Shown: in pieces, positions 1 to 64,000 of the stretch
Layout of the letters: each line of letters opens with the position of its first letter
Position numbering within the stretch: the stretch's first letter is position 1
From: a virus
DNA length: 64,000 nucleotides
Reading direction: 5' to 3' (one strand)
IMG/VR virus record: IMGVR_UViG_3300014208_000028
Coordinates: 1-64,000 of that record
Program-made: the position numbers and the translations under genes
Notes under the pieces: generated by a model
Told to the model about the DNA's origin: nothing
Seen by the model: only the letters and a program-made list of their open reading frames with translations
Database searches by the model: none

Positions 1-10773: not shown

Positions 10774-11973
10774 TTATCCTTTTATAACCCCTAATGGTTC
10801 TAATCTAGTAACTATCTCTACTAAATCTTTCTGTTCTTCCATAACAATATCTATGTCTTTATAAGCTCCCGGCGCTTCTTCTAAATCTTCTTTAGAATTT
10901 AAAGAATGAAAAATACCTTTAGATTCTAAGTTATTTAATTCTGCTTGAAAATCTAAAGTTCTACACGCCTCTTTCCTACCCATCTTTCTACCCGCGCCAT
11001 GAGAACAACTTTTAAAACTTTCAGGATTTCCTTTTCCACGAACTATGTACGAAGCCGTACCTTGAGATCCTGGAATAATTCCTAGTTGCCCTTCTTTAGC
11101 AGAGGTAGCTCCTTTACGATGAACCATAACATTACTGCCGAAATGATTTTCCATAGTCGCGTAATTATGATGAATATCTATATCTTGAATAAAGTCTACA
11201 TCTACAAATTCCTTAAATATCTCTTTAGATTTATCCATCATATGCTTACGATTAGCTTTAGCGAATATAAGACAATTATTCATTTCTTCTATATATTCTT
11301 GCCCTTCATCAGAATCTAAGGGAAGAAAAGCTAAATCCCATTCTTTAGGAACCATAGAAAAATATCTAGCATTTAGTTCTCTAGCTTCACTATTATAATA
11401 ATCCGCTACTTTCTTTCCTAAATTACGGCTACCACTATGGATCATTATCCAAATATGCCCATCACTACCTTTTTGAATTTCTAAGAAATGATTTCCAGAT
11501 CCGAGAGTTCCTAATTGATGCATAGCAGATTCTGCCTCTAAAGATACTACTCCCTCATTCAGACCATTAGGCCAAATATCGGGCCAATAAGCTTGGGGTT
11601 TTTCATGATGATGGAATCCTACAGGAATAGCTTTTCTAATGTTGTTTAAAATTTTATTACGATTAAAATCTTCAAATTCATCTACTTTTATTGAAGTTTG
11701 AGTAGCAATCATACCGCATCCAATATCTACCCCTACCGCACTCACGACTATAATATTTTTAGTGGCTAAAATACCTCCGATAGGCATTCCAAAACCTTGG
11801 TGAGAATCTGGGGCCAAAGCTATATGATGAAAAGCGAAAGGAAGATGGGCTATATTCAAAGCCTGTTGAATAGCTCCCTCTTCCGGATTTCTACACCAAC
11901 TTTTAATAACTAATCCATCTTTACTTTTAATATAAAGTAAATCCGATTCTATTTTTTCATATTCCATTTTCAA
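10774..11973 (-). CDS. rtcB: RtcB RNA ligase
   Basis: PDSH, VGVDIGCGM, GTLGSGNHF, IHSGSR, HHNYA, VHRKGAT, SHGAGR. Confidence 0.96.
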   Translation of the reverse strand: MKMEYEKIESDLLYIKSKDGLVIKSWCRNPEEGAIQQALNIAHLPFAFHHIALAPDSHQGFGMPIGGILATKNIIVVSAVGVDIGCGMIATQTSIKVDEFEDFNRNKILNNIRKAIPVGFHHHEKPQAYWPDIWPNGLNEGVVSLEAESAMHQLGTLGSGNHFLEIQKGSDGHIWIMIHSGSRNLGKKVADYYNSEARELNARYFSMVPKEWDLAFLPLDSDEGQEYIEEMNNCLIFAKANRKHMMDKSKEIFKEFVDVDFIQDIDIHHNYATMENHFGSNVMVHRKGATSAKEGQLGIIPGSQGTASYIVRGKGNPESFKSCSHGAGRKMGRKEACRTLDFQAELNNLESKGIFHSLNSKEDLEEAPGAYKDIDIVMEEQKDLVEIVTRLEPLGVIKG

Positions 11974-13089
11974 TCCTTTCCATATTCAGGTTTTACATAT
12001 TTATAATGAACCATATCTCTAGCTCCGCGACTCCATACAGTTCTTCCACATCTATGTCTCATAGGTACTTCAAAAAAGCGGCCACAATGAAGACATTTAA
12101 AAGGTTTAGGTGCTCCACCTTTAGTATATTTATGTTCAGATTCTATATTTTGCTTTTCCATTAATTTATAAATATTAGACTTACCTTCCTTAACCTGCTC
12201 CTCAGTTAAAGGAATCATTTTGATAGGAGGATATCTATCATCTAAAACCTGCATATTAATAGATGTAATACAATTATTAATAGTATCTACCGCTTGAGCT
12301 AATACATTTGTAGAAGCTTTAGTAATGCTAATCCAATTCTCATATCTTCCATTAGTCCCACTACTACATCCGGCGCAAGGCTGAAGATTAGTATGGGCAT
12401 ATTCATAACAAGCACAATTATTACAGGATTTAATATCTTTACATTTAAATTTTTTACTGCATCCTACCACTTCTACATCTTTAATACTATATTCACATGG
12501 AACAGCAAAATTTCCATGACATTCTGGCCACCTATTCACGCAATCTATACATTTACCCATTTTCCATCTCTTTAAAATTCAGGTTTAAGAATAAGTTCAA
12601 TATCAAATCCAAGTATGTCAGCTACTTTAAAAAATTCTTTTATAGTAACATCGGAATCGTCCCCTCCCGCCAAAAAATATTCTATAAAATCACAAGTATC
12701 TTTATCATTACTATGTTCAATAGATTTTAAATATTCTTTATATTTTATAGCAACTTTCTCTAACAACTCTAAAACTTTAATCTCTGCTTTAACTTCCACC
12801 CTATTTTTAATATTTTCATTCAAATACTTCTCTACCAAAGTTTCATGCTTACTCATCTTTTCTCTCCTTAATCTTCTATTTTAGTAATAGTAATTAAATA
12901 CTCAGTACAACTTTTCTCTAATCCGCACATTCTCTCACACTCTTTTCGTTGATATAAATCACATCCTGAAACTCCATATTTTTGAGAGTATCCTGGAGAA
13001 CTATTATAAGAAGTCTCTATTTTAGGCTTTTTACTTCTACCACACCTCCAAAATCTCATAGATATATCCCTATCCATAATTTCCTCCAA
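11970..13089 (-). other. Hypothetical ORFs (11970-12560 Cys-rich; 12572-12856 possibly HTH-like; 12868-13089)
   Basis: Co-oriented with RBSs, downstream of the GTTATAAT promoter at 13117-13123. Confidence 0.65.
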
Positions 13090-13148
13090 AAAATAATACC
13101 TTCTTTTACAAAGGTATTATAACAAAAAATATTAAATTTTATATAGCT

Positions 13149-13346
13149 AAAAAAGGTAGCGTGGCTACCTTTAATTTTCGACACCATCTAACCCGATGGA
13201 TGAGGGGCTTTTAACAAGCAGTAAGTTTTTTTCACGGAGTCTTTCATCTCTCCCTGTGCCCAAATTTTTCGGCTGGCAACGGCCTAGTCAGTAAACAATT
13301 TGTAATTCTTATCGACCCTGACTGTCTTTAAGAATAGCTTCAGCTA
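13149..13346 (-). ncRNA. Candidate ~200-nt structured RNA
   Basis: Extended -10 TGGTATAAT at 13352-13360; terminator GGTAGC-CAC-GCTACC-T6; several stems, two possible pseudoknots, no convincing ORF. Confidence 0.6.
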
Positions 13347-13379
13347 TAATTATTATACCATAAAAATAAAAAAAATTGC

Positions 13380-15009
13380 TTAATTATAGTTATGGTCAAA
13401 AGGTTCTTTTTTAGAGTACATAGATTTGCCGGGAATGTCTACGACATGCATATCTAATCTAGGATTCTTCATCTGCGCGGCCAAATAAGCTAAGGTAATA
13501 GAAAATAGACAATCATCAGTATTATCTGGATCATGTATATATTTAAGTCTATCTGTTTTACTTTCTTCTATACACTCATTTAATATATCTTGACCAAATG
13601 GAGTTATAAACTTTTCGGGGTCTGATTTATAAGGAGCTATCATTTCTTGATTTTTAAATAAAGTAAATACATCACTCAATACTCTACTTCTATGTACTAC
13701 CATCATACCGCCGCCATGCTTATCAAAACTTATTTTATCCTTTTGGGCTGCGCTAAAATAAACTGGAATTACTCTTTCTTTTCCAATTCTTTTCTGTAAA
13801 TTAAAATTATAACTTACTCCAAAACCCCAGTCAGCACACACTACTCTACAATTCCATAAATGGCATAACTCAGTTATATCTTGTAAAAAGAAATCTTCAC
13901 TAGCTTCTAAACCAGCATATCTTTTCATATAAGATAATTTATAAGTACCATCTCTTTCTAATGTAAGTATGGTAACTACTGTATAACTTACATTTCCAGT
14001 ACCGTAGTCTATACCCATAACATGTATTTTACTATCTTTTAAACTAGGCGGATTAGGACTACGTTCGAACTCATAATCTCTACAACAAGCTATTAATTCA
14101 GCTTTAGTTATAGGCTTAACTCCTGAGTCCCAAGATTCTCCTAATACTTCATTCATAAAACCCGGCAAATCATAATCATGATATTTATCATGAATACTCT
14201 GCCAATTTTTATGAGTATAAGGAGTCATTAACTGATTAATATGATACCCAGCATATAGATATTTTGAACTTCCAGCAACCCATGTACCCAAGCGTATATC
14301 AAGGCCCTTTCCACATTTTTCACAAACATATCCTTCCACTCCTATATTTTTCATAGTTGTAGCATTCCATTTACCGCAACCGCATTTCGTCATCCACTCA
14401 CACATGGACGATTTTTTTGACCAATAATTTTCTATGGTATTTTCCATAGATAATGGAGTTCCGGCAAATATAATTATTTTATTAGTAGGAAAAGTAGCAG
14501 CACATTCTAGAATAGCAGGTACATGATCCATACCGACATTCTGAATCTCATCTATAGCTATTAATCTCGCCGCCAAACCTCGAACACGCGATTTAGCAGG
14601 ATCTACGAAAGAAGAACGTAATCGAATACTGGAATTATTTACCAGTCGTTTTTCCATTACGTTATTAGTAGTTTTACTATTAGTTAATTTTTTTAATATA
14701 GGACTTTGATCTATTATTGAATAGAGGCGTTCATTGCTAAAGACGCTCATCTGATCGTGCGTGGGGGCCACATATAAAGCTTTAAAATTAGGTAGTAGAG
14801 CACAATAAGTTAGTATCTTATTACCTTGAGTTGTGCTCTTACTACACTGTCTAGAACATTTAAGTAACATATATGTGGAATCATCATCATATATATCTTT
14901 AAAGGAACCTCCAACTATCAAATCCATACTCTCCTACGAAAGGATTCCCTTCTACATAAACAGCTCTTTCTACAAACTCTGAAGGAAGTATATTTAATAC
15001 GTCAGACAT
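13380..15009 (-). CDS. terL: Terminase large subunit (GpA-like), predicted to need a +1 frameshift at 14904-14899 (36 aa + 506 aa = 542 aa)
   Basis: Walker A SRQCSKST, Walker B IAIDEIQ, motif III AGTP, Zn-finger, FMNEVLGE, nuclease MGIDYG and PDNTDD. The upstream 36-codon ORF 15009-14899 supplies a plausible N-terminus. Confidence 0.9.
14899..14912 (-). promoter_or_regulatory. prfB-type +1 ribosomal frameshift cassette
   Basis: GGAGG-TTC-CTT-TAA: internal SD, 3-nt spacer, CUU-U slip site, in-frame stop. Confidence 0.7.
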
Positions 15010-15688
15010 TTTTACGTCTCCAAATATATCCCCCAGCAGTTTTTCTTTTTCCTTTACATGCAGAAGAAATATGTATATCTTTTCCTAATACTGTTTTCGC
15101 TATTCTCGCACTTTCATATTCTCTAATAAAGATACCTTCCTTAGTATATTGTAATACAGGTCTACTACAGGATTTCGCTCTTTTTTGAACTATTTCAGGT
15201 CTTTGTTTTATACCTTTATGGGCTTTACTATTCGCTATTTTTTGCTCTTCAGAATGTTTCCTTCCTCTAATAGCACTAGCAGATCTTTCTACAGCTTCCG
15301 CAGAATGTTTACAACCTCTTCCAGGCTCTTGTACTAAAGGAGAACTATTAAACAAACGCCCACCCTTAAAATATAAATCTAAATACCACTGTTCCCTATT
15401 ACTAAGATTTTCAATATCTACAAACTCAACAATATAAAAAGTTAATTTATCTTCCCCATATTTATCTGAAAATCTTTGAAGTTTAGGGGTAGCCTTACCA
15501 TACTTTAAACAATGACGATGGCCGTAATAACGACCTCTAAATTGTTGTGCTTGACCAATATAAAAACGATCATCTAAGGAATTCACAATAAAGTAAATTC
15601 CAGAACATTTACAATCTTCACGAGGAATGTCAAACTTCATACGTTCCTGAGTATTATTCTCTATCTGTGTATTTAATATCTCAGACAT
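15002..15688 (-). CDS. GIY-YIG homing endonuclease (NUMOD3/NUMOD1-like tail)
   Basis: SGIYFI...FYIGQA...R...H; REQWYLD; GRKHSEE; ACKGKRKTAGGYIW. Confidence 0.88.
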   Translation of the reverse strand: MSEILNTQIENNTQERMKFDIPREDCKCSGIYFIVNSLDDRFYIGQAQQFRGRYYGHRHCLKYGKATPKLQRFSDKYGEDKLTFYIVEFVDIENLSNREQWYLDLYFKGGRLFNSSPLVQEPGRGCKHSAEAVERSASAIRGRKHSEEQKIANSKAHKGIKQRPEIVQKRAKSCSRPVLQYTKEGIFIREYESARIAKTVLGKDIHISSACKGKRKTAGGYIWRRKNV

Positions 15689-17029
15689 TTTTTAACTATT
15701 ATATCCTTTAAAATTTTCTCTATAAACCATTTTATTTTAGATAAACTATTATCTTCTAATAATTCTATTTTAAATAAATACCCATTCTCAATATCTTCTT
15801 TCCACATAGATATATTTATATCCATTAAAAACTTACCTACAAAGTACCCATTATATTTACCATCAACATCTTTAGTTATATTTAATTTTCCTATTCCTTG
15901 AGATTCAAATTTATAACAGTCTTCCGCCGATTTTTCATCAAAATTAAGGTAATCATAATCCCCTGCAAAATACATATATACTTCTGACATTTTTTTCCAT
16001 TTAGTACTTAACTTCATATCATTTGTAAGTATCCATAAATCTCCACCTACCAGAGGTAGGAGATAATATTTTATTCATTTTGGCTCCGCAATATAGACAA
16101 GATACTTTTTTACTTTTATCTTCAGTAGTAATAATTAATTCTTCCTGCTTACGTCCACACTTATTACATTTATATTCAAATATAGGCATTTACTCTTCCT
16201 CCCAATCTCTACTACCGCTTTCACATAGACTATCTACCATTTCAGATAACTGGCGTTTAATATCTTCTTTTTTACTAGAGTCGAATTCTATCCTATAGCC
16301 AAAACTCATTTTACCTTTAGTACCTTTACAGGGTTTCGATATATACAGTTCTACTTTAGTAGTATACATTATTCTCTCCTATATCCTACACATTGATCTA
16401 ATACTTTTTCAGTACATTCATCGCAAAACACTATAGGTTCTTTGTCATCCGGCAAACTTAAAGTTGAATATTTAGTATTTATATCAAAATACTTATCGCA
16501 ATAATCACAAGTATATCCACTTATTATAGGAATTACTGTAGGCACTTTTTTACTTTCAAATCCCATTTTCTATCACTATCTGCACATTGTAAATAGGACT
16601 TGAACATACTTTATTAATTACGCCTTCAAAAACTTGAACTCCTAAGAAATAATTACATGAACCTAATAACTTTTTAGATTCAGGAGTTAGTACTATTCTA
16701 TATGGAGTCACCTTCTTATTTTGTAACTGTTTCATAGCCACTACTATTTTTTCTATTAAATCATCTCTACTTTTAAATCCGCTAATACAAGACATAAATT
16801 ATTTCTCCTTTACTACCTCTATTTCTAAAATACCTTTGCAAAATTTTTCCTGTTTAATTTTTAAATCCATTCCTACACATATTTTCTTTCCTATATCCGT
16901 AAATAATTCTTGAAGTTTTTTTATATCTATAACCACCGGCAAATTCATATCATTAGGATGCACATCTCCTACGACTATAAATTTATTTAAAGCGATAACT
17001 TTACCGCAATTTATTTTCTTCTTTAACAT
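15673..17029 (-). other. Small hypothetical ORFs (15673-16017, 16190-16369, 16369-16566, 16556-16795, 16799-17029)
   Basis: Overlapping stop/start junctions. Confidence 0.7.
16019..16189 (-). CDS. FmdB-family zinc-ribbon protein (56 aa)
   Basis: Not in ORF track; MPIFEYKCNKCG...SCLYCGAKMNKILSP. Confidence 0.8.
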   Translation of the reverse strand: MPIFEYKCNKCGRKQEELIITTEDKSKKVSCLYCGAKMNKILSPTSGRWRFMDTYK

Positions 17030-17616
17030 TTATTACCTAAATTATTTATACACACTGGATATATAGCTCCTCCATATTTATAAAGCTTGTCTTTAAAATT
17101 ATCATCAAAAATTGGCGGGGCAAATTTATATAAAACCATACTTTTAAAAATTATATTAGAAATACCTATATCTTTTAAATTATCCTTATCTATTTTAATA
17201 TTATTTTTAGATGTATAGATATTACACATTATTGGATGTGATTTTAAATAATTTATAGTAATAGCTAATTCATTAATATCTAATTTTATATTTTTATCTA
17301 TTATTTTTATATATTTAACTACAGTCCGCATAGATAATATTTCATCTATTACTTTGTTTATAGTATCATAATAAATTTTATTGTCTAATTCCCCCTCCGA
17401 AGTATATTTATATTTATAAATATTTATATTTTGCAAGCCGTCTAATTGAGAGGCTATTTTACTATCTTCAGAGTTATATATCACAAAAAGTAAATAATTT
17501 TTATATGTCTGTTCTAAAATAGAATTTAAACATTCATTAAACTTATCTTTAATGAATAGAATTATACCTATCTCTGCATTAGGTATAGTATTTGTCGAAG
17601 CGAGTTTGAATTCCAT
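17023..17616 (-). CDS. Degenerate GT2-like glycosyltransferase
   Basis: ECLNSILEQTYKNY segment typical of GT2 N-termini; DxD motifs not evident. Confidence 0.5.
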   Translation of the reverse strand: MEFKLASTNTIPNAEIGIILFIKDKFNECLNSILEQTYKNYLLFVIYNSEDSKIASQLDGLQNINIYKYKYTSEGELDNKIYYDTINKVIDEILSMRTVVKYIKIIDKNIKLDINELAITINYLKSHPIMCNIYTSKNNIKIDKDNLKDIGISNIIFKSMVLYKFAPPIFDDNFKDKLYKYGGAIYPVCINNLGNKC

Positions 17617-17669
17617 AGTAATTATGTTATATTAATTAATGTAAAAAATCAAAGTAAAAAGGAGAGTAT

Positions 17670-18584
17670 ATGAAAGCATTGTTTAGTGCCGTAGAATTGT
17701 TAGGGGACTTAGTAGAGATAACCCCGACTTTGTATGCTTGGAAAAAAGCGAATCCTGAATATGAAATTGAATTAAGATTACAAGACCAGCCTCATTGTCA
17801 TGTCTTAGAAAACCTTCCCGGTATCGCAGTTAGTTTTATTCCTGGCGATTTTGATTTAACTAGGAATCCTGCCGATAAAGATACTTATGACTTCTTCCAC
17901 TTATTTGCCGTTCAAAACGCCTCTAAACATAGCTGGAGATTAAATAGGCCCATATCTGAAGGATATGCTGTTCATCTTAATGATGAAATTAGAAGATCTA
18001 AAAAAGAAGTTAAGACTGTAAATTTAAAAGATTATACTCCTATATTACCTACTATAGATATTTATAATGAAAAATGGCCTATGGTTAATTCTTATATTTC
18101 TGTAACCCCATTTTGCGGAGGAAGAATTACTACGCCTGATGGTGGTGGAGATAGACCTTTAGGATGGAAATTATGGAATTCTATATTTGAATTTCTAACT
18201 ATTAAAACTAAACACGATATCGCAGTATTAGGGCACGACAGAACTGATTGGACTATGTTTGATAAATATGTAAAACCTAGTAATAGAATACATAAAGTTA
18301 GTATACCTAGTGTTAAAGATACTATAGATTTTATATTTAATGAGCCGAGAGGAGTAGGATTTATAAGTCCCGATTCTGGGTATTTACATTGTGTTTCTGG
18401 CGGCGTAAAACAATTAAATAGTAAATTAGGATGTATGATATTTCTTACTAAAGCAGTTCCTACTTATGTAAGCTATCCTTACGGTATTCCTAAAGAACAA
18501 ATAATAGTTAGTTTAGCCCATAATGGAGATTTAAAGTTTACTGATATTAGACAGAAGTTATATTTATTTACAGATATTATATAA
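17670..18584 (+). CDS. GT9 (heptosyltransferase-like) glycosyltransferase
   Basis: LGDLVEITP at N-terminus and FISPDSGYLH. Confidence 0.7.
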   Translation: MKALFSAVELLGDLVEITPTLYAWKKANPEYEIELRLQDQPHCHVLENLPGIAVSFIPGDFDLTRNPADKDTYDFFHLFAVQNASKHSWRLNRPISEGYAVHLNDEIRRSKKEVKTVNLKDYTPILPTIDIYNEKWPMVNSYISVTPFCGGRITTPDGGGDRPLGWKLWNSIFEFLTIKTKHDIAVLGHDRTDWTMFDKYVKPSNRIHKVSIPSVKDTIDFIFNEPRGVGFISPDSGYLHCVSGGVKQLNSKLGCMIFLTKAVPTYVSYPYGIPKEQIIVSLAHNGDLKFTDIRQKLYLFTDII

Positions 18585-18596
18585 GGAAAACTTAAT

Positions 18597-18992
18597 ATGT
18601 GGCACTGTAAAAATTGCGGAATTATTGATGAGGTTTTTCAGATTATGCGAGATTATCATATCGTAAAATCTTATCTTAAAGATACCTCTAGGGTATATAG
18701 AAATAGAGTTGAAATACGAGCAGAAACATTAAAAATAAATGAAGAAGATTATAGGGATGGAGGTAAGTATAATACCTTTAGGTGCGCTAAATGCAACTCT
18801 TTAAATGTATGGGAAGGGGCAGAAGAGACTTCGGACGATAACTTAATTCCTTTAGAAACTATTAAAAATTATAATATTGATGAAAAAGATAATACTAATG
18901 GATTGAGAGATATGTGTAGCATAATGGGTGCGACTGATTTAATAGATGATACTATCCTCACTGATGAAGAACTAATAAAAATGTATATCTAA
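18597..18992 (+). CDS. Zinc-ribbon hypothetical protein
   Basis: MWHCKNCG...RCAKCNS; AAGGA RBS. Confidence 0.65.
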   Translation: MWHCKNCGIIDEVFQIMRDYHIVKSYLKDTSRVYRNRVEIRAETLKINEEDYRDGGKYNTFRCAKCNSLNVWEGAEETSDDNLIPLETIKNYNIDEKDNTNGLRDMCSIMGATDLIDDTILTDEELIKMYI

Positions 18993-19028
18993 GATAGAGT
19001 CTTTCGACCCTTCAAAGATATTATAACT

Positions 19029-19060
19029 AAAAAAAGAGAGGATTTTCACCTCTCTTTTTT
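19029..19060 (-). terminator. Intrinsic, probably bidirectional, terminator
   Basis: AAAAAAGAGAGG..CCTCTCTTTTTT between convergent gene blocks. Confidence 0.75.
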
Positions 19061-19065
19061 ATTTG

Positions 19066-20684
19066 CTACTCTTGTTTAACTTTTATACAAATACTTTCTC
19101 TTCCGCGCCAAAAATTAGTTATATCGTCTTGAGACATGGATGTTCTATAACTATAACTATCGTCAGCATCTTCAATATGACAATATATATGATGTTGAAG
19201 TAAAGCATTACTAATTATTTTAGCTATAATACTTTTACCTTCTTTAGATTCGCCCTTTATTACTATCTTCATCCACACGCTCCTAAATCATCGAATAAAT
19301 TTATCACTACTATCAATGGCCATATTTGTATTAAAAGTATTATTAATACTATTTTATTATACCAATGTAAGTTTAGACACCTAGTACTTGTAACTATATA
19401 GAGTCCTATCAACAATCCAATTATACCGTATATGATATAGAAATGATTAATTGTAATGAGACTTAATATACTCATCATATCTTTTCCTCATACCATATAT
19501 CATTTCCATTTTCATCAGCCCATTCTTCCCAAATTCCATCCATACATATCTCTAGCCCACCGATAAAAGTTTGAAACTCAGAGCTAATATCAGCTATCTC
19601 TTCTTCACATAAAAACTCAGTAAACTGATTTATAACATCTAATAGATGTTTAGCATGATCTATAGAATGTACTTCTTGTCTAAATACGTTATATAAATTT
19701 CCAACATCCTCAGTCTCTACTCCCCACCAAATTCTATATTTAGGTTCCATTTATCTCCTATCTCCAAATAATTTATCTCTTTCTCTAATAGAAGAGATGT
19801 GCTCAAATTGTTTTCTTTTTATATCTCCCGGAAAAAGAGAGTCTTTATAATAGTAAGTATGTTTATTTTCTTCCCCTCCTATTAATTCCGGCCCCCTCCA
19901 AGTATCCTGTATATATGGAATCCAAATTTTACAATTACTACAAAAAACTTCTCTTCTAGACTTGTCTTCTAAAGCATCAATTATTCTAAAGTCGCAGGTA
20001 GGGCATTTAGCTACCCATATAGCTCTAGTTATAATATATTCTCCATCTACTAATTCTCTATTTTTTATCATCTTAAAAAATTTGGGGCCAGAATTACTGA
20101 CCCCAGTTTTTTAGTCTTCTAAAGAGGTAACGACAATCATATTACGTACTTGCTTGGAAAATTCTTTATCTATTTCAATACAAGCATTAATATCCTGAAT
20201 ACCGCCAGCCATTACTTCAATATACTTAAGTTTAAACTTCTTCTCATTCAAAACATCTGTATATTTTCTACCGGCGCGGGCAGAAGAGAATAAAGAATTA
20301 GTAGCATGTTCCAGTAATCCTAATCCACTATCTTCATGCTTAAGATACATACTAACCTGCTTCCTACGACCCTTCTCAGTCTCCTTATAACTACCAGTAA
20401 CCTTGAAAACTACCTTACTCATTACTTTCTCCTTTTTTATCTATTTCCAAAAATCTTTTAAGACCCTTTGGCGGGTCTATTGGATAGTACGATCCTTCCC
20501 ACTCACTTATCGCACTAGGATATGTTTTATTTAAAATAAGTGGGCCGACAAAAAACTCCCAAGACTCACAGTTTTTTATAGCATCTTTTTCTTTTAAATA
20601 TAATCCTTTAATTCCCCACACATAGTATGGGGAAGTATCTATTTTATGCCATTGCCCGCACACCCATATAATTTTATCTTTCAT
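19066..20684 (-). other. Six hypothetical ORFs (19066-19278, 19269-19478 membrane, 19475-19750, 19751-20071, 20111-20422, 20415-20684)
   Basis: Tight co-oriented packing. Confidence 0.7.
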
Positions 20685-21096
20685 ACAATCTCCTATCCCA
20701 TTCTTTTCTCAAAGTACTATAAACATGTTTATTATATAAACTATATTTTTCATTAAAATCTAATTTATAAATATCCGCTACGAATTTTGCGACCGCCGCA
20801 CTACGCGAAATTCCTGCATTACAATTCACGACTAAAGTTTTTATATTATTTTTATTGGCTTCTAACCAATCTATAATTTCATTAGCCATACTATCATTAA
20901 ATAATACTGGCTCTCTATTATCCACACTATCTACTTCAGTATCTAAATCATCGAACCTCATTACTAATTTATAATTCCATAAATTACTTAATTGGAAAGT
21001 ATGATTTATTTCATTAATAGATATAATTCCATCTGTCTCACACGGCGTCATTTTTTCTGCAATCGCGCCGGGGACGAATACGACTACTTTAATCAC
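20674..21096 (-). CDS. Protein-tyrosine/dual-specificity phosphatase-like protein
   Basis: CX5R loop VNCNAGISRS; upstream FDD. Confidence 0.85.
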   Translation of the reverse strand: MIKVVVFVPGAIAEKMTPCETDGIISINEINHTFQLSNLWNYKLVMRFDDLDTEVDSVDNREPVLFNDSMANEIIDWLEANKNNIKTLVVNCNAGISRSAAVAKFVADIYKLDFNEKYSLYNKHVYSTLRKEWDRRLYER

Positions 21097-21108
21097 TTAC
21101 CCTCCCTT

Positions 21109-21360
21109 CTATTTTTTAACCTCAAATAACTCTTTAAAACTATTTATAATAGAGTTTCTTCCTTCTCCATATAGCTCATCGAAAATTTCAGCTAAATACT
21201 TAGGAACTTTAAAAACTTTATCTACTGTAGCATCTTCATATTCAGTAGAGATAAGAATGTAATACTGCTTTTCATTAGTATCATTCACGTAATATCTAAG
21301 ATATGCATACTGATTTTTTAATAGTCTATTAGGTAACTTATTCCACGCAGTAAATCTCAT
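21109..21360 (-). CDS. Hypothetical protein
   Basis: AAGGAG RBS. Confidence 0.7.
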   Translation of the reverse strand: MRFTAWNKLPNRLLKNQYAYLRYYVNDTNEKQYYILISTEYEDATVDKVFKVPKYLAEIFDELYGEGRNSIINSFKELFEVKK

Positions 21361-21406
21361 ATATCTCTCCTTAAAAAATAAAGGCTAAATTAATAGCCTT
21401 GAAATT

Positions 21407-21482
21407 TGGTGGGCCTAGAGGGTTCCGCCCCCTCGACACCGTGATTAAAAGTCACGTACTCTACTAACTGAGCTATAGGCCC
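21407..21482 (-). tRNA. tRNA-Lys(UUU)
   Basis: GGGCCTA/TAGGCCC+A+CCA; CGTGA-CTTTTAA-TCACG; atypical T-loop GGCGGAA. Confidence 0.92.
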
Positions 21483-21574
21483 TTACATTATTTATATACC
21501 ATATTATTTCAAAAAATATACAGCTAAAAAAGGGCTAGTAAATATTTCTATTTAATAGCCCTCCAGTCGAAAAA

Positions 21575-21973
21575 TTATTCGCATTCACCCTGAATGTAAC
21601 TTCTTACAAATCCATATTCCACGTTATTCCCCACTTCATCACTCATCATAAGATGAAAACCTTCACGCCTTTCATCCCACAATTTTCTCATAGTATGGAT
21701 GGTTGGAATTTCATTAGGGCGAGTCATTTTGATAATTATCCGCTCGTCTTTCTGATCGATCTTAAGTACCTCGACTCGCCACGTAATATTGTCCGTAGGA
21801 GTTCCCACTTTAATATTACTATTAGGACCCCCCAAACATACGGCCATAAGCGGAGAAGAATCTCCACTAGACCACACACTGTTAAAAGTATATTCTTTCA
21901 TAACATCAATATCTCTTTTGCAAGAGATACTGACTAATGCCAATACCATCAAGCACAAAAATACCTTCTTCAT
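21575..21973 (-). CDS. Putative lipoprotein
   Basis: MKK + hydrophobic stretch + SISC lipobox-like motif. Confidence 0.55.
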   Translation of the reverse strand: MKKVFLCLMVLALVSISCKRDIDVMKEYTFNSVWSSGDSSPLMAVCLGGPNSNIKVGTPTDNITWRVEVLKIDQKDERIIIKMTRPNEIPTIHTMRKLWDERREGFHLMMSDEVGNNVEYGFVRSYIQGECE

Positions 21974-21974
21974 C

Positions 21975-22695
21975 TTAAATCTCCTTTATGAATCTGAAAA
22001 CCACAGGCTTTTCGTATCCTTTACCTGAAATGCGGTTAAGATATCTTGCAGCCTTTCTCCTTTCGTAATCTGCACATCTTGTGCAGGTTGTTCTGTCGTT
22101 ATCATCAGGAATTGAACACGATCTGCAAAATACGTTACTTCCCACAACTAACTCCTTATAATGGAATAATTCCGTAAGTAAAATGACCTTTAGAGACATG
22201 CCCTTTTCTGTCATCAAACTCTACGTCTACCAGATCCTCATAAGGACCTAACCGTAAATCCTTATTAATCGCATCTTCTAAATTTCCATACCGTTTTACT
22301 ACAGTAGCAGACTTATATCTCCAATCTCTATAGTCTCCTTTGCTACAATAAACCACTACCCTACTCCCCGGCAAAATTTTACGATATGCGTTTAACCTCA
22401 TAATTGCTCCTTATTGACCCACAGCAAACTTTCTTTCATATTCCTGTCTAATAGCTCTATTACGCTTACTTCTCCACTTAGTATAGAAAGTAAGTTTATG
22501 GCTATATTGACGCGCACACCATTCCTTTCTTATTCCTTTAACGTCACATAAAACTTGCCCTTCTAAAGGCGGTAGAGTCCTTTCTCCACAAATAGAACAT
22601 GTAATACTCCAGCCTAGATACTTTACATATTTTTCTATAGGGTCCCCTCCACAATACTCACACTTCACTCTCTTATAGTTTTTAGGTTTACCCAT
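21975..22695 (-). other. Three hypothetical ORFs (21975-~22145, 22156-22401, 22411-22695)
   Basis: The first probably starts at GTG 22145 behind AAGGAG, which removes the overlap shown in the track. Confidence 0.6.
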
Positions 22696-22761
22696 TTTAA
22701 TTTCCTCCTACTACTTTTATAACTAAAAAAAAGAAATTATTGCTAATTTCTTTTTAAAATT

Positions 22762-22894
22762 TGGTGGGAAGAGTAGAGACTTGCACTCTACTTTTAGTAG
22801 TTGTCGATATCACTTTCTACTAAGTTTTATGGGCTTTCTGTTTACCACCAACATCCTATTATCGGACTAAGGTTACGCCCTAAATTACCTTCCC
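22762..22894 (-). ncRNA. tRNA-like RNA 2 (133 nt, expanded core)
   Basis: GGGAAGG/TCTTCCC+A+CCA; T-arm GTAGAG-TGCAAGT-CTCTAC; followed by a terminator at 22725-22755. Confidence 0.7.
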
Positions 22895-22902
22895 AAAATT
22901 AT

Positions 22903-23325
22903 TCACCAACTTCTATGCTTTTCGTGGATAGATTCCCATCCATCATATTCATCTATCTGCCAATCTACGTCATCAGGTATCTCTACTACTTCTAAGTCAG
23001 CATATCTAGCATTAGCCTCAGTACCTAATTGCTCTACTGCCTGTACTAAAGCTGGATCATTTCTTGCTATATCTCTCTCATTTAAATATCCAGAATCAGC
23101 ATTAAGATCCTCTACCGTATGTAAAATACTTGTAGAATAGTAAATAGTTGCTGCCCTTTCAGATATAGCTTCCTCATCGGTCAGCAATACTAAATTAGTA
23201 TTAAATGCGTGATTATAATAGTCCTTATACGCATATAATTTAATTCCCTTTAATTCGGCATATTTCATAAGACCTTTATGAGATATGCCAAATCCGCCAT
23301 AATTTCTATTTACTACTATCTTCAA
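22903..23325 (-). CDS. Conserved hypothetical phage protein
   Basis: KIVVNRNYGGFGIS...RNDPALVQAVEQLG...VEIPDDVDWQIDEYDGWESIHE pattern, recalled as common in large phages. Confidence 0.75.
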   Translation of the reverse strand: MKIVVNRNYGGFGISHKGLMKYAELKGIKLYAYKDYYNHAFNTNLVLLTDEEAISERAATIYYSTSILHTVEDLNADSGYLNERDIARNDPALVQAVEQLGTEANARYADLEVVEIPDDVDWQIDEYDGWESIHEKHRSW

Positions 23326-23337
23326 TAGATATCTCCC

Positions 23338-24299
23338 TTATAATTGCTCTAATATATCTATTACATCAGAAGTATAATTTAATCTAAGTAAATTACGCTC
23401 GTCCGTAGATAAATCATCCCACCTCAACCCGGCTAAAATATTTATAAATAAATTATTAGCCCGACCTTTTTGACTATTAGATAAATCTACTTTAGATATA
23501 TCTATACTATATGCTGTAGAAGACATTATATCCTCCATTATTTTTATGGCTTCCTCGCTACGACTCGAACGTAAATTAATAAGTCCAAGGCCTATTGTCC
23601 TACCATTAGACGACGAGGAAATAATTAGTCTTTTATATCCTCATATCCACTATTAATTTCGGCGGGCAGATCATTATAGAGATCTTTAATTAATAACATA
23701 TAATCTATTTTATTAAAATTATCTTCATGATCCCGCGCATAATCTAACTTAAATTTAATTTTTTTAAGTAAATTATTATAAATACTTTCAGTAGTAGCTA
23801 TAATAATTTCTTGAGTCTGTTTTTCACTATCAGATAATTCCATTTAATCTTCCTTATTTATAACTATATCTACTCCATTATACTCTTTCTGTAACATGAT
23901 AATTTTAGCATACTCAATAGCACTACTCTCATTATCGAATATTAAATTTAAATTAACTTCCTCATTACGCTTATTATTATGTTCATCTGAATATCTTATA
24001 TTATAGAAAATTTCAGTAACATTATTATTTAATTTAGTGACAGCCTTACTAGAAATGGAGCCGGAATAGATGATGGATTTATTAATAGCATCTTTATACG
24101 CCATTCCTAATTTAGAATGATATCCACTCCCACACTCATTGCAGATATACTTTACACCCTTTACAGTAATAGTATAATTACCCTTACATACAGGACAAGC
24201 AATCTCTACCCGCTTTTCATTTAATTTAATAAAAAATACTTTATCTCCAATATAATACCCTAACATAGACGGTTTTTCAGAATTCTTTTTCGCAGTCAT
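23338..24299 (-). other. Hypothetical ORFs (23338-23538, 23625-23843, 23844-24299) around tRNA-Gln
   Basis: Co-oriented with RBSs. Confidence 0.65.
23547..23620 (-). tRNA. tRNA-Gln(UUG)
   Basis: TTCCTCG/CGAGGAA+G+CCA; ATAGG-CCTTGGA-CTTAT (C33); T-loop TTCGAGT. Confidence 0.88.
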
Positions 24300-24415
24300 T
24301 TTACATACTCCTTTATATAGGTTACATCAGACATAATACTTTGATATGGGACTGGAAACAATAATTTCGAATTCCCCCTCTTGCATTTAAATATATTATA
24401 TATTAATATATTATT

Positions 24416-25057
24416 ATGATTAAAACAATTAAATTAATTTGTACTCATTGTGGAATTTCTTTTATTAGAGATTTAAAAGATTATAACTATCAAATAAAAT
24501 GCGGCCAAGTAAATATCTTTTGTAGTCGTAAATGCTCAAGAGATTTTAAGTACAGTAAAGTAACAATTATTTGTGCAAATTGTGGAAAAGAGGTTATAAA
24601 ACCATTTAAAGAACTCAAAAAAACTAAAAGTGGCAGAAGTTTCTGTAATCATTCTTGTTCGGCCACATATAATAATACTCATAAAACTTATGGAATAAGA
24701 AGGTCTAAACTAGAAAAATTCCTCGAAGATAAATTACGTGAAACTTTTCTATCTCTAGAAATATTATGCAATGATAAAACAGTTATTGGAAGCGAATTAG
24801 ATTTCTATTTTCCCACTTTAAAATTAGGAATAGAGATTAATGGAATTCTTCACTATGAACCTATTTATGGAGTTGATACTTTAGATAAAATACATAATAA
24901 TGATAATAGAAAAATACTAGCTTGCGCTGAAAAAGGAATTGAGTTAATCGTTATTCCTACTATAGAAAAACATATGTCTAAAGAATTAAAAGATATGTAT
25001 TGGAAAAAAATAAAGGAGATTATCTCCTCTAAATTATCTAATTCTATATGCGACTGA
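24416..25057 (+). CDS. Free-standing homing-endonuclease-like protein (Zn-finger repeats + PD-(D/E)XK domain)
   Basis: CxxCG..F..FCSxxC repeats; RSKLE...ELDFYFPTLKLGIEING..HY; opposite strand to its neighbours. Confidence 0.75.
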   Translation: MIKTIKLICTHCGISFIRDLKDYNYQIKCGQVNIFCSRKCSRDFKYSKVTIICANCGKEVIKPFKELKKTKSGRSFCNHSCSATYNNTHKTYGIRRSKLEKFLEDKLRETFLSLEILCNDKTVIGSELDFYFPTLKLGIEINGILHYEPIYGVDTLDKIHNNDNRKILACAEKGIELIVIPTIEKHMSKELKDMYWKKIKEIISSKLSNSICD

Positions 25058-25133
25058 GAGGGGTCGAACCTCCATGAGCTTACGCTCGGCTGGTTTTAAG
25101 CCAGCTCCGTCTGTCCGGTTGCGGCACAGTCGC
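25049..25133 (-). tRNA. tRNA-Leu(UAA), CCA not encoded
   Basis: GCGACTG/CAGTCGC+A; GCTGG-CTTAAAA-CCAGC; long variable arm; T-loop TTCGACC. Confidence 0.92.
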
Positions 25134-25215
25134 GTATAAAGTATTTCTACTTCACATTAATATTATAACACCTTATTTAAATTTTTTGCACTTTAGATAA
25201 TTACTAATCTATATT

Positions 25216-25674
25216 CTAATTACATTTAGAGTAGTAGAAGCATAAATCATCCGCATATGTGTCAGATTCAATTATGCCCTTCCCCGGTTTTTTATCGTAA
25301 GCATAAACCATGAAAGATACAAACTTATAGTTATTATACCCCTCAAACCAAGGAACATCTATAATGAGACCGTCTATGGAAGTATAATAATTACATACAT
25401 ATCTTGAATATATATTTTTAAAAGGATATTCATATGTACATTCTTTAGGTATATTAGTATATATACTTTCTCCAAATACTTCGACCCAAAGTACTATATG
25501 AAATCCCAATTCATTATTACTATTATCTTGCCAACTCAAACTAATAGTATTTCCATATAAATACATCTGTCCTTCAGAAGGGCCTTCAGGAATAGTTAAT
25601 TTATTACTTTTTCCTACTTCTCCCGCGCAAGAAGTTAAAATTATTATTAAAATACATATTAATAATTTATACAT
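25216..25674 (-). CDS. Lipoprotein with FN3-like segment
   Basis: LTSC lipobox; ISLSWQDNSNNELGFHI. Confidence 0.65.
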   Translation of the reverse strand: MYKLLICILIIILTSCAGEVGKSNKLTIPEGPSEGQMYLYGNTISLSWQDNSNNELGFHIVLWVEVFGESIYTNIPKECTYEYPFKNIYSRYVCNYYTSIDGLIIDVPWFEGYNNYKFVSFMVYAYDKKPGKGIIESDTYADDLCFYYSKCN

Positions 25675-26282
25675 AATTCTTCCCCCACACTATTTTCAAA
25701 TTTTTCGTTTATTTTTCTAAATATAGTTATTCCACCTACCCCCAACTCTACTACCCCTGCTAAAATGAGAAAAGTATTTAATAGATAAATTCCTATTATT
25801 ATATTTATAATCCCCCCACCAAAAATTGAAGCAATATTTTCCCATTCCAAAGGTATTTTATTATCGATACAATTTTTACCGTCATTAATAGCTATAGCTA
25901 GAGGAATAATACCGCTTAATAATTTAGCCATATTTATAGTAGAAAGTTCATAAGCTATTTTATGAGAAAATCCTAATCCTTTTAAAGTATATATAATATT
26001 GTGCGGTAGTAAAGGATTAGGAATTCCCCTGGCCGTTAAACTATCTAAACCTATATGGTGTAAAAACTGCGGGAGACTAAATTGCTTATTATTTATAACT
26101 ATATATCCATCATGAATTAAGTGATGATTAGTTATTCTATGAAAAGCTCCTAAAGGCTTATCCATCCAAGAACCTGTTATACCTTTAATATGGTGAATAT
26201 AATGCCAATCAGTAATGTGTCTAGTAGGATAAGAATAATTAATAATAGGAGCTACTAAACTAGATAAATATTTTTTCTTCAT
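25659..26282 (-). CDS. His-rich membrane-associated hypothetical protein
   Basis: WMD..FHR..HH N-terminal part, hydrophobic C-terminus. Confidence 0.6.
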   Translation of the reverse strand: MKKKYLSSLVAPIINYSYPTRHITDWHYIHHIKGITGSWMDKPLGAFHRITNHHLIHDGYIVINNKQFSLPQFLHHIGLDSLTARGIPNPLLPHNIIYTLKGLGFSHKIAYELSTINMAKLLSGIIPLAIAINDGKNCIDNKIPLEWENIASIFGGGIINIIIGIYLLNTFLILAGVVELGVGGITIFRKINEKFENSVGEELCINY

Positions 26283-26498
26283 TTATCCTCCAAAAATTCA
26301 TTCCATAAAACTTCTAATTTTCTAAGTCTAATGACTTCAGCATATAATTTTTCTATGTCTTCTTTAGAATGGCATATAAAATCCATATTCAGGAGGATCT
26401 TCCCAAATATTATCATAAATATCATAATCAGGTACTTCATGATATACACTACTAATTATAAATCCATAAAACAGATATGCTTCTGGATCAGTACTCAT
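26262..26498 (-). pseudogene. Probable fused gene remnants
   Basis: Short ORF MSTDPEAYLFYG... overlaps an out-of-frame Ead/Ea22-like tail (DFICHSKEDIEKLYAEVIRLR). Confidence 0.35.
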
Positions 26499-27462
26499 TT
26501 TTAAACTCCCTGCATCTATTATTAAAATCTACACAAACATCTAAGCAAGTACGACGACAAATTTCTTCTTTTAAAGGATTAAAGTTTTTAAAGAAGTTAA
26601 CTCTATCTTCTCTCATTCCCCGCCGAATTTCTCCTATAGGTTTTCCTAACTGACGAAGATAGATTACACAAGGAAAATGATATTTACCCTCTACAACACT
26701 ATCATCTTGAAGTAAATAACATTTATCAGCATCACTATCTATCATGCCCCGCATTTTTACATTATTCTTTATATGAGTTACCCTATACTTTAAAATAGGA
26801 TGTTTATTTAAAAGCTCTTCAGGCAATTTTAAAACTTCATTTAAAGAAATAGTCTCATTCTCTTGGGCCGCGCTGATAATACGAATATCTGCAACTCCTA
26901 AAGAACTAGCAAAATATATAATATCTTTAAGTTCATTAATATTTTTATTAGTTAAAACTACTCCTACAGTTACATAGGTTAAAGAAGATAATAACTTTAT
27001 ATTCTCTACTATTTTATCAAATCGACCTTTAGTATTAGACATTATATCTGCCGTGCTGGAACAACAAGCATCTAAACTAATACTAAAATCATTAGCCCCG
27101 GCTGTTACTAATTTTTTATATAAATTAGGATCTGCGGAGCCGTTAGAAGAAATAGCTATATTTTGTACCCCCCGCACATTAGAAAAGTCTATAAAATTAA
27201 TTAAATCTTTATGTAGGGTAGGCTCTCCCCCCGAAAATCTAATATTTCTTAATCCATCCTTACACCAATCTTCTATAACTAATTCTACATCTTCTTTAGG
27301 CATATCGCCTTTTAAATGATTTAAAGGCATACAGTAAGGGCAGTTAAAATTACAACGACTGGTTATAATTATTTCGGCCCGCCACATAGGAGATGAAGGG
27401 CTAATATTTTTAGCTCTAGCATCTTCTAAAGTATAAAATCCAATAGATTTAAGCTTATCCAT
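26488..27462 (-). CDS. Radical SAM enzyme with C-terminal Cys cluster
   Basis: CNFNCPYC, FSGGEPT, SNG, ISLD; CYL..FPC..C...C..C. Confidence 0.9.
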   Translation of the reverse strand: MDKLKSIGFYTLEDARAKNISPSSPMWRAEIIITSRCNFNCPYCMPLNHLKGDMPKEDVELVIEDWCKDGLRNIRFSGGEPTLHKDLINFIDFSNVRGVQNIAISSNGSADPNLYKKLVTAGANDFSISLDACCSSTADIMSNTKGRFDKIVENIKLLSSLTYVTVGVVLTNKNINELKDIIYFASSLGVADIRIISAAQENETISLNEVLKLPEELLNKHPILKYRVTHIKNNVKMRGMIDSDADKCYLLQDDSVVEGKYHFPCVIYLRQLGKPIGEIRRGMREDRVNFFKNFNPLKEEICRRTCLDVCVDFNNRCREFKNEY

Positions 27463-27857
27463 TATATCTCCAATCTCTTACTTTTATCAGTATTTCGCAT
27501 ACTGCATCCTTCGTGACTACAAGGATATTTAGTTCCATAATCCTTACACATTTCGGGCCGGTAAGGATATATAGAACATTTATTATCAACTAAAAATCTA
27601 CAACCATACTCCCCCATTTTTTCTTTTTTAACTAACATAAATTTAAGTACAGTCATATCTGTTTGAGGGTAATTAAAATCTATTTCAGATTTAAATCTAT
27701 TTCTTTCAGCTACTATGTCTACTAAATCTTTATTTACATATTTCCAAAATAATAATGCCTCAAATAGAAATATCTTTTCTATAATATCTTCTTGGCCGAT
27801 TAGAGAATTTAAATAGAAGCTCTCACAACACTTACCACACATATTACATTCAGGCAT
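27462..27857 (-). CDS. YkgJ-family (CxxCxxCC) Fe-S/Zn protein
   Basis: CNMCGKCC...CRFL....CSIYPYRPEMCKDY. Confidence 0.85.
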   Translation of the reverse strand: MPECNMCGKCCESFYLNSLIGQEDIIEKIFLFEALLFWKYVNKDLVDIVAERNRFKSEIDFNYPQTDMTVLKFMLVKKEKMGEYGCRFLVDNKCSIYPYRPEMCKDYGTKYPCSHEGCSMRNTDKSKRLEI

Positions 27858-27881
27858 ACTTATTCCTTTTATAAAAAAGGC

Positions 27882-29243
27882 TCAAAGGCCTTCACGGTTA
27901 AACAGTTTAAATGTCTTTTCCCACAACTCGCTTTTTTCTTTAAGCAGATAGAATTCTACTTCCTGTAAAGCCTCTATCCTAGTAGTTACTTTCCCTTCAA
28001 GCTGTAAATCTTCTATATGCTCTAGAATAAATTTAAACTTAGGCCCAGGAGTTAATCCTCTGGCGATTAAGTCATTGCCAGTAATTAATCTAACAGGATG
28101 TACTTTTTCAGGGTTTTGTTTAAACTCTTCTATCTTGTCTTTACAAAAGTTATAAGTTTCCAATCTACCCCCACTACTTTGAGCGTCTGCCTTATGAAGT
28201 AAAAGCATGTCATCAATAAACTCTTGACGCAGAAATCTTTTAAGTCTGCTAGTTCTCATATCTTTAGTACAATCAAACTTCATATGCTGACTAACCAAAG
28301 TAGCTACGTACCCTATTTCTTCGTTAGAAAACTTATAATCAGTTAAAATTCTTTCTGCTTCTTTAGCCCCCACAGAATCGTGCTGAGAGAATCTAATCCG
28401 ATCTTCAACCGTCCGCGTTAAAGGTTTACCAACATCATGTAAAAGACCGGCCAATTTCAAAAGAGGATGAGCTTTATCCTTATGTAAAATATCTAATACT
28501 TCCAACGTATGCCTATAGACATCTCCTTCAGGATGAAATTCGGGTGGTTGAGTACAGCCAATCATATTAGATATTTCAGGAAGTAAGATATTCAATAGGC
28601 CCAACTCTTTTAATAACTGAATACCTCTTTTAGGATCTGCTTCTAAGATTTTAAGTAATTCATCTTTAAGCCTTTCCTTAGAAATATGAAGTATTCCCTC
28701 TCTGCAAGCATATATAGCTTCAGCCGTGGCTTTATCTATAATAAAGTTAAACCTACAGGCGAATCTAACCGCCCGCATCATACGTAAATAATCCTCTCTA
28801 AAACGCTCTACAGGCTCTCCTATGGCCCTTACAGCCCCTAATTGGATATCTACTATGCCTTCAACTTTATCGTAGATTTTACCGTCCTCATCCATATAAA
28901 GCCCGTTTATAGTAAAATCGCGCCGAGAGACATCTTCTTCAATACTTTTAGCATATTTAACTATTTCAGGTCTACGCCCATCATAGTTAGATTCTGTTCT
29001 ATAAGTAGCTACTTCGTATTGAACTTTATTCAATACTACAACTACTACCCCGAATTTTTCGCCAACTAATAAAGTATGTTCAAAAAGCTTATTAACTTCT
29101 TCTGGAGTAGCATTCGTTACTATATCGTAATCTTTAGGCTCTGTACCAAGAAAAGTATCTCGTACACAGCCTCCGACTAAAAAACTCTCAAAGTTATTAG
29201 CTTTGAGAGTCTCCATAATAACCTTTACATCATTCGGAATCAT
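27882..29243 (-). CDS. cca: CCA tRNA nucleotidyltransferase with HD domain
   Basis: VGGCVRD, DYDI, RRDFTIN, EDYLRMMR, HPEGDV..H, LLHDVGK. Confidence 0.92.
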   Translation of the reverse strand: MIPNDVKVIMETLKANNFESFLVGGCVRDTFLGTEPKDYDIVTNATPEEVNKLFEHTLLVGEKFGVVVVVLNKVQYEVATYRTESNYDGRRPEIVKYAKSIEEDVSRRDFTINGLYMDEDGKIYDKVEGIVDIQLGAVRAIGEPVERFREDYLRMMRAVRFACRFNFIIDKATAEAIYACREGILHISKERLKDELLKILEADPKRGIQLLKELGLLNILLPEISNMIGCTQPPEFHPEGDVYRHTLEVLDILHKDKAHPLLKLAGLLHDVGKPLTRTVEDRIRFSQHDSVGAKEAERILTDYKFSNEEIGYVATLVSQHMKFDCTKDMRTSRLKRFLRQEFIDDMLLLHKADAQSSGGRLETYNFCKDKIEEFKQNPEKVHPVRLITGNDLIARGLTPGPKFKFILEHIEDLQLEGKVTTRIEALQEVEFYLLKEKSELWEKTFKLFNREGL

Positions 29244-29248
29244 TTAAA

Positions 29249-31220
29249 TTATTTAGTCCTTTCTGGTACGCGATGTCGGCTTCTTATACTCTCTTCTTCT
29301 AAACGCAGCTTTTCTACTTTAATCTTGTGTTCTTTTTCTTCGTTAGCTTTTCGAACGCTGCCGTATAATTTGTTTATTTGATAAGCGTCACAAGTACCGT
29401 TTTCGTTCTCATCCGCTAAAATTCTACCTAACGCTACCTCGATATCATACAAAGATATATCACTCATTTCTTTCTCCTTTCAGGATCTTGACGAATAACT
29501 TCATACACTACCGCTCTTTTTATAGTAGTAGTATAGAAAGTCTTGTTTATCACCACTGGTTTTTCACGGGCCATAGAAACAGTTGTCGAGATAACTATTC
29601 CTATCATAACCCCCACCCACACCTGAAACAGCACCCACAACAGTCCTCTCACTTTGCTGTTCATCTAACTCTCCTTTGTTAGCGGACCAAGTAAATTAGA
29701 GCTAATCCTCCAACAACTAAAGAATACAGAATCAATGTATCTACCATAATTTCCTCCTTACTGTTTTTATAACAAAAAAAATAGAAAATTATTAAATAAA
29801 AAAAGGGCTATTCAAAGATAGCCCCACATCAATCTACTCTTACATTCTATAAATGGTAGATGATTATTAAGTAGCCCACCTAACTTCTGGAATATCAGTT
29901 AAAGTTTTAAAAGTTATTTTTTTATTATTAAAAACTGACTTAACTATATCTTGTAAAACTTTAACACTTTGAGATCCAACAACTTCTATAGACTTTTTCT
30001 TTTTACTACAATCTATAGACATTTTAACTAAAGACCTACAAAGGTCATCAGAATAAATACCTACTGAAATAGAGTCACTATCAGATACCCAATTTTTGCC
30101 GTCTAATATAGTTATATTATTAAAAAATAACCAAACATCGTTAGTAGCTTCGCTCCACTTCCCTTTAGTATCTAAAGTAACTATCATTTTCCAACTTAAT
30201 GGAGGAGTTGCCAATACATCATCATTTAAATCATAATTAAAAGATATATTTACTATATTACGTAATACAGAATCCATACTTACTCCTTTAAACTATTTCT
30301 TTACTTTAATTTTTTAGACTTAGGTAATTTTTTAAGGTTAAGATTCTCATCTATTTCAAAATACTGTTTACTTAAAATATAAGGCGCTGGAATAGAACAT
30401 ATTTGCCTATAATTATCATCTTCAGTACATTTTTCTAAAGCTACTATAATTCCCGTATCGTCTTCTTTAACTACAAAACCGACAGTCTGTAACTCTATGC
30501 CTACCTTAGTAAATTCTTCGGCTTTCATGCCATCATTCTCGAACGAACACGCATCTAGCCATTTAATATATACTAATTTCATTAGTGACCCCCATAAGTA
30601 TAGATAATTATATTATAACATATGAGGGTCGCTAAAAAAATACTAATTACTTCTCATTCAAAGACATTAAAATCGCGCCTAAAAGAATTAACTGAATTTT
30701 AGTACCTAAATTATCTAAAGTCATAAAAGAGGCAATAATAGGATCTTCTTTATTGGCATTTAAAAAATCATCAATTAAATTAATATGTTTAACAAACTCG
30801 TCAATAGTATCCGCCGAAGGACCGTCATCTTTAGAATTAGCAAAAACTTTAAACTTATCGAACATAGCAAGCATAGTATCGTCTAACATAATATTCTCCT
30901 TTTCAATCGAATTTTATTTATTATATCTTATATTTAAAAAAATACAAATTAAAAAAGAGAGTTGGCGGTCCTCTCTTTTTGTTGCGAATCGTTGGTTAGC
31001 TTTTGAGGGCTACCGCAACTTTGCCCGCCTTTTCGACCATGCGGGAGATGAGGCTCTCGATGTTCTTTTCGGTGAAGTTGAACTCGCCCTTGTACTCGAA
31101 CACCTTGTTCATGGCCCCTTCGGGATTGGCGATGGACATCTGGACGTATCCGTCCATGTGGACGGCGACATCGGTTTTGGACTCTTTTTCTTCGCCCTGA
31201 TTCACTTTCAAAGTATTCAT
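29249..31220 (-). other. Hypothetical ORFs (29249-29467, 29464-29664, 29867-30277, 30301-30582, 30647-30889, 30996-31220)
   Basis: Several have their own promoter and terminator; 30996-31220 is visibly GC-richer than its surroundings. Confidence 0.7.
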
Positions 31221-31313
31221 GATCTCCTCCTAAGAGATTCGTTTCAGAAGGTGGGAATACTAGGTATTCTTCCTTCTATATATTTTATAACAAATTTTAG
31301 GAGGAATTTGCGA

Positions 31314-31778
31314 TTAACTAATCTTTATAGGTTTTTTAACTTTTTCCACTTTATTTAAAGTAATATATAAAACCCCATTCTCATATTTAGCTTCAATATT
31401 GTCTCTATCTATATTTTTATTTAAAGTAACATACTTTTTAAACGGCCCGTAAATAATTCCTGAGATTAAATACTTTCTATTGCTTTCATCACTATACTTC
31501 TGCTTCTTACCACTTATAACTAGATAATTATCTTCTATCTCTATTTTAATATCTTCTTTATCAACTCCCGGCAATTCCATAATAACTTCTATACTTTTGC
31601 CTCCAACTCCTTCATATACATCTAATCCTACATTATCGCCGCCAATAGGAAGACTTAAGTAATTATCTAAATAATCATATTTATTATAATTATAAAATCC
31701 ATAACCCCAATTTTTATTAATCCAACGATTGTCTTCCCACGGCCAAAATTCTCTAAAACTCATGTCTAATACCTCCAA
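31314..31778 (-). CDS. Hsp20/alpha-crystallin small heat-shock protein
   Basis: ELPGVDKEDIKI, LVISG, YGPFKK, IEAKYENGVLYITLNK. Confidence 0.92.
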   Translation of the reverse strand: MEVLDMSFREFWPWEDNRWINKNWGYGFYNYNKYDYLDNYLSLPIGGDNVGLDVYEGVGGKSIEVIMELPGVDKEDIKIEIEDNYLVISGKKQKYSDESNRKYLISGIIYGPFKKYVTLNKNIDRDNIEAKYENGVLYITLNKVEKVKKPIKIS

Positions 31779-31824
31779 AATTATTTTCTATAAATGTAAT
31801 ACACATTCTAATATAGTCAAGAGG

Positions 31825-32814
31825 CTAGACTAATTTTCTATTTGGCCTATTTTTATACCACTCTATAGTAGTTTTTAAATTGTCTACCATATTGTTTTCG
31901 GCCCCCGAAAAACCTAAATCATATAGTTTTTTACTATCTATACTATACCTTTTATCATGCCCCAAACGGTCAGTAACAAATTCTATATTGTCATTATTTA
32001 ATAATTTTTCAGAATTATACATATATAAAACATTATATATTTTAGATATTATACCTAAATTACTCCACTCATCTTTACAAGATATATTATATATTTCTCC
32101 CACTTTTCCTTTTTCTATAATAAGTCTTATAGCCCGCACATTATCACCTACATAAATCCAATCTCTCATATTCAACCCATTTCCATATACAGGTATTTTT
32201 TTATTATTAAGTAAACTATTAATTATAGTAGGTATGAACTTTTCTTGATGCTGATAAGGTCCATAATTATTACAACTACGAGTAACTATGACAGGTAAGC
32301 CAAAAGTATGATAATAACTCATAGCTATTAATTCGGCGGCGGCTTTTGAAGAAGAATAAGGACTACTAGGATTTAATTTACTCTCTTCTGTAAAAGGTAT
32401 ATCATCTATCTCTAACTTACTACTTCCATATACTTCATCCGTACTTATTTGTATAAACTTATCTATTCCAAATTCTTTAGAACATTCTAATAAATTAATA
32501 GTACCTTGTATATTAGTAGAATAGAAGTCATTAGAATTTTTTATACTATTATCAACATGTGTTTCGGCGGCGAAATTAACAATAATTTTAGGTCTACGCT
32601 CGAAGAATACTTTACGTAAAGCTTTAATATCTCTTATATCTACAAACTCACAATCTAGACCTCTAAAATCATATTGAGAAGCATAAGTATAGATATCTAA
32701 AGGAATAGGAAACATGTCTCTATCTTCACTATCTACTCTTCCAAATGTATTAGACATACTTCTATAAAAGTTATACCCGATAAATCCTGCCGCACCTGTT
32801 ACTAATATATTCAT
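31825..32814 (-). CDS. rfbB: dTDP-glucose 4,6-dehydratase
   Basis: GAAGFIG, FAAETHVD, STDEVYG, YSSSK, NNYGPYQHQEKFIP, DRLGHDKRY. Confidence 0.95.
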   Translation of the reverse strand: MNILVTGAAGFIGYNFYRSMSNTFGRVDSEDRDMFPIPLDIYTYASQYDFRGLDCEFVDIRDIKALRKVFFERRPKIIVNFAAETHVDNSIKNSNDFYSTNIQGTINLLECSKEFGIDKFIQISTDEVYGSSKLEIDDIPFTEESKLNPSSPYSSSKAAAELIAMSYYHTFGLPVIVTRSCNNYGPYQHQEKFIPTIINSLLNNKKIPVYGNGLNMRDWIYVGDNVRAIRLIIEKGKVGEIYNISCKDEWSNLGIISKIYNVLYMYNSEKLLNNDNIEFVTDRLGHDKRYSIDSKKLYDLGFSGAENNMVDNLKTTIEWYKNRPNRKLV

Positions 32815-32834
32815 ACTATATTTCTCCTTTATTT

Positions 32835-33692
32835 CTAATAAGAATCTGAGTCAAATGTGGTCACTTTTACCATCCCCCGTTTAAATATTAACTGCCCGCA
32901 CGTAACATCTCTTATTTTTTCTATGGGATAGAAATCTATTCTATCGTCCTTATTTGCCCATCCATACACGTAGTCAAATCCCTCTTCATAAGATTTATTT
33001 AGAATAAAAGATACCATATCTTTTTTACTATTTTCAGTAAAAGACTCTACTTTTAAAATATGCCTATTTACAAAATTTGGGCCGTAATACGTTTTATATA
33101 TAGCCCAATCCTTAGTAATTTTATTGTCCTTATAAAAATTTCCAATAAGAGTATAGTGTCCTCTATTATATGGATAATAATTATTTAATCTATGATTTAA
33201 ATTATACACTTCAAAAGTATCTATATTAGAAATACTACATTCTTTTATATGATTATTAGTTAGTAAAGATCTCGTATCGTATCTATATTCATAAACACCT
33301 TCTAACTTTTCCCATCCCAGATGTTTAAAAAATCCTGGAGCAGAGTTTTTATTTGGAAAACCGTATATGCAAGAAATATTCATATTTCTAGCTATTTCAT
33401 AAGCCTCTTTTGCTAAAGATATGAATATTCCTCTATGTTGATAATTAGGATGAACCATCGTATTAAACGATATAGCAACTTTTCCAAAACCGCTATCTAA
33501 AAACTTATCTAAAATTCTTAGCGCATAATGCCCTACTAATTTATTTCCATCATATCTAAGAGTAACTATAGTAGGTTGAGTATAATACATCCAATTATAC
33601 ATACTTTTATGTAATACTCTTCCTGTATCCGAATAGCATTCTTTAAAAAGTTTTATAATATTCTCATACTGTTTTTCTGTTACCAATTCCAT
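32835..33692 (-). CDS. GNAT-family acyltransferase
   Basis: TMVHPNYQHRGIF, IYGFPNKNS..GF...GW. Confidence 0.85.
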   Translation of the reverse strand: MELVTEKQYENIIKLFKECYSDTGRVLHKSMYNWMYYTQPTIVTLRYDGNKLVGHYALRILDKFLDSGFGKVAISFNTMVHPNYQHRGIFISLAKEAYEIARNMNISCIYGFPNKNSAPGFFKHLGWEKLEGVYEYRYDTRSLLTNNHIKECSISNIDTFEVYNLNHRLNNYYPYNRGHYTLIGNFYKDNKITKDWAIYKTYYGPNFVNRHILKVESFTENSKKDMVSFILNKSYEEGFDYVYGWANKDDRIDFYPIEKIRDVTCGQLIFKRGMVKVTTFDSDSY

Positions 33693-34306
33693 ATTTCCTT
33701 AACTAAATAAAATTTTTCAGCATACTCTGTAGATATTTCCATGCCACGCATTTTAGTCCAATCTTTAACTACATTTAAGTTTCTAGGGTGATATTTCTCA
33801 ATAGATATTTGAGATGAATAACACTTTATAGACTCAAGTTTATTTTTTACATCTTCCCCACTTAAAGGTATATATACTGAAGAACCATCTATTTTAGGCC
33901 CCCAATAGGTGTAAGGAAGTTCATATTGAAGTATTTTTTTAATGGAAGAATTAGAAGAATACGGTCTAAGAGCAGCTATTGCTGCTTTATATACTATTTC
34001 ATGATCTTGATGAAAACTAGGGTATGGTATAAAAAGAGAATCAACCTTATATGATTTGAAAATATTATCCATAAAAAGTACAAAATTTTTAAAAGGCTCT
34101 TTATCGAATTCGCCATCTATAAAATTTCCAAAACATACTTCCATATTTAGATATTGAGCAGATTTAATAGCCTCAGCTTTTCTATCTCCATTATAACAGG
34201 AAAAAATTACATTCAAACATTTATTATTAGAAAAAGAAAATTTAGATATAGCCCCTCCACATCCCAACTCTGCATCATCCGAATGAGGAGAAAAAATAAT
34301 AATCAT
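33680..34306 (-). CDS. PIG-L/LmbE-family deacetylase
   Basis: SPHSDDAELGCGG, R..E, HQDH, YSSQ, AEKF. Confidence 0.92.
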   Translation of the reverse strand: MIIIFSPHSDDAELGCGGAISKFSFSNNKCLNVIFSCYNGDRKAEAIKSAQYLNMEVCFGNFIDGEFDKEPFKNFVLFMDNIFKSYKVDSLFIPYPSFHQDHEIVYKAAIAALRPYSSNSSIKKILQYELPYTYWGPKIDGSSVYIPLSGEDVKNKLESIKCYSSQISIEKYHPRNLNVVKDWTKMRGMEISTEYAEKFYLVKEIWNW

Positions 34307-34309
34307 GTA

Positions 34310-35008
34310 TCATCCCCGTACCAATATTTCAAAACCAGTTTCCGATAAATTATTTTCTTTTTGATACTTTTTTAAAGTTTCTTTAATTGTATCTATTAAG
34401 AGCAGCATTTTTTCCTTACATAACTCTTTTTTTATAAAACAACCAGTCCAAGCAGTCGGAGTTTTAAGTATTAATTGATTATGAGTAATGAACATTTCTT
34501 TAGGGAAATAATAACTATACCAATCTATGCCAGCAGGTTCTTGACAATCATGATAAGCTACTACATCGAAAATATTAATCAATTTACAAATAGCTATAGT
34601 TCGACAAGTGCTGTGGTTATCTACAAATAGAAAATTAGGAGAGGTTTTCACAAGAGATAGTTCTATAAAAAGTTTAGAATAATACTCTTCTATTTCTTTT
34701 CTTTGAGTTTCAGTAAGATTTTTAGGTAAAGTTTCCCAAACTACTTCATTAGGGAGTTGTTGATGTCTCAATACTATATTATTACCGCCCACAACAGTTT
34801 TTTTTATTTCTCCTATCCATTCCTCATCCGTATCTATCCCAAGATATTTAAACTCATATTTTTGAGGTTTGACCAGAATAGGAGTGGAGAACATGCCTAA
34901 ACCCAGTTCTACAATTTGAATAGGCTTATGTATCGATATAATTGCTTGTAATAATGGTTGATGAGAACTCCATTCCCATCCATAATGAGGGGCATTTTTC
35001 ACTTTCAT
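34310..35008 (-). CDS. Methyltransferase-like protein
   Basis: SHQPLL, IVELGLGMFST, LFVD, AYHD. Confidence 0.6.
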   Translation of the reverse strand: MKVKNAPHYGWEWSSHQPLLQAIISIHKPIQIVELGLGMFSTPILVKPQKYEFKYLGIDTDEEWIGEIKKTVVGGNNIVLRHQQLPNEVVWETLPKNLTETQRKEIEEYYSKLFIELSLVKTSPNFLFVDNHSTCRTIAICKLINIFDVVAYHDCQEPAGIDWYSYYFPKEMFITHNQLILKTPTAWTGCFIKKELCKEKMLLLIDTIKETLKKYQKENNLSETGFEILVRG

Positions 35009-35805
35009 ACCTCCAATATTTTTCTAACTGATAGTCCTATATAATTATCCATATCTAAAACAGTTTCTGGAGTAAGTATATTTTGAATTTCTCCAGATTT
35101 AGGATGCCCTCCAAACCAATGAAGTCCTATACAGTGCTCCGGTAATAATTTCCCCACCTCTTGAAAAATTTCATCTATATTATTAGCATCAAATGGGCTT
35201 ATCTTATCCATAGAAATATTACATACTCTTATATTAAAGGCTTCTTCAATATTACTGATATGTGGAAATTTTTTATTATATAAGTTAGCCCCAAATGCCT
35301 GATAATCTACGTCTTCTACTTTATTAAGAGCCTCCTCATATAGTGAAAAGAAAAATTTATTATTTGAGGCAGCAAGTAAAAATCCTACTCCATACCCATA
35401 TACATCATTTCTAGATATACACACATCATAACTTAAATCTAAATCTATAGGTTTTATGTATAGAATATCCATATCCGACCAAAGCCCTCCATATTTACTA
35501 AGCAAATATAATCTAAGTATATCTGATTTATGTACTTCAGATAAACTTTCTTTTGTAGTAATTGTTTTTTTCTCTATAGGAAGAGAATTTAATAAACTGA
35601 AATAGTCGCTACCTATATATGGTACTAACTGTTCATGACTTATCCAAGGAATATTCTCATTTACTGTACTAGGAATATATAATATGATTTTCCAATCAGG
35701 ATTATATTTGTGGAAGGAGAAAATAGTTAAATATCTAAGATAAGATAGTTTTTTAGCCCCCCAATAGAAGTGAGCGATTTTAGGTATCACAATACTGTGC
35801 CCCAC
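35005..35805 (-). CDS. GT32 (DxD) glycosyltransferase
   Basis: IPKIAHFYW, SDILR...YGGLWSDMD. Confidence 0.85.
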   Translation of the reverse strand: MGHSIVIPKIAHFYWGAKKLSYLRYLTIFSFHKYNPDWKIILYIPSTVNENIPWISHEQLVPYIGSDYFSLLNSLPIEKKTITTKESLSEVHKSDILRLYLLSKYGGLWSDMDILYIKPIDLDLSYDVCISRNDVYGYGVGFLLAASNNKFFFSLYEEALNKVEDVDYQAFGANLYNKKFPHISNIEEAFNIRVCNISMDKISPFDANNIDEIFQEVGKLLPEHCIGLHWFGGHPKSGEIQNILTPETVLDMDNYIGLSVRKILEV

Positions 35806-36413
35806 ATACCTCTATCAGACATATTAACTTCAGGATAATCTACTCTAGAAGAAAGAAAAGTAGGATTCATATTTATTGTATTAAATATATTACCTATAGA
35901 TTCTGGAGTACGCAATACTCTTCCTGCTTGTAGTAAATTACCAGTAAGATCCTCCTCTCTAGTAACTTCTTCTCCCACATAAGAAGAAGAATATTGAAAT
36001 GCGAACTTACCTCCAACAACCAAAGAACTACTTACATTAGTACTAATATTTAAAAAACAGGAAGGAGGGACGTGCTGGAAAACTTTCATGCTAATACAGT
36101 AATCAAAATATCTATTAGGCATATCACACATTCTATCGCTGTGACATATCATATCTGATATAGAAGATATTCTAGTTAAGGCAGATTGAGATATATCTAC
36201 AGAACATACAAAACATCCCAAACTCTTTAAAAATACGGCCATAGTACCGAAACCTACTCCAATATCTATTATTTTCTTATTTCTCAATTCTTCTACAGAT
36301 AGATTTAAGAAATCTAATACATATATGGGATCGCTTCCAGTTAATGTATCAGAGGAAAGATCTTCCATCTCATGCTGACCTTCCCAAAATTTTTCTATGT
36401 ATTTTTTCATCAA
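35787..36413 (-). CDS. Class I SAM-dependent methyltransferase
   Basis: IIDIGVGFG, VDIS, FDYCIS..VFQH, L..GG. Confidence 0.85.
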   Translation of the reverse strand: MMKKYIEKFWEGQHEMEDLSSDTLTGSDPIYVLDFLNLSVEELRNKKIIDIGVGFGTMAVFLKSLGCFVCSVDISQSALTRISSISDMICHSDRMCDMPNRYFDYCISMKVFQHVPPSCFLNISTNVSSSLVVGGKFAFQYSSSYVGEEVTREEDLTGNLLQAGRVLRTPESIGNIFNTINMNPTFLSSRVDYPEVNMSDRGMWGTVL

Positions 36414-37387
36414 ACAAATTCCTTATGCTTTACCTCAGACATTAAGGTATTAAGTAAATAATTATATTCCGTATAGTAACATTTTTCACAAATAGATCCA
36501 TTAAAATATTTTTGATTACCCCACATATACTCTAAATTTTCTAACTTTCCCATAATCATTTTTTCTGGAAAAGTTCTATTTTCATCATTTAAAGAATATT
36601 GAACTCCACAACAAGGATATATATTTCCATCAGCAGCTACTAAAGGTTTAAGTAAACTTATTAAACATTTAGATGCTCCTTTAGTATGCCTTTCTCTAGA
36701 CTGATATATGATTAAAGAATCATCTATATGTTCTTGAGATAATCTATATTTAATATCTTCCATAATTTTACTGTCAGGATTGTATATATCTGATACTAAC
36801 CGAATATGAGTAAAATTGTTATTATTAGCAAAACTAATTATTTTTACAAGATTATTAAAATTATATTTATTACTTACTACGTAACTAAACGCTAAATCAT
36901 TGCCATTATCTCTCATATATTCCATATTTCTAATAAAATTACTGTCCCAAATTCTATCATCCCCGAAAGAAATTCTTATCCATTTACAACTAGATATCTG
37001 CTCTTTGCCTAACTTTTTTAAGACAGTTCCATTACTAACTAAGCCGATTTTTATATTATTTAGACTTAACATATCTATAAAATTATTGATGTGGGGGTAT
37101 AGAGCTGGTTCTCCTCCACCAGTTATAGTAACTCCCGCAGTATGATAGTTAATCATATATTTCAATAAACTGTCTAACTGCTCAGAAGTTAAAGACTCAG
37201 CTTTATTTCTATTTCTGCAACTACAAAATGTACAATTTAAATTACATACATTAGTAGGAGATACTTGAACATGCCTGGGCAATATTATCTTTTGCTCTAG
37301 ACTACTAAATAATTCTCTATCCATAATAAGTTTAATAGGCAAGCTATTAGCAGAAGTAAAACTTTCTTTATTATTTATATATACCAT
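36410..37387 (-). CDS. Radical SAM enzyme with SPASM/Twitch-like domain
   Basis: CNLNCTFC, TGGGEP, C...ADGNIYPCC...C..C. Confidence 0.9.
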   Translation of the reverse strand: MVYINNKESFTSANSLPIKLIMDRELFSSLEQKIILPRHVQVSPTNVCNLNCTFCSCRNRNKAESLTSEQLDSLLKYMINYHTAGVTITGGGEPALYPHINNFIDMLSLNNIKIGLVSNGTVLKKLGKEQISSCKWIRISFGDDRIWDSNFIRNMEYMRDNGNDLAFSYVVSNKYNFNNLVKIISFANNNNFTHIRLVSDIYNPDSKIMEDIKYRLSQEHIDDSLIIYQSRERHTKGASKCLISLLKPLVAADGNIYPCCGVQYSLNDENRTFPEKMIMGKLENLEYMWGNQKYFNGSICEKCYYTEYNYLLNTLMSEVKHKEFV

Positions 37388-38060
37388 TCTTAGTCCTTAT
37401 ATCCGTATTGCTATTAAATAGTAATTTATTATTACTATATAAAATATTATTTGAAGAGCATCTCTCATGATATTGGTGTTCTCCCTGGATTTCGTCTTTA
37501 CACATAAAAGATAGTCCTGCTTGAGAAAATCTTCTACCAAAATCATTATCTTCAAAAGCTAAACCATTCATAAATTCTTCATTCCATCCATTTATACGTA
37601 AAATATCCTCTTTTTTGAAATAAGCTAAAAAATACATAGAGGGGTCGTTGCCTCTAAAATTAGAGTTAACTAAAGACATAGTTTCATTTCCTAGCTCATC
37701 TAAATCAAATACTTGGCATATATAATTTCCGCGAGGAAGGGCAGATAATTGTTGAACTACATCAGTTTTAGGCATGACTTCTGGACATGTAATTATTATA
37801 TCTTCTGTTTCAGAAAATCTTACTCCCAAATTAAGAGCCGTGCTAGGATTAATATAATCTCCGGGAAACGAATATTTTATAAGTTTTACCTTAAAATTGC
37901 TCCTTAAAAAGCCTAGATCCTCTTCTAATATAGTTCTACTTACTACATATATGATAATATTTTTATGGGAAGGATATTTTATATACTCTTTAATAGAATT
38001 TTTAAATAAGCCCAGTCTAGTACTTTCACATGGGAATATTATAGAAAATGTTCTAGCCAT
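37371..38060 (-). CDS. GT-A glycosyltransferase (GT2/GT7-C-like)
   Basis: ALNLG, INGWNEEF..G..FEDNDF..R, HQYH. Confidence 0.75.
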   Translation of the reverse strand: MARTFSIIFPCESTRLGLFKNSIKEYIKYPSHKNIIIYVVSRTILEEDLGFLRSNFKVKLIKYSFPGDYINPSTALNLGVRFSETEDIIITCPEVMPKTDVVQQLSALPRGNYICQVFDLDELGNETMSLVNSNFRGNDPSMYFLAYFKKEDILRINGWNEEFMNGLAFEDNDFGRRFSQAGLSFMCKDEIQGEHQYHERCSSNNILYSNNKLLFNSNTDIRTKNGIYK

Positions 38061-38940
38061 TTAGAACTTTTCTCCATCCTCCAATTTTTTTAGATAGTAA
38101 ATATTTATCATACACATAGTCTTTTAATAGGCCAAATTTATCAAAATTGTTTTTCGCCTTTTCAATACTATCTAACCAAGTACCTTCCTGCCTAATAAAT
38201 GGAAATATATCAGTCAATTTTTTATACTCTCCTACTGGAGAAGCTATGGGAAATATGCCGCAAATCACATACTCTAAAAATTTTATAGTAGATTTACCCT
38301 TATTAAATTGTATATCTGATAAAGGAATTAATCCTATAGAATTAGAATAATTTCTTAGGTGAGTTATATAATTTTCTACCCCAGTATGGAAAACTGAAGA
38401 GCATCCTATATCTAAATCAGTAGACCCAATAGACTGTATCTCATATTTTTCTCTAATTTTAGCAAGTTCTTCTAATAATCCAGATCCGGGGATATCATAC
38501 TCATGCCCATTTAATCCATGATTTAAAGTTATTTTACCATTAAAATTTGTAAAATCAGATTTATTTATCCAATTATCTGGCACACAATTTTCAGCTACTA
38601 TTATATTCCTGCCACCAGATTTTTCAAACATTCTATTTCCTATTTCTACAGTAGTTGCCACTAAAATATCTGCTCTTTTTAACCAATACTCGCAATTTTT
38701 AGAGGCCCGAATAATAGCAGAATAGTGAGGATGGGAATTAGGAATATCCCAAAACGAGTCATCTAAAGAGTAAACTATTCTTTTAGCTTTAGGAAATTGA
38801 GTTGCAGTACTTACTCTTACTATTAAAGCCCTATCTGCTAAAATACTATTACTAACTATTGTTCCACCTAAAGCGTTTACAATAATATCTCCTCTATAAA
38901 AAGCACTAGGGTCTGGCCTACAACTTATGAAATAGTTCAT
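38053..38940 (-). CDS. GT-B (GT4-like) glycosyltransferase
   Basis: FYR, YSLDD, IGLIPL....FNKGKSTIKFLEY, ASPV; paralogous to 52218-53480. Confidence 0.75.
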   Translation of the reverse strand: MNYFISCRPDPSAFYRGDIIVNALGGTIVSNSILADRALIVRVSTATQFPKAKRIVYSLDDSFWDIPNSHPHYSAIIRASKNCEYWLKRADILVATTVEIGNRMFEKSGGRNIIVAENCVPDNWINKSDFTNFNGKITLNHGLNGHEYDIPGSGLLEELAKIREKYEIQSIGSTDLDIGCSSVFHTGVENYITHLRNYSNSIGLIPLSDIQFNKGKSTIKFLEYVICGIFPIASPVGEYKKLTDIFPFIRQEGTWLDSIEKAKNNFDKFGLLKDYVYDKYLLSKKIGGWRKVLNG

Positions 38941-38955
38941 ATACTTAAATTTCCT

Positions 38956-39735
38956 TTATATAGATATATTAAAAATATTTTCTACTTTAATAATATTCAA
39001 ACTATCTCCCTCTATAAATTTCCAATTTTTATACTCTTCTGATAATTTTTCAGCTAAATTATTAGGTAAGTAATGCTGATAAGCGGAAGTATTTTTATAT
39101 TTTGATACTAAACTATCCTTACGAATATGGCACATATGGTGCATCATAATTACATCATCCCCATATAACTTTACAGGAGGACCAATATCGGTTGTACGAG
39201 TAGGGTCTATTAAAGCTATGTGTCTGTATTTATCACTTTCTGATAACACGAATTTACTAGTAGGGGATACCTTCTGCATAAAGGCTACCTTTGTTTCAGG
39301 AATAGCTACCTCTCTATATATCGGCTCTTTATAGTACATATAAAAGCTACAATATGATATATTTATAGCTTGTTCCTCTATTATTGTTTTAGCTTGTATT
39401 AATTCATCATGCTTATAAAACTCATCTGAATCCATAGACATAATATATTCACATCCATTTTTTCTACAATCATCTAATCCTAAATTTCTTTTACATACTT
39501 CCTGCTCATGAGGACTCATCCCTGATAAAGCAGTAAATATCACTAAATTATCTACTAAGCCGTCTCGTAGTAATTCATCACACAATTCTTTAGCTTCAGA
39601 AGTCCAAGGATTGCCAGTATAACTAAATTCTTGAGCTACTACTACAACATAATCCACAGAATCACGAATACTTTTAATAGAGTATCTAAGTAATTCTTCT
39701 CCATCAAAAAAGCTATAAGACGCTCCTAATTTCAT
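38956..39735 (-). CDS. GT-A glycosyltransferase-like protein
   Basis: FDGEELL..SI.SIR, KRNLG, MDSDEFY. Confidence 0.7.
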   Translation of the reverse strand: MKLGASYSFFDGEELLRYSIKSIRDSVDYVVVVAQEFSYTGNPWTSEAKELCDELLRDGLVDNLVIFTALSGMSPHEQEVCKRNLGLDDCRKNGCEYIMSMDSDEFYKHDELIQAKTIIEEQAINISYCSFYMYYKEPIYREVAIPETKVAFMQKVSPTSKFVLSESDKYRHIALIDPTRTTDIGPPVKLYGDDVIMMHHMCHIRKDSLVSKYKNTSAYQHYLPNNLAEKLSEEYKNWKFIEGDSLNIIKVENIFNISI

Positions 39736-39738
39736 GAT

Positions 39739-40491
39739 TTACCACCCATGAGCTTTACCTTGTATACTATTCCCATGATGTAACTTTTCTCCTAAAACTA
39801 TTCCAGAAATTTTAAATATAGGTCCTCCAACAGCAATTAATTTATTGAAAAATTCTCCGTCAGGAGCTATGTGCTCGGAGTTCTTAGATATTGGCCAATA
39901 AGGGTACTCCATTTTATTAAGTAATTCTATTTTATGAGTAACACAACTATGGTCAAGGACCGCCACGGCATTTATTATAGATTTATTCAAAGTTCCAGGT
40001 ATTTTCCCTATCTTCTGACCCCCAATACTTACTAAATCTATATAATTATAACATGAGGATATGCTGTCATTACTTCTTAAGTATCTTATCGCCAAACTTG
40101 TTCTAGTAGGATGATAAATATCATCACACGGCAAATAACTTACATATTTTATATTTGGAAGATTATCTATACATATTTTCAGCATAAAATTTATGTTTCT
40201 ACAAAAAGTAGAAACTTTCTTTCTCTCTTCATTAGAAGTCTTCGTACTGAAAAAAAGTATATTATCATTTTTACTGGCCAAATTTAAGATGATCTGTTTA
40301 GTTTTTTTATTTATAGTATCGCTATTATCGTCTATTATAAGTATCGCAGTTTTATATTTTTGATTAACCGCCGAATTGAGGGCCTTTTCTAATAAAATAT
40401 CGCGGCCATAACTAGTAATAATTATGGCATAATCGTAATTTTTTAAATTATCAAAACTTCCATACTCTTGAATAATACGTATTTTTTCCAT
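39739..40491 (-). CDS. GT2 glycosyltransferase
   Basis: IITSY, S..NQ, IIDDNS, YLPCDD. Confidence 0.8.
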   Translation of the reverse strand: MEKIRIIQEYGSFDNLKNYDYAIIITSYGRDILLEKALNSAVNQKYKTAILIIDDNSDTINKKTKQIILNLASKNDNILFFSTKTSNEERKKVSTFCRNINFMLKICIDNLPNIKYVSYLPCDDIYHPTRTSLAIRYLRSNDSISSCYNYIDLVSIGGQKIGKIPGTLNKSIINAVAVLDHSCVTHKIELLNKMEYPYWPISKNSEHIAPDGEFFNKLIAVGGPIFKISGIVLGEKLHHGNSIQGKAHGW

Positions 40492-40834
40492 GTAAATAGT
40501 ATAAAATAAAATTAAGTAAACATCAAGCTAAAAAGAGGAGGAGAATTAATCTTTTCCTTCTCACTTAGACCGCTCCTTCCCCTCAAAGTTGGATAGGCTT
40601 TCCTCTTTTTAAGTTAAAGATATGTCTGTCTTTCTTCTAATTTCATACCCTTCATTCTCCAAACATATCCTAATCCTCTACTCCAACAATCATTTATAGT
40701 ATTATTATCTTCATCTTTTCTAGGCATAATAATTGTATCTAGCAAGTCCCCCTCCGAAGATAATATTCTTATATGAACACAAGGAGAATTGTATTCTACA
40801 AAATTATTACAATTACGGCAACTAGTATCCATAA

Positions 40835-41221
40835 TTAATCCTTCTCAATTCCTAAATCAGTAAATACTTTAATAGGAAGTTTGTAATAATCTATTACACT
40901 ATTTAATTGTTCTAAATAGTATTTATCAGATTCTTTTTCTATAATTAAATATATAGCGGGCTGTTTATGAACTAAAGTAGAATAGTATAAACTCTGTCCA
41001 ATAGCTTCTTCCCATTTAGAAGCGAATTCTACTTCAACAGCATAATTAGGAGTCACACAATCAATTCTGGCCCGCGAATATTTAACCTCTGTAATACCGT
41101 TATGTAACGCACACCACTCATCCCTATAAGTACTTTCAGGGGTATTATGTTTTCGTAAAGCCGCTCCTATACAGCAAGATAATATGATCGGAAACACTAT
41201 ACAATAAATTACTTTCTTCAT
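40835..41221 (-). CDS. PD-(D/E)XK-like protein with hydrophobic N-terminus
   Basis: E...RIDC.....VEVEF..KW.EAIGQSLYY. Confidence 0.6.
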   Translation of the reverse strand: MKKVIYCIVFPIILSCCIGAALRKHNTPESTYRDEWCALHNGITEVKYSRARIDCVTPNYAVEVEFASKWEEAIGQSLYYSTLVHKQPAIYLIIEKESDKYYLEQLNSVIDYYKLPIKVFTDLGIEKD

Positions 41222-42081
41222 TTGCCAGTCCTATCGTAAAAAGTTCTACCGAAAAGCTCGTCTGTTACTTCTCTCGATAAAGTTTCTCTATGCTTTAAAT
41301 TATCATAATAATCTAAAGTAGGAATTGACCTAGATAGATGTAACTCTATATCATCACAAAACTCAGGCGGAATTTTTCGATCTTTCGTAGCAATACGTAA
41401 CCCTTCGTCCTTTAAAAATCCTCTACACCTTATACTTGACATGCAACCTCCATAATAAAATAGAATTGTTATACTTACTTTATATCAGATTTATTCCATT
41501 TTTTTCACGGTAGGCTTAATGCCTAATTCTTTATATTTAAATTGAACTACTAATCCATTAGTAAATCTAATCTCATTCTTTTTAGATTTTCTAGTAATCC
41601 AATTATATAATTCTTGAAAAGCTAATTTTTTAAGGATTTTATCTAAGGAGGCGGTTTTTTCATTTATCTCAGAATGAAGATATGCTAATAAGCTTTCAGC
41701 TTCTTTTAAATCATTAGCATCTGCTACCGCGCAATAATAAACATTATCTTTATTAGCTGATGCTGTTACTACAAATTTACGATTATTATGACACATAGGG
41801 TAGGCTACAAAAGCGTCTTCTTTAATATCTTCTGTAGAAGTATTATTTAAAAGCTTTTCTAGTTCTACTTTATCTATCATTCCAGTAGATTCTTTTAACA
41901 TACTTAAGTATTCTAAAGAATTATCTACTAAATCATTAGATATAGAAACTATATTATATCCTAGCCCCGCGCTGTCTATACCGTAAATTAATGTCTTATC
42001 ATCTACTTTCTTAAGTTTAAATTCCCCAATATTCTTTAAATCTATAACCTTATCCCCGTCTTTAATAAACAATATGATCTC

Positions 42082-42795
42082 CTAACACTTAACTTCTCCG
42101 GGATTTACTCTATTAAATATTGTAGGTAACTTTTGCTGTAATATGCTCAATACCATATTCATTACTTCTCGCATTTGAAAATGATTATCTAATTCAGTAC
42201 GAAGATCTAATACATAATACCACTGATGAATAGATCCACTCATTATAATCTCAGACTTAAGGGATAAGGGAAGATTGTTTCTAGCCTTTTCAGGGGACCA
42301 ATTATAATCTCTAGATAATTGTATATATCTTTCAGTCTGATCTATTAATCCTTGTGCCCAAATATATTCATCGTAATGATCCCTTAATGATCCATCTGCT
42401 TGACCCATTTTCCATATATCATGATCATCATAACTATCTTCCCAAATATGGGATATCCAAGGAGGGATTATATAAGTGAAACTGTTCCTCTTTTGATAAT
42501 TTATATAACGAGTACTCTCTACTAAATAATTAGAATGTTGGTGTCTTACTATCTCATTCTCTATCCCCCTATCAGTAACAATTTTAAATTTAATTAAATT
42601 ATGCCTAAATAACCCCCAATGAACTCTTTTTTGATTAAGTCTAGCCTCTACAAATCGTTGAGCAGAAGTCGGGGTTATTTTATCCTCACTTTTATAACAA
42701 GTACGTCCATCTAATTCTATTTCTTTTAATATTTTATCTTCATCTAACTCAGTCTTTAACTCTACATAAGGACGAATTAATTTAATTCTAGTCAT
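42082..42795 (-). CDS. thyX: Flavin-dependent thymidylate synthase
   Basis: GRTCYKS, EIVRHQ-x7-STRY (variant of RHRx7S), PEKAR..LP, LR....HFQMR. Confidence 0.85.
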   Translation of the reverse strand: MTRIKLIRPYVELKTELDEDKILKEIELDGRTCYKSEDKITPTSAQRFVEARLNQKRVHWGLFRHNLIKFKIVTDRGIENEIVRHQHSNYLVESTRYINYQKRNSFTYIIPPWISHIWEDSYDDHDIWKMGQADGSLRDHYDEYIWAQGLIDQTERYIQLSRDYNWSPEKARNNLPLSLKSEIIMSGSIHQWYYVLDLRTELDNHFQMREVMNMVLSILQQKLPTIFNRVNPGEVKC

Positions 42796-43215
42796 GGTTC
42801 TCCTTAAATACTTTATGATTTACTAAAGCACTAATAACCTTAACTTGTTCATCATTCTCAGCTATAGGTAAATGCCTATGCCAAGTAAGTAATTGAATTC
42901 TATCATTACAGTTTATAACTTCTTCTAAAGTAGGCCACTTCATTTTTCTAGCTTCCCATCCAATATACTTACTTTCTTCAGGCGTAAATCTTGGTCCCAT
43001 TTTTTGCCTTCTTTCTAAGTTTAGCTTCCAATATTTTAGAAGCTTTTGTAAAATTTTTTAGTTTTTTGCTGCGGCCAGAAATATGCTTTAAATAAGATTC
43101 TAAGCTTTTACAATCTTCTTTAGCAGTAGGATCTTCTTTTAAAGAATATAACATGCCGCAAGCACACATTATTTTAAATTCTTTAACTCTTTGGCTCATT
43201 TTAATTAGATTAAAC

Positions 43216-43286
43216 AGCGGCGTACCAGGATTGAACTGGTGACTAAAACTTGGAAGGATTTTGTTTTACCACTAAACTAACGCCGC
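43216..43286 (-). tRNA. tRNA-Gly(UCC), CCA not encoded
   Basis: GCGGCGT/ACGCCGC+T; anticodon loop CTTCCAA; T-arm ACCAG-TTCAATC-CTGGT. Confidence 0.9.
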
Positions 43287-43740
43287 AAACTTAGTTAGGT
43301 AGGAATATTTATATTATACATAATATAAAATTAATTACCATCTATTAATCTATGATTAAGATACTTAAGAGATTCTTCTAAAGCTTCTAATTTAGATTTA
43401 CTCTGTAAGGGAATACTTCTAGAAGCTATATTACAATTAAGTAAGGAAAACTCTAAAATAGAATCTTCCTTAGCATCCCCTTCTACTCTTTTATAGCCGC
43501 CGTTTTCTTTATCTTGAGTATAATATCCGTATTTCAAATCATAAATATTTACTATATCTCCAGTCGCTCGATATACTTCTACCATTTTAGCTTCTTCTGG
43601 ATAGATAGCTTTAAGTAAACGAAAATTATCTTTATCCGCTTTAAACAATAATTTAAATAACATTTCAGAAAAACAAGGGTCTGAAGAATCATTTACAACT
43701 CCTACTACCTTAGCCAAATCTAATACTAACATTATATCTC

Positions 43741-45222
43741 CTAATATTTTTTAAATTCAGACATTAAGAACTTAGCCAATTGTGAGTGATAGATATAAGT
43801 ATTCTTTTCAGGAAAATCAGCGTATTTATCTGCGAAGCTACAACTTCCACAAGTCTTATTTACCGCGTCCACATACATACTAAATTTACCTTCTTCAGTA
43901 TAATAAGTTCTTTTATCAGCTTTAATCTTATTTAAATCTTTTTCCATTAAATTAGCTAAACTAGTATCTACAGATATCATCCCCGGATACTCTTTAATTC
44001 CAGAAATAATATATGGAATAGTTTCTTTTACTCTAGATAAAGTATTACTTTTATCTAATGAAGAAGCTCTCCCTTTAAATTTCGGGCCGAGGAAAAGAAC
44101 TTTAAAAGTATTATGTCTCATATACTCAATTATATTTTCAACATCTGCGGGCCAAATTATTCCAGGAATTACCTGGAATACTATTTTATTAATATTTTTC
44201 TGCCTGAAATATCTTTCGTCTAGTTCGGCAAGATAGCAAGCACTAAAGAGTAGATGATAAGCAGTCTTTAATTCATAGAAATTACTTACAGATATTCCTA
44301 TAGCTCCACTATTCTCTATAATAGATTTAAAGTTCTTATTAGTAACTAATTCTTCATAATCTTTAGTACTGAAATTAGGAATAATTCTATTAGCCCTAAA
44401 TTTCTTTAATAATAAATTAAACTTAGGATAAGTTAGTGGATCTCCACCACCTAAAGCTACTTCTAATACTCCCATTTCTTTAAATGCAAAAATTAGATCG
44501 TCAATATCCTTATAATCTGCTATTTTCCCATTAGGAGTAGATCCCTGATAACAATAATTACAATGACAATCACACCTATCAGTAATTTTAAGATCTACTA
44601 ACTCTGGAAAATCAGCCTTCTCTACTACTCCATCCCCGCCAAAATGAATCTTGTCTCCTGTAGAAGTATTAAATAAAACCCAATAATTATTTCCTTTAGA
44701 AATTTTATAAGTAGAGTCTCTACCCTCATCGACTAAAGCTTCCAGTAAAGGATGATTATTCTTTGCTAATTGGATATAGCTAGGAAGATCGTTATCATCA
44801 TTATCGTTTCCCCCAAAAACTACTACTTTAGGATTTTTAATAACTTCGTCCTTAAGAGCCATTAAAAACTCTCTATGGGGATGGCCACTATCATCTACAG
44901 GATATAAAAATCTAGATTGATGATCTATTCCATAAAAACTATCGTTTCTAACTTGATCATTAATATAATCTAAATCTTCATCAGTTAAGTCTAACCACTT
45001 TTTTATAAAACCTTCATCATATAACTTTCCAACCTGCTGTAAATAAGCTGTTAGAAAATACCATTTCTTACTTCTATAAGTACTTAAAGTAAATTTCTCC
45101 CATCCATACTCTAAATCCTCACTATTAGAGCAGTCATCATCTATTTTCTCATTTTTAACTAATACAATACTATGACTGCTACTACTATTAGTGGCAAATC
45201 CTTTTCTAATACGATTAATCAT
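43741..45222 (-). CDS. Radical SAM enzyme fused to an N-terminal 'FxTNSSSSHS' domain
   Basis: RKGFATNSSSSHS; CDCHCNYC; ALGGGDP; GKFSMYVDAV. Confidence 0.85.
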   Translation of the reverse strand: MINRIRKGFATNSSSSHSIVLVKNEKIDDDCSNSEDLEYGWEKFTLSTYRSKKWYFLTAYLQQVGKLYDEGFIKKWLDLTDEDLDYINDQVRNDSFYGIDHQSRFLYPVDDSGHPHREFLMALKDEVIKNPKVVVFGGNDNDDNDLPSYIQLAKNNHPLLEALVDEGRDSTYKISKGNNYWVLFNTSTGDKIHFGGDGVVEKADFPELVDLKITDRCDCHCNYCYQGSTPNGKIADYKDIDDLIFAFKEMGVLEVALGGGDPLTYPKFNLLLKKFRANRIIPNFSTKDYEELVTNKNFKSIIENSGAIGISVSNFYELKTAYHLLFSACYLAELDERYFRQKNINKIVFQVIPGIIWPADVENIIEYMRHNTFKVLFLGPKFKGRASSLDKSNTLSRVKETIPYIISGIKEYPGMISVDTSLANLMEKDLNKIKADKRTYYTEEGKFSMYVDAVNKTCGSCSFADKYADFPEKNTYIYHSQLAKFLMSEFKKY

Positions 45223-45285
45223 ACTTTCTCCCTTACAAAAAAATAAAGGCCGATATTACTCGGCCTTAGAATAGATTAGAAACTT

Positions 45286-46301
45286 CTATAATCCATATCT
45301 CTCATCTAAATAGTTGAAGATTCTTTCCATCAATGGCTTCTTCCGCTTCTTTTCCTCTGCCCGCCTTTTTTCGCGTCTGGTTTTTAATACCTGTTCAGCC
45401 AATCTCTGCAATCTGAAAGTGCCTACTTCATTAAAAGTATCTATAACTATTTGTTCCTGTTTTCTAACTTCTTGGGCAATCTCGTCTAAACATTTATCTA
45501 AACTGTATTTCTCATCTTTTTCTAAAGTCTCTTCTATAGGAGTTTTAGTTAATTCATTCTCTATAACTTTTTTCCATCCCTCTAATTGATCCCTAGTAAT
45601 GTCCATATAATCGCTATGTATTTTATTATCATAAAGAAATATGTATTGAAAAGCGTAGATGATTCTAAAGAATAAACTATTATGCCTCTTAAACCCCGAT
45701 TCTCGCCATTCTAGGCCCCAGATATCGCAATCGTCGTCATACCACATACCTAAGTAATGCTCATCACAGAGGCACCACAGCCTCTTTCTATCGACATGCT
45801 GAAGGTATCTAACATCACTAGTAGTCTGTTTAGATATCTTCTCATTATCCTCATATATCTTATTCACTTTTTCTCCTTTTAGCTTCTAATTCAAGTATAC
45901 CATACACAAAATTTTGTATGAATTCTATATTATCATTATTATTTAAATAAGGACCCTTTATAGTCATAGCTATTTGAATTTTTCCACAATTAATATCTAT
46001 TACATACTTATTATTTCCCTTAAAAGATATTACAGCCGTCCTTCTATATCCATCTTCATGATAGCTCCATTCTCTAATATCAGGTTCAAATTTACTCATT
46101 TATATCCTCCTCAAAGAATTCTTCAGCTTCCATACTTTCGTCATAATTTCTAACATTTTTTAAGACTTGTCTAACTTTAGTTCTAGGAACTGTATTAGTT
46201 AATTTATGCGGCCCCGCTTTTCTATCTTTTGCATCCTCTACCAATTTTCTACGTTCCTTATTAGAATAATTACGCACTAACTCTCGATTTCCCACCTTCA
46301 C
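45286..46301 (-). other. Hypothetical ORFs (45286-45867, 45860-46099, 46092-46301)
   Basis: Overlapping junctions; terminator at 45246-45267. Confidence 0.7.
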
Positions 46302-46822
46302 TCCTTAATAGTTATATGGTTATTTATCATATATTCTAAAATATCTACATCGCTTACTGGATAATAATCCCATACGTCTACGCCGACATTAATTGTATTT
46401 TTAACATGTTTAAATAGATTATGTACATGACCGCATAAACTTAATTTTTCGGGAGCTATGACAGTAATAGCTGGATCATGAACTAATAGAGTAGGAATTT
46501 TATTCATATATATTTCTAATGCCGTATGCACAGATAGAAACCCTATATCTGTATAATCAAAAGCTCCCATACGATCATGATTACCTAAAATTAAATGTTT
46601 CTGGCCAGGTAATTTATCTAATAATCTTTCTAAACTATCTTTATACTTAACTCCCCCCAAACAAAAATCGCCTAGAAAAAATACTTCATCGCTATCTTTT
46701 ACTTTTTCTCTATATTTTCTAACTAATGTTCTATCCATCTCGTCTACATTATTAAAAGGTCTTCCTACATACTTAATTATATTAGAATGTCTAAAATGAG
46801 GATCTGCATAGAAAAACATCAT
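46298..46822 (-). CDS. Calcineurin-like metallophosphoesterase
   Basis: DPH, LGD, GNHD, H.P, GHVH, NVGVD. Confidence 0.92.
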   Translation of the reverse strand: MMFFYADPHFRHSNIIKYVGRPFNNVDEMDRTLVRKYREKVKDSDEVFFLGDFCLGGVKYKDSLERLLDKLPGQKHLILGNHDRMGAFDYTDIGFLSVHTALEIYMNKIPTLLVHDPAITVIAPEKLSLCGHVHNLFKHVKNTINVGVDVWDYYPVSDVDILEYMINNHITIKE

Positions 46823-47013
46823 TTCTCCTTCATAGTTAAAATACTTATTAAAATAATAGAAACTACAAGTAATAATATTAATCCTAATATCTCTAGTAAA
46901 GTATCTATACCGAATATTATAGAAAATAATATTAGTAAAACTATTACTACTCCCGCCCTAACCAACAACTTTTTCTTATCTAATTTATTGTCCCTTTCTC
47001 TAACTATAGGCAT
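46819..47013 (-). CDS. Small two-TM membrane protein
   Basis: Two hydrophobic segments; AGGAG RBS. Confidence 0.6.
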   Translation of the reverse strand: MPIVRERDNKLDKKKLLVRAGVVIVLLILFSIIFGIDTLLEILGLILLLVVSIILISILTMKEK

Positions 47014-47031
47014 TGCCTGTAATCTCCTATT

Positions 47032-47121
47032 TGGCGGTCGAGGAAAGATTTGAACTTTCGGAGCCTGTAAGGACTCGACGGGTTAGTAATCCGTTGATTT
47101 AAACCACTCATCCACCCGACC
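47032..47121 (-). tRNA. tRNA-Ser(ACU)
   Basis: GGTCGGG/CTCGACC+G+CCA; long variable arm; ACGGA-TTACTAA-CCCGT. Confidence 0.85.
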
Positions 47122-47217
47122 AATTTCAATACTTTATCATACAAGTATCACTCTTACAATTACCTTTATAACTAAAAAAAAGAAATGTTTGCAGTCCATT
47201 TCTTTATTTAATTTTAA

Positions 47218-47290
47218 AGCCTCTTGAGGCACTCGAAGCCCCGACATTCTGCTTACAGGGCAGACGCTCTTCCAACTGAGCTAAAGAGGC
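47218..47290 (-). tRNA. tRNA-Thr(UGU), CCA not encoded
   Basis: GCCTCTT/AAGAGGC+T; TCTGC-CCTGTAA-GCAGA (C33); T-loop TTCGAGT. Confidence 0.9.
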
Positions 47291-47295
47291 GTATT

Positions 47296-47371
47296 TGGTG
47301 GGGGCAGAGGAGTACGATTCCCCGACATTTTGCGTGTAAAGCAAACGCTCTCCCAATTGAGCTATGCCCCC
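47296..47371 (-). tRNA. tRNA-Val(UAC)
   Basis: GGGGGCA/TGCCCCC+A+CCA; TTTGC-TTTACAC-GCAAA; T-loop ATCGTAC. Confidence 0.9.
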
Positions 47372-47590
47372 ATTACTTATATTATAACATTAATTCTATA
47401 ATAATTTCAGCTATCATTACCAGCCCGCCCAAAAAAACGGTGCCGATTAAAAATGATTTATTAGAGAATATGCTACCATTTTCTTCCTGTACCATAAAAT
47501 TTATATTCAATACTTTCTGTATAAATAGAAGTACTGATAATATCTCTATACAAAATATAGAACTTACACATAATGCTTTTAAAAATATAA

Positions 47591-48313
47591 TCAGATTAAA
47601 TTATTCCTTTTCCAAAAATTCTGGCGCAGATCTATAATTAATTGAGCTATCTTATATTTATCAGGATGATGAGGTAAGTAGGTCTTATTATAAAGTACTT
47701 CTCTTATCTCACGATCCATATCTTTTACATAAATAGATAAATCTTCATAAGATATTTTACCTTTTCGTATTTCTAATAATTCTTCAGCATCAGGACGTTT
47801 TATATTAATTTGTCCATCTCTTAAAGCTTCTTGGCCCATTTTCATAAGTCTAACAAGATGCATAGCATGTTTGCACATTTTAGGATCTTTATTTCTATAT
47901 TCATTTTCTTTGATTTTAAAAAACTGAGCATGTGCGTAACCAGTAGTAGTGTGAGCTATTTTAGAAGATAGAAACATATTCCTATTCCCCCTTAAAATAT
48001 CATATTCAGGCGTCTTAAATATAATGTCTTCTTCTGAAATATACACGCTCTCTAAAATATTAGGGTTACATCCTACTAGCAAATCTATAAAATGTTGATA
48101 CTCATAAAATACGATGTCTGTTTCTTTATTCTCTATAATTTCATTTACTTTAAAGAAAGGACTTAGTGTGTTTATTGGATTACTAAAGAATATACCTCTA
48201 ATATCTATATCACTTTCTGGCGTCGAAGTTCCGTAAGCGCGACTACCAGCATAATGAGAAACTATTAAGTTATTTTTAATTAGTTCCTCATTATTATAAA
48301 GTTTATATTCCAT
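47591..48313 (-). CDS. Pol-beta-superfamily nucleotidyltransferase (RlaP/YcgL-like)
   Basis: GSRAYGTSTPESDIDIRG, NPNILE, KHAMHLVRL, LLEIRKG. Confidence 0.85.
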   Translation of the reverse strand: MEYKLYNNEELIKNNLIVSHYAGSRAYGTSTPESDIDIRGIFFSNPINTLSPFFKVNEIIENKETDIVFYEYQHFIDLLVGCNPNILESVYISEEDIIFKTPEYDILRGNRNMFLSSKIAHTTTGYAHAQFFKIKENEYRNKDPKMCKHAMHLVRLMKMGQEALRDGQINIKRPDAEELLEIRKGKISYEDLSIYVKDMDREIREVLYNKTYLPHHPDKYKIAQLIIDLRQNFWKRNNLI

Positions 48314-48499
48314 TTAATTTCTCATTATATTTTCATTTCTCTCAAACATAATACAGTTATTAGGCGGATCAATATCATCTTTATAAGAAACTACTTCCCC
48401 AGTTTTTTTACATTCCCACTTCAGCCAACCACTTAAATTAGAAGTATGGAAACTATGTATACAGAAATAACAATTATGATCTTTTTTACTTGTCTCCAT
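48314..48499 (-). CDS. Small Cys-rich hypothetical protein
   Basis: C..C...C...C..F pattern. Confidence 0.6.
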   Translation of the reverse strand: METSKKDHNCYFCIHSFHTSNLSGWLKWECKKTGEVVSYKDDIDPPNNCIMFERNENIMRN

Positions 48500-48505
48500 A
48501 ATCTC

Positions 48506-49156
48506 TTATTCCTTACTTTCTTCCATTCCCTCTGGAAAATTTAAAATACACTTATCGACGGCGGTCCCAATTAAATCGCGGCTACTAAGGTAATCACTAA
48601 AATAGAATATTAATTCAGGAATAGAAAATTTAGATAAATCTCTATTATCTATACTATCTTTACTAGCACCCCAAGGACCCATATGACGCCTGATTAATTG
48701 AGTTATAAGTTTTAATTCGGCCCGAGAAATTATATCCAAAATTTCCGACTCCTTCTCTTCCAAAAGCTCTACCGCCTCTAAGGGATGGTTTTCAGAAAGA
48801 GAATGATCATTCCTATAATTCGCACGTTTGCACATATCATGACATATTACAGCTATCCGCATACAGTCTATCTCATCGTCAGTCAATACTCTTTTACATT
48901 CCCTACTTCCAGCAACTTTAGGGTATCTATACGCTTCTACTAGATAATTTAAAATAGAAATAGATCGTTTATTGTGTATGCACAATCCTCCCATTTTTTT
49001 TGTAGCTTCTGGATGGTATCGACCAGAACTGCTAGGTCTAATAGTAAAAGTTCTTTCTGGCATTACGTTATCAATTAAATACTCACATAATTTTTTCAAC
49101 TTCTCGGTCTTAAGCATAGAAATTTCTTGTATATACAAATCAGTTTTCCAACTCAA
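48506..49156 (-). CDS. HD-domain phosphohydrolase
   Basis: PSSSGRYH, GGL..H, CHDMCK, HP, HMGPW, SDYLSS. Confidence 0.85.
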   Translation of the reverse strand: MSWKTDLYIQEISMLKTEKLKKLCEYLIDNVMPERTFTIRPSSSGRYHPEATKKMGGLCIHNKRSISILNYLVEAYRYPKVAGSRECKRVLTDDEIDCMRIAVICHDMCKRANYRNDHSLSENHPLEAVELLEEKESEILDIISRAELKLITQLIRRHMGPWGASKDSIDNRDLSKFSIPELIFYFSDYLSSRDLIGTAVDKCILNFPEGMEESKE

Positions 49157-49887
49157 TTTTTTTCTCCTTTATAATCTTTAGCGTACATCCATTTAAACTT
49201 ATATGTTGTTTTATGTTTTCCCCTACAAACTCTTCCTATAGATCCGCTATATCTTTTTTGTTTAAGATTTAAATGTTTAGTCATTTCTTCTTCTGCTGAA
49301 GCAATACTAGGAAAAGTTTTAATATATTCTCCAGTTAGACTAAGTTGTACTACGGGAATGCTTTTAGCTAAAACACTCATAGCATTAACCCACATTGGAG
49401 GCCCTTTTCCCATACGAGATTTACTCATACTTTCACAATGTTTTTTAGAAAACTTCATACCCTTTCTAGATTCACTTAATTTTTTTCTTTGTTCTAGAGA
49501 TATTACTTTCCCTCTATTAGAATTTCCTATTTTTTCTCTATGCTCTTTTGTTAAATGCCCTCCAGCATTAGATATTTCAGTTCTAAAAGTACTATTCAAT
49601 GAGTCTGGAGATCCTTTATATCTATCTAAGTAAATTTGTTCTACTTCTACTAAAATATCTACATCCACAAATTCTCTTATAAAAAAGTTCAAATACTGTT
49701 TACCATATTTATCTGCCCATCGTTGAAGAAGAATACTATCACTTCCTCTGTTTAATTGAGTATTATGACCATTATTTCTTTCTTTAAAATCATGTGTTCT
49801 ACCTAAATAAAATTTATTATCTAAATCATTAGTAATAAAATATATTCCAGACTTATTTTTATCTTCTTTTTCAACCATAAATTTCAT
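49153..49887 (-). CDS. GIY-YIG homing endonuclease (NUMOD3/NUMOD1-like tail)
   Basis: SGIYFI...FYLG; EQIYLD; repeated EHREKI/EQRKKLS units; CRGKHKT..FKW. Confidence 0.88.
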   Translation of the reverse strand: MKFMVEKEDKNKSGIYFITNDLDNKFYLGRTHDFKERNNGHNTQLNRGSDSILLQRWADKYGKQYLNFFIREFVDVDILVEVEQIYLDRYKGSPDSLNSTFRTEISNAGGHLTKEHREKIGNSNRGKVISLEQRKKLSESRKGMKFSKKHCESMSKSRMGKGPPMWVNAMSVLAKSIPVVQLSLTGEYIKTFPSIASAEEEMTKHLNLKQKRYSGSIGRVCRGKHKTTYKFKWMYAKDYKGEKN

Positions 49888-49914
49888 ATCTAATTATATA
49901 TCCCCAACTACCCA

Positions 49915-50770
49915 TCATTTCTTCCCTTTCATAAATCTAAAATTTTCAGAATAGTTTCTATGTTCTACTTTTTTAACTTCTATAAATTTATTTATAAATT
50001 CATTTTGTTCTTGCATTTCGTCATAATCTTTAGCCGCTTGATATCTAGTCCAATAGCCTTTTATAGATTTTCTACAATTACTCATCTCACATTCTCTGCA
50101 TATATTTTTATCTAACTTATCTTCTGGCCGACAACTTTCAACAATATTTTCATCAGCCAGTTTTTCTAGCCGAGTTTTATATTTTCTTTTATCATCCCAA
50201 GGATTCGTCATTTTCCCTCTTCAATATAATCACTCAATTTAATGCGTCTAACCTCTTTAAGTTCATATTCAACTATATCACATTTTAAATATTTTTCTGG
50301 AAGAGGATAATCACTAGGCCTACCATACTTACCTATAAACTGTCTAAGATGAAGTCTTAAATTACATAAACGCCAAATTTTACCCCCTTGAAGCCTAAAC
50401 CAAGGCTTAACTCCTCCAGTAGAGTATTCAGGGTTTTTATACTCATTTCTAGGAATTTCTATTCTATATACTTTCTCTGTAGGATTTAAACTAGCTAATA
50501 CTTCTTTATCTAACTTTTTCATCTACCGCCTCCTATAAGTACTGCATCTGCAATACTTTTAATTTTATTAACATTATCCCATTTAATTTCTTCATTAAAA
50601 TCCATAACAGGTAAATCTTTTCTACTTTCAACTACTGCCCAATCCACTGAAGCCGCAAATCCCGGAGTCTGACCATGATCTGCGTCTGTATAGACGATAC
50701 AATCATCTGGAAGGCCCTCTAGAGCCTGTTTAAGGTCTTTAACTGTCATCTCTTTAACTCCTACTATCAT
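49915..50770 (-). other. Three hypothetical ORFs (49915-50211, 50208-50522, 50519-50770)
   Basis: ATGA overlaps. Confidence 0.7.
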
Positions 50771-51468
50771 ATATTATTTTCCCCATAACACTGTTTTATC
50801 TTCATAGCCCCTTCTTTTAATCCTATACGCTTTCTACCTAATTTAAACTTCCTAAAAAATTTAGAGCAGTTTACTTTTTCAGAAGTTTTAATTTCTATAC
50901 CATTTAATTTTAAATCAAAACTAGTTATAGGAATTATAGGCTCTTTAATATAAAATACTTTAGATATAATTTGCGCCCAAGTATAGTAATCTACATATTC
51001 CGGCCCCGATAAATTATAAGATTCGAATATTAGACTTTTACTTTGTCTAACTCTATCTAATATAGCATTTAAAGACGCTATTAAATCAGCTATATATAGA
51101 GGACTAATAAAAACATCTTTTACGCCTAATAATTGTCCTGAAGGTTTTAAAAGATAATCTACATAAGTTATTTTATCTTTAATTTTCGGGCCATAAATAA
51201 TGGGAGGTATTTTTAAATCTATTAAACTAGCCGCCATATTCCATAACTTACCTCCACAATATCTACTATTATTTATAGTAATAATTGGAGCCTTATTCTC
51301 ATCATCTTCTAGTATATGATCGTAAAAAGCTTTATTAGCCTCTTGATTATATATAATTACACAAGGAGCATGCCTTCTATCTTCATACTGATCTATAGAA
51401 TTATATATAGGCCCGAATCCCGCTTTATTTAACCATAAATTTTCAAAACTATTCTCACCTATTATCAT
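50767..51468 (-). CDS. Degenerate RmlD-like (SDR C-terminal-like) protein
   Basis: IYG, D...SPLYIADL, YNLSGPE...Y..A..I...F resemble RmlD; no GxxGxxG or YxxxK seen. Confidence 0.5.
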   Translation of the reverse strand: MIIGENSFENLWLNKAGFGPIYNSIDQYEDRRHAPCVIIYNQEANKAFYDHILEDDENKAPIITINNSRYCGGKLWNMAASLIDLKIPPIIYGPKIKDKITYVDYLLKPSGQLLGVKDVFISPLYIADLIASLNAILDRVRQSKSLIFESYNLSGPEYVDYYTWAQIISKVFYIKEPIIPITSFDLKLNGIEIKTSEKVNCSKFFRKFKLGRKRIGLKEGAMKIKQCYGENNI

Positions 51469-51541
51469 TAAAACTCCTTATATAAAAATAAAACAAGGAG
51501 CTATTCGCTCCTACTAGTTATATTCTTTATACCATAAAATT

Positions 51542-52246
51542 TTATTTATTTTCTATTTTAAATTTAGCCATTAATTTATTTTTATAGTTAGTATCATTCA
51601 AACACATTACTGGCCGCGCCATAGTTAGACTTCTATTATTTTTATTAGGTATAGCAGATAGTACATGATGCCAGCTTCCGCCGCCATAATGATTAATAGG
51701 TATATGATAATTTATTAAAGTTTTAAATCCGTTTCTATTTAATCTATAACAATACTCTTTATCACTTTCTATATGTACCATCCGCTCATCTAATATCCCC
51801 GACTTTTCCATAGCTTTTCTATCTATAATCCAACAATGGCCGGTCACATAATTAGGAGGAGATATTATTCTAAAATTATTTATATCTCCATGACCGTTGA
51901 AAACACTTCCTACTAATCCTACATTCATATTTGGCTCAAAGCCTTTAAGTAAGTTATCTAACCAGTTTTCACATAGTATAATATCACTATTTAATAAGCA
52001 TATCTTATCGGCCCCCGATAAATAGCTTAAAATTAATAAATCATTAGCAGATCTACTAAACCATTGCTGTCTTCTATGTATTATTATTTTTTTGGCGGGC
52101 AAAGACTTTATATAATTATTAGTCTCTAAATTACTACCATCATCTACTATGTATAAAGTAAAATTATTAGTATAAGCTAATAAAGAATTTATCATAGCTT
52201 TTAATTTAGGTAATGCATTAAAAACCGGGATTCCGATAGCTATCAC
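51542..52246 (-). CDS. GT2 glycosyltransferase
   Basis: IPVFN, IVDDGS, LLNSD, LDE...SD.EYC.R. Confidence 0.9.
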   Translation of the reverse strand: MIAIGIPVFNALPKLKAMINSLLAYTNNFTLYIVDDGSNLETNNYIKSLPAKKIIIHRRQQWFSRSANDLLILSYLSGADKICLLNSDIILCENWLDNLLKGFEPNMNVGLVGSVFNGHGDINNFRIISPPNYVTGHCWIIDRKAMEKSGILDERMVHIESDKEYCYRLNRNGFKTLINYHIPINHYGGGSWHHVLSAIPNKNNRSLTMARPVMCLNDTNYKNKLMAKFKIENK

Positions 52247-53480
52247 GACTATTCCTTTGTAGATTTAACTCTACTGACTTTTCAATAAAAGCTTTTACTA
52301 ATTTTATATTATCATAATCTTCCTGACTTTTTCTAAATTTCTCATCAAACTTTTCAAAGTCAAAATCTTTAAAATATGCGTCATACCAAAGATGAGCGTT
52401 AGTCTCTACATTATATTCTCTCATAACTTTTTCTTTAATTTTAGCGCCCATAGATAATCTTAATTCTTTATTATCTATAAGTAACTGTAAGCATTTAATC
52501 CACTCACTATCCTTATTTTTCTTAACTATTAATCCGTCAATACCGTCTTCTATAGTATTTAAATAAGGATAAATAGGGGAGGCTACTGTAGGAATAGATA
52601 AGGCTCCATTTTCTATTACCTTTAAATTACTTTTGCCAGCGTTAAAGATATTATCGTGCAAAGGAGCTATACCAATATCCAATCTTAAACTAGCATATCT
52701 TAAATGATAATCTCCTATCTCTGTAGCGGGCCAGATTTCTAATTGATCGGGCGGAATATTATCTTTCAAGTAATCAGGAGCATACCCCATAAAAACTAAA
52801 ACTACATTTTTATTCTTTAATACTATTTCTTTTAAAGCATATAAGGCTATTTTTATATCATGATAATGTGTACTACTTCCAGCATATCCTATTCTAATTT
52901 TGCTATCTTTTTTAGGAAAAGATAAATAACTATAACTAGATAATAATGAATTAGGTAATACTTGTATATTTTTACAAAACTCAGAATAGGCATTTTTTAA
53001 AGGCTCTGTACTTACTGTCATTACGTCAGACAGTCTAAGACAATGAAGTACATCTTGTTTTACAGTTATATTAATTTCTTTTTCTTTTATTACCTTTCCA
53101 GTTTGCTTATCTCTTAATTTAACTATCTCTTGTCTAGTCTGAGTAAATCCATATCTAGCGGGGTTATTAGGATGTATATTAATTAAATTATCATCAGTAT
53201 CATATACTATCCTAGCCCCCTGATTTTTAAATATTCTCATAGCCATTTGAATTTCAGGCCTATGCTGCCGACAAAAAACAACTACATGCGGTTTCCACTT
53301 AAACTTTATATCATCTATAAAAGTAGATACTACTACTTTACACAATTTATTTCTAGTCATTCCAAAACAAGGTAATAAAGCTCTATAATGTGCTGGGCCA
53401 GATAAATCTGCCGCGCAAATAAGAACTCGTTTGTCAGGAAATCCTTCTTTCTCTTTCATAAATTCTTTAACTAAATCCAT
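52218..53480 (-). CDS. GT4 glycosyltransferase
   Basis: YR...P, VYDTDD, TVST..L, IGYAGS.TH..D, IAPL....FN.GKSNLK..E. Confidence 0.88.
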   Translation of the reverse strand: MDLVKEFMKEKEGFPDKRVLICAADLSGPAHYRALLPCFGMTRNKLCKVVVSTFIDDIKFKWKPHVVVFCRQHRPEIQMAMRIFKNQGARIVYDTDDNLINIHPNNPARYGFTQTRQEIVKLRDKQTGKVIKEKEINITVKQDVLHCLRLSDVMTVSTEPLKNAYSEFCKNIQVLPNSLLSSYSYLSFPKKDSKIRIGYAGSSTHYHDIKIALYALKEIVLKNKNVVLVFMGYAPDYLKDNIPPDQLEIWPATEIGDYHLRYASLRLDIGIAPLHDNIFNAGKSNLKVIENGALSIPTVASPIYPYLNTIEDGIDGLIVKKNKDSEWIKCLQLLIDNKELRLSMGAKIKEKVMREYNVETNAHLWYDAYFKDFDFEKFDEKFRKSQEDYDNIKLVKAFIEKSVELNLQRNSRDSYRNPGF

Positions 53481-53600
53481 GCTTTATCCTTTTAAAAAAT
53501 ATTTTAAAAATATGATACGTACTCTATATATTTTATTTTTATTATGTTAGTCTATTATTAGACCACTTATGGTATTTTTATTTTAAGGAAACCTCTAATT

Positions 53601-53990
53601 ATGAATGTTGAAGATCCTCGTATTGTTGAGCTTGAGAGACTTGTTGATAATTTAAAAGAACAACTAATCTCCATCCAGATTAAAGGGACTCTCGATAAAT
53701 TAGAAACGATGCAGTCTCAATTAGATGAGATTAAAAATATAGTAAGAGATATCGCTGCTGATGCCCATCCTACTCCTTGTAATCAACTCGAAGAGGCTAA
53801 AAAAACTATAACTGAAACTACTTGTTTAAAATTAGCCGTCATTACGGATAAATTAGACTCTCTTTCTGCCGAATTTAATAAGCATAAAGAGAATCATGTT
53901 AGTAATTGGAAATTAATTTTTTCATACATCTCCAGTGGAATTGGCTGGTTAGTAGCTACAGCTTTAGCTATCCTTTCTTATATGAAATAA
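53601..53990 (+). CDS. Coiled-coil protein with C-terminal TM (possible lysis accessory)
   Basis: Heptad-rich body plus a terminal hydrophobic helix; AAGGA RBS. Confidence 0.55.
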   Translation: MNVEDPRIVELERLVDNLKEQLISIQIKGTLDKLETMQSQLDEIKNIVRDIAADAHPTPCNQLEEAKKTITETTCLKLAVITDKLDSLSAEFNKHKENHVSNWKLIFSYISSGIGWLVATALAILSYMK

Positions 53991-53991
53991 A

Positions 53992-54678
53992 TTATTTAGG
54001 AAGTAATCTTCTTTCAACTCTCAATGTTATTGCAGGGTTTACTATAACTTCGCCCGTAGGAGATATATTAGAAGTAACCCCTACTCCAAGACTTACTTCA
54101 GTTTTCTTACCCGTCTCAATGGCTATACGGGCTTCTGCGGGCAATCCTGCAACACCATAACCGGCCTCTACTTCAGCATTTAAACGAATAGGATGATAAG
54201 GAGTAGAATCAGCTAACTCCTTTTGAGTCTTAATTAATAAGTTTCTACAAGGAGCCGCAACAGCGTCATCATAAGCTGGAAGAATATTTACGCTTAAAGC
54301 ATTACGAAGTAAGTCAGAGCTTTCAGCAGTCCAATATTTAGTAGAACTTTTATAAGGTATTGCTATAGTTTCTAAACAATCTTTACAATCAGAAGGAAAA
54401 TTATCTGCTATAGTTTTTACGGGCACTTTTAATTTAATTATTTTAATAATAGTTTTAGGTTTAATTTTAGCCATTTCTTCTTTTAAAGCTTGGACCGCAT
54501 CTTCTCTATCAAATTTCTCAGTCAATAATATAGATTCAGTTTTAGCTTTACCATCAGCATAAACTTTAATTTTATTATAAGTATATATTCCAGCTAGTAA
54601 TACTAATAAACAAATAATTACTATACCTATAATCTTAACTTTACTGCCCGCCAAAAATCCTTTTATCTTTTCAAACAT
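53992..54678 (-). CDS. N-terminally anchored membrane protein (spanin-like candidate)
   Basis: Single N-terminal TM, helical region, C-terminal beta-hairpin-like segment. Confidence 0.35.
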   Translation of the reverse strand: MFEKIKGFLAGSKVKIIGIVIICLLVLLAGIYTYNKIKVYADGKAKTESILLTEKFDREDAVQALKEEMAKIKPKTIIKIIKLKVPVKTIADNFPSDCKDCLETIAIPYKSSTKYWTAESSDLLRNALSVNILPAYDDAVAAPCRNLLIKTQKELADSTPYHPIRLNAEVEAGYGVAGLPAEARIAIETGKKTEVSLGVGVTSNISPTGEVIVNPAITLRVERRLLPK

Positions 54679-54697
54679 TATTTACCCCTTATATCTA

Positions 54698-54780
54698 AAA
54701 ATTAGGGAAGAGAAATGGTTTGAGCCACTTCCCTTCCCAACAGAAGGAGGAGAACCTGAGAAGCTGCAATCTCTTCTCAT
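54698..54780 (-). ncRNA. Candidate sRNA with exposed anti-SD sequence
   Basis: GTTATAAT promoter; hairpin TGAGAAG/CTTCTCA; linker GGTTCTCCTCCTTCTGTT; long GC-rich terminator-like hairpin. Confidence 0.5.
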
Positions 54781-54785
54781 ACTTA

Positions 54786-54962
54786 TTATAACGTATTTTC
54801 CTCGCTTTTTTCAGGAGGCATGAAGTTAATGATGTTATCATTTTCTACTTTTTTAACCGCTCCATCCAAAAGAACATAACTGACTGTTTCTCCGATTCGT
54901 GCAATCGGTCCACGAACCAACTCTTTTCCTAGTCTTACTTTCACGACATCCCCGATTTCCAT
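54786..54962 (-). CDS. 58-aa SH3/KOW-like small protein
   Basis: Not in track; GGAGGT RBS; MEIGDVVKVRLGKELVRGPIARIGETVSYVLLDG... Confidence 0.7.
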   Translation of the reverse strand: MEIGDVVKVRLGKELVRGPIARIGETVSYVLLDGAVKKVENDNIINFMPPEKSEENTL

Positions 54963-55030
54963 GTGTGACCTCCAGTAAAGTATGACATTAGTACAAATAT
55001 TTTATAACATATTAATTAAAAAAATATCAG

Positions 55031-55279
55031 CTACTTTTCTACTATATCGATAGCTTTATACGAAATTTTAATAGACTTACCATGAGAAGCGGCCCAGAAA
55101 ATAGTCTCCAAAGCTTTCTCAATTTTACTATAAGTACCTCTAATATATTTAATATCATCATCTAAACATTTTATAGATACTATCATAGCATTATCTAACG
55201 TAGATGTACTGACCTGTACATCATCAGGCGAATTAACCAAACCCTTTACAATTTCAGCCGCATAAACATTAATATCCAT
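55031..55279 (-). CDS. KhpA-like KH-domain protein lacking GxxG
   Basis: IVKGLVNSPDDVQV...DDI..IRGTYSK..KALETI..AAS aligns by eye with the KhpA consensus. Confidence 0.7.
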   Translation of the reverse strand: MDINVYAAEIVKGLVNSPDDVQVSTSTLDNAMIVSIKCLDDDIKYIRGTYSKIEKALETIFWAASHGKSIKISYKAIDIVEK

Positions 55280-55338
55280 CTCTATTTACCTCCACTTAAA
55301 CTTAGTATACTTATATTATACTTATAATTAATTATAAA

Positions 55339-55998
55339 TCAAATACTTGCTTTTAATAATTCATCCTCATTATCTATATACTTATTCCACTGAAAGTATT
55401 TATCCATAAAATTCATCGACCGTTTAAATAATTCATTTCTAAAGTTAGCCATATACCACGGTCTTAACTTGCACAATCTCATAGTTTTATTAAGTACTAA
55501 TACTTGTCCATTATCTCTAACGCCTATAACTCCAAATGGATGTTTGCGATTAGGATCTGCACTTATTTTTTCAGCTAATTCTATAGGAGCGGCGTACATA
55601 AAATAATTCGGCCGCCAAGAGAGATCAAAAAAATTAAGCAGCGCGTCATACTTATATACTGGAGCCACTTTAAAACTTTCATATAAAGACCTTAATTTTT
55701 CGGGGGCTACAATTTTTTTAAGTTTAGATATCTCTTTTTCTAAAATTAAATTATGAGCTTTATCCAGATCACTTAATACTTCTCTAAGCTGATAAGTATG
55801 TTTAAGTTTATCATTGTTATAATCAGCCCAACTACGCTTAATCTCTACTTCTAAGATACCTTTATGACTGCCCCAAGCAATTAAATCGGCCTCCCATACA
55901 CTATAAGAAATTCTAGGAACTACCCACCAATACTGGTTCATCTTTAAATATCTATAAATTTTTACTTCTATATCTTTTACAGGTAATGTATTTTTCAT
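55339..55998 (-). CDS. PD-(D/E)XK nuclease (MmcB-like)
   Basis: WEADLI...EVEIKRSWADY..D; PNYFMYAAP; FGVI. Confidence 0.75.
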   Translation of the reverse strand: MKNTLPVKDIEVKIYRYLKMNQYWWVVPRISYSVWEADLIAWGSHKGILEVEIKRSWADYNNDKLKHTYQLREVLSDLDKAHNLILEKEISKLKKIVAPEKLRSLYESFKVAPVYKYDALLNFFDLSWRPNYFMYAAPIELAEKISADPNRKHPFGVIGVRDNGQVLVLNKTMRLCKLRPWYMANFRNELFKRSMNFMDKYFQWNKYIDNEDELLKASI

Positions 55999-56024
55999 AC
56001 GTTTATATTACCATAATTTATAAA

Positions 56025-56093
56025 TAAAAAAAGGGGCCGGACTAGGTTTCCCCAATCATGCCCTGACCCCTTCTAAGAGAATATTTTCTCTCA
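56025..56093 (-). ncRNA. Candidate short promoter-to-terminator RNA
   Basis: TGTTATAAAAT upstream; hairpin TGAGAGAA/TTCTCTTA; AAGGGG...CCCCTTTTTT hairpin. Confidence 0.4.
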
Positions 56094-56113
56094 TATATTT
56101 TATAACATATTTT

Positions 56114-56521
56114 TTAAGAAATTTTCAACTGCATAGCTTTAATAATTTTAGGATTATTATAGAAATGTTCTTCTGCTATTTTTTTAAGTTTATCTATAGC
56201 CCCTTCCTCATCTTCTAATTTTTTAACTATAGAAGGGGTATCTGTTATACTATCTGCTATTTCTAATCCCCATACATTATCTCTTTTAAAAATACCGAAA
56301 TAATACCCGCGATTTATAGATACCCAACTATTATCTTCAGATCTTATTTTCCAATCTAATTTAAAACTATCTAAATATTCTTGATTATAATTTCCTTTAA
56401 AAAAGTCATCAAAAATAGTATATAAATCTTTTGTAAATTCATCATACTTAGATATTTTAAGGGCAGATGGGTATAGTTTAACCATTACTTTTTCAAGTAA
56501 GTACCATTGAATCTCATTCAT
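56114..56521 (-). CDS. Hypothetical protein
   Basis: AGGAG RBS, directly after the endolysin. Confidence 0.7.
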   Translation of the reverse strand: MNEIQWYLLEKVMVKLYPSALKISKYDEFTKDLYTIFDDFFKGNYNQEYLDSFKLDWKIRSEDNSWVSINRGYYFGIFKRDNVWGLEIADSITDTPSIVKKLEDEEGAIDKLKKIAEEHFYNNPKIIKAMQLKIS

Positions 56522-56530
56522 ATAATTCTC

Positions 56531-57352
56531 CTAAGTGGTCTGTATATTACTAATGTCCTGCGCTGTAACTAAACCCTTTTCAAAATCAGGACAGTTTTCG
56601 GTAGAGCCATAAGGATTAATAAAACCTATAATATTTTGCTGAGTATAATATCTATGACCTAATTTAACTCTATTGCCCTCATTCCCACTTATCGTACAAA
56701 ATCCTTCTTTTCTATTAGCACTTACATTACTGACAATTCCTATATGACCAGTATGGGTCCATTTTCCCGCCGCGTTTTTATGTTGAATAAGCATGAAATC
56801 GCCGGGATAAGGAGTATAAGTTTCCTTTTTAAAATAAATACCCTTTTTCTCACTATATTGCCAAGAATTCCAAGTACTCATTTCAAGATGTTCGCCAAAA
56901 GGATATTTTCCAGTCGCCTGTTTAAACACCCAATTTATAAAACAGTCACACCATTGCGCTGGAAAACCAGGAAGATATTTAGTTACTCCATCTCCAGTAT
57001 TACTGCCATCAGGATCTTCATGTATATTACTTCTATATTCATGAGTAGCTATTTCTAATACTTTCTGACGAATAGGTGTTAAACCTTTAGGGATAATAGG
57101 ATCAAAATTATTACGCTGATTACTACCACTCGGATTTTCTATAGCCCACCAAGTATTAGGACCTACAATACCATCAGTACTTAAATACTTTTTATCCGGC
57201 CCAATATGAGTAGCCTGAAAATCATAAACAGCTTTTTCAGTAGCATCTTCAAAAATACCATTAGGAACTATACGTAAGAATCCTTCACGTACTAATAATT
57301 CCTGTAACCTCTGTACTTCAGGCCCACGATCTCCTACTTTAAGTATAGCCAT
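56531..57352 (-). CDS. Endolysin: peptidoglycan-binding domain + CHAP amidase
   Basis: LKVGDRGPEV..LQ..L...T..AV..FQ...DGIVGPNTW; WCDCF; PGD; GHIGIV; GN. Confidence 0.9.
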   Translation of the reverse strand: MAILKVGDRGPEVQRLQELLVREGFLRIVPNGIFEDATEKAVYDFQATHIGPDKKYLSTDGIVGPNTWWAIENPSGSNQRNNFDPIIPKGLTPIRQKVLEIATHEYRSNIHEDPDGSNTGDGVTKYLPGFPAQWCDCFINWVFKQATGKYPFGEHLEMSTWNSWQYSEKKGIYFKKETYTPYPGDFMLIQHKNAAGKWTHTGHIGIVSNVSANRKEGFCTISGNEGNRVKLGHRYYTQQNIIGFINPYGSTENCPDFEKGLVTAQDISNIQTT

Positions 57353-57923
57353 TACTTTTTCTTCTCCACTAAAATATCATCTACTAAAACTTTCAAGGTA
57401 ACTACTTTAAAAGGAATCTTACCGGCATCTTTAATAGTAATATCTTTCAGCCCGTCCAAGTCTATAGAATTTTCGCCATCAGTAAGAACATATCTATCAC
57501 TCTGCTTAATCTCATTACCATCTTCATCCTTTCCATAGCCGCGATCAACAATCTTTAATTTCAACATTTCTTTTTTCTCCTTTATATCGATTCTTATCAC
57601 AGTATATTATAAAAATAAAAAAATACAATTAAAAAGAGTTGGCAGTCCTCTTTTTTAGCATTACTTCCTTACTCAAACATAGGGCGGAACCACGCTTTAG
57701 GGATATTTTTATCTATCCACACTAAAGCGGTTTCTTTCAAGCTCATCCACCACACGGTATACATCTGGTCGGGGTAGTCTTCAGCAGGGCTGCTCCAAGC
57801 GATTTTGTACCCAGGAACCAGTGCCTCAATCTGAGGGATAGCCTCAGAAAGAACAGCTTCAGCCTGTTCATCAAACATGCCTCTTTCAGTCAGCAGACTC
57901 TTCAACTTGTCTTTTGCCATCAT
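57352..57923 (-). other. Two hypothetical ORFs (57352-57600; GC-richer 57669-57923)
   Basis: Separated by a terminator/promoter module. Confidence 0.7.
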
Positions 57924-58000
57924 AATAGTTTCCTCCTTATATATTTTATAACAAAAAACCCCCGCATTTTGCGAGGGCTAATAAAATATAAAAATTATAA

Positions 58001-59626
58001 TTATTTCTTAAAAGATAAAGGTATTCTAACTAAACTTCCAGCTAATCCGTAATTAGCTACTGTACCGGAATTATCATAATTATTTACAAAGCAATAAAAA
58101 GATCCATCACTTAAATAAATTAATTTAGAAGTCGGCCAAGCAGTAGTTACTTCTGGAATATAACTTTTAAAAGTTGTAGTTTGATAAGGAGACAATAAAG
58201 TTATTTTGTTCTTCCAAGTAATGCCGTAATCACTACTCATTATAGCTTTTATAGTTCCTAAATTATTCTCAGTCCCCGTACTTTGATCTTCACTAGTAGT
58301 ATAGCTAACTACTAAAGTTAAACCTTCAGCATTTTCTACTTTTTCTATAGAAGGACTAGCCATAGAATAAGCACTATCTACTAATACTTCAGCATTAGAG
58401 AATGTAGCTCCACTATCTTCAGAATAACTATGATATATTTTTATTAAACTAGTACTTGTTTCTTTAGCCGAGAATACTACATGAATGTGGCCTAAATGAT
58501 TACTATCATTAAGTTCTACCACATCCCCGCCATAAACTGCGTAAAAAGAACTACCCTCATGTAATAATTCTACTGTTTCAGGAAGTGAGAAAATAGAAGT
58601 AGTTATATTATTCCATACAAAGTATTCTAAACTAGAAGCGGTTACATAAGCTTTTTTATATATTCTACTTAAGGCAGGACTTTCACTGGCCGCAAAAAAT
58701 GCTATAAAGTTTTTACCAGTTTGAGACTTTTTTACAGAAGCATTAAATATATCTTGGTGTCCCCAACGAGAGAAATCATTATCGTATCCAGTATATTTCC
58801 AAGTACTATCCGCTAAATCATATTTAATTCTTCCTACATATGTTTGCTCATTCGTAATGATATTATCGTCATTAGTATGCCCAAAACTTATTTCAGCTAT
58901 ATCTTTAGGGGCCGCAGGATCGTAATTAATATAACTAGTATTTCCTATATCTCTAAAAGCAGTTATAGCTCCTATAGTTACTATAGTTCTAGAATAAGCT
59001 TGCCTAGTTATTACTGTCTGAGTCCACGTAGTTCCTCCATCAGGAGAAGAATATAAAGTTAGATGTATATTTCCTGAAGCTATAATATTCATACCGAAAG
59101 CTAATAATTCACTAGATGGTATTCCTACCCCTCCCCCTACAGAATATACTAAAGGTTGAAGTTGAGTATTTTTACAGAAAGGCCAATCTACACTCGATTC
59201 GGGTATTCCCGGCCAAACTTTATAATCTACTTCGTCAGGTAAAGGAATAATAATTTCTCCACTCGGAGTAGCATATGGAGTCGTGTCTGTAGGAGTATCA
59301 GTATGTGATAATATTAAAGCTTTTATTCTAGCTATAGCTTTATCTAATTCAGTTAAAGCTTGCCGTACAGACATTCCATCTTTTATATAATAAGGCTTCC
59401 CGCCGCCATAATACTGACTATATAAAGGATATAATCCATTCTGACGACTTAAAGTATAATCAGTTCCTGCTTTTAAAGATAGATAACTTATATAAGGAAC
59501 TATGATATCGAAATTTTCAGCTAACTGACGATGGGGCCGATTTAATATAAGTTCATCTAATAAAGATTCTCCGGGCTGTAAGAAAATCTCCTCATCAATC
59601 ATGTCTCTTTCATCTTTATATGCCAT
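58001..59626 (-). CDS. Tail/receptor-binding protein with Asp-box propeller
   Basis: SPDGGTTW, SEDSGATF, SSDYGITW; N-terminal domain shared with the two upstream paralogs. Confidence 0.7.
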   Translation of the reverse strand: MAYKDERDMIDEEIFLQPGESLLDELILNRPHRQLAENFDIIVPYISYLSLKAGTDYTLSRQNGLYPLYSQYYGGGKPYYIKDGMSVRQALTELDKAIARIKALILSHTDTPTDTTPYATPSGEIIIPLPDEVDYKVWPGIPESSVDWPFCKNTQLQPLVYSVGGGVGIPSSELLAFGMNIIASGNIHLTLYSSPDGGTTWTQTVITRQAYSRTIVTIGAITAFRDIGNTSYINYDPAAPKDIAEISFGHTNDDNIITNEQTYVGRIKYDLADSTWKYTGYDNDFSRWGHQDIFNASVKKSQTGKNFIAFFAASESPALSRIYKKAYVTASSLEYFVWNNITTSIFSLPETVELLHEGSSFYAVYGGDVVELNDSNHLGHIHVVFSAKETSTSLIKIYHSYSEDSGATFSNAEVLVDSAYSMASPSIEKVENAEGLTLVVSYTTSEDQSTGTENNLGTIKAIMSSDYGITWKNKITLLSPYQTTTFKSYIPEVTTAWPTSKLIYLSDGSFYCFVNNYDNSGTVANYGLAGSLVRIPLSFKK

Positions 59627-59636
59627 TTCTTATTCC

Positions 59637-61091
59637 TTATAATTCTGCCGAATATATTCTAGTAGTAGTTAATAATAAAGGTAACATATCTATACTATCT
59701 TCAGTACGATAAAATAAATATATCTTACCATTACTTCTTTTTATTAATTTAGGAAATATCCCGGTAACATTTATCTGTTCTGATAATAATGGAGTTGTCC
59801 ATACAGATTCTCCAGTTCTAAAGAATGAATAACTTATCTCATCATAAGTGCCATAAGTATAGTCGTTATTATAACATACTAATATCCCGCCGTTGGCGAT
59901 AGGGATTAAAGTAGGATAGTCAAAATTATAAGTAGGGTATAAACTGGCGTCTACTATTATTGAAGGAATAGTAGCATCTTCATACCAATTAATTCCATCA
60001 TAACTACTTCTAAAATATATATTTCCAGACTCATCTGAAAATACCATACCTATTTTAGTATCAGTAATCTGAGTCATATCCATAGAAGATATGTAATTAA
60101 AATCTACACCCTGACCTTCTACATAAATGCCTATAGTTTTTTCAGCCGGAACTTTTCCATCCTCATCCTGTAAATTGGCCGTTATATCTATTTCATAAAC
60201 TACTATATCTTCAGGCAGTACCATTCTATAAATTCTATCTTCTGAGTAAGTAGGATTACTAGAAATAGTAGGAATTAGATATTCTAATATTTTGCCCGCC
60301 AAATTATAAGTAGAATAAGTCTGTCTAACATAATTCATATCACTATTAGTTCTATCTATAACATAATTAGATGGAGCACTACTTGTTTCGGAAGGGAAAG
60401 AGATACTATCAGTACCAGTTAAAGTGCCTCTTACTAATTTTAAATAGTTAGGAAATGTTACTCCACCTACAGGAGTATATTGATCATAATACGTTCCAGC
60501 TAAATAGGGATTGCCCGCTAGTATTAAACTACAACTAGTTATTTTTTCTAACGTAAAAGCTAATTTAAATTTATTTACTACAGAACTACTTAATAACCAT
60601 TTACTAGCGTTATCATCTCCAGTATATATATTAAAATCCCCATCTTGATTTATAAGCCACATAATAGATCCTAAGTCTATCACTTTAAATTGAGAGGGGT
60701 AGTCACTATTAGTTAAATCTATTATTTGAGCCGCATCTTCGGCCCTAGTAATGCTCCAAGCATTAGCCCCCGAAATAGCTCTTTGATTTAAAACCTCTAT
60801 ATTTAAATCTTCTAATACTCTTAACTCTCTATCTAATACTGATATACCATCTACAAAAGTATTTCCAGTTTTAATATAATTAGTGCTTGTAAAAATAGGA
60901 ATGCCGGGTATCTTTTTCTGATATATACTTAATCCTAATTTATCGGCCAAATTATCTATTCTAGTTTTTAATTCGTCGCTATCTTCCTCTAATTTTTCAT
61001 GAATAACATTGTGGGTTGAGCATAATATCCAATTATCCCCATCTTTTATCATATAAGTTTCTAATTCATTTTTATCTAAATAAGTTCCCAT
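59637..61091 (-). CDS. Tail/receptor-binding protein paralog
   Basis: Shared N-terminal domain; SYDGINW; propeller-like C-terminus. Confidence 0.65.
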   Translation of the reverse strand: MGTYLDKNELETYMIKDGDNWILCSTHNVIHEKLEEDSDELKTRIDNLADKLGLSIYQKKIPGIPIFTSTNYIKTGNTFVDGISVLDRELRVLEDLNIEVLNQRAISGANAWSITRAEDAAQIIDLTNSDYPSQFKVIDLGSIMWLINQDGDFNIYTGDDNASKWLLSSSVVNKFKLAFTLEKITSCSLILAGNPYLAGTYYDQYTPVGGVTFPNYLKLVRGTLTGTDSISFPSETSSAPSNYVIDRTNSDMNYVRQTYSTYNLAGKILEYLIPTISSNPTYSEDRIYRMVLPEDIVVYEIDITANLQDEDGKVPAEKTIGIYVEGQGVDFNYISSMDMTQITDTKIGMVFSDESGNIYFRSSYDGINWYEDATIPSIIVDASLYPTYNFDYPTLIPIANGGILVCYNNDYTYGTYDEISYSFFRTGESVWTTPLLSEQINVTGIFPKLIKRSNGKIYLFYRTEDSIDMLPLLLTTTRIYSAEL

Positions 61092-61094
61092 AAC

Positions 61095-64000: not shown

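Follow-up and report, generated by a model that had tools for sequence, protein, structure and literature searches.

A plausible orphan small RNA gene behind terL in a 200-kb phage genome

We analyzed a 64,000-nt stretch of DNA (the window), taken from the start of an IMG/VR virus record of 199,871 bp that is rated complete and has a GC content of 32.5%. The minus strand carries 272 of the 314 crude ORFs of this phage, and the genome is compact, with only 39 gaps of at least 120 nt in 200 kb. The RNA unit studied here is located in a gap of 290 nt (13090-13379) between terL and an ORF of 69 aa. In the order of minus-strand reading, the features of the gap and its surroundings are the following.

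15002-15688: free-standing GIY-YIG homing endonuclease gene, upstream of terL
13380-14927, minus: terL, large terminase of the lambda gpA type (ORF list; Pfam GpA_ATPase, 4.2e-12, and also GpA_nuclease)
13352-13360, minus: extended -10 promoter TGGTATAAT (sequence and weight matrix)
13305-13335, minus: hairpin AUUCUUA-AA-GAC-[AGUCAGG]-GUC-GA-UAAGAAU, read from the sequence and appearing in one fold
13286-13291, minus: CUGACU, exact complement of the loop AGUCAG (13323-13318), with a nested-helix pairing probability of 0.65
13284-13275, minus: GGC/GCC hairpin
13273-13258, minus: GCC/GGC hairpin
13256-13233, minus: CAC..GGAG/CUCC..GUG hairpin (base-pair probabilities of 0.85-0.97 for this and the two preceding hairpins, 13233-13284)
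13188-13247, minus: ORF of 19 codons (MKDSVKKTYCLLKAPHPSG), the sole AUG ORF in the unit
13219-13207, minus: GCUU/AAGC hairpin
13199-13184, minus: CCAUC-GGGUUA-GAUGG hairpin (base-pair probabilities of 0.82-0.88, together with the GCUU hairpin)
13149-13172, minus: candidate intrinsic terminator AAAGGUAGC-CAC-GCUACCUUU followed by U6, with a 9-bp stem and a CAC loop
13116-13124, minus: second promoter, of the same class as 13352-13360 (TGTTATAAT; 32.7 bits), 21 nt before the 69-aa ORF
12868-13077, minus: Cys-rich ORF of 69 aa, an orphan with GGAGG as ribosome-binding site and the first gene past the RNA unit
10774-11973: RtcB gene, 1.2 kb from the RNA unit
9650-9723: tRNA, downstream of RtcB and small ORFs

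The terL stop codon (13382-13380) lies 22 nt upstream of the -10 box of the RNA promoter. As a terminator scan of the sequence between them found none, terL transcripts are expected to enter the unit. Past the unit, the gene order runs from orphan ORFs of 69, 94 and 196 aa to RtcB, more small ORFs and the tRNA. The 69-aa ORF matched nothing but itself among 1.8 billion representative proteins and has no Pfam or PHROG match, and the local proteins around the unit are all singleton 90% clusters. The 196-aa ORF (window 11970-12560) is translationally coupled to rtcB. A homologue search with its protein came back empty and its AlphaFold2 model is unusable (pLDDT 32.5); a language-model similarity of 0.78 to the treble-clef zinc-finger families DUF723/DUF4379 is a weak lead, all matches being below 0.8. 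Also on the minus strand, window 13093-13120 carries a perfect AT-rich hairpin of 10 bp (AAUACCUU...AAGGUAUU plus flanks) with U6 behind it. This hairpin lies after the second promoter and before the ribosome-binding site (GGAGG) of the 69-aa ORF, where it overlaps the likely transcription start. The sequence of the locus is reproduced in an independent Logan assembly, which is 100% identical over 8.6 kb and shows no micro-variation relative to the record. The RNA unit is thus not an assembly artefact.

The earlier note on this DNA had credited the unit with an extended -10 promoter of its own, and the site at 13360-13352 on the minus strand indeed belongs to a class that the genome uses repeatedly. 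The motif TG[GT]TATAA occurs 72 times on the gene strand versus 19 times on the opposite strand genome-wide, and 25 versus 2 times in intergenic DNA; its sites have a TGAAAA-like -35 element and AT-rich flanks in common. We trained a weight matrix on 24 other intergenic TG[GT]TATAA sites, leaving out the site of the RNA unit itself. The RNA-unit promoter is better than chance: with 22 bits it falls in the mid-range of the class, and that score is reached or exceeded at only 29 of about 400,000 genome positions, 28 of which are on the gene strand. Transcription of the RNA would accordingly be placed to start near 13345/13344. This promoter class drives RNA genes in the phage, as it precedes the tRNA genes at 9837, 21494, 47382 and 182716 and likewise several of the other ORF-free units. 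The RNA-unit promoter also has 16 nt, TATAATAATTATAGCT, in common with the promoter of another ORF-free unit at 152417-152424, and given this identity it may be a duplicated cassette.

At the other end of the unit, the 9-bp hairpin with its six U (13172-13149) is strong (-10.8 kcal/mol; pairing probability about 1.0), in agreement with the intrinsic terminator proposed previously. It was missed by a simple terminator scan, probably because A-U pairs of the stem take up part of the T run. The hairpin plausibly serves as intrinsic terminator for both the RNA unit and terL transcripts. Between promoter and terminator there is no coding capacity: no stop-to-stop frame exceeds 39 aa. The only ORF, as had been pointed out, has 19 codons and poor ribosome-binding-site spacing, its GGAG being just 2 nt from the AUG and inside the predicted GGAG/CUCC stem (p 0.94), and it is probably not translated. 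The unit has a GC content of 42% versus 32.5% for the genome, which corresponds to the 93rd percentile. The promoter class, the terminator and the lack of any frame above 39 codons together make a stand-alone RNA of about 197 nt plausible. In addition, the second promoter past the terminator serves the 69-aa ORF, so that the unit is read as stand-alone rather than as a leader.

Next, we considered the fold of the unit, which the earlier note had described as pseudoknot-rich. All of the elements on which this description rested, namely the AUUCUUA/UAAGAAU stem (arms 13335-13329 and 13311-13305, with inner GAC/GUC), the AGUCAG loop and its CUGACU complement, and the GGC/GCC, CAC..GGAG/CUCC..GUG and CCAUC/GAUGG hairpins, were recovered on the minus strand where they had been reported. 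In the minimum free energy (MFE) fold of the 197-nt RNA, the AUUCUUA hairpin is replaced by an alternative nested helix: AGUCAG and CUGACU pair as an ordinary nested helix, which is mutually exclusive with the AUUCUUA stem. The pairing of CUGACU with AGUCAG could be either a pseudoknot or this alternative helix. For the core without terminator (13173-13345), the MFE is -38.7, compared with a mean of -37.6 for shuffles (z = -0.27), and the outcome for the plus strand is the same (z = -0.31). A longer piece reached z = -2.1, which is due to the terminator and to pairing between 5' and 3' AGCU. A perfect 6-mer complement to a hairpin loop was present in 17.5% of 1000 dinucleotide shuffles, and 4-mer loop complements of the UGCC/GGCA kind occurred 6.6 times per shuffle on average. 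The structure of the core is thus not better than chance, and the label of pseudoknot-rich could not be upheld. The unit also contains several short inverted repeats, and there is a flanking UAUAGCU/AGCUAUA repeat.

Family searches were then used to look for relatives of the unit. A check against Rfam, together with synteny and covariation behind terL, had been suggested in the earlier note. At gathering score, Rfam matched only tRNAs in the whole genome and left the RNA unit unmatched; at E<=10 with permissive filters, the region gave chance matches only and no family for the unit. Searching 50,697 phage records by blastn returned AT-rich promoter fragments only, and exact and gapped word scans of IMG/VR and JGI metagenomes gave 0 matches. 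We built a covariance model, R1, from the unit as a single sequence. On its own genome it found only itself, and hence no paralogue. On 82 related loci it found 0 matches, and with the filters off nothing fell below E = 0.58. A search for targets in the phage genome gave 12-mers as the longest complements, as chance predicts, and the neighbouring 5' regions were no better as targets of the RNA than shuffles.

Synteny places the unit at the edge of a lineage-specific block. The nearest TerL proteins among 5.8 billion sequences share only about 50% identity with that of the phage, and the collections hold no relative above 50%. In three contigs with a TerL of about 50% identity, terL is directly followed not by an RNA unit but by a conserved convergent membrane-protein gene (about 90 aa) and then by an NT5C-like gene. 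Among IMG/VR TerL relatives of 34-37% identity, fewer than 120 nt follow terL in 73 of 80. No comparable gap or RNA after terL was found in TerL relatives from IMG/VR, metagenome contigs and GTDB genomes. The phage does carry homologues of the membrane-protein and NT5C-like genes, at 5916-4160. Compared with contigs L002 and L003, it has about 7.5 kb extra (window 5917-13379) between terL and the NT5C-like/336-aa block, which holds the RNA unit, orphan small ORFs, RtcB and a tRNA-Arg with a tRNA-like neighbour. The RNA unit is located at the terL-side border of this 7.5-kb insertion. A decayed copy of the relatives' membrane-protein gene was rejected as an identity for the unit; the homologue of that gene sits at 5707-5916.

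A separate observation concerns terL of the 205-kb relative L002 (4679-6158), where the called TerL ORF is just 385 aa. The N-terminal part is apparently encoded upstream in another frame (4679-4930), where the gene caller chose an antisense ORF. From its sequence, the L002 TerL may also be interrupted, at a site that differs from the frameshift in the window.

The phage has about ten ORF-free promoter-to-terminator units, and the unit behind terL is one of them. Two others lie in tandem on the minus strand at 152255-152575, outside the window, and neither is in Rfam. The fold of unit A (152462-152575) is much more stable than that of shuffles (z = -3.8), and unit B (152255-152424) is the one whose promoter carries TATAATAATTATAGCT. 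Also outside the window and on the minus strand are an ORF-free promoter-to-terminator unit of about 270 nt (154055-154328) and one of 135 nt (183030-183166), which is closed by GCCGAGU/ACUCGG. Both are without an Rfam match and have the same promoter class as the RNA unit; the latter enters the next gene without a U-tract and is leader-like. The RNA unit was rejected as a paralogue of the other ORF-free units, as alignment was limited to promoter and terminator motifs.

The species 1 and species 2 RNAs of T4 are phage-encoded small non-coding RNAs, and the unit behind terL is a plausible orphan phage small RNA. We give about an even chance to the reading in which the minus strand between about 13345 and 13149 encodes a small non-coding RNA, about 197 nt long and specific to this lineage, that is ended by the strong terminator. 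This keeps the core of the earlier proposal, a non-coding RNA with its own promoter and terminator, which fits the sequence, the promoter grammar and the lack of a usable ORF, but not its emphasis on pseudoknots, which has no statistical support. In such a scheme, the host-sigma70-like extended -10 promoter would fire the unit, and the same terminator would close terL transcripts, making the RNA the terL 3' UTR as well. The candidate RNA would be made, be stable and act in trans, either by pairing through its single-stranded linkers and loops or by protein titration, and its action would fall in the phase in which this promoter class is read by host RNA polymerase. The RNA would fold as a string of short local hairpins, with a 5' domain in two competing arrangements and a pseudoknot that is only hypothetical. 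Judged by analogy with UTR-derived phage RNAs (PMC10914365), it could function as a trans-acting regulator or decoy.

A more ambitious version seems unlikely to us. It would make the unit a functional member of an unusually large set, about ten, of orphan small RNAs of this 200-kb groundwater phage, fired from the tRNA promoter class and heading the RtcB accessory block, as a regulator or decoy against host RNA-targeting defence and possibly with a real 5' H-type pseudoknot. A real RNA here would be a further orphan small RNA of a phage that apparently invests heavily in small RNAs, in the form of tRNAs, tRNA-like RNAs and the ORF-free promoter-terminator units. In that case the set of about ten units, rather than this single one, would be a promising place to search for riboregulation by phages or for RNA-based counter-defence. 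Taken by itself, the unit lacks relatives, a significant fold and a predicted target, and it is not enough to argue for a new class of RNA or for packaging assisted by RNA in a phage of the terminase type.

The main rival to the small RNA gene is junction debris: a 290-nt gap of non-functional DNA left when the 7.5-kb block inserted after terL, which supplies the terL terminator and a spare promoter cassette with a functionless body between them. We take this as a possibility of some weight, though not as a probable one. The unit is located precisely at the point where synteny with L002/L003 breaks off, terL there being adjacent to the convergent membrane-protein gene, and it has no relatives. 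Its promoter shares 16 nt with another cassette, and neither folding nor loop complementarity nor antiterminator pairing rises above chance. On the other hand, the genome is tightly packed, and a strong promoter leading into a strong terminator would be costly if useless. The GC content of the unit is also up by 10 points, and among the roughly ten similar ORF-free units at least one (152462-152562) is strongly structured (z = -3.8).

We also asked whether the unit could be a cis-acting leader or attenuator, in which a signal sensed by the 5' domain would decide whether transcription from the first promoter ends at the terminator or continues into the 69-, 94- and 196-aa ORFs and rtcB. This arrangement would imply that the 5' GCUAUUCUU influences read-through. 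The order of promoter, 175-nt leader and terminator ahead of genes, with alternative pairings of a terminator arm, resembles that of attenuator leaders and riboswitches. As long as the 3' arm of the terminator has not been transcribed, the 5' arm has a predicted pairing with the 5' end of the RNA (GCUAUUCUUAA with UUAAAGGUAGC, p ~0.9), in competition with the AUUCUUA stem, so that on paper three pairings compete as in a riboswitch. In phiKZ, moreover, premature termination is known to give short RNAs from 5' UTRs (PMC10914365). However, the alternative pairing is matched by 20-24% of shuffles and is thus at chance level, and a separate promoter with a higher score (32.7 bits) intervenes between the terminator and the 69-aa ORF. 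These two findings speak against a riboswitch or attenuator, and no riboswitch family or aptamer class matched even at E<=10. We consider cis-acting control quite unlikely.

Two further explanations are very improbable. The unit might be the mRNA for the 19-aa peptide, as GGGAGAG precedes the AUG and tiny phage proteins exist; but the distance from the Shine-Dalgarno sequence to the AUG is about 2 nt versus roughly 6-8 nt in genes of this genome, the Shine-Dalgarno sequence is buried in the GGAG/CUCC stem, and the peptide is not hydrophobic. Alternatively, the DNA itself might be a pac/cos site or an origin beside the terminase gene. It does adjoin terL and contain several short inverted repeats, but the array of direct repeats that TerS binding would lead one to expect is missing, and the feature is not conserved after terL in relatives. 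Furthermore, the ends of two independent assemblies lie about 13 kb from here, near window position 187, which suggests that the physical end is at that place.

The suggestion that the RNA is a phi29-pRNA-like packaging RNA, oligomerising by loop-loop contacts on the portal or terminase, is hardly credible, as it failed in every test run (Rfam, ATPase type, loops and relatives). The likeness consists of size (about 174 nt before the terminator), an own promoter, packaging genes nearby and one 6-nt loop with a complement, and proximity to terL and this complement are the only points in its favour. By contrast, there is no RF00044 match in Rfam at gathering score or E<=10. TerL is a gpA-type ATPase-nuclease (GpA_ATPase/GpA_nuclease), and the gp16-type ATPase PF05894 is absent from the 200-kb genome. 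In place of two mutually complementary loops, AGUCAG is in a loop and CUGACU in a linker or the alternative nested helix, a complementarity expected by chance. Relatives with the same TerL family have no counterpart after terL.

Compared with known systems, the small RNA candidate is closest in organization to phage-encoded small non-coding RNAs that run from a promoter to a terminator or that derive from UTRs. Pseudomonas phages, phiKZ among them, have documented non-coding RNAs that stem from 5' or 3' UTRs, and the phiKZ candidates were identified by Grad-seq and ONT-cappable-seq (PMC10914365). Like these, the present unit is a short ORF-free unit of a large lytic-type phage with a recognisable promoter and an intrinsic terminator, and it overlaps the 3' end of the upstream mRNA. 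A relation to them in sequence or structure is not detectable. A candidate non-coding RNA 1.2 kb from rtcB also recalls the Y RNA/YrlA of rsr-rtcB operons, but this identity was rejected, since the phage has no Ro60/TROVE (PF05731) and the unit has neither a tRNA-like module (ARAGORN) nor an Rfam match. ARAGORN found nothing that would make it a tRNA-like RNA or tmRNA. A retron msr-msd was rejected as well, as reverse transcriptase PF00078 is absent from the genome despite the flanking UAUAGCU/AGCUAUA repeat.

A final observation concerns the start of the contig. In window 1-192, a GC-rich 15-mer (GGAGGTYCGCGCCAC-like) is repeated about ten times in tandem, with 60% GC versus 32.5% genome-wide. 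A Logan contig of this phage, assembled independently and 183,850 bp long, begins at about window position 187, just past the 15-mer array. At its start the contig either reaches a physical end of the genome or runs into a repeat at which assemblies break.

Follow-up and report, generated by a model that had tools for sequence, protein, structure and literature searches.

An extra base in the terminase large-subunit gene of a groundwater phage, and a candidate +1 frameshift site of the prfB type at the break

INTRODUCTION

How can a phage make its large terminase subunit (TerL) when a stop codon separates the first 36 codons of the gene from the frame that encodes the rest of the protein? This question is raised by a locus in the window, by which we mean the whole stretch of 64,000 nt that was analysed, namely the first 64 kb of the 199,871-bp virus record of a groundwater phage of ~200 kb, rated 100% complete. 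A preliminary description of this DNA proposed that a short ORF in front of terL is the true beginning of TerL, and that ribosomes reach the terL frame through a programmed +1 frameshift like that of prfB. Here we compare the locus with its relatives, evaluate the extra T at the break, and weigh the +1 slip against other readings of the same sequence.

RESULTS

Layout of the terL locus

All features of the locus lie on the minus strand and are listed below with the evidence for each.

15002..15688, minus strand: gene for a free-standing GIY-YIG homing endonuclease, predicted, 228 aa (PF01541)
15018..15021, minus strand: GGAG ribosome-binding site (RBS), 8 nt before the terL ATG (sequence)
14899..15009, minus strand: terL frame-0 segment, 36 codons plus TAA, conserved TerL N-terminus (gapless homolog alignment, phrog_675)
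14925..14927, minus strand: alternative in-frame ATG, the annotated start, MDLIVGGSF... (GGAG 3 nt upstream)
14908..14912, minus strand: internal Shine-Dalgarno (SD)-like GGAGG, then U, 3 nt 5' of CUU, proposed frameshift stimulator (sequence)
14905..14907, minus strand: TTC, proposed E-site codon during the slip (sequence)
14901..14904, minus strand: CTTT slippery sequence, proposed re-pairing from CUU to UUU (sequence)
14899..14901, minus strand: frame-0 stop TAA, next base A (sequence)
13380..14900, minus strand: terL +1-frame segment, 506 codons plus stop, ATPase and nuclease domains (PF05876, phrog_675)

The letters and coordinates given in the preliminary description for the 36-codon ORF, its GGAG, the overlap with the GIY-YIG gene, the TAA break and the +1 continuation were confirmed. 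Starting at its ATG (15009-15007), terL overlaps the end of the GIY-YIG ORF with the TGA stop of the latter (15004-15002), and the 8-nt spacing between GGAG and this ATG falls inside the range used by the phage's genes. The 36-codon ORF encodes MSDVLNILPSEFVERAVYVEGNPFVGEYGFDSWRFL and its 3' end reads TGG (14913-11), AGG (14910-08), TTC (14907-05), CTT (14904-02), TAA (14901-14899) and A (14898). The +1 frame reads TTT AAA GAT ATA TAT GAT at the same place and is open until a stop at 13382-13380. Reading across the break results in a 542-aa protein (P0001).

TerL body in the +1 frame

The +1-frame body is predicted to encode a gpA-type large terminase, of the class that combines PF05876 and PF20454. 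It matched PF05876 with E = 3e-12 (47.1 bits against a cut-off of 25.6), and the nuclease domain PF20454 reached 20 bits, which is under the cut-off of 22.5. The match of TerL to phrog_675 had E = 2e-61 and covered residues 7-521. Walker A (SRQCSKSTT), Walker B (IDEIQ) and the acidic residues of the nuclease are invariant in alignment A2, and every invariant catalytic column is retained in the 506-codon body. The ratio of N-terminal identity to identity in the rest of the protein is 1.08 here versus 1.11 among other relatives. Thus, neither the N-terminal identity ratio nor the catalytic columns gave any sign of decay in terL; such an undecayed gene would fit a functional terL, and would equally fit a very recent lesion. 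The database call for terL begins at Met87, and the Walker A motif is therefore missing from that call.

The short ORF as the TerL N-terminus

Two suggestions of the preliminary description, that the 36-aa ORF is a genuine TerL N-terminus and that the annotated start MDLIVGGSF is dubious, were borne out by homology. P0001 was aligned to the nearest database proteins (P0003-P0008 and P0010; 43-52% identity), all of which are single ORFs. The alignment is gapless across the junction, with GFDSWRFLKDIYD in the window facing GFxxWPFLKxIYD, the consensus of eight continuous relatives, and Met1 of the 36-aa ORF aligns with the starts of several homologs. Continuous homologs across the junction had been named in the preliminary description as support for the fused protein. 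Moreover, the score against phrog_675 increased from 192.5 to 208.7 bits (+16) once the 36 residues were added, and profile coverage then started at 22 instead of 47.

At least 24 residues lie N-terminal of the junction in 116 of 119 homologs. The remaining three are truncated gene calls, one of which (P0009) was verified to be continuous in one frame on its 204,929-bp contig. None of the 119 starts at the position equivalent to MDLIVGG, for which the GGAG is only 3 nt off, and apart from the ATG at 15009 we found no start codon with a properly spaced RBS that would yield TerL with an intact Walker A. In addition, the +1-frame translation 5' of the junction (MDLIVGGSF) matches nothing, and hence, by homology, the frame change must fall at the very end of the short ORF, in its last one or two codons. 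The best-fitting point lies between WRFL and K, and L occupies that column in 73 of the 119 homologs.

An AlphaFold2 model of the homolog P0004 (mean pLDDT 93.7; first 40 residues >90) matches the folds of T4 gp17 and of the TerL proteins of HK97 and Sf6. In this model, the junction lies within a helix that immediately precedes the strand running into Walker A. As judged from the alignments, then, the 36-aa ORF is the true N-terminus of TerL.

The extra T in two metagenome runs

The extra T is present in two groundwater metagenome runs of different sizes and from different studies, on a contig of ~184 kb in each; the runs listed for the region included none with RNA. Both contigs are identical to the window over 14400-15400 without any indel, at word depths of 16.2 and 16.7; they come from a pipeline independent of the deposited record, minority alleles are hidden in contigs, and both runs may be the source sample of the record, which means that they give no independent biological replication. 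The preliminary description had cautioned against an insertion error of one T. With identical sequence in two independent contig assemblies at ~16x, an assembler or homopolymer error behind the extra T is unlikely.

The junction in related terL loci

Alignment-based scans of viral, metagenomic and genomic collections yielded about 75 related terL loci, of which the nearest shows 52% identity, and the comparison of the junction at the DNA level was made without the close homologs P0003, P0006 and P0007. All of these loci are continuous at the junction, and a broken terL was seen in 0 of about 75. The codons at the junction are given below for four of them and for the window.

L074: TGG CCC TTC CTG AAA
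L044: TGG CCT TAT CTT AAA
L004: TGG CCA TAC CTA AAA
L001: TGG CCT TTT TTA GTT
Window: TGG AGG TTC CTT T AAA

The preliminary description had suggested a check of related phages for the cassette; it is not conserved there, and 'programmed' is backed by one genome. Conservation, by which a programmed site is usually proved, is thus absent. A degenerate pattern for the broken junction had zero matches in the viral contig collection, a single-protein scan of viral contigs found no relative, and blastn of the terL region gave no match in the phage DNA collection. The protein database contains no relative between 52% and 100% identity. An unrelated frame change near residue 199 was seen in one locus (L067), and a few other terL loci have large insertions.

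The alignment suggests how the parts of the cassette may have arisen. One T inserted in CTT AAA is sufficient for the CTTT run as well as for the TAA stop. The GGAGG arises solely because Arg (AGG), joined to the conserved Trp codon TGG, here takes the place of the conserved Pro that all eight close relatives encode as CCN. The SD requires at least two substitutions from the CCN of the relatives. AGG is a minor codon in this phage (5.1 per 1000), and R stands at the SD-forming column in 8 of the 119 homologs, which are more distant ones.

Chance and uniqueness of the cassette

Since one T makes CTTT and TAA together, the SD is the only independent coincidence in the cassette. The 203 long ORFs of the phage allow 451,467 distinct single-base insertions, all of which we simulated. 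CTTT followed by a stop was generated by 0.28% of them (n = 1,282), and 0.014% gave this combination with any 4-mer SD at 2-4 nt, which corresponds to 4.8% of the CTTT-stop cases. GGAGG 3 nt upstream of a CTTT-stop was produced by none of the 451,467. A chance origin of the full cassette is thus unlikely. The site was picked from a scan of very many windows, and a rare coincidence somewhere is hence possible.

A scan of the genome for GGAGG-N3-CTT-TRA, which the preliminary description had advised, recovered the terL site and did not leave it as the sole match: the pattern occurs twice in 199,871 bp, once in terL and once in antisense orientation to a 573-aa gene. Among CTT-stop sites on the coding strand, the terL site is the only one in the genome with long open frames on both sides.

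DISCUSSION

A candidate +1 slip at CUU-UAA

Synthesis of full-length TerL may need a +1 slip at CUU-UAA, a reading that we hold with about even confidence. The slip itself, its rate and its functional role we infer from the sequence of the locus. The same +1 slip would be needed in either case, whether the site is an evolved programme or a tolerated indel in a context that was, or later became, prone to shifting.

According to this reading, an ancestral CTT AAA would have been converted to CTT T AAA through one extra T. Translation would begin at ATG 15009, possibly coupled to the endonuclease ORF, and 36 codons would be read before the ribosome pauses, its P site on CUU and its A site on UAA. 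At this point the internal GGAGG(U), which lies 3 nt 5' of CUU, would pair with the anti-SD of 16S rRNA, and peptidyl-tRNA-Leu would re-pair from CUU to UUU (+1), upon which AAA would be decoded as Lys. The slip product would be a 542-aa TerL reading ...WRFL-KDIYD..., for which the predicted junction peptide is ...SWRFLKDIYDDDSTYMLLK; FLKDIYDDDSTYMLLK. Ribosomes that terminate would release the 36-aa peptide.

Several features of the phage bear on whether such a slip could work. SD-led initiation is widespread in the phage, whose own genes use GGAG 5-8 nt before their starts, and the host ribosome should therefore recognise GGAGG. As the next ATG is 17 nt downstream of GGAGG and in another frame, GGAGG is not the RBS of a start site. 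The phage encodes tRNA-Lys(UUU), the reader of the post-slip AAA, and no tRNA for CUU; this tRNA set agrees with a general adaptation to codon usage and does not speak specifically for the slip. Folding of positions 14820-14960 revealed no significant stimulatory mRNA structure (z = -0.07).

TAAA is the commonest gene end in the phage (49/203), so that TAA-A is an ordinary stop context here and termination should compete well. Terminase is catalytic and is needed in small amounts. Hence, a modest rate of shifting could suffice in spite of the strong UAA-A. The suggestion that the site acts as a dosage limiter, or as a late switch via depletion of release factors, gained no support from this ordinary stop context, nor from a PF00472 search of the phage, in which no phage-encoded release factor was found.

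A recent inactivating insertion as an alternative

It appears somewhat unlikely, and is the alternative that we take most seriously, that the T is a recent inactivating insertion, acquired in a lineage sampled at one site. The allele would then be a null or near-null terL, either not yet purged or rescued by wild-type phages that infect the same cell, and the resemblance to prfB would follow from the place where the T fell together with a fortuitous AGG. No relative has the break, and a single T is enough for CTTT and TAA, as this explanation would predict; R is tolerated at the SD-forming column in some homologs (the 8/119 above), and the intact rest of the gene is also expected of a very recent lesion. 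However, TerL is essential for packaging, and the broken allele is the ~16x consensus in two runs and belongs to a genome rated complete. Moreover, an insertion by itself would not be expected to bring the SD with it: among the 1,282 CTTT-stop cases of the simulation, GGAGG at exactly 3 nt never appeared and a 4-mer SD of any kind at 2-4 nt was infrequent, and two or more substitutions from CCN are required in addition to the T.

Internal initiation as an alternative

A further explanation does without the +1 slip. TerL could start at the internal ATG 14927 and lack the first 36 residues, with the 36-aa peptide being dispensable or supplied in trans as one part of a split protein. We consider this improbable. 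An annotated in-frame ATG with GGAG upstream does exist, and initiation there would retain Walker A and everything downstream of it. Nevertheless, the 3-nt spacing of this GGAG occurs at only 2 of the 88 GGAG-preceded starts in the genome, and no homolog begins at the position equivalent to 14927. The break would also fall inside a confidently predicted helix beside the Walker A strand, and conservation of the N-terminal piece is undiminished. In lambda gpA, binding to the small subunit is the task of the N-terminal ~48 residues, which we likewise count against internal initiation.

The upstream GIY-YIG endonuclease

The gene upstream of terL is predicted to be a free-standing GIY-YIG homing endonuclease; its 228-aa product scored 27.6 bits against PF01541 (cut-off 22.6), and four GIY-YIG paralogs are found elsewhere in the genome. 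The distance from the end of the gene to the shift site is 101 nt, and the gene is absent upstream of terL in L001, L074 and all other fetched loci. The 114-aa ORF that lies upstream of the endonuclease shows no homology to the gene of 163-170 aa that precedes terL in the relatives, which blurs the boundaries of the endonuclease insertion.

This arrangement recalls T4 gene 60, in which the 50-nt bypass insert and the adjacent mobA form a mobile cassette, the insert being thought to protect against cleavage (PMC5009743). In both phages, an insertion that requires recoding, or in our phage would require it, lies in an essential gene and is adjoined by a free-standing homing endonuclease. The two differ in that 1 nt and a +1 slip stand here in place of a 50-nt hop, the endonuclease families are not the same, and the link in our phage is one of adjacency. 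By analogy, terL could have an evolved obligatory RF2-type +1 frameshift in which the extra T together with AGG acts as a 'savior' indel that makes terL immune to the upstream GIY-YIG enzyme, a 1-nt counterpart of the T4 case. We regard this extension of the slip as a doubtful conjecture with a small chance of being correct.

A possible sequencing artefact and rejected candidates

That the true genome reads CTT AAA and the extra T is a sequencing or assembly artefact is very improbable: the base does extend a short T run, was seen in contigs only and from two runs that may both be the source of the record, but the two independently assembled runs agree on it at the word depths given above with no indel, a 3-base homopolymer is not error-prone at such depth, and the AGG that creates the SD would be left unexplained.

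Other candidates were rejected directly. An intron or intein does not fit, with the 36-aa ORF starting where homologs start and the break being a single base; transcriptional slippage would have runs of merely T3 and A3 to act on; and an alternative genetic code does not apply to two terL parts in different frames.

Implications

The SD-CUU-stop cassette is short and built from generic bacterial signals. If the slip is real, it would be a portable module for recoding, used here in an essential viral gene, and the termination-slippage balance would set an upper limit on the output of the packaging motor. In addition, the neighbouring endonuclease suggests a link between immunity to selfish nucleases and recoding; the main example known so far is T4 gene 60. 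Whether or not the slip occurs, terL is mis-started by gene callers here, and split terminase calls in metagenomic phages deserve a check for the motif.

Comparison with known recoding systems

In 12,753 genomes, the prfB motif contains an SD-like run approaching AGGGGG with CTTT three nt downstream, and the stop, which has C as its next base, is TGA in >99% and otherwise TAA (PMC12421855). In RF2 reporters, the U that follows the G-run is retained 'to maintain the SD-like sequence', and in such reporters in E. coli the E-site codon modulates frameshift efficiency, UNN codons that form one A:U and one G:C pair being intermediate (PMC2377451). The cassette of the window reads GGAGG-U-UC-CUU-UAA-A, and its E-site codon TTC belongs to this intermediate UNN class. 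The claim of the preliminary description that the geometry is the same as in prfB, with UAA as the stop, holds for the SD, the 3-nt spacer, CUU-U and the stop.

The likeness thus extends over an SD-like purine run plus U, 3-nt spacing to CUU, the CUUU itself and an in-frame stop (PMC12421855, PMC2377451, PMC5009743). In both genes, moreover, the +1 frame encodes the protein body and the stop comes early, at codon 26 in E. coli prfB and at codon 37 here. In contrast to prfB, which has a weak UGA-C, terL has UAA, the stop of <1% of prfB sites, with A as the next base. The product is a terminase and not RF2, and the site is therefore without the autoregulatory logic of prfB. A further difference is that the terL cassette is not conserved among orthologs.

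All +1 CUU-stop sites in the RECODE set analysed for PRFect are prfB (PMC10885494). The remark in the preliminary description that this cassette was not known in a terminase accordingly stands as regards SD-CUU-stop, for which prfB is the only case in RECODE/PRFect, but not as regards terminase recoding in general, because the Streptomyces phage Hau3 terminase has already been put forward as a candidate for translational bypassing (PMC5009743, PMC10732093). Hau3 and our phage share a proposed recoding event inside a terminase gene. The bypassing in Hau3 is tied to the rare UUA codon of Streptomyces, whereas the event proposed here is an SD-stimulated +1 slip at CUU-stop.

Another +1 slip of a P-site tRNA beside a stop codon, in a phage structural gene, is known from the Listeria phages PSA, A118 and A500 (CCC_UGA, tsh; PMC5009743). 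Their shift occurs at a proline codon with no SD stimulator, and adds an optional C-terminal extension so that two products are made, whereas the terL shift would be obligatory for any functional product. The G-run 'savior' indel of herpesvirus thymidine kinase is similar to our case in that frameshifting offsets an indel in a needed gene (PMC5009743). It differs from terL in relying on a long homopolymer that gives a very low rate, while the candidate site in terL is accompanied by a stimulator that looks dedicated.

RNA structure and tRNA genes at the proposed slip

The MFE and centroid folds agree on a 10-bp AU-rich hairpin that begins directly 3′ of TAA-A, the frame-0 stop of the short ORF preceding the large terminase (terL) body (window 14866-14897, minus strand); the whole folded region around the slip site is no more stable than shuffled sequence (z = −0.07). 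The phage carries 10 tRNA genes, two of which are as follows:

21407-21482, minus strand, tRNA-Lys(UUU)
25049-25133, minus strand, tRNA-Leu(UAA)

The former reads AAA, the codon that would be entered after the proposed +1 slip on CUU, and none of the 10 tRNAs reads CUU itself.

Start sites and gene order

Gene callers place wrong starts on terL both in the window (13380-14927) and in its relative L001 (3590-5158), a locus on a 204,929-bp contig. The database product for the window gene, P0002, has 456 aa, beginning at Met87 and lacking Walker A, and that of the relative, P0009, is called as 385 aa despite a continuous ORF. In L001, terL is followed immediately downstream (5161-7087) by three genes, one encoding 92 aa, one NT5C-like and one encoding 336 aa. 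Their counterparts in the window (4160-5916) are ~7.4 kb farther from terL, and hence the window phage has additional material there, including a tRNA-Arg.

Selfish elements and related terminases

The GIY-YIG endonuclease gene directly upstream of terL has four paralogs at 28-33% identity, dispersed across the 200-kb genome, and thus this homing-endonuclease family is present in at least five copies.

Paralogs of the GIY-YIG endonuclease
window 49189-49887
genome 105895-106860, outside the window
genome 173710-174417, outside the window
genome 195449-196225, outside the window

A distant terL relative (30% identity) is found on L075 (RXKB01000001.1, 226,528 bp), a scaffold in a 'Candidatus Dependentiae' MAG, which may be a wrongly binned large phage or a clue to the host.

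In metagenome contig L067 (394-2006), a related terL shifts from frame 1 to frame 3 near residue 199; this is a further broken or frameshifted terminase, at a position different from that in the window. Several other relatives contain ~1-kb insertions or intein/endonuclease domains (PF14528, PF14890, PF03161).

Relatives of terL with such insertions or domains
loci L030, L052, L068
proteins P0061, P0067, P0068, P0074, P0076, P0080, P0094

The terminase family to which the window terL belongs is often targeted by selfish elements.

Follow-up and report, generated by a model that had tools for sequence, protein, structure and literature searches.

Location and predicted fold of X133

The window examined here is a 64,000-nt stretch (positions 1 to 64,000) of a 199,871-bp IMG/VR phage record with 32.5% G+C (IMGVR_UViG_3300014208_000028), in which nearly all phage genes lie on the minus strand. 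On this strand lies X133, a putative 133-nt RNA gene at 22762-22894, with G1 at 22894 and base 133 at 22762; RNA positions are counted from G1. X133 is preceded by the ORF of P0001 (22903-23325, minus strand), a 140-aa protein matching phrog_16527, and is followed by an intrinsic-terminator-like hairpin with a U-tract (22725-22755, minus strand) and, just downstream, by the ORF of P0002 (22411-22695, minus strand), a 94-aa cysteine-rich protein.

The structure of X133 was assessed from its sequence, its minimum-energy fold and its predicted pairing probabilities. The acceptor stem pairs RNA 1-7 (22888-22894) with RNA 123-129 (22766-22772) through seven pairs, the last of them G.U (mean probability 0.87), and is followed by the discriminator A130 and an encoded CCA at 131-133 (22762-22765). 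The T arm (RNA 104-122; 22773-22791) consists of a six-pair stem, 104-109/117-122 (probability 1.00), and the 7-nt loop UGCAAGU, which has U at loop position 1 and A at loop position 5, the places of U54 and A58. The acceptor and T helices abut and thereby form 13 stacked pairs. The anticodon-arm position is occupied by a 7-bp arm with a 16-nt interior (RNA 72-101, 22794-22823; helix 72-78/95-101, probability 0.96), and the D-arm position by a long irregular hairpin domain (RNA 11-69; 22826-22884). The helix closing this domain, 11-18/61-69, has 8 bp and a single bulged A (probability 0.99 for its inner part) and encloses a 42-nt interior; the domain contains the hairpin 28-31/39-42 (probability 0.94 for 28-42). 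The minimum-energy fold has a predicted energy of -37.9 kcal/mol (z-score -2.85), and 2 of 200 shuffled sequences were equally stable. When 100-nt flanks were included, the acceptor stem was lost from the minimum-energy structure. The pairing probabilities predicted for X133 contained no D-loop partner for the T loop.

These results confirmed the tRNA top half that an initial annotation of this DNA had reported at 22762-22894, namely a 7-bp acceptor stem, a 6-bp T stem with a TGCAAGT loop and an A-CCA end, and placed it on the minus strand; they also confirmed the terminator behind it, a 12-bp hairpin with a U-tract six bases past the CCA (-8.8 kcal/mol, z-score -2.67). The closing helix, the GTCC/GGAT hairpin (28-31/39-42) and the TTAGTAG/CTACTAA arm that it had listed were likewise part of the minimum-energy fold. 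The hairpin that it had called D-loop-like (42-45/53-56) did not hold up: it shares U42 with the hairpin 28-42, costs +6.3 kcal/mol relative to the minimum-energy fold and has a predicted probability of about 0, because the pairs 22-24/46-48 (probability 0.91) compete with it. The predictions suggest that a single hairpin, long and irregular and with 12 unpaired nt bulged out, more likely fills the D position.

The apical loop of the arm at the anticodon position carries the self-complementary sequence GAUAUC (RNA 84-89; 22811-22806), which could in principle permit loop-loop dimerisation of X133.

Gene organization around X133

P0001 and P0002 are 207 nt apart, a space taken up by X133, the terminator and a ribosome-binding site. 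The TGA stop codon of P0001 lies only 8 nt before G1, which leaves X133 without room for a promoter of its own, and the promoter motif TGNTATAAT was absent upstream of X133; lacking its own promoter, X133 would have to be cut from the operon transcript. The same transcription unit also holds a tRNA-Gln identified by ARAGORN (23547-23620, minus strand), placed 4 nt past the stop of one ORF and 8 nt ahead of the start of the next, which indicates that tRNA-processing enzymes already make cuts in this operon.

The extended -10 motif TGNTATAAT was found on the minus strand at 21493-21501, 25162-25170 and 47381-47389, and lies 9-29 nt upstream of tRNA-Lys, tRNA-Leu and tRNA-Val. This placement indicates that most tRNAs here are separate promoter-to-terminator units, with tRNA-Gln and X133 alone set within an mRNA operon. 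On its 3' side X133 has the same succession of CCA, AAUUU, hairpin and U-tract as tRNA-Lys, and its terminator is about as strong in predicted energy as those after tRNA-Lys (-9.0 kcal/mol), tRNA-Leu (-9.9 kcal/mol) and tRNA-Arg (-10.2 kcal/mol). CCA is encoded by seven of the ten phage tRNA genes and not by the other three. The phage also encodes a tRNA nucleotidyltransferase, or CCA-adding enzyme (27882-29243, minus strand; phrog_2244, E = 1.7e-81), and an RNA ligase. Pfam and PHROG searches with the proteins neighbouring X133 returned no informative match, and P0002 had no relatives among 5.8 billion protein clusters (ORFan).

Comparison of X133 with canonical tRNAs and known RNA families

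X133 retains the 7-bp acceptor stem, the discriminator base and the CCA end of a canonical tRNA. Its T arm has a stem of six pairs rather than five, with U54, C56, A57 and A58 present and G at position 55. The canonical D arm (3-4 bp stem and G18 G19 loop at positions 10-25) and the canonical anticodon arm (5-bp stem and 7-nt loop with U33 and R37) are both missing; in agreement with the initial annotation, which had seen no canonical anticodon loop, neither of the two interior 7-nt loops has U33 or R37. ARAGORN detected no tRNA, intron-bearing tRNA or tmRNA in X133. Rfam release 15 gave no match in the window at gathering thresholds or at the X133 site at E values up to 10, and none of its tRNA-clan families matched X133. 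The earlier description of a CCA-ended RNA that sets a tRNA top half on a non-tRNA core is thus supported, with no assignment to a tRNA, tmRNA or Rfam family.

An intron-bearing tRNA that splices to a normal cloverleaf had been named as an alternative, and was rejected: none of 2070 variants of X133 with a single segment deleted (0-79 nt) passed ARAGORN at default settings. Only a lowered threshold produced a weak tRNA-Ser(CGA), which depends on a mismatched stem in competition with the 7-bp arm. The earlier conclusion that X133 is not a tmRNA also stood, as G3 pairs with C, and neither ARAGORN (-m) nor Rfam gave a tmRNA match. A YrlA-type (Y) RNA was rejected since the genome has no Ro60 gene (TROVE, PF05731), and Rfam gave no match to this type. 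tRNA-Sec shares a 13-bp acceptor/T stack with X133, but the stack is split 8+5 or 9+4 in tRNA-Sec and 7+6 in X133, which also has no UCA anticodon loop and no match to the Rfam tRNA-Sec family. A role as an antisense regulator was rejected as well, with complementarities of only 11-13 nt within the genome, near the chance level.

Frequency of tRNA top halves in the genome and in shuffled sequences

We scanned both strands of the whole 199,871-bp genome for tRNA top halves, defined as a perfect 7-bp acceptor stem, a 5- or 6-bp T stem with a 7-nt loop, and N-CCA, with 20-160 nt allowed between the 5' strand of the acceptor stem and the T arm. The null consisted of 40 dinucleotide shuffles of the genome, scanned on both strands. 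In the shuffled genomes, top halves with six or more G-C pairs occurred at a rate of 0.05 per genome, and none of these (40 shuffles) also had the U..A T loop; long top halves of X133 quality occurred at 0.025 per genome. The real genome contained nine top halves with at least six G-C pairs: seven of the ten tRNAs, X133 and a second non-tRNA element, X100. In 1.65 Mb of unrelated phage loci, the same scan returned true tRNAs and two other matches, a CCA-ended minihelix and a match antisense to T4 tRNA genes. The excess over shuffled genomes and the clean scan of other phage loci indicate that the top half of X133 is real.

The minihelix lies in an unrelated phage (IMGVR_UViG_3300033068_000375; locus L034, 8019-8186, minus strand), where an uninterrupted 13-bp hairpin with a canonical T loop is followed by N-CCA; it is a tRNA acceptor/T-arm minihelix.

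A second tRNA-shaped RNA in the same genome

X100 is a 100-nt tRNA-shaped RNA (9729-9829, minus strand) recognised by the top-half scan, its fold and its encoded CCA. It has the T loop UGUGAGU and an 8+5 stack that includes a G-1:C73 pair, and its predicted fold is a class II-like cloverleaf, in which the D arm has 3 bp, the "anticodon" hairpin closes on a loop of only 3 nt and the variable-type arm is long. The G-1:C73 pair directly before the CCA resembles tRNA-His, which is absent among the ten tRNAs of the phage. X100 is co-transcribed with tRNA-Arg(UCU) (9647-9723, minus strand; ARAGORN), from which it is separated by the 5-nt spacer AAUAC; an identical spacer stands between tRNA-Val and tRNA-Thr. 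A -10 box lies 6 nt upstream of the first base of X100. With its own -10 box and no mRNA upstream, X100 at least is made for its own sake.

A T loop of the form UGYRAGU is common to X133 and X100 and occurs in none of the ten phage tRNAs; similarly, both RNAs have 13 stacked layers, compared with 12 in all ten tRNAs. The initial annotation had claimed that the two RNAs share this T loop and a 13-bp acceptor and T helix. The shared loop was borne out, and the 13-bp helix applies to X100 only if G-1:C73 is counted (8+5, compared with 7+6 in X133). The predicted duplex energy between X133 and X100 was within the range of shuffled sequences.

Comparison with the stable RNAs of phages T4 and T5

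tRNA-shaped small stable RNAs of T4 and T5 have been known for about fifty years without a function. The closest of these to X133 is the T4 species 1 RNA, rnaC (139 nt; NC_000866, 70908-71046), which together with rnaD stands just after tRNA-Arg(UCU) in the T4 tRNA cluster. Both are stable RNAs whose roles are unknown (PMC3014915), and both have been confirmed by Northern blot (PMC9697503). Our alignment of rnaC from five T4-like phages gave a consensus fold with 19 covarying pairs. In this fold, two conserved U.U mismatches interrupt the acceptor-like helix; the other parts are a hairpin that is long and variable, an arm of 10 bp whose hexaloop is invariant, and a T arm of canonical form. rnaC and X133 are alike in having an acceptor helix, a long irregular hairpin where a tRNA has its D arm, a second arm immediately 5' of the T arm, and the T arm itself. 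Both lack an anticodon loop and are embedded with tRNA genes, with which rnaC is processed. They differ in that rnaC has a canonical 5-bp T arm and loop, U.U mismatches and no encoded CCA, whereas X133 has a 6-bp T stem, the UGCAAGU loop, a perfect acceptor stem and an encoded CCA.

Homology of X133 to rnaC was rejected. A covariance model built from the five rnaC family members and run over the whole window with filters off matched neither X133 nor X100 up to E = 10, and R1, a single-sequence covariance model of X133, gave rnaC a score of 14.6 bits, no different from that of ordinary T5 tRNAs. The relationship between X133 and rnaC is one of likeness, not membership. A 5-bp helix, AGUAG/CUACU, occurs in the arm of X133 at the anticodon position (22823-22794), in the acceptor stem of X100 (9828-9822/9738-9732) and in the conserved arm of rnaC (locus L059, 2909-3047); this may be a coincidence in AT-rich DNA.

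T5 RNA1 and RNA2, annotated as "tRNA-like stable RNA with unknown functions" (NC_005859), resemble X133 in their length (125-144 nt), their location in a region of tRNAs and small ORFs, and their combination of an acceptor stem, a T arm and a structured insert. In contrast to X133, they keep a normal D arm (next to U8/N9) and a canonical T loop. Homology was rejected here too, as R1 did not single them out. In mascRNA/MALAT1 and the 3' tRNA-like structures of plant viruses, RNase P, CCA enzymes and synthetases are recruited through a CCA-type acceptor end together with a mimic of the T arm (PMC4810234); these belong to eukaryotic or RNA-virus settings and are unrelated to X133 in sequence.

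The general kind of X133 is thus not new, since T4 and T5 already have such RNAs. With X133, their body plan is found in a 200-kb phage that is uncultured and unrelated to them, here combined with another T loop, 13 stacked layers and a CCA that is already encoded; the shared plan suggests that a useful shape was either reached by convergence or kept from very early on. At present X133 is one more unconserved example, which adds breadth and not mechanism.

Search for relatives of X133

The sole other copy of X133 was on a Logan contig (SRR18595301) that is 100% identical over 6.4 kb, and this identity indicates the same phage. A blastn search of X133 against GenBank phages returned only chance matches of 19-33 nt, and the exact 3' 30-mer of X133 was absent from IMG/VR. 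A two-loop pattern matched at least 115 rows in IMG/VR, and among the 80 listed loci screened with R1 none matched; in the JGI metagenomes, two patterns gave no matches and two chance matches in GC-rich contigs, respectively. The anticodon stem-loop of the tRNA-Arg next to X100 had no match in IMG/VR.

Relatives of the neighbouring and terminase genes were also followed. Those of P0001 were at most 52% identical and belonged to unrelated phages, with no such RNA beside them. The nearest terminases were about 50% identical, and the corresponding region of their genomes is rearranged and without the 19-43 kb block; terminase relatives in IMG/VR were at most 41% identical. R1 found nothing in the relatives' loci or in five whole IMG/VR records, its one borderline match being an ordinary tRNA-Gln. 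In the nearest large relative (JGI 3300041085 Ga0452209_000028; locus L018, 7190-7560, plus strand), a TGTTATAAT promoter is followed by about 330 nt free of ORFs, with several G/C-rich hairpins and a U-tract and no match to an Rfam family; this stretch is a candidate structured RNA.

Proposed explanation and alternatives

On balance, and with some reserve, we favour the explanation that X133 is a real phage small-RNA gene, whose product is a tRNA-shaped RNA that cannot read codons, is cut out by tRNA-processing enzymes and acts in trans. Its top half is found beyond chance, with 0.05 cases expected and two non-tRNA cases observed per genome, and its layout is that of a tRNA gene, with the tRNA-Lys-like 3' flank and a tRNA-Gln in the operon. 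The features of X100, the CCA-adding enzyme and the RNA ligase also argue for this explanation, as do the interior helices, with predicted probabilities of 0.9-1.0, and rnaC, a proven stable RNA of the same layout. The lack of a homologue in the phage and metagenome sequences searched, the lack of a predicted D-loop partner and the loss of the acceptor stem with 100-nt flanks argue against it.

The elbow of the tRNA is the point from which RNase P, RNase Z and CCA enzymes measure, and these enzymes are also recruited by tRNA mimics (PMC4810234). Their recognition of X133 is assumed, because of the G at the U55 position and the six-pair T stem. X133 would come last, before the terminator, in the transcript of the unit ORF151 - ORF72 - tRNA-Gln - ORF66 - P0001 - X133 - terminator. 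Host RNase P would recognise the 13-layer stack, the T loop and the A-CCA end, and would cut 8 nt past the P0001 stop codon to leave G1. The terminator trailer would then be trimmed back to the encoded CCA, an end that the phage CCA-adding enzyme could repair. We infer that the product would be a stable 133-nt RNA with four arms, namely the acceptor, the irregular hairpin, the over-long arm without an anticodon loop and the T arm. Its most likely action would be in trans, tying up a protein that recognises tRNAs by their acceptor/T-arm half, and candidate partners include a synthetase, a tRNA-end-modifying or tRNA-cleaving host defence enzyme, and the CCA enzyme; specificity would be supplied by the non-tRNA core. 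A partner found for any such RNA would open up the study of non-translational uses of the tRNA fold in phage-host conflict.

The initial annotation went further and proposed a class of phage tRNA mimics, an interpretation that is partly supported: two RNAs do share distinctive features, but both lie in one genome and the sequence, pattern and synteny searches returned no homologue. A developed form of this proposal is that X133 and X100 constitute a separate class of CCA-ended phage tRNA mimics, marked by the 13-layer stack and the UGYRAGU loop, whose features bar translation and allow charging or acceptor-end binding, and which act with the CCA-adding enzyme and the RNA ligase of the phage against a host defence enzyme directed at tRNAs, either as its decoys or as its inhibitors. 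We regard this as speculative and doubtful.

Alternatively, X133 could be a cis-acting processing signal, whose fold has the sole task of guiding RNase P to the 3' end of the P0001 mRNA. Cleavage there would part the mRNA from the terminator hairpin and set its lifetime, and the 133-nt piece would be a jobless by-product, comparable to mascRNA from MALAT1 and the t-elements of plant mitochondria. The promoterless position of X133, starting 8 nt past a stop codon in an operon already punctuated by tRNA-Gln, fits such a signal, and tRNA mimicry for end maturation is documented (PMC4810234, PMC1920247). A minihelix would suffice for this task, however, whereas X133 keeps about 90 nt of well-paired interior. 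Its encoded CCA protects the released RNA and not the mRNA, and X100, with its own -10 box, has no mRNA upstream to be processed. We therefore consider a processing signal rather unlikely.

X133 might also be a decayed tRNA gene, with insertions in the D and anticodon regions, that is no longer functional. Pseudo-tRNAs occur in phage tRNA clusters, and one tRNA of T5 is flagged as a pseudogene; the non-canonical T loop, the missing anticodon loop and the restriction of X133 to one phage (among the GenBank phages searched) agree with decay. Yet all 13 pairs of the top half and the CCA are intact, although neutral decay would hit these too, and none of the 2070 single deletions restored a cloverleaf. 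Moreover, X133 and X100 depart from the ten tRNAs in the same ways (T loop; 13 versus 12 layers), and the interior of X133 is more stable than that of shuffled sequences, which makes decay an unlikely origin. That X133 is a fold arisen by chance in the 3' untranslated region before the terminator, as is conceivable for a single genome with AT-rich DNA, is very improbable given 0.025 long top halves of such quality per shuffled genome and the coincidence of the U..A T loop, the exact N-CCA spacing and the tRNA-like 3' flank.
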